From Fibrobacter succinogenes subsp. succinogenes S85 (GTDB lineage: Bacteria > Fibrobacterota > Fibrobacteria > Fibrobacterales > Fibrobacteraceae): a stretch of DNA of 32,000 nt. A model generated the notes under the pieces. The model was not told where the DNA came from. It searched no databases and worked only from the letters and a program-made list of their open reading frames with translations. A program made the position numbers and the translations under genes. The stretch covers positions 1,080,001 to 1,112,000 of the forward strand of contig NC_017448.1 of the NCBI RefSeq assembly GCF_000146505.1, read 5' to 3'. Shown here one piece after another: positions 1-32,000 of this stretch (within the stretch, counting starts at the first letter, position 1; the number at the start of each line of letters is the position of its first letter).

Positions 1-566
1 TCGCCTTCAGAGAGCGAAGAATCCGAAAGGTCCGCCTGCACAGCATCGCGGCGTTCTTCGGGCAAGAAGCTGAGCTTAGCGTCGTAACCCAAGGCGTTCA
101 GCAACTTGAGGTAAATGGTATGGCAAACGCGTCCCACCGGCACAAACGGCATACGGATGAGCCTGTACAGCGGCACGAGCACCACGGATAAAGTATCCGG
201 CTTCAAGTTGCCAATTAAGTTCGGGAAAAAGATGGTCACGATATAAATCACGGCACAAGCGCAAAGCATGTACGCCATGATACCGAGCAGCCAAAAATCG
301 TGCGTCCACTGCCACGGGGCATTCGAGAACAGATAAAATCCAAACACGCCAATGCCCACGTCCGAAAAGATTCGGCCGATGGAGACGGTTTCGTTGTAGC
401 CGCGGTTTTCGACAATCTTTGCAATCTTCGCTTCGCGGTCCGTGCGGTCGTGGTCTTCACGCTTGGCATAGATGGCGGCAAAGACTGCCTTGATTAAAGT
501 AAACGATGCCGAAACTAAAAGAAAGAAAACGAGAAGAACAATCGCAATGGTGTTCGTATCACCCAT
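1..566 (-). CDS. DUF21/CNNM-domain membrane protein (HlyC/CorC family); 3' end lies outside the window
   Basis: The ATG at 566 (ATG GGT GAT) overlaps the ybeY stop by 8 nt. I checked every in-frame triplet down to position 3 and found no stop, so the ORF runs off the window, which explains its absence from the track. The translation MGDTNTIAIVLLVFFLLVSASFTLIKAVFAAIYAKRED...FPNLIGNLKPDTLSVVLVPLYRLIRMPFVPVG looks like the multi-TM N-terminal DUF21 module. Its position directly after ybeY matches the conserved ybeY-ybeX/corC arrangement. Confidence 0.65.
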   Translation of the reverse strand, partial: MGDTNTIAIVLLVFFLLVSASFTLIKAVFAAIYAKREDHDRTDREAKIAKIVENRGYNETVSIGRIFSDVGIGVFGFYLFSNAPWQWTHDFWLLGIMAYMLCACAVIYIVTIFFPNLIGNLKPDTLSVVLVPLYRLIRMPFVPVGRVCHTIYLKLLNALGYDAKLSFLPEERRDAVQADLSDSSLSEG

Positions 567-1044
567 TTTCCATGCTCTCCTTGTCCTTGTATGGATCCAG
601 TCCCAAGAACTCACATTCGCGGGCGCGCATCACCTTGCGGTCGGCGGCCTTGATATGGTCGTACCCCGACAGGTGGAGCAGTCCGTGAACAATCACACGC
701 TTCATCTCGGCAAAAAAGCTATTGCCGTACTGCGGGGCCTGGCGCTTGACCTGGTCCCTTGCGATGTAGATTTCGCCGAGCATTTCTTCTTCGCCCGGGA
801 TTTCTTCGTGCCATTCGAACGAAAGCACGTCCGTCACCTTGTCGAGTCCGCGGTAGTTCTTGTTCATCTCGCGAACGAACTCGTCGGTGCAGAGCACGAT
901 GTTGACGTTGTTCTCCGTGCCTTCTTCGGCAAGGAGCTTGCGGGCCATAGCTTCGAACTTATCCTTCCACGGGAAGGACTCGATATTCCCCTCGCACAGG
1001 AAATCGATAGTGTAGTCTTTCTTTTTACTAGCAGGGTCTGGCAT
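559..1044 (-). CDS. ybeY: Endoribonuclease YbeY (rRNA maturation metallo-RNase)
   Basis: 161 aa. It carries the family-defining zinc motif HGLLHLSGYDH near the C-terminus. Size and N-terminal layout fit UPF0054/YbeY. The start shares 1 nt with the upstream stop (TAATG). Confidence 0.93.
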   Translation of the reverse strand: MPDPASKKKDYTIDFLCEGNIESFPWKDKFEAMARKLLAEEGTENNVNIVLCTDEFVREMNKNYRGLDKVTDVLSFEWHEEIPGEEEMLGEIYIARDQVKRQAPQYGNSFFAEMKRVIVHGLLHLSGYDHIKAADRKVMRARECEFLGLDPYKDKESMENG

Positions 1045-1334
1045 TAAATGTTATACCACTTTTTTAAGACGTTGATAATGGCTTCGGCTTGCGCCTTGCC
1101 TGTAATCTTGAACTTGCCTTGGGGCTTGAACGTGCCTTGCATCTTGCGGTAACGGCGCAGAGAGACCTTCGGTTCGCTGAACTCGCCCGTTTTCGGGTCA
1201 CGGTCCTGGTAGAAGAACATCACGGTCGGCCAGGCGCCCTTCGAAAGGACTTCCTTGCTCAATTCCTTGATGACGACTTCGCCGGTTTCTTCGTCAGTGT
1301 ATTCGACGGTCAAATCTTCGACTTCTGCACTCAT
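1044..1334 (-). CDS. Small hypothetical protein (96 aa), no family recognised
   Basis: The track ORF is 1044..1367. I prefer the internal ATG at 1334 (MSAEVEDLTVEY...) because GGAGGT sits 5 nt upstream (GGAGGTAAAAATG). The protein has an acidic N-terminus and a basic C-terminus, and its stop overlaps the ybeY start. No motif recognised. Confidence 0.55.
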   Translation of the reverse strand: MSAEVEDLTVEYTDEETGEVVIKELSKEVLSKGAWPTVMFFYQDRDPKTGEFSEPKVSLRRYRKMQGTFKPQGKFKITGKAQAEAIINVLKKWYNI

Positions 1335-1366
1335 TTTTACCTCCAATGAAACACAAGTACGATACA

Positions 1367-1375
1367 ATTATAACA
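1367..1375 (-). promoter_or_regulatory. Candidate extended -10 element (TGTTATAAT) for the small-ORF/ybeY/CNNM transcription unit
   Basis: The minus strand reads ...AATAATGTTATAATTGTATCG..., a perfect TATAAT preceded by TGn, about 33 nt upstream of the ATG at 1334. It lies in the only real gap (1335-1395) of this gene string. The -35 is poor (CCCACA). Confidence 0.3.
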
Positions 1376-1395
1376 TTATTATGGAGCTTGTGGGT

Positions 1396-2163
1396 TCACA
1401 CTTCGTGGTGGTGATGCTCGCAGCAGCCACCGTGGGTATGGTCATGGCTCCCGAGAACGCGATGCGGTACCCCATGGGCAATCAAATCAACTTCGCAACC
1501 ATAAGTGCTATGGAGCATTTCTTCGGTCAGGTTCGCCCCTTCGTGGTAATGCACGGAATGGTTCACGCAAACGACGCTCTTCACCTTGTGCGAAAGCGCC
1601 ATCAAGTCGTGCGTCACAATCACAATCGTCATCGTTTCGCTAAATTCTGCAAGCATGCTGTAAAGCGCTTCAATCCCCGCGACGTCAATGTTATTGGACG
1701 GTTCATCCAAAAAGAGAATCTTCGGATTGCAGACAAGAGAACGTGCAATCAGCACGCGCTGGCGTTCACCGCCACTCAGTTCACCCAGACGACGGTCCAA
1801 AAAGGTGCCAATATGCACGCGTTCAAGCGCCGCCTTCACTTCATCCGACTTGGGAGAAAGCCCGGTCTTGCCAGTTGCAACGCACTCGCCCACCGTAATC
1901 GGGAAGTCGATATTCTTGTTCGTATTCTGCGGCACATAGCCGATAGCCACTTTCTTCGTCGGGACCTTTTCGCCAAACACGCGCACCGTTCCAGACGTCG
2001 GCTTCAAGAGCCCGACCATCAACCTCATCAGCGTGGACTTGCCACCACCATTCGGTCCAATAATGGCAACAAAGTCATTTTCGTCAATAGACAAGTTCAC
2101 GTCCGTGAGCACGGGCGACTTACCATAACCAAACGAAAGATCTTTGATGTCAATGGCGGACAT
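1396..2163 (-). CDS. znuC: Metal (zinc-type) ABC importer ATP-binding protein with a Cys/His-rich C-terminal tail
   Basis: Motifs seen: Walker A GPNGGGKST, ABC signature LSGGERQR, Walker B ILFLDEP, H-loop VTHD. It is translationally coupled (TAATG) to a ZnuA-type binding protein. The tail reads HGVPHRVLGSHDHTHGGCCEHHHHEV. Confidence 0.85.
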   Translation of the reverse strand: MSAIDIKDLSFGYGKSPVLTDVNLSIDENDFVAIIGPNGGGKSTLMRLMVGLLKPTSGTVRVFGEKVPTKKVAIGYVPQNTNKNIDFPITVGECVATGKTGLSPKSDEVKAALERVHIGTFLDRRLGELSGGERQRVLIARSLVCNPKILFLDEPSNNIDVAGIEALYSMLAEFSETMTIVIVTHDLMALSHKVKSVVCVNHSVHYHEGANLTEEMLHSTYGCEVDLIAHGVPHRVLGSHDHTHGGCCEHHHHEV

Positions 2164-3035
2164 TACTTTTTACTAGCCTCTCTTAAAGCTTTAACAAACT
2201 TTTCCGTATTGCCAATAAAATCAGCAGCAAGAGGATCTGTTTCAACAACAACGGCACCCAGATCCTTAGCAATCGTTTCTGCAGCGCGCTTGCTGAATTG
2301 CGGTTGCACAAAGACATTTTTTATGTTGTTCTTGCGGCCAAGTTTAACAAGGTTTGCCAAGTCTCTCGGCTTAGGTTCCTTGCCGTTAACTTCAATGGTA
2401 TATTGTTTGAGTTTGAAGTCCTTGGCGAGATACCCATACGTAGGATGGAATACAATAAACGAACGACGATCTTTCGGCATGCTGATAACCGCTTCGTTCA
2501 ACTGACGTTCTACGAGAGCCAATTCATCCTGCACACTAGATGCACGGTTGACATATTCAATGGTATGCTTCGGATCAAGCCGTTTGAGTTCCTGAAAAAT
2601 ATTCTGAGCCAAGAATCTCATGCGAGTCGGCGAAGTCCAAATATGCGGATCCATTTCTTCATGATGATGACCATGGGCGCCATGCTCTTCGTGTTCCAAC
2701 TTCATCCATTCAATGCCCTTGGAAACATCAATAACCTGGACATTCTTGTTCGCGCCCAAAAAGCGAGGCATCCAAGTTTTGTCCAAACCCGAACCATCCG
2801 TAAAATAAACCTGGGCTACAGAAAAAGCCTTGATGACAGCCGGCTTCGGTTCAAAGTTATGCGGATCAGCCCCCGGCGGCAAAAGCGTCACCACATTCAC
2901 GCGGTCGCCACCCAACATTTTAACAAGCGTTGCATAAGGTTGCAACGAAACCGCAACCGTAATACGATCTTCACCCGCCCACAAAATTGCGGGAACAATA
3001 ACAAGCAAAAACAAAAGACGAGCTATACGACGCAT
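2163..3035 (-). CDS. znuA: Cluster A-I (ZnuA-type) periplasmic metal-binding protein of an ABC importer
   Basis: It has a signal peptide (MRRIARLLFLLVIVPAILWA). The conserved DPH..FEP and DPHIW metal-ligand segments are present. An acidic/His-rich loop EHEEHGAHGHHHEEMDPH (2643-2696) is typical of zinc-specific ZnuA rather than Mn-specific homologues. Confidence 0.85.
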   Translation of the reverse strand: MRRIARLLFLLVIVPAILWAGEDRITVAVSLQPYATLVKMLGGDRVNVVTLLPPGADPHNFEPKPAVIKAFSVAQVYFTDGSGLDKTWMPRFLGANKNVQVIDVSKGIEWMKLEHEEHGAHGHHHEEMDPHIWTSPTRMRFLAQNIFQELKRLDPKHTIEYVNRASSVQDELALVERQLNEAVISMPKDRRSFIVFHPTYGYLAKDFKLKQYTIEVNGKEPKPRDLANLVKLGRKNNIKNVFVQPQFSKRAAETIAKDLGAVVVETDPLAADFIGNTEKFVKALREASKK

Positions 3036-3829
3036 TATTTTTTCCCTTCCAAAAAGGCATTAAAATCTATTTCGCTAACGTTATTGACAATAAATTCAGG
3101 CTTCACGTCGAGCTTTTCGACATCCGCCATTTTCGATTCACCGCACAGGGGCAACACAAAACGGCAGCCAGAACGCTTCGCCAATTCAAAGTCCGTATAG
3201 AGACGGTCGCCCACAAAAAGGATTTCTTCGGGGCGGTAAAGTTTCAAAAGTCCAGAGAGCATCGCCGGGTTCGGCTTGCCAAAGCTCATCTCGGGTTCGA
3301 CGCCGTAAGCCGTCTTGAGAAGTGCCATGAAACTCCCGATATCTGGCACCGGGCCGCGTTCATCGGGGCAGACAAAATCCGTATGCGTGACCCAGAACGG
3401 GATGCCGCGCTGCACTCTAAAAGAGAGTTCGCAAAGTTCGCGGTAGTCAAAGCTGTTGTGGTACGCGACAAGCACCAGTTCCGTTTCTTCGACCGAGGGG
3501 CGCAAATTGAGGCTCGGGTCCTGCGCCGCAAACCATTCGTACACTTCCGGATTCGCAAAGAAAAATACGTTCTTGATTTTGCGTTCGTGAATCGCATCGA
3601 GCGAGAGGTACAGAGCCGAGATGATGGAATCATCAGCCAGCGGAAGCCCCATGACCTTGAGGCGGTTCTCGTAAAAGACGGGAGACTTGCTCGTATTGTT
3701 GCTCAAGTAATAGACCGGCACGTGCTTAGCGACGCGATTGACCGTTTCGACCGCACCAGGGTATGGGCGGCCACTCAAATAGAGAGTTCCGTCTAAATCG
3801 AAGACAACAGCTTTTATAGGCTTTTTCAC
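3035..3829 (-). CDS. HAD-superfamily subfamily IIA hydrolase (NagD-like sugar/nucleotide phosphatase)
   Basis: HAD motifs seen: I FDLDGTLY, II YLSNNTS, III GKPNP, IV VGDRLYTD. It uses a GTG start at 3829 with no visible SD. Its stop overlaps the znuA start (TAATG). Confidence 0.85.
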   Translation of the reverse strand: MKKPIKAVVFDLDGTLYLSGRPYPGAVETVNRVAKHVPVYYLSNNTSKSPVFYENRLKVMGLPLADDSIISALYLSLDAIHERKIKNVFFFANPEVYEWFAAQDPSLNLRPSVEETELVLVAYHNSFDYRELCELSFRVQRGIPFWVTHTDFVCPDERGPVPDIGSFMALLKTAYGVEPEMSFGKPNPAMLSGLLKLYRPEEILFVGDRLYTDFELAKRSGCRFVLPLCGESKMADVEKLDVKPEFIVNNVSEIDFNAFLEGKK

Positions 3830-3839
3830 GAGGTGTAAT

Positions 3840-3854
3840 ATAGAAATTTTCTAT
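3840..3854. promoter_or_regulatory. Perfect 7-1-7 palindrome ATAGAAA-T-TTTCTAT in a 35-bp divergent intergenic region (candidate operator)
   Basis: I verified base by base that positions 1-7 are the reverse complement of positions 9-15. It sits between the GTG of the HAD-znuA-znuC string (3829) and the ATG of rsmE (3865). The 7-1-7 geometry is the one used by Fur-family (Fur/Zur/PerR) operators. Confidence 0.35.
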
Positions 3855-3864
3855 TTTAACGTGC

Positions 3865-4590
3865 ATGAAAACTCCCGATAGCCGTTTCTATTGCCCGCTC
3901 ATTAGCGTTGGCACCATTATCTTGGACGAAAACGAAAGTAGCCATGCCGTACGCGTTTGCCGCGCCGTGAATGGAGAAATTCTACAGCTCTGCGACGGCC
4001 TCGGGCATTACGCCGATGCAACAATCACCAAGGCAGACGCCAAAGCCTGCGAAGTCCGCGTAGATACAGTCGAAGACGCTCCGCTCAAGCGCCCACGCCT
4101 GAACCTCGGCATCGCCTGCCTCAAGGATGACGCACTCGAAGAAGTCGTTTTCCATGCGGCACAAACCGAAACGGACAGCATCATCTTTTTGCGTACGGAC
4201 TACTCACAGGAACCCAAAAATTCCGACTTGAAAAAGACGGTTCGACGCGCCGAACTCAAATCGCTCGTGAGCCTCAAGCAATCCAAGAAGCCCTGGATGA
4301 CACGCATCGAAGGGCCGATTGAATTCGATAAGTGGCTCAAGGATTATCAGGGAGACTTGATTCTCTGCGATATCGATGGAGAACGTAAGTTGGATATAAA
4401 TGAAGGCGCTGCCGAAAATAGCAACGCCACGCCAGTTACTTTACTTGTAGGTCCAGAAGGTGGTTTTTCACCTCGCGAGATTGAAGCGATAAAAACGTTC
4501 AAGAACGGGAAGGTCCATTTGCTGAACTTAGGAAACACGCGCCTCCGCGCCCGCACCGCCGCCATTATCGCGTTAGGGAAAGTTTTATAA
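3865..4590 (+). CDS. rsmE: 16S rRNA (uracil1498-N3)-methyltransferase RsmE
   Basis: 241 aa. N-terminal RFY...L.E.ESSHAVRV.R PUA-like segment. C-terminal SPOUT knot motifs LLVGPEGGFSPREIE and LGNTRLRARTAAI. Confidence 0.9.
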   Translation: MKTPDSRFYCPLISVGTIILDENESSHAVRVCRAVNGEILQLCDGLGHYADATITKADAKACEVRVDTVEDAPLKRPRLNLGIACLKDDALEEVVFHAAQTETDSIIFLRTDYSQEPKNSDLKKTVRRAELKSLVSLKQSKKPWMTRIEGPIEFDKWLKDYQGDLILCDIDGERKLDINEGAAENSNATPVTLLVGPEGGFSPREIEAIKTFKNGKVHLLNLGNTRLRARTAAIIALGKVL

Positions 4591-4594
4591 AACG

Positions 4595-4624
4595 AAAAAA
4601 GCCGCGTATCCACGCGGCTTTTTT
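4595..4624. terminator. Bidirectional intrinsic terminator shared by rsmE (+) and the convergent 1274-aa gene (-)
   Basis: AAAAAA-GCCGCGT-atcc-ACGCGGC-TTTTTT. The 7-bp GC stem spans 4601-4607/4612-4618, with an A-tract 5' and a T-tract 3'. It lies between the two convergent stop codons at 4590 and 4630. Confidence 0.85.
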
Positions 4625-4629
4625 AACAT

Positions 4630-7600
4630 TTATCGGACATTCACGATTCGATTTCGTCCAGCAACTCGCAAGAGGTAACGACCGGACTTTGCCACTTGCA
4701 GCATAACCGTAGAACCGTTGGCTTGGCCATGTTGCAACAAGCGTCCCTGCAAGTCCATGAGCGCATAAGAATCACCCACTCGCAAACCGCTAATTTCAAC
4801 CATACGGCCTTGCGTACGGATTGCCACCGGCGAAGCAACAAAAGCAGATGCAATCGAGACCTTGCCGGAACTGCTTGATTTCGGCACGTTCGATGAACTT
4901 GACGATTTCACAGACGAACTGCTCGATTTCACAGAGCTGCTACTAGACTGCGGCACACTGGACGAAGATGACTTCACAGAACTGCTGCTAGACTGCGGCG
5001 CACTCGACGAAGACACTTCCGTCGCACTTGAAGAGCTTGAAGAACTCGAAACGCTCGAAGAGCTAGAACTTCTCGGAGCAGTCACGACAGCGAGCAGGCT
5101 ATCGATAAACTTATCCGAAACTTTATTATTCAACACCGGATACTTATCGCTATCCGACTGCGTCCAAGCAGAACCATCCAAGCCATGATCCCTGTAAGAC
5201 TGCAAACGCTTCAGAAGATTCTTGTTGGCGAAATCTTCGGCAGCAACAGCTGTACCACCAAGTCCCTCCTGCAAACCTTCCAAATAGTAGGCAGCATCCA
5301 AATGAAGGTCCACATAATCCTTCTTGAACCCACAGACACCGCCTATAGAATCTGTTCCAGAAACATTGCCCAAATTGTACGAATTGTAAATAAACGCCGA
5401 ATCGTTCTTAAGAGAACCCACCAAGCCACCAACAACACTCGTTTTCGAGGTCACAGTAGCCACATTGTAGGAGTTACTCAAATGCAAGAAATCAGTCATT
5501 TCGCCACCGATCAAGCCACCAACACTTCGTTCCCAAATAGAGCTAACAGAGCCTTCATTATACGAATACATCATCATAAGCGAGCCATAGATTTCATACG
5601 AAAGGCCCACAAGTCCACCCACATCAGCATAACCTTCAACCGAACCACGATGATAACTAGAAAGCACCAAGGTCTGAGAACGATCCGTGTAGCCAATCAA
5701 GCCACCGACATTTTCATACCCCTTGACGACACCTTCAAAATAAGAATTGGCAATAACTAAAGACTTTCCATACATCTCGCCAACAAAACCGCCAACATCG
5801 TTTCCGCCAGAGATATACGAATCGACAATACCCAAATTCTTGATAATTAGATTTCCCGATTCAATTTTACCGAAAAAGCCCTTATAGCCATAAAGGCCCG
5901 AAATCGTATGACCATTGCCATCAAATACACCTTGATAGTTATTTAACGGGAACCACTGCACAAACGAAGATATTTTTGACGAATCCAGTTTTCCATCGAC
6001 CAAAACATTCTTGTTCAAAACGATATCGTTCGTCAGCTTGGTACATAACGTAGGACGATTTACCGAATACCTGTACAAGGAATCAACAAAGGACGAGAAC
6101 AGAATCAGTTCTCCCTCATCGCCCAGTTCGTAACAGTCGCCCACCATCTGTGGATAATGCCACCACTTTGCATAGAATGTCTGCGTTCCCTTCGCATCTG
6201 CAGGCACACTCTTTACCGGTTCACCCGAAAAATCATCACTAGCATACCAGCCCTTAAAAACATAGTCCTTACGAACAGGAGTCGGCAGCGAAAGTTTAAT
6301 GCCTTCAATGTACGAATTCGAATACTTTACCGTATCTTCAGGGAAAGTCACCAATTTCAATTCAGAAGTTTCAAAGTTCGTCGTAACCTCTCCACTAAAG
6401 ACGGGATAAGCATCATAGCCGACATGCTGGCCCCAAAGCAAACCATTTATACCCGATTCCCCATAGTCATGAAGAAGTTTTGCAACAGAGCCATCCGTGA
6501 ATTTATCAGCATCCACCTGGATAATTCCAAAATCTTTTTCACTACCGCAATTAAAACAGAATATTTCCGTTCCTGTTTTTTCAGAAAAAGAATTGATAAA
6601 TTCAATACTTCCCGCACTAGCCAAACCGACAAGAGGATAAGCTTCTCTAGACTCTTTTTTCGATAACGGATCTGCACCATACGAATTAACAACATAAGAG
6701 TTTGATTCAATATTATTAGTGCCAACCAAAGAACCATTGTATGATCCCATAAAATCAGGATTCACCTTGAGGTCCGCCACGCTATAAGAATTGACGATGT
6801 AAAATTTTCCGGTAGCCCAACTCATCAAGCCACCAATTGAACTATTGTTGCTTTCAAGAACACCGTCAAAATAAGAATCTTCTATTCCTAAGGAATCGCC
6901 CGCATGACTACCGACCAAACCTCCGGCACCACCATACAAATAAGAGGAACCATGACAATTTTTAATAGTCACGGTTTTGCTCTTCGTTTTAACGGATCCA
7001 ACCAATGAGCCTACAGAACCAAAAATGTAAAAATAGGAATCCTCAATTCCGACATTTTCAATCTTGACCTGGCGTGATTCATCAGGTGCGTATACAGTCG
7101 CAAATAAGCCCATTGCATCACGAAGCAAGCTATCATTGAAATAAAGCCCTGATATGGTGTGACCCGCACCATCAAAAGTTCCAGCAAAATTAGTTACCGC
7201 AAACCACGGGATAAAATTACCGCCGTTGCCATTGAGCGTATCCTTTGCTAGCACGTTCTTGTTGACCACAATATCCTTAGTGAGCTTGCCACAGACGGGA
7301 GTTTCACTATACAGCGAGGCATTTGCAATAAAGCCAAAACCATAAAGTTCCTCTGCCGTACCAATCTGATAACAGCCATCTACAACGGAGGGAGTCTTCG
7401 CAACGATATTCAATGTCGAAGAACCGACCACGAATTTTCCGGACAACTGCGGTATATCATCGACGCCAAGCCATTGTCCCCATACCGAGCCATCAATTCC
7501 GTCCTTATTGTAATTACGTAAACGTTGTGCCAGCGTCCCATCTTTCAGCTCTTTTTCATCAATATTTATACCATATTTACTACTCGCCCACGAATCAACA

Positions 7601-8454
7601 TAAAAGTAGTTGTCCACAATTAAAGTATCCCGACCATGATGTCCAACCACAAGAAGCTTTTCTCGGCTAAGGGATTTTTCACCGACATTAAACGAATTAG
7701 AAATAATTAGCTTGCCAACGGAAAAACCAACAAAAGCGCCATACGTACCATTGCTGCTAATAGTTCCTGCATTATACGAGTTCACGATAGTAAGTGGTTC
7801 GCTACCATCATAATTGCCAACAAGTCCACCTGCATAATATCCGCCTACGTAAGCCAAGTTGCGGGAATTCGTAATTTCAAGCGGTCCCGAATTCCCCACC
7901 AAGCCTCCCGTATATACCAAGCCTCCCGTATATAAATTGGAATAGACAGCGCCATCCACATAGCAATTTGTTATTACAGCGCCCCAAGCGCCTCCAGCAA
8001 TGCCGCCGACAGCACCTTTACCTACAAAGCTAACATTAATCAGTCCTAAATTTTTTACGACAGCTTTTTTCAAAACCTCCCACGGTTCACCGCTCAGCCT
8101 TTCCCTTATTTCGGCCCCCACATAACCAAACATGCCGACGTTATAAGCAGATGTATCTGTGCAAATAAGCCCTGAAATCGTATGATTTTGGCCATCAAAA
8201 GTACCATGGAAAGATTCAATCGGCGTCCAAAAAGCTGTATCCTTTACATTTTTCTCGTTCACCACGATGTCTTTGGTGAGCTTTCCGCATTCCGTCTTAA
8301 CTTCGGATTCATTTACGATTTTAGCATAGCCATAAAGCTCTTCGGCAGTTGAAATGGCATAGCAACCATCAGAATCAAGTGTGGGTTCCGACGGAACAAT
8401 CGTCCTTGCGGCATAAGCCACAGCCGCCAAAGCAAGAAATAAAAATCGTTTCAA
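4630..8454 (-). CDS. Large secreted GLUG-repeat surface protein: three GLUG modules, one Listeria-Bacteroides (Flg_new) repeat, a Ser-rich linker and a T9SS-like C-terminal sorting domain
   Basis: TTG start with GGAGG 5 nt upstream; signal peptide MKRFLFLALAAVAYAA. There are three homologous modules at about 7438-8370, 6391-7380 and 5125-6141. Each has a head (CY.IGTAEELYGF...C.KLTKDIVVN...F.GTFDG.GHTISGL), many GG[LI][VI]G (GLUG-type) turns, and a tail (L.....Y...G.DGS.W.Q......P.L). YVFKGWYASDDFSGEPVKSVPADAKGTQTFYAKW (6160-6363) is a Flg_new-type repeat. The last ~75 aa (4633-4863; ...YALMDLQGRLLQHGQANGSTVMLQVAKSGRYLLRVAGRNRIVNVR) follow the D..GR.....g.......G.Y.l.v pattern of Por/T9SS C-terminal domains. 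Confidence 0.85.
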   Translation of the reverse strand: MKRFLFLALAAVAYAARTIVPSEPTLDSDGCYAISTAEELYGYAKIVNESEVKTECGKLTKDIVVNEKNVKDTAFWTPIESFHGTFDGQNHTISGLICTDTSAYNVGMFGYVGAEIRERLSGEPWEVLKKAVVKNLGLINVSFVGKGAVGGIAGGAWGAVITNCYVDGAVYSNLYTGGLVYTGGLVGNSGPLEITNSRNLAYVGGYYAGGLVGNYDGSEPLTIVNSYNAGTISSNGTYGAFVGFSVGKLIISNSFNVGEKSLSREKLLVVGHHGRDTLIVDNYFYVDSWASSKYGINIDEKELKDGTLAQRLRNYNKDGIDGSVWGQWLGVDDIPQLSGKFVVGSSTLNIVAKTPSVVDGCYQIGTAEELYGFGFIANASLYSETPVCGKLTKDIVVNKNVLAKDTLNGNGGNFIPWFAVTNFAGTFDGAGHTISGLYFNDSLLRDAMGLFATVYAPDESRQVKIENVGIEDSYFYIFGSVGSLVGSVKTKSKTVTIKNCHGSSYLYGGAGGLVGSHAGDSLGIEDSYFDGVLESNNSSIGGLMSWATGKFYIVNSYSVADLKVNPDFMGSYNGSLVGTNNIESNSYVVNSYGADPLSKKESREAYPLVGLASAGSIEFINSFSEKTGTEIFCFNCGSEKDFGIIQVDADKFTDGSVAKLLHDYGESGINGLLWGQHVGYDAYPVFSGEVTTNFETSELKLVTFPEDTVKYSNSYIEGIKLSLPTPVRKDYVFKGWYASDDFSGEPVKSVPADAKGTQTFYAKWWHYPQMVGDCYELGDEGELILFSSFVDSLYRYSVNRPTLCTKLTNDIVLNKNVLVDGKLDSSKISSFVQWFPLNNYQGVFDGNGHTISGLYGYKGFFGKIESGNLIIKNLGIVDSYISGGNDVGGFVGEMYGKSLVIANSYFEGVVKGYENVGGLIGYTDRSQTLVLSSYHRGSVEGYADVGGLVGLSYEIYGSLMMMYSYNEGSVSSIWERSVGGLIGGEMTDFLHLSNSYNVATVTSKTSVVGGLVGSLKNDSAFIYNSYNLGNVSGTDSIGGVCGFKKDYVDLHLDAAYYLEGLQEGLGGTAVAAEDFANKNLLKRLQSYRDHGLDGSAWTQSDSDKYPVLNNKVSDKFIDSLLAVVTAPRSSSSSSVSSSSSSSSATEVSSSSAPQSSSSSVKSSSSSVPQSSSSSVKSSSSSVKSSSSSNVPKSSSSGKVSIASAFVASPVAIRTQGRMVEISGLRVGDSYALMDLQGRLLQHGQANGSTVMLQVAKSGRYLLRVAGRNRIVNVR
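4864..5073 (-). repeat. Ser-rich linker encoded by imperfect tandem DNA repeats
   Basis: The protein segment is SSSSSSVSSSSSSSSATEVSSSSAPQSSSSSVKSSSSSVPQSSSSSVKSSSSSVKSSSSSNVPKSSSSGK. On the + strand, recurring units such as gaactgct(g/a)ctagactgcgg(c/g)(a/c)cact(g/c)gacgaaga are visible around 4900-5010. Confidence 0.75.
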
Positions 8455-8473
8455 AATCGCCTCCTTCTTCTCA

Positions 8474-8508
8474 ATTAGAAAAGCACCCCGACTTTAAAGC
8501 CAGGATGC
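8474..8508 (-). terminator. Candidate intrinsic terminator of purT (folds only as minus-strand RNA)
   Basis: The minus-strand RNA is GCAUCCUGGC-UUUAAA-GUCGGGGUGC (8483-8508). This is a 10-bp stem including three G-U pairs, which would be C-A mismatches on the other strand. It is followed by UUUUCUAAU. It starts 29 nt after the purT stop. Confidence 0.55.
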
Positions 8509-8536
8509 TATACAAAATACAAAATTTTAGAACGAA

Positions 8537-9721
8537 TTAAAGAGTCACTTTGACTTTTTCGCGCATAGCCATGACAGCCGCCTTGGCTTCTTCGACGGTG
8601 TCGCGGCGAGCAAGGAGAACGCCCATACGGCGGTGGCCCTTGAGTTCCGGCTTTCCGAACAAGCGAAGGCCCGTATCCGGTTCTGCAAGCACATCTTCGA
8701 GGCCGCTGAACTTCACGTGGTCAGAATTGCCATCGACAACGATTGCCTTCGAGGCGCTCGGGCCGTGGAATGCAATGTTCGGAATCGGGAGACCGAGAAT
8801 AGCGCGTGCGTGCAATGCAAATTCGGAGAGATCCTGAGAAATGAGCGTCACCATGCCCGTATCGTGCGGACGCGGGGAGACTTCGCTGAACAGGACTTCG
8901 TCCTTGCAAACGAAAAGTTCCACACCAAAGATGCCGCGACCGCCAAGAGCGTCCGTGACCTTCTTTGCGATTACCTTTGCCTGTTCCAAAAGTTCCGGCT
9001 TCATCGGCTGTGGCTGCCAAGATTCCTGATAGTCACCGCCCACCTGATGGTGGCCAATCGGTTCCAGGAAGCTGGTGCCACCCACATGGCGCACCGTAAG
9101 CAAAGTAATTTCGTAATCGAATGGCACAAAGCCTTCGACAATCACGCGGCTGGCAGCACCAGTGCGACCACCCGTCTGGGAAATGTTCCAGGAATTTTCA
9201 ATGTCGGCTTCGGTCTTGATGACGCTCTGACCGTGACCGGAAGAACTCATCACCGGCTTTACAACGCACGGGATGCCGATTTCCTTGACCGCAGCCTTGA
9301 AATCTTCGTAGTTATCCGCAAAGCGGTACGGGCTCGTCTTGAGTCCGAGCTCTTCGGCAGCCAGGCGGCGAATGCCTTCGCGGTTCATCGTGAGCTTAGT
9401 GGCCTTTGCTGTCGGAATAACGTTGTAGCCTTCCTTTTCAAGTTCCACGAGCGTGTCCGTCGCAATCGCTTCGACTTCCGGCACGATGTAGTCCGGCTTT
9501 TCCTTTTCAATGACGGCACGGAGTTCCTTGCCATCGAGCATGTTAATCACGTAGCTGCGATGAGCCACCTGCATGCCCGGAGCGTTGGCGTAACGGTCCA
9601 CTGCAATCACTTCGACGCCAAGTCGCATCATCTCAATGATGACTTCCTTGCCCAATTCGCCAGAACCGCAAAAGAGAACTTTCGTTGCGGTAGAACTAAG
9701 AGGTGTACCGATTTCTGCCAT
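8537..9721 (-). CDS. purT: Formate-dependent phosphoribosylglycinamide formyltransferase (GAR transformylase 2)
   Basis: 394 aa. N-terminus [52 protein letters not shown] plus an ATP-grasp core ([40 protein letters not shown]) match PurT throughout. RBS: AAGGAG. Confidence 0.95.
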
Positions 9722-9776
9722 AAAAACTCCTTGTTGTGACTACAAATATAAAATTATTAGGCAACCATTAACGGAG

Positions 9777-9798
9777 ATGCCCGCTCGGTGGCGGGCAT
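9777..9798 (-). terminator. GC-rich hairpin downstream of the 572-aa lipoprotein gene (possible terminator; no U-tract)
   Basis: ATGCCCGC-tcggtg-GCGGGCAT is a perfect 8-bp stem, 19 nt past the stop at 9817. On the minus strand it is followed by CTCCGTTAATGG, not a U-run, so its function is uncertain. Confidence 0.35.
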
Positions 9799-9816
9799 GA
9801 CAATGAAATTTTGCGG

Positions 9817-11535
9817 TTAATTACTTTCGGCGTTTTTTATGCAACGGACAGAAAGCTGAGAGTTCGTAGAAAAATCCTCAATTGAAGCTTCGCGGACTAT
9901 GTATTGGAGATATGATTTATGTACTAAATGCACGCACTTTCCAGAATTACGAGAACTCCAAAAATACGCATCCGAACCCAACCCACCTTCATGGTACGTA
10001 CCTTCATCAAAAAAATTCACACCCCCAGGAAGTGCCGTAAAGCCAAACAAATCAGAACCATTTCCCGCATCCCCCCACATCTCTGAAGACTTAAGAACTT
10101 CTCCAGCATTATTTTTTGCGTCTGAATTTTGATCTAATTCATTAACAGCGTAAATAAGTCCTTCCCAATCCGCTAAGCTAGGCAAACGCCAACCATTAGG
10201 GCAAGCATTTTTAGCGGCCGCCAATGAATAGAGTCTCCCATATATTTCACAATTCGATTCTTTATTTTCATAGCAACGACTATTTTCTGTTTCATAATTC
10301 ACGTTTTCGGCCATCCAAGTTTCGGAGTAATCTTTATCCTTAACTTCAATCGTCGTGTACTTGTAAACCTGATAAGTTTTTTCTTCAGTGGTTTTATTTT
10401 CAAATTCGGCACAGAACAAGTGATCTGCATCCGCTATCTTGATTTTTTCATCGCCGCATTTTTCATAGACCACGGTCTTTTTGCCTTCAACGCATTCTTC
10501 TAATTCTATGTCATACGATTCGCCACCACAAAGATCATACGTTTTATCGTTTACACAGAATTTTTTATGCACATTATACAATTCGTCGCCGCAAGACTTG
10601 ATAAATTGTACAACTACGCCATCAACACATTCATCCGTATCAGGGACATATGTTTTGCCGTTGCAAAGAGGATACACACTGCCATCCGCCATGCAGAAAC
10701 TTTTTTCAGGGTCAAAAGGCTTTGAGCCGCAAAAGGCTTTGTAAAGCTTTGTCGAAGTCGCATCTTTGCCTTCGCCGCACTGGATTTGAACAATACCATT
10801 CTCATCACTGGCTATTTTGCAGCTAACGCCGTCAGCACCATTCGAGCCGTTGGTTCCGTCTGCGCCTTTAGTACCAGGAGTACCCGGTTCACCCTGTTTA
10901 CCATCAACACCATTGTGAATCGTTACGGACTTGTCTCCGCAGGTCACAACAACATCATCGCTATCTGCGGCTTTGGCGACAGAGCAAGACGTTCCGTCTT
11001 TACCGTTGGTACCATCCTTACCATTTGTACCAGGAGTTCCATCTTTACCGTTAGTGCCTGGAGCACCATCTTTACCATTGGTGCCGTTCTTCACGCTACC
11101 GATAGGCTTGCCATCACAGATAACATCAAATCCAGAACCATCCTTAAAAGCGGTCATAGTGCAAGACTTTCCGTCTTTACCATCGGCGCCATCTTTGCCA
11201 TCAGTACCGTCTTTTCCGTTCTTGCCATCGGTTCCGTTTTTACCATCTTTGCCGTTAGTGCCGTCCTTACCATTGGCACCATCATGACCATCACTTCCAT
11301 TAGAGCCACTGACAGCAGCGCCGGTAACGGCCGCCCAGCCATTATCCGTGCAAGCATATACCTTTACGGAATCGGACACATAAACAAACTTGCCAATAAT
11401 ATCTTTGTTGCATTCGCTCAAGTCGCTGAACGCAGTTACAGTTTCAGCAGAATTTCCAGAAACAGGTGTGAGTTCATCCTCACAAGCAGTGAAATACACA
11501 GCCATGCCAAACAACGGCAAAAGATATTTCTTCAT
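9817..11535 (-). CDS. Lipoprotein with three collagen-like G-X-Y runs, Cys-rich repeat modules and one C-terminal Fibrobacter major paralogous domain
   Basis: Lipobox VYFTA|C (Cys18) followed by the acidic EDEL; RBS AGGAGAAAATAAATG. Uninterrupted G-X-Y runs of 16, 11 and 10 triplets occupy aa 77-124, 151-183 and 209-238. Each run ends in S-C-x13-14-C-[GD]-x-K. CxxxxxYxLCxGxxYxxxxxECVxG repeats span aa 262-376. The C-terminal domain reads WMAENVNYE..CYENKESNCEIYGRLYS...CPNGWRLPSLADWEGL...FGFTALPGG...AYFWSS...SVRCIKN (9835-10374). Confidence 0.88.
   Translation of the reverse strand: MKKYLLPLFGMAVYFTACEDELTPVSGNSAETVTAFSDLSECNKDIIGKFVYVSDSVKVYACTDNGWAAVTGAAVSGSNGSDGHDGANGKDGTNGKDGKNGTDGKNGKDGTDGKDGADGKDGKSCTMTAFKDGSGFDVICDGKPIGSVKNGTNGKDGAPGTNGKDGTPGTNGKDGTNGKDGTSCSVAKAADSDDVVVTCGDKSVTIHNGVDGKQGEPGTPGTKGADGTNGSNGADGVSCKIASDENGIVQIQCGEGKDATSTKLYKAFCGSKPFDPEKSFCMADGSVYPLCNGKTYVPDTDECVDGVVVQFIKSCGDELYNVHKKFCVNDKTYDLCGGESYDIELEECVEGKKTVVYEKCGDEKIKIADADHLFCAEFENKTTEEKTYQVYKYTTIEVKDKDYSETWMAENVNYETENSRCYENKESNCEIYGRLYSLAAAKNACPNGWRLPSLADWEGLIYAVNELDQNSDAKNNAGEVLKSSEMWGDAGNGSDLFGFTALPGGVNFFDEGTYHEGGLGSDAYFWSSRNSGKCVHLVHKSYLQYIVREASIEDFSTNSQLSVRCIKNAESN
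10822..11307 (-). repeat. Collagen-like triplet-repeat coding region (three G-X-Y blocks: 11164-11307, 10987-11085, 10822-10911)
   Basis: GSNGSDGHDGANGKDGTNGKDGKNGTDGKNGKDGTDGKDGADGKDGKS / GTNGKDGAPGTNGKDGTPGTNGKDGTNGKDGTS / GVDGKQGEPGTPGTKGADGTNGSNGADGVS. At the DNA level these are repetitive 9-nt (GGN-NNN-NNN) periodic sequence. Confidence 0.9.
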
Positions 11536-11617
11536 TTATTTTCTCCTAAAAATCGGATATCGTAAATGTAATAAAAACTAATAAAGGAAAATTTCACCTA
11601 TAACAAATTACCCAGCA

Positions 11618-13585
11618 TCAATCCTTCACACAGCGGATGGTGAACGCATGATGCTTTTCAATACCGCTAAATTGAATTCCTTTGCCATTGTAATTATTTG
11701 AATTTTGGAGAGACATGTGATATGCCTCGTCTGTACTACTTTCTATAGAGCTCCAATAATTTACTGGTGGATTACAAAATCCGCTTGTGCCATCACGTTC
11801 CATATTGCAACTCGGGTACGCCGAAAACCCATAATCATCCGTTCCTTCCTCCACCCAATCAAAACCTTTTTCCAATTTCTTAGCAGACATGAGTTTTGAT
11901 GCGGCATCATATTCGCCACCAGCCGTCGCCACCAAGCTTTTCCATTCCGCCAAGGTCGGCAAATGGAAACCTTCAGGACAAACTCCGCGAACCGGGAAAT
12001 TCGGGGGACAAGACGTTCCTGAACCACATCCCTTACCATTTACGCTAAAAGCACCCACACTATCCATTGCCGAAGCCCAAGTGTAAAAACGGCCATACAG
12101 TTCACAATATTGGGTAGAGTCATGGTAGCAAAAACTACCTGCGGTCTTGTAATTGAGATTTTCGGCCATCCAAACTTGATTACCAATTTTAGTCGTTTTA
12201 TACGTTTGTCCATCACGAGAATCAACAACAGAATCCATAACGGCTGTTTTTCCAATTCTTTCAACTTTTGTCTGCAATCCATCATTAGAAGCACTTTCCT
12301 GTGTAGCCTCATCCTTCACACAACGAATCGGCATATCTTCACGTTTTAGACCGGAGTCAATCCCCACTTCTTTTTTCCCGTTCACATAAACATCAAGACG
12401 CATTCCAAGTGCATAATCATCTTCATTACCTTTATCGGAACTCCAATAAAAAGCAGACTCTGCACATACACTCTCAACGCCATCTTCTGTACATAGTAAA
12501 CTATTTCCATTAGCAACCATGGAAAATCCATTATCTGCCTTTGATTCAAAGATATCACACGCCGCCGTTTTACCACCTAAAACAGAAATCAAAGTATTCC
12601 ATTCGGTTGTATCCGGCAAATGCCAACCAATAGGGCAAATTCCACGCACAGGTCTCGTCCTATTTTTCTGAGAGTACGCATCTCCCATCGCTATTTTCCA
12701 CGTATAACTTCCATAATCTCCGCAATAATACCTTAAGCACTCATCATCGTGTTCGGCCTTATAAGCCAAATCTTCTGCCATCCAAGTCTGTTTGCCATAA
12801 GTCACCATCTTGTAAACATTTCCATCGCGAATATCTACAAATTGATTACTCGTTTCGCCGAAAGGCAAAGTTCTCTTTCCGATAAATTCATTTTTAGTTA
12901 AAGAATCATCTTTAAGGCAGCGAACAGAATACTTATTGTCCTTATTTTCTCCAAGCAAGAACGCTTCATCACTTTCGCTTCTTAACCCCATGAAATACGC
13001 AAGGCTATCATTGTAATAATCAGAACTCCAGAAAAAAGTTTCTCCATCGGAACTAAACTCCCCATTACTTTTTTCGTATCCACTTAGAAGCGCCGAAAAG
13101 CCAGAAGCATTCGTCGCCGTCTTATGTCCACGCGAACCCCCGCCCCAATTTTTTGACGTCTTAAGCGCTATAGCCGCAGAAACTTTCCCACCAAGAGCAG
13201 AAAAAAGCACATGCCAATCCGATTGCGTCGGCAAATGCCATTCCACAGGACATGATTCAAGCGCAGCCTTCCAAGCATAGAGACGGCCATTTTTATAGCA
13301 ATTACTTACAAAGCCATCATAGCATGTACTATTCGCCATTTCATAATTCAAGTTTTCAGACATCCAGGTTTGAGAACCTATCGTTACGATCTTGTAAATT
13401 TGACCATCACGTGAGTCCATCATGTGCATCCCGGAATCCGCTATAGAATCAGCAGATTCACGACTAGGCGACAAATCATTACCTGATGTTGCATTTACTT
13501 CATTAGATTCAGGTTTCGTCCCGCCACAAGCGACAAGGATCAAAAACAAAACTGCACCAGCAACAGTAAAAAATTTTTCTTTCAT
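11618..13585 (-). CDS. Lipoprotein with three Fibrobacter succinogenes major paralogous domains
   Basis: Lipobox LILVA|C (Cys20). Domain copies lie at about 12911-13423, 12311-12841 and 11621-12229. Each begins [MVF]DxRDG(Q/N)xYK..T.G.Q.WM.E(N/D)L and ends RC[LV]KD. Only 14 bp separate it from the upstream gene. Confidence 0.9.
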   Translation of the reverse strand: MKEKFFTVAGAVLFLILVACGGTKPESNEVNATSGNDLSPSRESADSIADSGMHMMDSRDGQIYKIVTIGSQTWMSENLNYEMANSTCYDGFVSNCYKNGRLYAWKAALESCPVEWHLPTQSDWHVLFSALGGKVSAAIALKTSKNWGGGSRGHKTATNASGFSALLSGYEKSNGEFSSDGETFFWSSDYYNDSLAYFMGLRSESDEAFLLGENKDNKYSVRCLKDDSLTKNEFIGKRTLPFGETSNQFVDIRDGNVYKMVTYGKQTWMAEDLAYKAEHDDECLRYYCGDYGSYTWKIAMGDAYSQKNRTRPVRGICPIGWHLPDTTEWNTLISVLGGKTAACDIFESKADNGFSMVANGNSLLCTEDGVESVCAESAFYWSSDKGNEDDYALGMRLDVYVNGKKEVGIDSGLKREDMPIRCVKDEATQESASNDGLQTKVERIGKTAVMDSVVDSRDGQTYKTTKIGNQVWMAENLNYKTAGSFCYHDSTQYCELYGRFYTWASAMDSVGAFSVNGKGCGSGTSCPPNFPVRGVCPEGFHLPTLAEWKSLVATAGGEYDAASKLMSAKKLEKGFDWVEEGTDDYGFSAYPSCNMERDGTSGFCNPPVNYWSSIESSTDEAYHMSLQNSNNYNGKGIQFSGIEKHHAFTIRCVKD

Positions 13586-13599
13586 ATTCCACCACCTAT

Positions 13600-16500
13600 C
13601 TAATCAGAATCTTTAACGCAACGGACCGAACGTCTAGAGTAATTGTCATAATTCTTATTAAAGTAAATGGTATAACTATATTTAGCAACTAGATATATGT
13701 AATACGCATTACGATCTTCTTTTGAAGCGGTCCAGAATACAGCACCCTCCCCTTCGGAACCGAATTCGCTACGCTCTCCCCAGCTAGCAACAGGAAGTGC
13801 GGAAAAGTCGTAATCATCCGAGCCATTACCATTCGCCCAGCACCAGTTTTTGCAAGTTTTCCAGCCGCTTTTAGATTTTAAATATTTACTGGCCGTAGGT
13901 CGTCCGCCCACCGAAGCGAATAAAGTATTCCATTCGGTTGTATCGGGCAGATGCCAGCCTGCAGGGCAAGCTTTCTCCGCATCAATCCATGTATAAAAAT
14001 GACCGTATTTAGAGCAGTTGTGGTAATCATTTTTGTAGCAACGGCTGTCATTTGTTTCATAGTTCAAATTTTGAGCCATCCAAGTCTGTGAACCAATTTT
14101 TACGGTTTTGTAAACTTGACCATCGCGATTGTCAACAAGAGAATCTTTAACAACGCTCGACACAGGAACCGTTGCAGATGAGGTCTTATTTTGCAGAGGC
14201 TTGTTCTTTACGCAACGAACAGAAATTGCATCATAATCTCTTCCAACAGCAAAGTATGCCCGTTTTGTTCCACTCTCCATTATTAAATAGGCATTGCTAA
14301 AACTAGGATTAACAGAGACAGACCAAAAATAAGCTTTCTCCCCCACCCCCTGATGGACATCCGGGCTTTGAATCACCTCAGAATAGTAATTGGATGTTCC
14401 TGCAGGCAATGCCGAAAAGCCATATTCATCCGTACCGTTTCCATTGCCAAGCCAACCACTTTTAGACTTGAGTTTTTCTCCCGCCCCTAAGAATCCGTCA
14501 TACTTTCGATATTTTGCACCAATTGTAGCAAATAAAGTATTCCAATCTTCTTCAGTCGGCAAATGCCAATCAGCAGGACAAGCATTATATGCCTCGCCCC
14601 ATTCATAAAGGCGACCATATTTTGCACAACTGTCAGGGTCTTTATGGCAAGTGCTAAATTCAGTTTTATACTTGAGATTTTCAGCCATCCAAGTCTGTTC
14701 CCCTATAGTAACGGTCCTGTAAGTTTGTCCGTCACGACGGTCTATAAGGAAATTCCCGCTCGAAAAAGGAGCAACAACTGAAGATACGGAAGGCAAAGAG
14801 TCTGCATCACTCTTTAAGTTTTCTTCTTCAGCATCATCCTCAACACAACGGACCGACATTCCGTCATTTTTATAATCGCCACCGCAGTGTTCAAAATCAG
14901 GATATTCCTTATCAGCACGGAGGCTCATATAATTTGGAGAACTTTTGTAATAGCCCGTAGAGCTCCAGAACATTGCAGACTCACCAATACCCTTGCCACC
15001 ATCTTTATTCCAATGTCCCGCAGGAAGTGCAGAAAATCCAAAATAATCATAGCCATTTCCTGCACTTCTACAAACTCTTTCAAAGGGTCTATGGTCATAA
15101 TCGCACCTTGTCCAACCAGTCTCAGACTTTAAAGCCAACCCCGAAGTCGTTCCCGGTTTCACAGTTTCAAACAACGTTTCCCATTCTGTTTCCGTCGGTA
15201 TATGCCAACCCTTAGGGCAAACGCCACGTAACGGGAATTTCGGAGGACAAGGTTTACAATAGCCGCAATCTTCATCATCATCTTTATACAAGCGAACGCT
15301 ATCTAAAGCAGCCGTCCACAAATAAAGGCGTCCGTATTTGGTACAGTTGCTATCCGCATTGTTATAGCAGAAACTATTCGGCGATTTGAATCTCAAATTT
15401 TCGGCCATCCAGTTTTGTGAGCCAATCTTCACCGTCTTATAAGTTTGTCCATCACGATGATCAACGAGCGTTCCTATAGCAAGATCTTTGATGCAACGAA
15501 CAGATGCTCCAAGTTTTGATAATTCCACCATCATTTTTATTCGAGGGCTATAGTAGTTGAAAAATACGCCATATTCATCAGATGTCCAGAACAAAGAATA
15601 TAAGCCATCTCGGCTATAACCTCCATCACTGAACCTAATGCCAGCAGGAAGCACAGAGAAACCAACACCATCATCAGCTTTGGCACTATCCCCAAACCAT
15701 CCCATCAATTTTTTAAGGCGTTTGCCCGCCAACAACGTTCCGCCTACAGCATCAATCAATCGATCCCACTCCCATTGAGATGGCAAATGCCAACCCACAG
15801 GACACACATTTTGTTTCAAATTTAAAGAAGAAGTATCCTTCATTGCATCCAATTTGTAGAGCCGTCCATATTTTTCGCAATTTTCATCTTTATCACCAAA
15901 GCAATAACTATCGGACGTTTTATACTTCAAATTTTCAGCCATCCAAGTCCAAGAACCAACCTTCAAAGTCTTGTAAGTTTGCCCATCACGAGAATCAACC
16001 ATAGTTCCAGTTTCCGTAGCTACAGAAGAATCAGCACCAACGCTCGTTTCTTGCGAAGACGAAGATGACGTTGCCGTAGCGGAAGAACTTGAAGACAACT
16101 TAGATCCCTTTAAGCAGCGGACAGATAATGCAACGTCATACGAATCCATTCCCAATTTCGCCCCATTGCTATAATAATTCAAAAACATTCCATACGCGCC
16201 TTTTTTTGGAACATCTGTAGAACTCCAAAAAGAAGCATATTCATTGGGGTTACTTTGAGGATCTAATTCATACAAAAAGCCAACAGGAAGCGCAGAGAAC
16301 CCATATTCATCCGTCCCATTGCCGTCATTTCGCCAGCCATCCGTAAATTTAAGGGCCATTCCGGCAGATTCGGCTCCACCTACCGTAGCAAACAAAGTGT
16401 TCCATTCCGTGGTATCTGGCAAATGCCAACCCGCAGGGCAAACCTCTACAGCACTACTCCAAGGATAAAGACGTCCATACCGCAAACAGTTGATAGGATG

Positions 16501-16848
16501 GTCATCATAGCAATAGCTAACCTCTGATTTACGAGAGGCTTTTTTAGGCTTTTGTTTACGTAAACTCCTATGAAATTTATGTGCTCTAGGTCCCAAAAGA
16601 TCTAAATCCATATCGACAGCTCTATCTTTTGTTTCATAATTCAGATTTTCAGCCATCCAGATCTGCGAACCTATTTTCACGATCTTGTAAATTTGGCCGT
16701 CACGATTGTCTGTCATAGTTCCGTATTTGACACCATCACGCAAAGGATTTTCCGCATCAACAGACGAATTTCGCGTAGAGCCACACGCAGCTAAAAGTGC
16801 AAGTACCAATGTACTTGCAACAAACAAAAAAGCAACTCGTTTACTCAT
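13600..16848 (-). CDS. Lipoprotein with five Fibrobacter succinogenes major paralogous domains
   Basis: Lipobox LLAA|C (Cys22). Domain copies lie at about 16111-16716, 15487-16002, 14842-15468, 14206-14748 and 13612-14139. They are separated by Ser/Thr- or acidic linkers. All carry WMAENL, YGRLY, CP.GWH[LI]P...EW..L, FSALP, FW[ST] and SVRC[VIL]. Confidence 0.9.
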   Translation of the reverse strand: MSKRVAFLFVASTLVLALLAACGSTRNSSVDAENPLRDGVKYGTMTDNRDGQIYKIVKIGSQIWMAENLNYETKDRAVDMDLDLLGPRAHKFHRSLRKQKPKKASRKSEVSYCYDDHPINCLRYGRLYPWSSAVEVCPAGWHLPDTTEWNTLFATVGGAESAGMALKFTDGWRNDGNGTDEYGFSALPVGFLYELDPQSNPNEYASFWSSTDVPKKGAYGMFLNYYSNGAKLGMDSYDVALSVRCLKGSKLSSSSSATATSSSSSQETSVGADSSVATETGTMVDSRDGQTYKTLKVGSWTWMAENLKYKTSDSYCFGDKDENCEKYGRLYKLDAMKDTSSLNLKQNVCPVGWHLPSQWEWDRLIDAVGGTLLAGKRLKKLMGWFGDSAKADDGVGFSVLPAGIRFSDGGYSRDGLYSLFWTSDEYGVFFNYYSPRIKMMVELSKLGASVRCIKDLAIGTLVDHRDGQTYKTVKIGSQNWMAENLRFKSPNSFCYNNADSNCTKYGRLYLWTAALDSVRLYKDDDEDCGYCKPCPPKFPLRGVCPKGWHIPTETEWETLFETVKPGTTSGLALKSETGWTRCDYDHRPFERVCRSAGNGYDYFGFSALPAGHWNKDGGKGIGESAMFWSSTGYYKSSPNYMSLRADKEYPDFEHCGGDYKNDGMSVRCVEDDAEEENLKSDADSLPSVSSVVAPFSSGNFLIDRRDGQTYRTVTIGEQTWMAENLKYKTEFSTCHKDPDSCAKYGRLYEWGEAYNACPADWHLPTEEDWNTLFATIGAKYRKYDGFLGAGEKLKSKSGWLGNGNGTDEYGFSALPAGTSNYYSEVIQSPDVHQGVGEKAYFWSVSVNPSFSNAYLIMESGTKRAYFAVGRDYDAISVRCVKNKPLQNKTSSATVPVSSVVKDSLVDNRDGQVYKTVKIGSQTWMAQNLNYETNDSRCYKNDYHNCSKYGHFYTWIDAEKACPAGWHLPDTTEWNTLFASVGGRPTASKYLKSKSGWKTCKNWCWANGNGSDDYDFSALPVASWGERSEFGSEGEGAVFWTASKEDRNAYYIYLVAKYSYTIYFNKNYDNYSRRSVRCVKDSD

Positions 16849-16924
16849 GATTCATTTCCTTTATTAAGGAATAAATACAAATTTAGTAAACGAATTCCCA
16901 ACTAATTTGGGTAAAAAGAATTTA

Positions 16925-18481
16925 TTAGAATTTCAAATCAACCGGATTGAAATTGAATTTCACACCCGAGCGGAGCCATGCATCAGAGCCATCTTCACGC
17001 TTGTCATGCGAAAGATTGCGATAAACACGGAAACCGCCTCCAACGTAGTACTTAAACCAATCCGTCACGGTTTCTTCGTAAAGGGCATCAACGACAAATT
17101 GCGTTTCAACAACTCCCGAAAGCGCATTTTCCGGTTTCAACGCAACATCGTAGTCCGTATAAAGTTCCTTATCGCCCTGGCGCAGCCAAGCGAACGTCAA
17201 CGTTGCAGAACGGCGAGAAGTTTTCCAGTTCATATCAAACCAGAGGTCAAGCGCATCGCCACCTCTGCGGTAGCCAATCGGATAATCTACAAAGTAGGCG
17301 TCGGCATAATCACGGTCGCCCTGTTCACGGAAATTGCTGCGATAATTGCGGCGCCCCGTGTATTTTAAAAGCGGGAGCCTGCTGTTGTTTGCCGCAGGGT
17401 CTGTTTTCACAACATCCAATCGCCAAGAAAATTTGCCGTAATTGCGGGTTTCAAGCTCGTGATAATAACCGACCATGTAATTAATGATAGAGCGGTTCGT
17501 CCCCATCTTTTTGTCTTCACCGACCGGGCTTGCAATATCTTCCATGTTAATTTGGCTGTAGAATTTCGCACCATTAGACGTCTTGTAACCAAATTCTACA
17601 GAAGTCGCCGCAGAAGTATAACCCGTGGCGTAATTATCGTGCCAGTACATAAACGGGTTGAAAGAGCGGAATTCCAGAGATTTGCCGCCGATGACACTTT
17701 GTTCCACAAGGTAAATCCAGAATTTTTTAGTATCAACACCGAGCCTGTGGAATACCATATTCTTCACGTTCTCAGTATAAGTGCGATTACGCTGGTTACT
17801 CACCTGCTTTCCGCGCGGCGTACACTTTTGGGCGTAAGCCTCGCTACCTTCTGGCGGGCAGCCCGTTTCGTGATTAATCACATCATTAAAAAGCCAAGCG
17901 TTCAACGAACTCAGCAAAAAGTCATAGCGGAAAATGCCGATATTCAATTTCCAGTGGATACCGTCGTGATATGGTAAACCACCCAAGAAAATATCGTTCT
18001 TGGAAATTTTCAAGTCTTCGGGATTAAAACGGCCGAACTGCACAAAGCCAATAGAATTATCCCACTTGGCGTAGGCATTAATTGGCACATTGATATCGAG
18101 TTCGCTCGGCTTGTAAGTAAAGTTCGTCTTGAGGTCGTTATTGTACCAAGCTTCCAAATCTTTGCGCAAAGGCGCTTCCATCAAGAAGTGGAAATCCTTG
18201 TAGCCCGCACGGAAGCTGAGCGTAAAGAACGGATTGATGCGTTCCTCGTAATTGCGGGCCGTCTCCAGCGGAATGCGCAACCCGCGCCAATTTCCACCGT
18301 AATTTTCCGCCGTATCCACAGCAAACGTCGGGTCGGTCGGGCCGCCATTAAAACCGAAATTGAAATCCGTCCCAATCTGGAAATAGCCAACCTTTTCCGC
18401 AGGCTTTTCAGAAACATTTTCAGCCGAGGCAAGCGCCGCCACCGCCATCAAACAAGCAAACAATAAAGCACGAGATAACAT
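16925..18481 (-). CDS. Putative outer-membrane beta-barrel protein (family not recognised)
   Basis: Sec signal peptide MLSRALLFACLMAVAALASA|EN. The sequence is rich in Y/W/F/G/N with many alternating hydrophobic stretches. The C-terminus ...GVKFNFNPVDLKF ends in Phe, as in the OMP beta-signal. It heads the lipoprotein gene string. No SD is visible upstream. Confidence 0.65.
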   Translation of the reverse strand: MLSRALLFACLMAVAALASAENVSEKPAEKVGYFQIGTDFNFGFNGGPTDPTFAVDTAENYGGNWRGLRIPLETARNYEERINPFFTLSFRAGYKDFHFLMEAPLRKDLEAWYNNDLKTNFTYKPSELDINVPINAYAKWDNSIGFVQFGRFNPEDLKISKNDIFLGGLPYHDGIHWKLNIGIFRYDFLLSSLNAWLFNDVINHETGCPPEGSEAYAQKCTPRGKQVSNQRNRTYTENVKNMVFHRLGVDTKKFWIYLVEQSVIGGKSLEFRSFNPFMYWHDNYATGYTSAATSVEFGYKTSNGAKFYSQINMEDIASPVGEDKKMGTNRSIINYMVGYYHELETRNYGKFSWRLDVVKTDPAANNSRLPLLKYTGRRNYRSNFREQGDRDYADAYFVDYPIGYRRGGDALDLWFDMNWKTSRRSATLTFAWLRQGDKELYTDYDVALKPENALSGVVETQFVVDALYEETVTDWFKYYVGGGFRVYRNLSHDKREDGSDAWLRSGVKFNFNPVDLKF

Positions 18482-18527
18482 AACATAAATGTATTAAAAT
18501 TTTTTCTTTTTTTGTCCGCATCCGCGA

Positions 18528-18621
18528 GCGGAGCGGACACGCCGTGAGCCACAAGTGCCTCATATTAACGAGGCATGGTGGCGAGAGCGGAGCGCCGACG
18601 GAGTTTTTCTATTAAATCAAA
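18528..18621. repeat. Repeat unit 1 (94 bp)
   Basis: GCGGAGCGGACACGCCGTGAGCC-ACAAG-TGCCTCATATTAACGAGGCA-TGGT-GGCGAGAGCGGAGCGCCGACGGAGTTTTTCTATTAAATCAAA. The inner hairpin TGCCTC/GAGGCA is at 18556-18575. The outer pairing is GCCAC/GTGGC. Confidence 0.9.
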
Positions 18622-18717
18622 GCGAAGCGGGTACTCTGTGAGCCATAAGCGGCACGGCGTAAGCGTGCCGTGTTGGCGAGAGCGAAGCGCCGACGGAGTT
18701 TTTCTATTAAATCAAAA
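18622..18717. repeat. Repeat unit 2 (96 bp)
   Basis: GCGAAGCGGGTACTCTGTGAGCC-ATAAG-CGGCAC(G)GC-GTAA-GCGTGCCG-TGTT-GGCGAGAGCGAAGCGCCGACGGAGTTTTTCTATTAAATCAAAA. The hairpin (18650-18670) is unrelated in sequence to unit 1. It has a GNRA-type loop and one bulge. The outer pairing is GCCA/TGGC. Confidence 0.9.
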
Positions 18718-18811
18718 GCGGAGCGGACACACCGTGAGCCGGAATGACCAAGCGCAAGCTGGTCATGAAGGCGAGAGCGAAGCGCCGACGGAGTTTTTCT
18801 ATTAAATCAAA
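18718..18811. repeat. Repeat unit 3 (94 bp)
   Basis: GCGGAGCGGACACACCGTGAGCC-GGA-ATGACCA(A)GC-GCAA-GCTGGTCAT-GAA-GGCGAGAGCGAAGCGCCGACGGAGTTTTTCTATTAAATCAAA. This is a third unrelated hairpin (18744-18766). It also has a GNRA-type loop and a single bulge at the same relative place as in unit 2. Confidence 0.9.
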
Positions 18812-18880
18812 GCGAAGCGGACACCCGTGAGCCACAAGTGCCTCGTATCAACGAGGCATGGTGGCGAGAGCGAGACGACG
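18812..18880. repeat. Repeat unit 4 (3' flank degenerate)
   Basis: GCGAAGCGGACACCCGTGAGCC-ACAAG-TGCCTCGT-ATCA-ACGAGGCA-TGGT-GGCGAGAGCGAG... The hairpin (18839-18858) is the unit-1 type but with a perfect 8-bp stem. Downstream, the conserved block decays (ACGACGATGGATGTTCCATATTACACAAGAG). Confidence 0.85.
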
Positions 18881-18967
18881 ATGGATGTTCCATATTACAC
18901 AAGAGTTGAGCGGACATCAGAAGGACCACCCAGGCAGGGAGACCCGGGTGATCCCTTGTGTTGTGGT

Positions 18968-19004
18968 GGGTGCGCACTCACGCACCCGTGTGTGTGTTCT
19001 TTCT
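18968..19004 (+). terminator. Candidate plus-strand intrinsic terminator at the distal end of the repeat array
   Basis: GGGTGCG-cactca-CGCACCC (7-bp GC stem, 18968-18987) is followed on the + strand by GTGTGTGTGTTCTTTCT. On the minus strand it is followed by ACCACAACAC, which has no U-tract. It would end a transcript running antisense to the flanking genes. Confidence 0.3.
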
Positions 19005-19081
19005 CGGAGGCGTGTTCGAAAACTTCGAACGCACCAGGTCGAATTTCGTTATTGCAATGTAGGGCTAATCGTTATACACGA

Positions 19082-20755
19082 TTAGTACAAATCAGAATTC
19101 ATACGCATAAAGGCCGGCAGGTCGTAATCAACATCGCGGTCCTTGAGTGCGTCTTCAGAAGCCTTCTGGTTACGCATGATTGCCGGAGTGGAGTAATCAA
19201 TCGTGTTCACCTGTTCGGTCTGAGCCGGGCGGGAATCCTGCTTGAAAGTGCTTGCGTAGTGGCCGTTAGAAAGCGGGTCAGCTTCGGCAGCACCCGGCAT
19301 TTCTTCGGTTTCACGAATGCTCTTCGGAGCAATGGTTTCTTCCGTGTAGCTAGCCTTGGCATCAAAACTCGGGGAAGCGAAAGAAGAAGCCGGAGCGAAC
19401 ATTGCAGCAGCCGTGTTCACCGGAGCAGCCTGGCGGGCTGCAGCGGGCTGAGCATAAGTGTTCTGCGGAGCCGTGTAAGACTGAGCAGAGTAAGACGGAG
19501 CAGCAGGAGCTGTAGCCGGGACAACACGCTGTGTGACAGCCGGAGTGGCAACCGTCGGAGCGGCAGGCATAGCGGAGGTCGGCATAGCGGCCGTGTTACG
19601 GCCAGCAAGAGCGAGGAAGTTCGTGGTCGGGCGCGGAGTAGCGGCCTGCACCGGAGCAGCCGGGGCCTGATACTGAGCCTGAGTCTGATTCATCTGATAA
19701 GCAGCGGTACCGATACCGGCATAGTTCACAGCAGCGGCATTGTTAGAGCCACCGCAACCCGTTGCGATGATGGTGATGCAAACCTTGTCGCCAAGTTCCG
19801 GAAGAGTGATGTCACCGACGATGATGTTCGGGTTGCCTTCTTCGCCCACGGCGTCGTAAATGTGTTCCATTGCTTCGTTGTGTTCGAGCAAGGAGTAGTT
19901 TTCGCCGTGAGAAACGTTGATGAGCACGCCAGAAGCACCCTGGATGTCGATATCTTCGAGGAGCGGAGAAGAGAGGGCTGCATCGGCAGCGGCAACACCG
20001 CGGCCTTCGCCTTCTGCAGTACCCGTACCCATAAGAGCGGAACCACCCTTGAGCATAACCTTGCGGATATCAGCAAAGTCAACATGCACGAGACCGTGAC
20101 GGAACATGATGCTGCAGATGCTCTGCACTGCGTTACCGAGGATTTCATCAGCCATCTTGAAGGCTTCGTCAACAGTAGCACTCTTGTTCGTGTTCTGGAT
20201 GAGGTTCAAGAGCTTCTTGTTTTCGATAACGATGATCGTATCAGCAGCTTCGCGGAGAGCGCGAACGCCATTCTGAGCCAAGGAATTACGGACGTTACCT
20301 TCAAAGCGGAACGGCTTTGTAACAACGGCAACCGTAAGGATACCAAGTTCACGTGCAACAGTAGCAACGATCGGAGCTGCACCCGTACCGGTACCACCGC
20401 CCATACCTGCAGTCACGAACACGAGGTCCGCACCCATCATGGCCTTCTTCAAGTCGTCAATGTTTTCTTCGACAGCCTTGCGACCCATTTCCGGATCCAT
20501 GCCAGCACCGAGATTTCTCGTGCTCTTTTCACCGATAAGGATCTTGTGGTCGGCGAGACTCTGGTCCAGAGCCATAGCGTCAGTATTGATGGCGTAGTAT
20601 TCCACACCTTCAATATTCATCTGCTTCATGCGGTTCACAGTATTGCCGCCGGCACCGCCGACGCCAAAGACCTTCACCTTGGCATTTCTGGTTGGAGTGT
20701 CATCACCCGTGATACGAGACATAGCCTCGAAATTGATATTTGCAAAGTCACTCAT
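19082..20755 (-). CDS. ftsZ: Cell division GTPase FtsZ with a long A/P/Q/T-rich C-terminal linker
   Basis: Motifs seen: GVGGAGGN and the tubulin signature GMGGGTGTGAAPIVA. The core ends near ...ITIIATGCGG (aa ~335). The linker of about 205 aa spans 19136-19750. The C-terminal conserved peptide is DVDYDLPAFMRMN. RBS: GGGAGATAAACT-ATG. Confidence 0.97.
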   Translation of the reverse strand: MSDFANINFEAMSRITGDDTPTRNAKVKVFGVGGAGGNTVNRMKQMNIEGVEYYAINTDAMALDQSLADHKILIGEKSTRNLGAGMDPEMGRKAVEENIDDLKKAMMGADLVFVTAGMGGGTGTGAAPIVATVARELGILTVAVVTKPFRFEGNVRNSLAQNGVRALREAADTIIVIENKKLLNLIQNTNKSATVDEAFKMADEILGNAVQSICSIMFRHGLVHVDFADIRKVMLKGGSALMGTGTAEGEGRGVAAADAALSSPLLEDIDIQGASGVLINVSHGENYSLLEHNEAMEHIYDAVGEEGNPNIIVGDITLPELGDKVCITIIATGCGGSNNAAAVNYAGIGTAAYQMNQTQAQYQAPAAPVQAATPRPTTNFLALAGRNTAAMPTSAMPAAPTVATPAVTQRVVPATAPAAPSYSAQSYTAPQNTYAQPAAARQAAPVNTAAAMFAPASSFASPSFDAKASYTEETIAPKSIRETEEMPGAAEADPLSNGHYASTFKQDSRPAQTEQVNTIDYSTPAIMRNQKASEDALKDRDVDYDLPAFMRMNSDLY

Positions 20756-20786
20756 AGTTTATCTCCCTGATTTGAGTGGTTTATGG

Positions 20787-22028
20787 TTAGAAGTAAGTCT
20801 TGATGATGTCGCGAAGGCGCTGCATACCCTTCTTCACAGTTACGAGCAACTGGGTATCCGTATCACGCTGTTTTCTTTCGCGATGTTTCTTGTTCGCGTA
20901 GTACAAGAGGCCAATGCCGGTTGCATAAGACGGATTCTGGTACGCATCCTGAATGCCGCTCATGCCCTTCGGCTTTCCGATATGGACAGGCTTCTTGAAT
21001 ACTTTTGTTGCAATTTCTTCAATGCCGGCGAGGTTGCAGCAGCCACCCGTAAGGACGATACCGCCATCAATGACCGTATCGAGGTGGTGCTTTTCCAAAT
21101 CCTTGGCCAAAAGCTTGAAGATCTCTGCAACGCGAGCAGTAATAATTTGTGCCAAAAGTTTACGAGAACAAAGAACTTCTCCACGGTCGCCCACACCAGG
21201 GACCGGGAAGGTTTCATCTTCAATCAAGTTGTTGAGCGAGCAGGTGCCGTACTTTTTCTTGAGTTCTTCAGCCTTCGAAAGCGAGACCGGAACCTTGAGG
21301 CACTTGCTAATGTCACTAGTAATAACGTTACCCGCAATGTCGAGCGATGCCGTGTAGCGCACGGAATCCTTGACAAAGACGGCGATATCGGCAGAACCTG
21401 CGCCAATGTCGATCAGCGCCACGCCAAGTTCGCGTTCGTCATTAGACAAAACTGCGGATGCGGCTGCGAGCGGTTCAAGCACAAAGCCGGCCACGTTGAG
21501 GCCAGCGCGATTCACGCACTTTGCGATATCCTGGAGAGCGTTCGGGCGTGAGGTAACCACCTGAACTTCGACTCCCAAGCGACGGCCCGTATAACCCTTA
21601 GGATTACGGATGCCCGTCGTATCATCCAGCGTATAATCTCCCGGGAAAATATGGATGATTTCACCCGCCTTATCCGGAAGCGTGCTTGCCAATCTCTGAA
21701 CGTTGATGATATCTTCTTCACGGACTTCGTTTGTCGGAAGCGAAACGAGTCCCTTGTAGCTGTAAGACGACACGTGCTTACCCGCAATGCCCACGTAGAC
21801 ATCGCGCACATCGACACCCGCAATCGATTCAAGCGTATGAACGGCCTTCTGCAATGTTTCAACGACAGAATCGTATTCATCTGACGATTCCAGCGGGAAA
21901 TCACCGCATTCCACAACTCGGACGGAATCTCCTTCCGAGATGCCAACGAACAAATTCACTTTCGAGGCGCCGATATCAAGCCCGAAAATGTAGTCTTCCT
22001 TTTTGACTATTTGCTTATTGTCATCCAT
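20787..22028 (-). CDS. ftsA: Cell division protein FtsA (actin-like ATPase)
   Basis: FGLDIGASKVN phosphate-1 motif, ALIDIGAGSADIAVF, and GGIVLTGGCCNLAGIEE. I chose the ATG at 22028 (MDDNKQ...; AGAGGTG RBS; ATGGATGA overlap with the ftsQ stop) rather than the TTG at 22046 used by the track. Confidence 0.93.
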   Translation of the reverse strand: MDDNKQIVKKEDYIFGLDIGASKVNLFVGISEGDSVRVVECGDFPLESSDEYDSVVETLQKAVHTLESIAGVDVRDVYVGIAGKHVSSYSYKGLVSLPTNEVREEDIINVQRLASTLPDKAGEIIHIFPGDYTLDDTTGIRNPKGYTGRRLGVEVQVVTSRPNALQDIAKCVNRAGLNVAGFVLEPLAAASAVLSNDERELGVALIDIGAGSADIAVFVKDSVRYTASLDIAGNVITSDISKCLKVPVSLSKAEELKKKYGTCSLNNLIEDETFPVPGVGDRGEVLCSRKLLAQIITARVAEIFKLLAKDLEKHHLDTVIDGGIVLTGGCCNLAGIEEIATKVFKKPVHIGKPKGMSGIQDAYQNPSYATGIGLLYYANKKHRERKQRDTDTQLLVTVKKGMQRLRDIIKTYF

Positions 22029-22863
22029 TGATACACCTCTTATCAAAGTTTTTTATATACGCAAATCCATGAAATCTCATATCTACCTCGCCTGCGCAAA
22101 GGAGATCCTTGCGAAAGCCTTTTCCGATAGCATCGTACAAAGCAAACAAATCCCTATTCCAATTTGAATCCGGGAACATCACGCGATACCCGGCATCCTT
22201 GAAAAACACTTCAAAAGCCCTGTCTTTTTCGGACCAGCCTACCTGCGATACACGATCGTAAAGCGGCTTGTCCTCATTGCGCATGGTAAACAGGAACTGG
22301 GCCACCTGTTTTACCTTCCCTTCCGATTCCTTTTCAAGAATCGGCAGGCGAAGCGCCGTCATCATCGACATCGGGAGCGACAGTCCACGTTCAGAATAAA
22401 CCGTTCCCTTGCCGCCATCAAGCACTGACAGAATCGGGGACGCTTCCTGAAGCTTGATGTAAAGCGAAGACGGAAACTTGCTTTCCACTTCAGCAGAATG
22501 GATGAGCGGAATCTGCAAGAGAGACTTCTTGACAGAGTCGGCATCCAGTTCCGACATGAGCATGCCCGTTTCCACCTGGGCGCTCTGCACCACATCTTCC
22601 CATGAAAGCATGCGATTGCCTTCGATTTCGATGTACTGCAAGTGCCTGAGTTCGAGCGGATTGATCTGGTGTAGATAGAAACGACTCTGCCACAGTGCGA
22701 CGGTAGCCACGACAAGGAGCAGAGTCAAGACCCAGCCCTTGCGCTTGTACCAACGAACAGCATTGGCAATGCGCATCCGTCTCATACGGGCGCGCTTGCG
22801 TCTGCGCTTACGTTCGTTGTATCCGATCCGTCGACCGAACATTGTTGTTTCTTCAGTTGTCAA
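22021..22863 (-). CDS. ftsQ: Cell division protein FtsQ (POTRA domain)
   Basis: It has a basic cytoplasmic N-terminus (KRRRKRARMRRMR), one TM segment (WVLTLLLVVATVALW) and a POTRA-like IEIEGNRMLSWEDVV. Its position between murC and ftsA fits. The TTG start at 22863 overlaps the murC TGA (TTGA), with GGAG 8 nt upstream. An alternative ATG lies at 22842. Confidence 0.8.
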   Translation of the reverse strand: MTTEETTMFGRRIGYNERKRRRKRARMRRMRIANAVRWYKRKGWVLTLLLVVATVALWQSRFYLHQINPLELRHLQYIEIEGNRMLSWEDVVQSAQVETGMLMSELDADSVKKSLLQIPLIHSAEVESKFPSSLYIKLQEASPILSVLDGGKGTVYSERGLSLPMSMMTALRLPILEKESEGKVKQVAQFLFTMRNEDKPLYDRVSQVGWSEKDRAFEVFFKDAGYRVMFPDSNWNRDLFALYDAIGKGFRKDLLCAGEVDMRFHGFAYIKNFDKRCING

Positions 22864-24242
22864 ATGCTCTTCTCCAAAATCGTCTGGCCAAGCTTCCAGA
22901 TGTTACCAGCGCCCATCAGAACGATCACGTCGTTCGGTTTGAGCAATTCCTTGCAGACCGGAATCAAGTTGTTCACATCACCGATAAAGCGGGCATCGCG
23001 GTGGCCACGGTCAGCGGCACTGTTAGCAACCATCGCCCCGGTCACGCCTTCAATCGGCTTTTCGCGGGACGGATAGATGTCGGTCACCAAAAGCACATCG
23101 CAGTTCGAGAATGCGCTACCAAAAGCTTCGTGCTGATCGCGGGTACGCGTAAACAAGTGCGGCTGGAAAGCGACAATGATGCGCTTGTCCGGGAACGCCT
23201 CGCGGAAACCAAGTAGTGTAGCGGTTGCTTCGGTCGGGTGGTGAGCATAGTCGTCAAAGACCATAACGCCATTCTTTTCACCGATGAATTCAAAGCGGCG
23301 TTTCACACCTTCGAATGCGGCCACGGCCTTGCGGGCAACTTCAATCGAAATACCTTCTTCGACAGCGAGGGCAACAGCAGCCGTTGCATTCAGCACGTTG
23401 TGGCGGCCCGGGATCTGGAGCTTGAACTGGCCGAGGCTCTTGACATCGCAAACAATTTCAAACTGCGGATAGCCCTTCACAAACACGAGATTTTCAACGC
23501 GGTACTTAGCCTGACGGGTAAAGCCGTACGTAATCACCGGCTTCTTGAGGTGCGACAAAATCTGCTGCACGTTCGGGTCGTCAAGGCATACAATCACCTG
23601 ACCGTAGAACGGAATCTTGTTTGCAAACTGCGTGAACGCATCCTTGATGGCATCGATGTTCTCGTATGTATCGAGATGGTCGGCATCGATGTTCGTGATG
23701 ATCGCCGAAGACGGCATCATCGAAAGGAAGCTGCGGTCAAATTCATCACTTTCGGCAATGAGGTAGTCGCCGTGGCCCACCTTGGCACCACTGCACTTGC
23801 CCTTCACAATGCCACCCACGATAATCGTCGGGTCAAGGCCTGCTTCTTCCCAGATAGCGCCAACGATAGACGTCGTCGTGGTCTTGCCGTGTGTACCGGC
23901 AATGGAAAGCGTGTACTTGAGGCGCATCAGTTCACCGAGCATTTCAGCGCGGCGAATCACCGGAATACGGCGGGCGCGAGCTTCAACAAGTTCCGGATTG
24001 TCAAACGGAATGGCAGAGGAATAAACGACCAAGTCTGCATCAGCAACATTCTTTGCTTCGTGCTTCGGGTCAATGCGAATGCCAAGACCTTTCAAGTAGT
24101 CAATGACAGCGCCTTCGCCCATATCGGAACCGGTCACCACAAAGCCGTTTTCGTGAAGCACTTCGGCAATACCGGACATACCGGCGCCACCGATACCCAC
24201 AAAATGAAGGCGGCGAACACGTTTACAATCATTAATCTGCAT
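22860..24242 (-). CDS. murC: UDP-N-acetylmuramate--L-alanine ligase
   Basis: HFVGIGGAGMSGIAEVL N-terminal Rossmann motif, Mur ligase P-loop AGTHGKTTTTS, and DYAHHP. 460 aa. Confidence 0.95.
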   Translation of the reverse strand: MQINDCKRVRRLHFVGIGGAGMSGIAEVLHENGFVVTGSDMGEGAVIDYLKGLGIRIDPKHEAKNVADADLVVYSSAIPFDNPELVEARARRIPVIRRAEMLGELMRLKYTLSIAGTHGKTTTTSIVGAIWEEAGLDPTIIVGGIVKGKCSGAKVGHGDYLIAESDEFDRSFLSMMPSSAIITNIDADHLDTYENIDAIKDAFTQFANKIPFYGQVIVCLDDPNVQQILSHLKKPVITYGFTRQAKYRVENLVFVKGYPQFEIVCDVKSLGQFKLQIPGRHNVLNATAAVALAVEEGISIEVARKAVAAFEGVKRRFEFIGEKNGVMVFDDYAHHPTEATATLLGFREAFPDKRIIVAFQPHLFTRTRDQHEAFGSAFSNCDVLLVTDIYPSREKPIEGVTGAMVANSAADRGHRDARFIGDVNNLIPVCKELLKPNDVIVLMGAGNIWKLGQTILEKSI

Positions 24243-25312
24243 TACGTTCTCTCCATATCCAGAATAATTTTCGCAATCTGGTCAGCGGCATCGGGCATGC
24301 CAAGCGTCTTGGCGGCTTCGCCCATCTTTTCCAAGCGTTCCGGATCATACAGGAGCGCTTCCACCTTGTTCCAAAGATCGTTCGGTTCATCATCAAGCTC
24401 CACGAGGGCTGCGCCAGCCTTTTCGACCACGCGGGCGTTGTGTTCCTGATGGTTTGCAGTCGCATGCGGGTACGGGAGCAAAATGGACGGTTTGCCAAAA
24501 GCAAGGATTTCTGCAAGTCCCGATGCACCAGCGCGGCTGATAATCAAGTCGGCGTGCTTCATATAAGCATAGATGTTATCCAAGAATCCACGCACCGCGA
24601 CGTTCGGCAAAATACCGAGACGGTTGTTGATGTCATCGACATTCTTGGCGCCCACCTGCCAAACCACGCTAATATCTTCGTGGGCAGCGATGCGGCCAAT
24701 GCTTTCTTCAATCTTGTTATTGATGCCAGCAGCACCCTGGGAGCCACCGACGATAAACACAGCCTTGCGGCCTTCACGGAATTCCACCGGACGGGCCAGG
24801 GAATCAGCAGAAGGCAAGTCGCGAATCGGATTGCCGAGAATACGGGTCTTTTCGATCGGGAAACCCTTCATCGCCTCTTCGGAGGTCACAAAAACAGTCT
24901 TTGCATAGCGAGCACCGACCTTATTTGCAATACCGGCAACAGCGTTCTGTTCCTGCAAATAGACCGGAATACCCATAGAACCAGCCGCAAGCACAATCGG
25001 GAGCGAGACATAGCCGCCCGTTGCAATCACGACATCCGGAGCCACCTTCTTTACAACACTCTTTGCACGAATCAAGGACTTGGTCAGGTTAAACGGCAAT
25101 GCCAAATTCTTGAGGAACGGTCCACGGTGCAGCGGAACAGCCGAAATGTATTCGTACGGCCAGTTCTTTGCCACAAGGCGTTCTTCCATAGAATCCTTAC
25201 GGCCCGCAAAAGTAATCTGAGTGACACCCATCTTCTTCAAACTCTCGGCAATAGCCACTGCCGGGAAAATGTGGCCACCAGTGCCACCGCAAACAAAGAG
25301 GAACTTTTTCAT
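24242..25312 (-). CDS. murG: Undecaprenyldiphospho-muramoylpentapeptide beta-N-acetylglucosaminyltransferase
   Basis: N-terminal GGTGGHIFPAVAIAE, and C-terminal ISRAGASGLAEILAFGKPSILLPYPHA..HQ..NA. 356 aa. TAATG junction with murC. Confidence 0.95.
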   Translation of the reverse strand: MKKFLFVCGGTGGHIFPAVAIAESLKKMGVTQITFAGRKDSMEERLVAKNWPYEYISAVPLHRGPFLKNLALPFNLTKSLIRAKSVVKKVAPDVVIATGGYVSLPIVLAAGSMGIPVYLQEQNAVAGIANKVGARYAKTVFVTSEEAMKGFPIEKTRILGNPIRDLPSADSLARPVEFREGRKAVFIVGGSQGAAGINNKIEESIGRIAAHEDISVVWQVGAKNVDDINNRLGILPNVAVRGFLDNIYAYMKHADLIISRAGASGLAEILAFGKPSILLPYPHATANHQEHNARVVEKAGAALVELDDEPNDLWNKVEALLYDPERLEKMGEAAKTLGMPDAADQIAKIILDMERT

Positions 25313-26481
25313 ATAGAACTCCTTCTTGCTCCAAAATTCATAGCGGATCCCGCATTAAAAGAAACCGTGTTGTTCATATAGGGTTCACGAATGCTACGGC
25401 CACTCGTCGGGCGAGATATATTCAACAAAATTCCAATAAACGCAGCCGACAAAAGCAGGTTCGTACCGCCAAAGCTGAGGAACGGAAGCGGTTGGCCCGT
25501 CGTCGGGAAAAGTCCCACGCACACGCACACGTGAATGATAAAATTCAAGAACAGCGAAGTCGTGAGCGCAACAGCCATGTATTTTCCAAAACGCGTCGTA
25601 GCGCCTCTTGCAATATTGTAGCCCTGCGAGAAAAGTATTGCAAAAGCGACAAGCACGAGGAACGTTCCGACAAAACCATATTCTTCGCCAATAGCCGCAT
25701 AGACCACGTCCTTATGGGCTTCGGGCAAGTAACCAAGCTTCTGTTCACCCATGCCAGCCCCCGTTCCCAAGAGGCCACCATTGCCAAGCGCTTCAAGAGA
25801 ATGTACCAGCTGATGTTTTGATTCCTTCATTGAGCCATCATTAGCCAAGTACGCCTTAATGCGCTTACGCGTATGCGATTTGCAAAGCAAAGCAATTGCA
25901 AGCAACGGAAGAGACGAAAGGAAGCTAATCAACACATACTTATAGTTCGCCCCTGCAATGATAAGCAACGTAAGCAACAAGGCACAGAACATGAGGAGCA
26001 TCGAGTAGTTTGGCTGTAAAGCAAGCAAAATCGCAGAAATCAAGAATGGAACCGCCGGCTGGATAATCGTACACTTGATGGACTTGATTTCATCGCCCGC
26101 GTTCGAAAGCTTTGCACAAATCCAGCAGATAAAGCCAAACTTCATAAGTTCAGACGGCTGGATACCGAAAATCCAGCGGGACGCACCCTTCACTTCGCCA
26201 CCCGAGATGATAGCCGCAAACGTAAGGAGAGCGCCGACACCAAAAATGACACGGGAAGAATCTTTCCAAAGAGCGTAATCGATCTTATAGAACACGCCTA
26301 TGATAATGACCGATGCCACGACCTTGTAAAGATGCTTCATGAGGAAGTATTCAGGAGACAAGTTCTTCGAAACAGCCACAGGAGCAGAAATCGAATAAAC
26401 GACAGCAATGCCAAAGCACATTAATGCTAATGTGACAAAAAGCAAAAGCTTGTTCATTCCTGAGGACTGAGTGTTAGACAT
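25309..26481 (-). CDS. ftsW: SEDS-family peptidoglycan polymerase / lipid II flippase FtsW
   Basis: Polytopic membrane protein. Motifs: GASRWI..G...QPSELMKF, LPEAHKDVVYAAIGEEYGFVG, and GQPLPFLSFGGTNLL. ATGA overlap with murG. The dcw context favours FtsW over RodA. Confidence 0.88.
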   Translation of the reverse strand: MSNTQSSGMNKLLLFVTLALMCFGIAVVYSISAPVAVSKNLSPEYFLMKHLYKVVASVIIIGVFYKIDYALWKDSSRVIFGVGALLTFAAIISGGEVKGASRWIFGIQPSELMKFGFICWICAKLSNAGDEIKSIKCTIIQPAVPFLISAILLALQPNYSMLLMFCALLLTLLIIAGANYKYVLISFLSSLPLLAIALLCKSHTRKRIKAYLANDGSMKESKHQLVHSLEALGNGGLLGTGAGMGEQKLGYLPEAHKDVVYAAIGEEYGFVGTFLVLVAFAILFSQGYNIARGATTRFGKYMAVALTTSLFLNFIIHVCVCVGLFPTTGQPLPFLSFGGTNLLLSAAFIGILLNISRPTSGRSIREPYMNNTVSFNAGSAMNFGARRSSI

Positions 26482-26501
26482 CTTGACTAAAGAACCTTAC
26501 C

Positions 26502-27887
26502 TTAAACCTTGAATACCGGCACCATGTGGAGGAGCGCTTCGACCACCTGTTCCATGTGCATGCCACGGCTACCCTTCACCAAAAGGATATCCCCTTCGGC
26601 GACGACTTCGCCCAGCATGCTGATAACTTCCGGAACAGTCTCAAAATACTGCACGTTCTTCATGCCACGAGACTTGGCACCTTCCACGTACTTCTTGGCG
26701 TCCTTGCCGACAGCGAGGAGCATGTCAAAATTCATTTCCGGCACCAAGGCGCCGATCTGCTTGTGCAAATTGCCACTTTCCTTGCCGAGTTCGAGCATGT
26801 CGCCAAGCACTGCAATGCGCTTGCCTTCGACACGCATGTTGCCGAGCGTCTGGAGAGCCATTTTCGTCGAAGACGGATTGGCGTTGTAGCAGTCCGAAAT
26901 CACCTTGAAGCCATTGGCGTTCTTGATTTCCATGCGCATGCTCGTGGAAGTAAAGCCTGCAAGAGCCTTTGCAATATCGCCCTTCGGGATGCGGAGAGCC
27001 TGGCCCACAGCGATAGCGGCAAGAGCGTCATAAAGGTTATGGTCACCCGGAACATTCAAAACGAAATGCGTACGGCCAACGTAGAAATCAGCGCAGAGGT
27101 TTTCGGTCCACTTGAGCTTTTCGGGCTTCACGACACCGCGACGCACACCGAAAGTCACGACCTTGTAATGCTTGGTAGCCTTCACCTTGCAAAGGCGTTC
27201 GTCATCGGCATTCACAATCAGCGTGCCATTTTCCTTGAGGCCAGCTGTAATGTTGATTTTTTCGTTGAACACGCCATCCAAATCGCCGAGACGTTCCAAA
27301 TGGCTTGCGCCAATGTTTGTAATCACGGCAATATCCGGCTCCGTGGCCAAGGAAAGCGGGCGGATTTCGTCCGGACCACTCGTACCCATTTCGACAACAG
27401 CGGCTTCATGGCTGTGCTTCAGCTGGAACAGCGTCATCGGGACACCGATATGGTTGTTGAAGTTACCCTTTGTTGCATGGGTGTTGTACTTCATCGAAAG
27501 TACAGCCTTCGTCATTTCCTTTGTAGTGGTCTTGCCGTTACTACCTGTAATGGCGACCTTCTTCAACTTGAAAAGTCTTTGATAGCCCTTGGCCAGTTTC
27601 AAGAGAGCCTTCGTCGTATCTTCGACCGGAGCGTACATCTTGAAATTCGGATCGATAGCAGTTTGGTTTACAACGCTCATCAGAGCTCCATCCTTTTCCA
27701 TTTGAGATACAAACTGGTGGGCGTCAAAGCGAGCACCCTTAATCGGCCAAAAGACGACGCCCTTGGCACTTTCACGAGAATCCATGCAGAGATTCACCTT
27801 GCGTTTCAAGGTGCGGGCAGGAACGCCGACAGCTTCGGTTTCCAGAATCTCGAGCATTTCTCCAATAGTCAAATCAAGCTTCAGCAT
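26502..27887 (-). CDS. murF: UDP-N-acetylmuramoyl-tripeptide--D-alanyl-D-alanine ligase
   Basis: ITGSNGKTTTKEM P-loop; GNFNNHIGVPMTL, which is MurF-specific; and DCYNANPSS. 461 aa. It overlaps the murE stop by 14 nt. Confidence 0.92.
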   Translation of the reverse strand: MLKLDLTIGEMLEILETEAVGVPARTLKRKVNLCMDSRESAKGVVFWPIKGARFDAHQFVSQMEKDGALMSVVNQTAIDPNFKMYAPVEDTTKALLKLAKGYQRLFKLKKVAITGSNGKTTTKEMTKAVLSMKYNTHATKGNFNNHIGVPMTLFQLKHSHEAAVVEMGTSGPDEIRPLSLATEPDIAVITNIGASHLERLGDLDGVFNEKINITAGLKENGTLIVNADDERLCKVKATKHYKVVTFGVRRGVVKPEKLKWTENLCADFYVGRTHFVLNVPGDHNLYDALAAIAVGQALRIPKGDIAKALAGFTSTSMRMEIKNANGFKVISDCYNANPSSTKMALQTLGNMRVEGKRIAVLGDMLELGKESGNLHKQIGALVPEMNFDMLLAVGKDAKKYVEGAKSRGMKNVQYFETVPEVISMLGEVVAEGDILLVKGSRGMHMEQVVEALLHMVPVFKV

Positions 27888-29295
27888 CAGTCATCGCCTT
27901 CACCGCGATTTCGCGATCGTCAAAATGATGTTTGGTCTTACCAATGATCTGGTAATCCTCATGGCCCTTGCCCGCAATCACAAGCCAGTCGCCGCTCTTG
28001 AGTTCTGCACAAGCGCGATTGATAGCTTCTTCGCGGTTTTCGACCACTTCAAACTTGTCCGTCGTCATGCCGGCGCGAACGTCAGCGATAATATCTGCAG
28101 GCTTTTCGGTACGCGGATTGTCCGACGTGAGCCAAGCCTTGTCTGCAATGCGTTCTGCAATGCCGCCCATAATCGGACGCTTCGTCTTGTCGCGGTCACC
28201 ACCGCAGCCAAACACGGTTGAAAGCTTGCCGCGGCAGAGGCTACGAGCCACATTCAGCACGCGTTCAAGGGCATCCGGCGTGTGAGCGTAGTCCACAATC
28301 ACATGCTTGCCGTCCTTGCTCCAGACCTTTTCAAAACGGCCCGGAACGCGCACAGTCGTAATCGCCTTGCGCATGGCATCTTCAGGTACGCAGAGAGCAT
28401 GAGCCCATGCAAGCACCAGGAGCAGGTTGTCCACGTTAAAGTCGCCGCAGAGCGGAGTTTCAAACTTATCCGTTGCAATCATCGGAAGCGTGAATTCAAG
28501 GCCGTCTTCAGTGCTCTTGATTTCGCCAAACGGCTTCACGTCAGCCTTGGCCTTGCCAAGTCTCGAAACAGCGACCTTGCGGCAATCGAGAGCGTTGAAA
28601 AGCTTTTCGCCGTGAGCATCATCAATATTGATGACAGCCACGCCATTTTCAGCGAGGTACTTCGTAAAGAGCAACTTCTTGGCTTCGAAGTAGGCATCCA
28701 TCGTCTTGTGGTAATCGAGATGGTCCTGCGTCAAGTTGCTAAAGAGACCGCTTCTGAAACGAATACCGGCAACACGGCCCTGGTGGAGCGAATGCGAAGA
28801 CGCTTCCATCACGAGGTCAGTGCAGCCTTCAGCTACAGCGCGAGATGCAAATTCATAAAGGTCCAAAAGACCCGGAGTCGTAAGCGAAGCCGGCACGGAC
28901 TTGTCGCCAATCTTATTCTTGATGGTGCCGAGCAGAGCGGTCTTGCGGCCTTCCGCTTCAAGCATCGCATTCATAAGGAATGCACTTGTCGTCTTGCCGT
29001 TCGTACCCGTAATGGCATGGCAGATAAGCTTGCTGAACGGATCCTTGTAGAAAATCTTGGCCGCTTCGAGGCGGGCTGCCTTCACGTCCGGCACCTGGAT
29101 CCACTTAGACGTGAGTCCTTCGGGAGCCATCGTCTCGCCCACAACCGCAACGGCACCAGCCGCTATGGCACTGCGGGCAAAAGCCTCATAGCCTTCCGCC
29201 GGAATGGAGAAGAACAAATTCCCCGGTTTCACACGGCGGGAATCATCACAAAGCCCCGTCACGGACAACTTTTGCATCAGTCCTTCCGAAATCAT
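27874..29295 (-). CDS. murE: UDP-N-acetylmuramoyl-L-alanyl-D-glutamate--2,6-diaminopimelate ligase
   Basis: DSRRVKPGNLFF, ITGTNGKTT, DYAHTPDAL, and the DAP-specifying TSDNPR motif. I chose the ATG at 29295 (MISEGL...; AAGGAG RBS; TGATG junction with ftsI) over the TTG at 29325 used by the track. Confidence 0.92.
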   Translation of the reverse strand: MISEGLMQKLSVTGLCDDSRRVKPGNLFFSIPAEGYEAFARSAIAAGAVAVVGETMAPEGLTSKWIQVPDVKAARLEAAKIFYKDPFSKLICHAITGTNGKTTSAFLMNAMLEAEGRKTALLGTIKNKIGDKSVPASLTTPGLLDLYEFASRAVAEGCTDLVMEASSHSLHQGRVAGIRFRSGLFSNLTQDHLDYHKTMDAYFEAKKLLFTKYLAENGVAVINIDDAHGEKLFNALDCRKVAVSRLGKAKADVKPFGEIKSTEDGLEFTLPMIATDKFETPLCGDFNVDNLLLVLAWAHALCVPEDAMRKAITTVRVPGRFEKVWSKDGKHVIVDYAHTPDALERVLNVARSLCRGKLSTVFGCGGDRDKTKRPIMGGIAERIADKAWLTSDNPRTEKPADIIADVRAGMTTDKFEVVENREEAINRACAELKSGDWLVIAGKGHEDYQIIGKTKHHFDDREIAVKAMTDAEA

Positions 29296-31181
29296 CAGCT
29301 TTTCTCCTTTAAGGTCAGCTTGCAAATCGCACCTCTCTGCAAGGTTTCATCAGCCTTGGGCTCCTGGGCGACAACGCGGCCTTTTCCTGTATATTCAACG
29401 TTCATGCGGATGTTCCCCATCACTTCGAGAGCATCCTTCAAAGAAAGTCCCTGCAAGTCGGGCATCTTGCTAGCCACGGCATCGCCGAGCAAAAGCGTTT
29501 TTCCATTGACTAGGCCCGCATCCAGGCGTTCCGAAATCACGCGGCGTCCCTTGCCTTCAAAGCGGACTGGACACTTGTGTTTCTTGGCGTAATCCTTAGC
29601 CGCAGAAACCTGCATTCCCGCAAAATCCTTGTCGCAAGGAGAACCGAGATGGACCTGCTTCAAGTTATGAGCACGCGGGGAAAGAGCCGGGTGGTAGTAA
29701 ATCGCTTCCATGATGCGGCGGAAAATAGGACCAGCCGTAAGGCCACCGACATGCTTCCCTTGCGGGTCATCAACAAGCACAAGGCACACGTAGCGGGTAT
29801 CTTCAGCCGGAGCAAGACCGATAAACGAAGCCACCTGCGAATTGCGGTCATAAGAACGGGTTTCGCGATTGTACTTTTCAGCCGTACCCGTCTTGCCACC
29901 GAACAAGACATCGGGCAACTTCTGCGATGCAACGCGCTTTGCCGTACCGCTATTCACCACGCGGTAGAGCATCTTGCGGATAGTCGCTGCCGTCCTTTCA
30001 GAAACAGCCCTGCGGATTTCCATCGGCTTCACCTTCTTGACGACGTCACCGTTAGAATTGCGCCATTCCTTCACAATCTGCGGACGCATGAGCTTTCCGC
30101 CATTGGCAATAGCGGCATAAGCCATCACCATCTGGATAGGCGTCACAGAAACAGCATGGCCAAAGCCCATCGTCTTTAACGTTCTATCGTCGCGAGTGAG
30201 TTCAGCCGGCTTCAAAAGTCTTCCGTTTTCTTCGCCAACATAGTTGTCAAAAGCTCTCTCGCCAATGCCAAAGGCACGTGCCATCCTGTACATACCCATA
30301 GCGCCCACTTCAGAGGCAATCTTTGCAAACACGATATTCGAGGACTGCACCATCGCTTCGCTCATGTCCATATCGCCATAGACGTGGGTATCGCAAATCT
30401 TTTCGGATCTCGGGTTCCACTGCCAGCAACGGCCTTCATTCACAAAAATCTTGTTCGGGCTCACAGCGTTATTTTCAAGTGCCGCAGCAGCGGTAATCAC
30501 CTTGAACGTAGAACCCGGTTCGTAAGACATCGAGACGATTTCGTTTTTACCCGCGCGGTCACCGCCCTGGTTCTTGGAATTCGGATCAAAAGTCGGGTAG
30601 CTCGCCATTGCAAGGATTTCACCCGTGTACGGGTCCACGACAACGGCACTGGCACTCTTTGCAGAAAATTCAGCAACGCCGTCCTTCAAAGCTTTTTCAA
30701 CAATTTCCTGCATGTTGCGGTCAATCGTCAAAACGAGATTCAAGCCGGACTTGGCCTGCACCACTTCCGTAGAGCGGGAAAGCACTTCTCGCTGCGCAGC
30801 GTCCTGGATACTCACGCGGATACCTTCGTCACCACGGAGGCTATCGTTGTAAATCTGTTCCATGCCCATGCTGCCCGAACCATTATAGCCGACCTTGCCC
30901 ACAATCTGCGATGCAAGCGAGCCCTGCAAGAACAGGCGGCTGTAGCCCAAATTATTGTTCGTATCGCGCATGCTTTCGGCAAACACGACACCGTTCCTGT
31001 CCATAATAGAACCACGTTCTGCGTACAGGTTTTTCGTCTGCGTCACAGTAGACTTCGTACGTTCCTGATACACGTCACGGTTCAAGACCTGGATATTAAA
31101 GGTCTGGAAAATGAGCACACCAATCATGCAAAGCACAAGGCTCTTCAAAATAACCAGAGGATCAGCACTGTACTTATTCAC
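29295..31181 (-). CDS. ftsI: Class B penicillin-binding protein (FtsI/PBP3-type transpeptidase) with a C-terminal PASTA-like domain
   Basis: N-terminal TM anchor. SxxK = STFK, SxN = SSN, KTG = KTGT. The C-terminal ~65 aa read MPDLQGLSLKDALEVMGNIRMNVEYTGKGRVVAQEPKADETLQRGAICKLTL. GTG start with GGGGAG RBS, and an 8-nt overlap with ftsL. Confidence 0.9.
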   Translation of the reverse strand: MNKYSADPLVILKSLVLCMIGVLIFQTFNIQVLNRDVYQERTKSTVTQTKNLYAERGSIMDRNGVVFAESMRDTNNNLGYSRLFLQGSLASQIVGKVGYNGSGSMGMEQIYNDSLRGDEGIRVSIQDAAQREVLSRSTEVVQAKSGLNLVLTIDRNMQEIVEKALKDGVAEFSAKSASAVVVDPYTGEILAMASYPTFDPNSKNQGGDRAGKNEIVSMSYEPGSTFKVITAAAALENNAVSPNKIFVNEGRCWQWNPRSEKICDTHVYGDMDMSEAMVQSSNIVFAKIASEVGAMGMYRMARAFGIGERAFDNYVGEENGRLLKPAELTRDDRTLKTMGFGHAVSVTPIQMVMAYAAIANGGKLMRPQIVKEWRNSNGDVVKKVKPMEIRRAVSERTAATIRKMLYRVVNSGTAKRVASQKLPDVLFGGKTGTAEKYNRETRSYDRNSQVASFIGLAPAEDTRYVCLVLVDDPQGKHVGGLTAGPIFRRIMEAIYYHPALSPRAHNLKQVHLGSPCDKDFAGMQVSAAKDYAKKHKCPVRFEGKGRRVISERLDAGLVNGKTLLLGDAVASKMPDLQGLSLKDALEVMGNIRMNVEYTGKGRVVAQEPKADETLQRGAICKLTLKEKS

Positions 31182-31491
31182 GTGACTCCCCCGTTATCAT
31201 GATTTTTACCGGAACATCGTTCAAGCCAAGGCCCGTACGTTCCGCAAACTTTGCAAGATGGTCCATCGACATAAGCTTGTTGATTTCATAATCCTTCAAG
31301 AGGATTTCACGATGGAGCAAGCTTGACTTTTCCTTAAGCCCATACAAAGTGCCGTAAAGACTGTTGACGCAGTTCTGCATGTACACAGGGACCATGAAAA
31401 CAAGCGAAGCCACGGCGACCAACATAAGAACAAAGCCCATCACGCTATGCTTCCCTGTTTTTTCGGTTTCATTCTGCACATTATCGATCAT
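31174..31491 (-). CDS. ftsL: FtsL-like small bitopic division protein
   Basis: 105 aa. It has a single TM segment (VMGFVLMLVAVASLVFMVPVY) followed by a short heptad-like region. It occupies the canonical slot between rsmH and ftsI. ATGA overlap with rsmH. The call rests on position and topology only. Confidence 0.65.
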   Translation of the reverse strand: MIDNVQNETEKTGKHSVMGFVLMLVAVASLVFMVPVYMQNCVNSLYGTLYGLKEKSSLLHREILLKDYEINKLMSMDHLAKFAERTGLGLNDVPVKIMITGESRE

Positions 31492-32000
31492 ACTCTTTCA
31501 TAGATCCTTAATTTTGCAGAACGAGCCCGGCTGTTCCTGTTGATTTCATCGGCCGAGGGCAAAATCGGCTTACGGTTCACTTTCTTCAAACGCTGGTGGT
31601 TACCACCACACATGCAAACCGGCAAGTTTTCCGGGCAAATGCATGCTTTTTCAAATTCTGCAGCCGTTTCCTTGACGCAGCGGTCTTCTACGGAGTGGTA
31701 GCTCATCACCACGAGGCGACCACCCACCTTGAGGCAATCGACAGCGGCGCGGAGGCTATCTTCAATCTGCTTGAGTTCGCCGTTCACTTCCATGCGGATG
31801 GCCTGGAAAACGCGGGCCAAAAGGCTATTCGCTTCACGGCGCTTGTCCGGGAACACGGCTTCGACAACGGCCTTGATATCGCTCGGGAGCACATCGCGGC
31901 CTTCGGTGGTAATTTCTCCCACTTTTTCCTTGATGCGGGTTGCAAGCTTGAACGCACGGTCCATATCGGCATTCTTGCGGAGTGCGGCCGCAAAATCATC
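31488..32000 (-). CDS. rsmH: 16S rRNA (cytosine1402-N4)-methyltransferase RsmH/MraW; 5' end outside window
   Basis: The frame stays open from 31964 to 32000 (DDFAAALRKNAD precedes the track's internal Met). Motifs seen: ARVFQAIRMEVNGEL, GGRLVVMSYHSVEDRCVK, and SRARSAKLR. It is the first gene of the dcw cluster. Confidence 0.9.
   Translation of the reverse strand, partial: DDFAAALRKNADMDRAFKLATRIKEKVGEITTEGRDVLPSDIKAVVEAVFPDKRREANSLLARVFQAIRMEVNGELKQIEDSLRAAVDCLKVGGRLVVMSYHSVEDRCVKETAAEFEKACICPENLPVCMCGGNHQRLKKVNRKPILPSADEINRNSRARSAKLRIYERV

Follow-up and report, generated by a model that had tools for sequence, protein, structure and literature searches.

The repeat cluster downstream of ftsZ

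We analyzed a window of 32,000 nucleotides from Fibrobacter succinogenes subsp. succinogenes S85, in which ftsZ, recognized by its Pfam Tubulin and FtsZ_C domains, is followed on the minus strand by a gene for a 518-aa protein. This synteny is retained down to 76% FtsZ identity. The 518-aa protein has no match in Pfam or NCBIfam, and the label of outer-membrane protein previously attached to it finds no support there. The two genes and the features between them are as follows:

16925-18481, minus strand: gene for the 518-aa protein, downstream neighbor of ftsZ
18514-18541, plus strand: left edge of the cluster, with a small hairpin (GTCCGC at 18514-18519, GCGGAC at 18533-18538) read directly from the sequence
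18540-18633, plus strand: unit 1, hairpin variant A, L1 linker (covariance model R1, 87.8 bits, model positions 1-94)
18634-18729, plus strand: unit 2, hairpin variant B at 18642-18677, L1 linker (R1, 81.6 bits; fold)
18730-18822, plus strand: unit 3, hairpin variant C at 18738-18772, L1 linker (R1, 68.5 bits; fold)
18823-18916, plus strand: unit 4, hairpin variant A at 18831-18865, L2-like linker (R1, 92.7 bits)
18919-18987, minus strand: ftsZ-DE RNA (Rfam RF02985), two hairpins (cmscan, 97.5 bits, E=3e-19, gathering score 72.2)
19082-20755, minus strand: ftsZ, upstream neighbor in the direction of transcription

The only array reported by Tandem Repeats Finder lies at 18527-18838, with a period of 95, 3.3 copies and a score of 350, and a 42-nt block from the 3′ part of the repeat occurs three times at no more than one mismatch, compared to zero occurrences expected from 100 shuffles. 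Using the covariance model R1, derived from the wider family described below, we found exactly four full-length units in the 32-kb window (68-93 bits); the best match that is not a unit scored 11.7 bits, and no copy lies outside the array. The cluster spans 18540-18916 on the plus strand, and each unit has near-invariant flanks and a folding center. Both programs thus bear out the tandem array of folding units between ftsZ and the 518-aa gene that a previous, sequence-only reading of this DNA had described. Its count of four units also stands, but the "decayed fifth" that it added (18866-18916) is the L2-type 3′ half of unit 4.

The hairpin centers of the four units fall into three discrete variants (A, B, and C), each of which other strains have in nearly the same form; they do fold in every unit, as had been noted, but they do not vary freely. 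The hairpin of unit 1 (GCC at 18548 to GGC at 18582) contains an A.C mismatch on the plus strand, equivalent to G.U on the minus strand, while that of unit 4 pairs perfectly. On the plus strand, units 2 and 3 carry the GNRA-type tetraloops previously seen in them, GUAA and GCAA respectively, each together with a one-base bulge, and the variant C sequence of unit 3 has the same letters in most other strains. Unit 4 is the closest of the four to the consensus of the dispersed family (nhmmer E=6e-18 with a profile made from dispersed copies only): it shares its hairpin, letter for letter, with the dispersed copy in locus L049, and its L2 linker subtype is the one typical of that family. At the left edge, the small hairpin overlaps a partial unit end, GCGAGCGGAGCGGACACG, which forms a "terminal direct repeat" ahead of unit 1; that partial unit (AGCCGARCGGTCT/AGCGGAGCGGACAC) also precedes the first units of orthologous arrays and many dispersed copies.

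The ftsZ-DE RNA motif (RF02985; Weinberg et al. 2017, PMC5737381), which abuts unit 4, is already known and lies outside the repeat family. It shares with the units the intergenic region, a restriction to Fibrobacter and direct adjacency, but it is encoded on the strand opposite to the G-rich strand of the units, is single-copy, and has been found nowhere but downstream of ftsZ; none of the units matches its model. This RNA had gone unseen in the sequence-only reading, whose "GC hairpin plus G/T tail" on the plus strand at 18968-19004 is in fact the reverse complement of ftsZ-DE hairpin 1. For the units themselves, that reading's statement that no known family applies holds, as neither they nor the dispersed copies match any Rfam family even at E<=10.

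We then looked for gene-like signals. A consensus scan for sigma-70-like promoters, which uses no Fibrobacter promoter rules, found no promoter-like site, and there are no terminator-like sites in the units, the only ones detected being the reverse complement of ftsZ-DE. The -10 box and terminator proposed for each unit were therefore not recovered, and TATTAAAT and GGAGTTTTTCT are confined to the L1 linker subtype of the ftsZ locus; dispersed copies have neither. The T-run likewise belongs to the L1 linker only and has no stem preceding it. Hammerhead and other self-cleaving ribozymes and attC sites were rejected, their core motifs being absent and Rfam giving no match at E<=10. A CRISPR array was also rejected: the conserved part is ~70 nt long, and the variable part pairs with itself and comes from a small repertoire common to strains.

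Fold and covariation of the unit

The 5′ part of the unit consists of CCGUGAGCC followed by an imperfect hairpin of ~33 nt (P2). In the middle, GGCGAGAG leads into a second helix with purine-purine mismatches (P3), which encloses a variable stretch of ~24 nt, and the unit ends in ...GAGCCGARCGGUCU. Across 40 diverse units, 80.3% of the cells in the proposed helices are paired, compared to 21-38% in slid controls, and none of 500 shuffles reached the observed value. Double changes occur at 14 pairs, 10 of them in P2, a hairpin that folds in all units and has 80-86% of its cells paired. The closing pair of P3 is CG in 19 units, UA in 18 and UG in three, and is never unpaired. RNAalifold recovers P2 and P3 independently. 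The two-hairpin fold is maintained by compensatory changes, and the case for structural selection made from this DNA is thereby stronger than was visible from the window alone.

The junctions UGAGC and GCGAGAG are purine-rich and 100% invariant. Several features distinguish the strands: one G.U pair is conserved in 27 of the 40 units, G.U cells outnumber A.C cells on the plus strand (42 versus 21), and the plus strand gives the better fold for 38 of 40 whole units and for 38 of 46 hairpins. Only that strand has GNRA loops and tandem G.A mismatches; the hairpins fold on the minus strand too. The G.U pairs modestly favor the plus strand. The invariant junctions, GNRA loops, G.A mismatches, and conserved G.U pair look like features of a functional RNA, not of selfish DNA.

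Two further structural elements were considered and rejected. A closing helix between the 5′ flank ACNCCGU and ACGGAGU before the T-run was seen in single-sequence folds and shows no covariation, and a K-turn reading of GUGA/GAGAG needs a flanking helix that the sequences do not support. The 5′ flank of a unit travels with the preceding linker type.

Orthologous loci and dispersed copies

For comparison we assembled 32 orthologous loci through FtsZ homologues (96-76% identity), together with three genome and ~27 metagenome matches. In these ~60 Fibrobacter contigs, every one has ftsZ-DE followed by one to seven units; ftsZ-DE is thus present at all orthologous loci tested, and it is found at none of the dispersed-copy loci. 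Across strains the units are mosaics, built from hairpins A, A′, B, B′, and C, an optional D insert, and linker L1 or L2. Among isolates, S85 has four units, UWB4 three, and UWB12 four with two D inserts, and unit number and order are strain-dependent, at dispersed sites as well as at ftsZ. No extra copy was found in 22 kb of each of two isolates. We left out as evidence the two-unit "A-A" variants in three Logan assemblies (L005-L007), which are probably products of assembly collapse across identical L1 linkers. At least one unit is retained at ftsZ in every lineage sampled, a retention suggesting that the array has a selected function there or that the locus is a strong hotspot for insertion or recombination.

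A scan of the genome collection with one L1-specific 24-mer, which is blind to L2-type copies, had suggested that the repeat is specific to this locus. That suggestion was overturned by a metagenome scan with the pattern CCGTGAGCCN{20,30}GGCGARAGYGNRGCG, which also matches L2 linkers and identified at least 80 loci. Among the matches listed, ~41 of 80 loci carry bona fide units without ftsZ, ftsZ-DE, or the 518-aa gene; there are at least ~25 distinct flank contexts other than ftsZ, and several contigs have two separate sites. The contigs with dispersed copies derive from Fibrobacter sp. UWEL-like organisms and other Fibrobacter or Fibrobacteraceae, as judged from flanking IlvD and Pta proteins, and not from S85; dispersal is thus seen in other Fibrobacter lineages, the scope in S85 being the 32-kb window. 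The sequence-only reading had itself stated that its preferred explanation, a set of small-RNA genes, would fail if the conserved block occurred at many unrelated intergenic sites, and this is what was found in those lineages. Our literature search returned no report on Fibrobacter repeats.

Dispersed copies are mostly single, often lie directly after stop codons, and are enriched at the 3′ ends of genes and between convergent genes. Their presence is polymorphic. Downstream of pta, loci L128-130 are empty, L049 has one unit and L131 has two, and the Pta protein is identical in L128-131 and 95% identical in L049. Downstream of ilvD, the isolate UWEL is empty and seven metagenome contigs are filled. 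Copy number also differs at individual dispersed sites, with one or two units at two sites and one or three at a third. Orientation relative to neighboring genes is variable (sense after ilvD, antisense after pta). The sequences upstream of dispersed units share nothing with one another, and the copies have no common relation to promoters.

Comparison of filled and empty pta sites revealed no evident target-site duplication; at the filled ilvD site the last 13 codons occur twice, unlike a typical short target-site duplication. The unit ends, CCGTGAGCC... and ...GAGCCGARCGGTCT, form no terminal inverted repeats, and many copies instead have direct terminal redundancy at their ends. No phage, plasmid, or viral carrier of the unit was matched. 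A separate hairpin family, H0 (GGAGAT-stem-ATGACAA), often adjoins units and also occurs without them.

Interpretation of the array

The array is probably a locally amplified, head-to-tail cluster of a ~95-nt non-coding, hairpin-forming interspersed repeat resembling REP, BIME, and BOX elements. It looks like part of a previously undescribed repeat family spread through Fibrobacter/Fibrobacteraceae genomes and, on present evidence, not like a new class of system. We prefer this reading to an array of small-RNA genes because single copies of the repeat are scattered over many unrelated positions of other Fibrobacter genomes. The tandem antisense small-RNA genes that led the sequence-only reading have no promoter or terminator per unit and do not accord with units at unrelated sites, while a REP/MITE-like single-stranded DNA element, which it had listed as an alternative, is what the evidence favors.

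As in the REPs and BIMEs of Enterobacteria and Pseudomonas, a short imperfect palindrome follows a conserved motif (GTAG in REPs, GTGAG in the units), its hairpin is preserved by compensatory changes, the number of units per cluster varies, and mRNA stability may be affected as a side effect. Copies outside genes, most of them near the 3′ ends of genes, are a further likeness, seen here on metagenome contigs. In REPs the tetranucleotide beside the palindrome serves for recognition by RAYT (Y1) proteins; here the hairpin has an invariant TGAGC on its 5′ side. The units differ in their length of ~95 nt, their second helix and their conserved linkers, and whereas REP clusters alternate in orientation, every array here runs head-to-tail on one strand. 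With the BOX elements of Streptococcus pneumoniae (boxA-boxB(n)-boxC) they have in common a modular, non-coding organization with a predicted fold, tandem amplification of an internal module in variable number, and strain differences at the same site; no complementary terminal modules were found here, and the likeness rests on organization, not on sequence. MITEs are also small non-autonomous elements with presence/absence polymorphism and possibly a tandem-repeat core, as in the Porphyromonas gingivalis MITE with an internal minisatellite (PMC4596501), but the units have no terminal inverted repeats, show no clear target-site duplication, and often have direct redundancy at their ends. These points speak against the amplified-repeat reading, as do the RNA-like features of the fold and the retention of units at ftsZ. 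Tandem small-RNA gene arrays share the ~100-nt structured units repeated in one intergenic region; the present units differ from them in having no promoter or terminator of their own and in occurring elsewhere as single copies in both orientations.

For an amplified interspersed repeat, the single-stranded fold, probably that of the G-rich plus strand, may be the recognition target of a propagation or recombination machinery, much as is pictured for REP hairpins and RAYT transposases. Once units are adjacent, unequal recombination between near-identical linkers would expand, contract, and shuffle the array, and such shuffling may be how linker subtype L1, specific to the ftsZ locus, arose. The consequences for ftsZ or its downstream neighbor, if any, would be secondary, for example a barrier at RNA 3′ ends or insulation of the two genes from one another.

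A structured RNA family that acts through the plus strand, and of which each unit would be a gene or domain, seems unlikely to us; the ftsZ array would then give a multi-copy transcript, antisense to ftsZ and its downstream neighbor, that titrates a protein as a multi-hairpin RNA or is the precursor from which several unit RNAs are cut. Two covarying helices, invariant junction nucleotides, the conserved G.U pair and the excess of G.U over A.C cells, better folding of the plus strand, and GNRA loops and tandem G.A mismatches restricted to it all speak for such an RNA. However, the units lack individual promoters and terminators, nothing is conserved upstream of dispersed ones, copies of either orientation directly adjoin stop codons, their presence varies between near-identical strains, Rfam has no match, and energy models favor folding of G-rich strands regardless of function. 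A CsrA-type sponge in particular is argued against because the GGA motifs are not conserved, the GGA of GCGGAGC alternating with GAA and GTA (GCGRAGC, also GCGTAGC). That the unit is an undescribed structured RNA, with its two helices, invariant purine-rich junctions, G.A mismatches and GNRA loops, active as a plus-strand transcript, seems to us quite unlikely; if true, the arrays and the redundant "1.15-unit" copies would reflect protein titration or an RNA-level life cycle, such as the processing of multimers into single units, or even RNA-mediated copying.

REP sequences in E. coli operons act as obstacles to 3′ exonucleases, cause pausing or termination of transcription, or uncouple neighboring genes. 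It is improbable that the units are kept at the locus for acting in cis in the same ways, as stable stem-loops of the ftsZ 3′ UTR or intergenic region in minus-strand transcripts that uncouple ftsZ from the downstream gene. The array does lie between two co-directional genes, directly after ftsZ-DE on the same transcript strand, every orthologous locus keeps at least one unit, dispersed copies favor the 3′ ends of genes and the gaps between convergent ones, and the hairpins can fold on the minus strand. On that strand, however, the conserved G.U reads as an A.C mismatch and the junctions as pyrimidine loops, and no U-tract suited to an intrinsic terminator follows the hairpins; the orientation relative to the upstream gene is variable, and one to seven copies with free shuffling speak against a tuned function.

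Very improbable is a role of the units as double-stranded sites for a nucleoid-associated protein, regulatory protein, or recombinase, with the tandem copies forming a platform of high occupancy ahead of the 518-aa gene: pairing-preserving compensatory changes are unexpected for duplex recognition, the dispersed copies have no common relation to promoters, and we know of no candidate protein. In its favor are the invariant blocks GTGAGC and GCGAGAG at fixed spacing, the AT-rich stretch TTTTTCTATTAAATCAAAG contributed by the L1 linker, and the binding of IHF and gyrase by E. coli BIMEs (PMC2817692).

The amplified interspersed repeat that we favor would give Fibrobacter, a major rumen fiber degrader with little non-coding annotation, its first interspersed repeat family to be defined and structurally modeled. 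The family can serve annotation and strain typing, since the ftsZ array varies, as well as assembly quality control, because short-read assemblies may collapse the array at the ftsZ locus. It also means that the neighbor of ftsZ-DE is a recombining repeat cluster and not a fixed regulatory leader. By joining the behavior of mobile DNA with RNA-like structural conservation, the family lends itself to the question of whether repeats of this sort are recognized as single-stranded DNA or as RNA.

The array and its neighbours in S85

The repeats occupy an intergenic region whose two bordering genes both lie on the - strand, with ftsA and the remaining cell-division cluster upstream. Tandem Repeats Finder returned a single array (18527-18838, period 95, 3.3 copies), and the 42-nt block singled out in the sequence-only reading occurs three times at ≤1 mismatch (0 in 100 shuffles), which upholds the description of a tandem array. 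A covariance model of the whole family found exactly four full-length units in the window (68-93 bits); in the rest of the 32 kb the best other score was 11.7 bits, and there is no further unit. The supposed decayed fifth copy is absent, that stretch being the 3' half of unit 4 with a different linker subtype.

Features of the array region in window coordinates (units as placed by the covariance model)
16925-18481, - strand, 518-aa gene, without a Pfam or NCBIfam family
18540-18633, unit 1
18634-18729, unit 2
18730-18822, unit 3
18823-18916, unit 4
18919-18987, - strand, ftsZ-DE RNA (RF02985), 97.5 bits against a gathering score of 72.2
19082-20755, - strand, ftsZ, with Tubulin and FtsZ_C domains

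Because the 518-aa protein matched nothing in Pfam or NCBIfam, its earlier label as an outer-membrane protein is unverified; its synteny with ftsZ is kept across Fibrobacter, down to an FtsZ identity of 76%. The units themselves have no Rfam match, in line with the sequence-only reading, which recognised no known RNA family. The ftsZ-DE RNA directly adjoining unit 4 is a known family, a motif that originates from a Fibrobacter-directed search (Weinberg et al. 2017, PMC5737381). What was read on the + strand at 18968-19004 as a "GC hairpin plus G/T-rich tail" is the first hairpin of ftsZ-DE in reverse complement. A palindromic hairpin, GGCGTGTTCGAAAACTTCGAACGCACC (19009-19035), lies in the stretch from ftsZ-DE to the stop codon of ftsZ and is kept with some changes in orthologous loci. 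Elsewhere in the window, tandem repeats at 11011-11273 with periods of 9, 18 and 27 (e.g. GCCATCTTT) could be a repetitive coding segment.

Fold of the unit and strand preference

All four unit centres fold, as had been claimed. They do differ between units, but they are not freely variable: three discrete variants are present, and these recur elsewhere. To examine the structure we aligned 40 diverse units (A1) and considered helices P1, P2 (an imperfect hairpin of ~33 nt, outer and inner parts) and P3, which encloses a variable stretch of ~24 nt. Paired cells amounted to 80.3%, compared with 21-38% when partners were slid by 1-3 columns, and 14 pairs showed changes on both sides, confirming that the fold of the unit is under selection. 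The covariation score was 0.266 as against 0.128 for shuffles, none of 500 reaching the observed value. The closing pair of P3 is CG in 19 units, UA in 18 and UG in 3, and is never unpaired; in the outer helix, pair three occurs as CG, GC, AU and UA. L125 and L092, both divergent copies, have Watson-Crick A-U pairs in place of the G.A and A.G mismatches of P3, and the junction sequences TGAGC and GCGAGAG are invariant throughout the alignment. RNAalifold recovered P2 and P3 without being supplied the proposed structure; it chose G51-C95 over the proposed three-pair P1, and P1 is therefore uncertain.

The G-rich + strand is modestly favoured as the folding strand. Whole units folded better on it in 38 of 40 cases and single hairpins in 38 of 46, the basal pair of the inner stem is G.U in 27 of the 40 units, and G.U cells outnumber A.C cells overall (42 vs 21). 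Energy models, however, fold G-rich strands better in any case. Single-stranded DNA likewise adopts G.T wobbles, sheared G.A pairs and GNA or GNRA loops, and the data cannot tell it from RNA. At the ftsZ locus the + strand is antisense to both bordering genes. An RNA family acting from this strand would fit the strand preference; neither promoter nor terminator was found to travel with the unit in a consensus scan for sigma-70-like sites or in the upstream flanks of dispersed copies, which leaves the per-unit promoter proposed earlier unsupported, and the only terminator-like sites reported by the scanner, in place of one per unit, were the first ftsZ-DE hairpin read backwards. We consider such an RNA family unlikely.

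Modular variation at the ftsZ locus

Searched as an exact match, a 24-mer of the 3' flank hit three species-representative genomes, in all three at the ftsZ-DE locus, and FtsZ homologues (96% down to 76% identity) led to 32 further orthologous loci. Gene order was constant in every one (ftsZ, ftsZ-DE, units, ~500-aa gene), with 1 to 7 units and an intergenic length of 341 to 1075 bp. The arrays are mosaics in which a few hairpin variants, an optional insert (D) and two linker subtypes about 70% alike (L1 and L2) are shuffled as modules.

Modules of the ftsZ-locus arrays
Hairpin A: TGCCTCGTATTAACGAGGCA
Hairpin A': GGTGACTCGTATTGACGAGTCATC
Hairpin B: CGGCACGGCGTAAGCGTGCCG
Hairpin B': B stem carrying the A loop
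Hairpin C: ATGACCAAGCGCAAGCTGGTCAT
Insert D, optional, ~55 nt, two hairpins: GACCACTTAGTGCTTTAGCACTTATGTGG + GGCCACCTTTAGGTGG

D lies between GGCGA and the linker of some units. It occurs in loci L001, L003, L029/L030, L033, L035, L037 and L014 (an ilvD-independent array), and in the dispersed copies L055 (3956), L124 (4344) and L131; in L014 and L029 an extra ~55 nt is nested within the first D hairpin. Since isolate genomes differ in the number and order of units (S85 is A-B-C-A, UWB4 has three units, and UWB12 four plus two D inserts), the variation is real and goes beyond assembly effects. Three S85-like Logan short-read assemblies (L005, L006, L007) carry only A-A units, with an intergenic region 190 bp shorter and yet an identical neighbouring protein. 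As the A-A junction falls within the identical L1 linker, this form is probably a collapse of the short-read assembly.

Dispersed copies, insertion sites and the nature of the repeat

A metagenome scan with the pattern CCGTGAGCCN{20,30}GGCGARAGYGNRGCG, which accepts both linker types, matched at least 80 loci, about 27 of them ftsZ loci; about 12 matches, on soil or human-gut contigs and lacking the hairpin, were set aside as chance. The contigs listed carry at least about 41 clear units, each with its own compensated stem (e.g. GCGACTCG...CGAGTCGT; GCGATTCG...CGAATCGT; GCGACCCG...CGGGTCGT; TCGCCAAGCGCAAGCTGGCGA; AGCTCCAGGCGTTAAGCTGGAGC), and among these listed matches none of the about 41 had ftsZ, ftsZ-DE or the 518-aa gene nearby. 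Every orthologous locus contains ftsZ-DE; no dispersed-copy locus does. The dispersed units represent at least about 25 distinct flank contexts, with two separate sites on each of several contigs and dimers or trimers at some sites. By their neighbouring IlvD and Pta proteins, the hosts are Fibrobacter sp. UWEL-like and other uncultured Fibrobacter/Fibrobacteraceae. The repeat has dispersed within the genus, in lineages other than that of S85, and the unit is not confined to the ftsZ gap. All listed dispersed copies carry L2, and L1 is found at ftsZ loci only; the 24-mer scan had seemed locus-specific because the 24-mer is specific to L1. Viral, phage and plasmid collections held nothing resembling the unit.

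Directly 3' of some dispersed units (L056, L059, L068, L078, L079/L120, L083, L122) is a conserved, apparently structured segment that begins AAGGGG-N6-CCCCTCG, after which covarying hairpins follow; scanned against Rfam in L078, L120, L122, L068 and L083, it gave no match at gathering score.

In its minimal form a copy runs from CCGTGAGCC, its exact start, to ...AGAGCCGARCGGTCT. The last ~15 nt of the unit are duplicated ahead of many copies as a direct terminal redundancy, inverted termini are absent from the unit ends, and in a shortened version the ~24-nt variable stretch is missing. Sites are polymorphic. After pta, the three contigs L128-130, which have no unit, run from the stop codon through a hairpin of a separate family (H0) to a canonical terminator; L049 has one unit directly after the stop codon, and L131 has two, one bearing D. 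The Pta protein is identical in L128-131 and 95% identical to these in L049. The ilvD site is empty in isolate UWEL and filled in seven metagenome contigs (L053, 9922-10105; also L054, L085, L086, L090, L108, L109). There the unit starts 2 nt past a new stop codon and the gene's last 13 codons (GAVRDLSLIGVK*) recur after it with different synonymous codons, so ilvD appears to have gained, with the insertion or through it, a replacement 3' end.

H0 is a second small repeat (GGAGAT, a GC stem of 6-8 bp, a 4-6 nt loop, the stem again, ATGACAA) with covarying stems; a simple scan gave 70 copies in 50 loci, among them 9773-9803 (+) in the window, L053 10107-10145, L126 ~11863-11895 and L046 ~6903-6940. 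It often precedes the first unit by 10-20 nt (most ftsZ loci, the pta site, the L046/L081 sites) and is also found alone.

Units are sense after ilvD and antisense after pta. In a tally from crude gene calls on redundant loci, 18 copies had convergent neighbours, 8 divergent and 9 co-directional ones, 3 of the last group sense and 6 antisense. Units thus have no fixed orientation and lie preferentially at gene 3' ends. Action in cis within sense transcripts is as doubtful as an RNA acting from the + strand. That the units serve a DNA-binding protein as duplex DNA sites, set beside stems whose pairs change on both sides, is very improbable.

The best-supported reading, which we regard as reasonably likely, takes the array as a cluster formed by tandem amplification of an interspersed hairpin repeat, an undescribed Fibrobacteraceae element that resembles REP/BIME and BOX elements in kind. 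The fold of this repeat would be the feature recognised by a propagation or recombination machinery. Unequal recombination between near-identical linkers would change array size, and at ftsZ the same process may have given rise to the locus-specific L1 linker.
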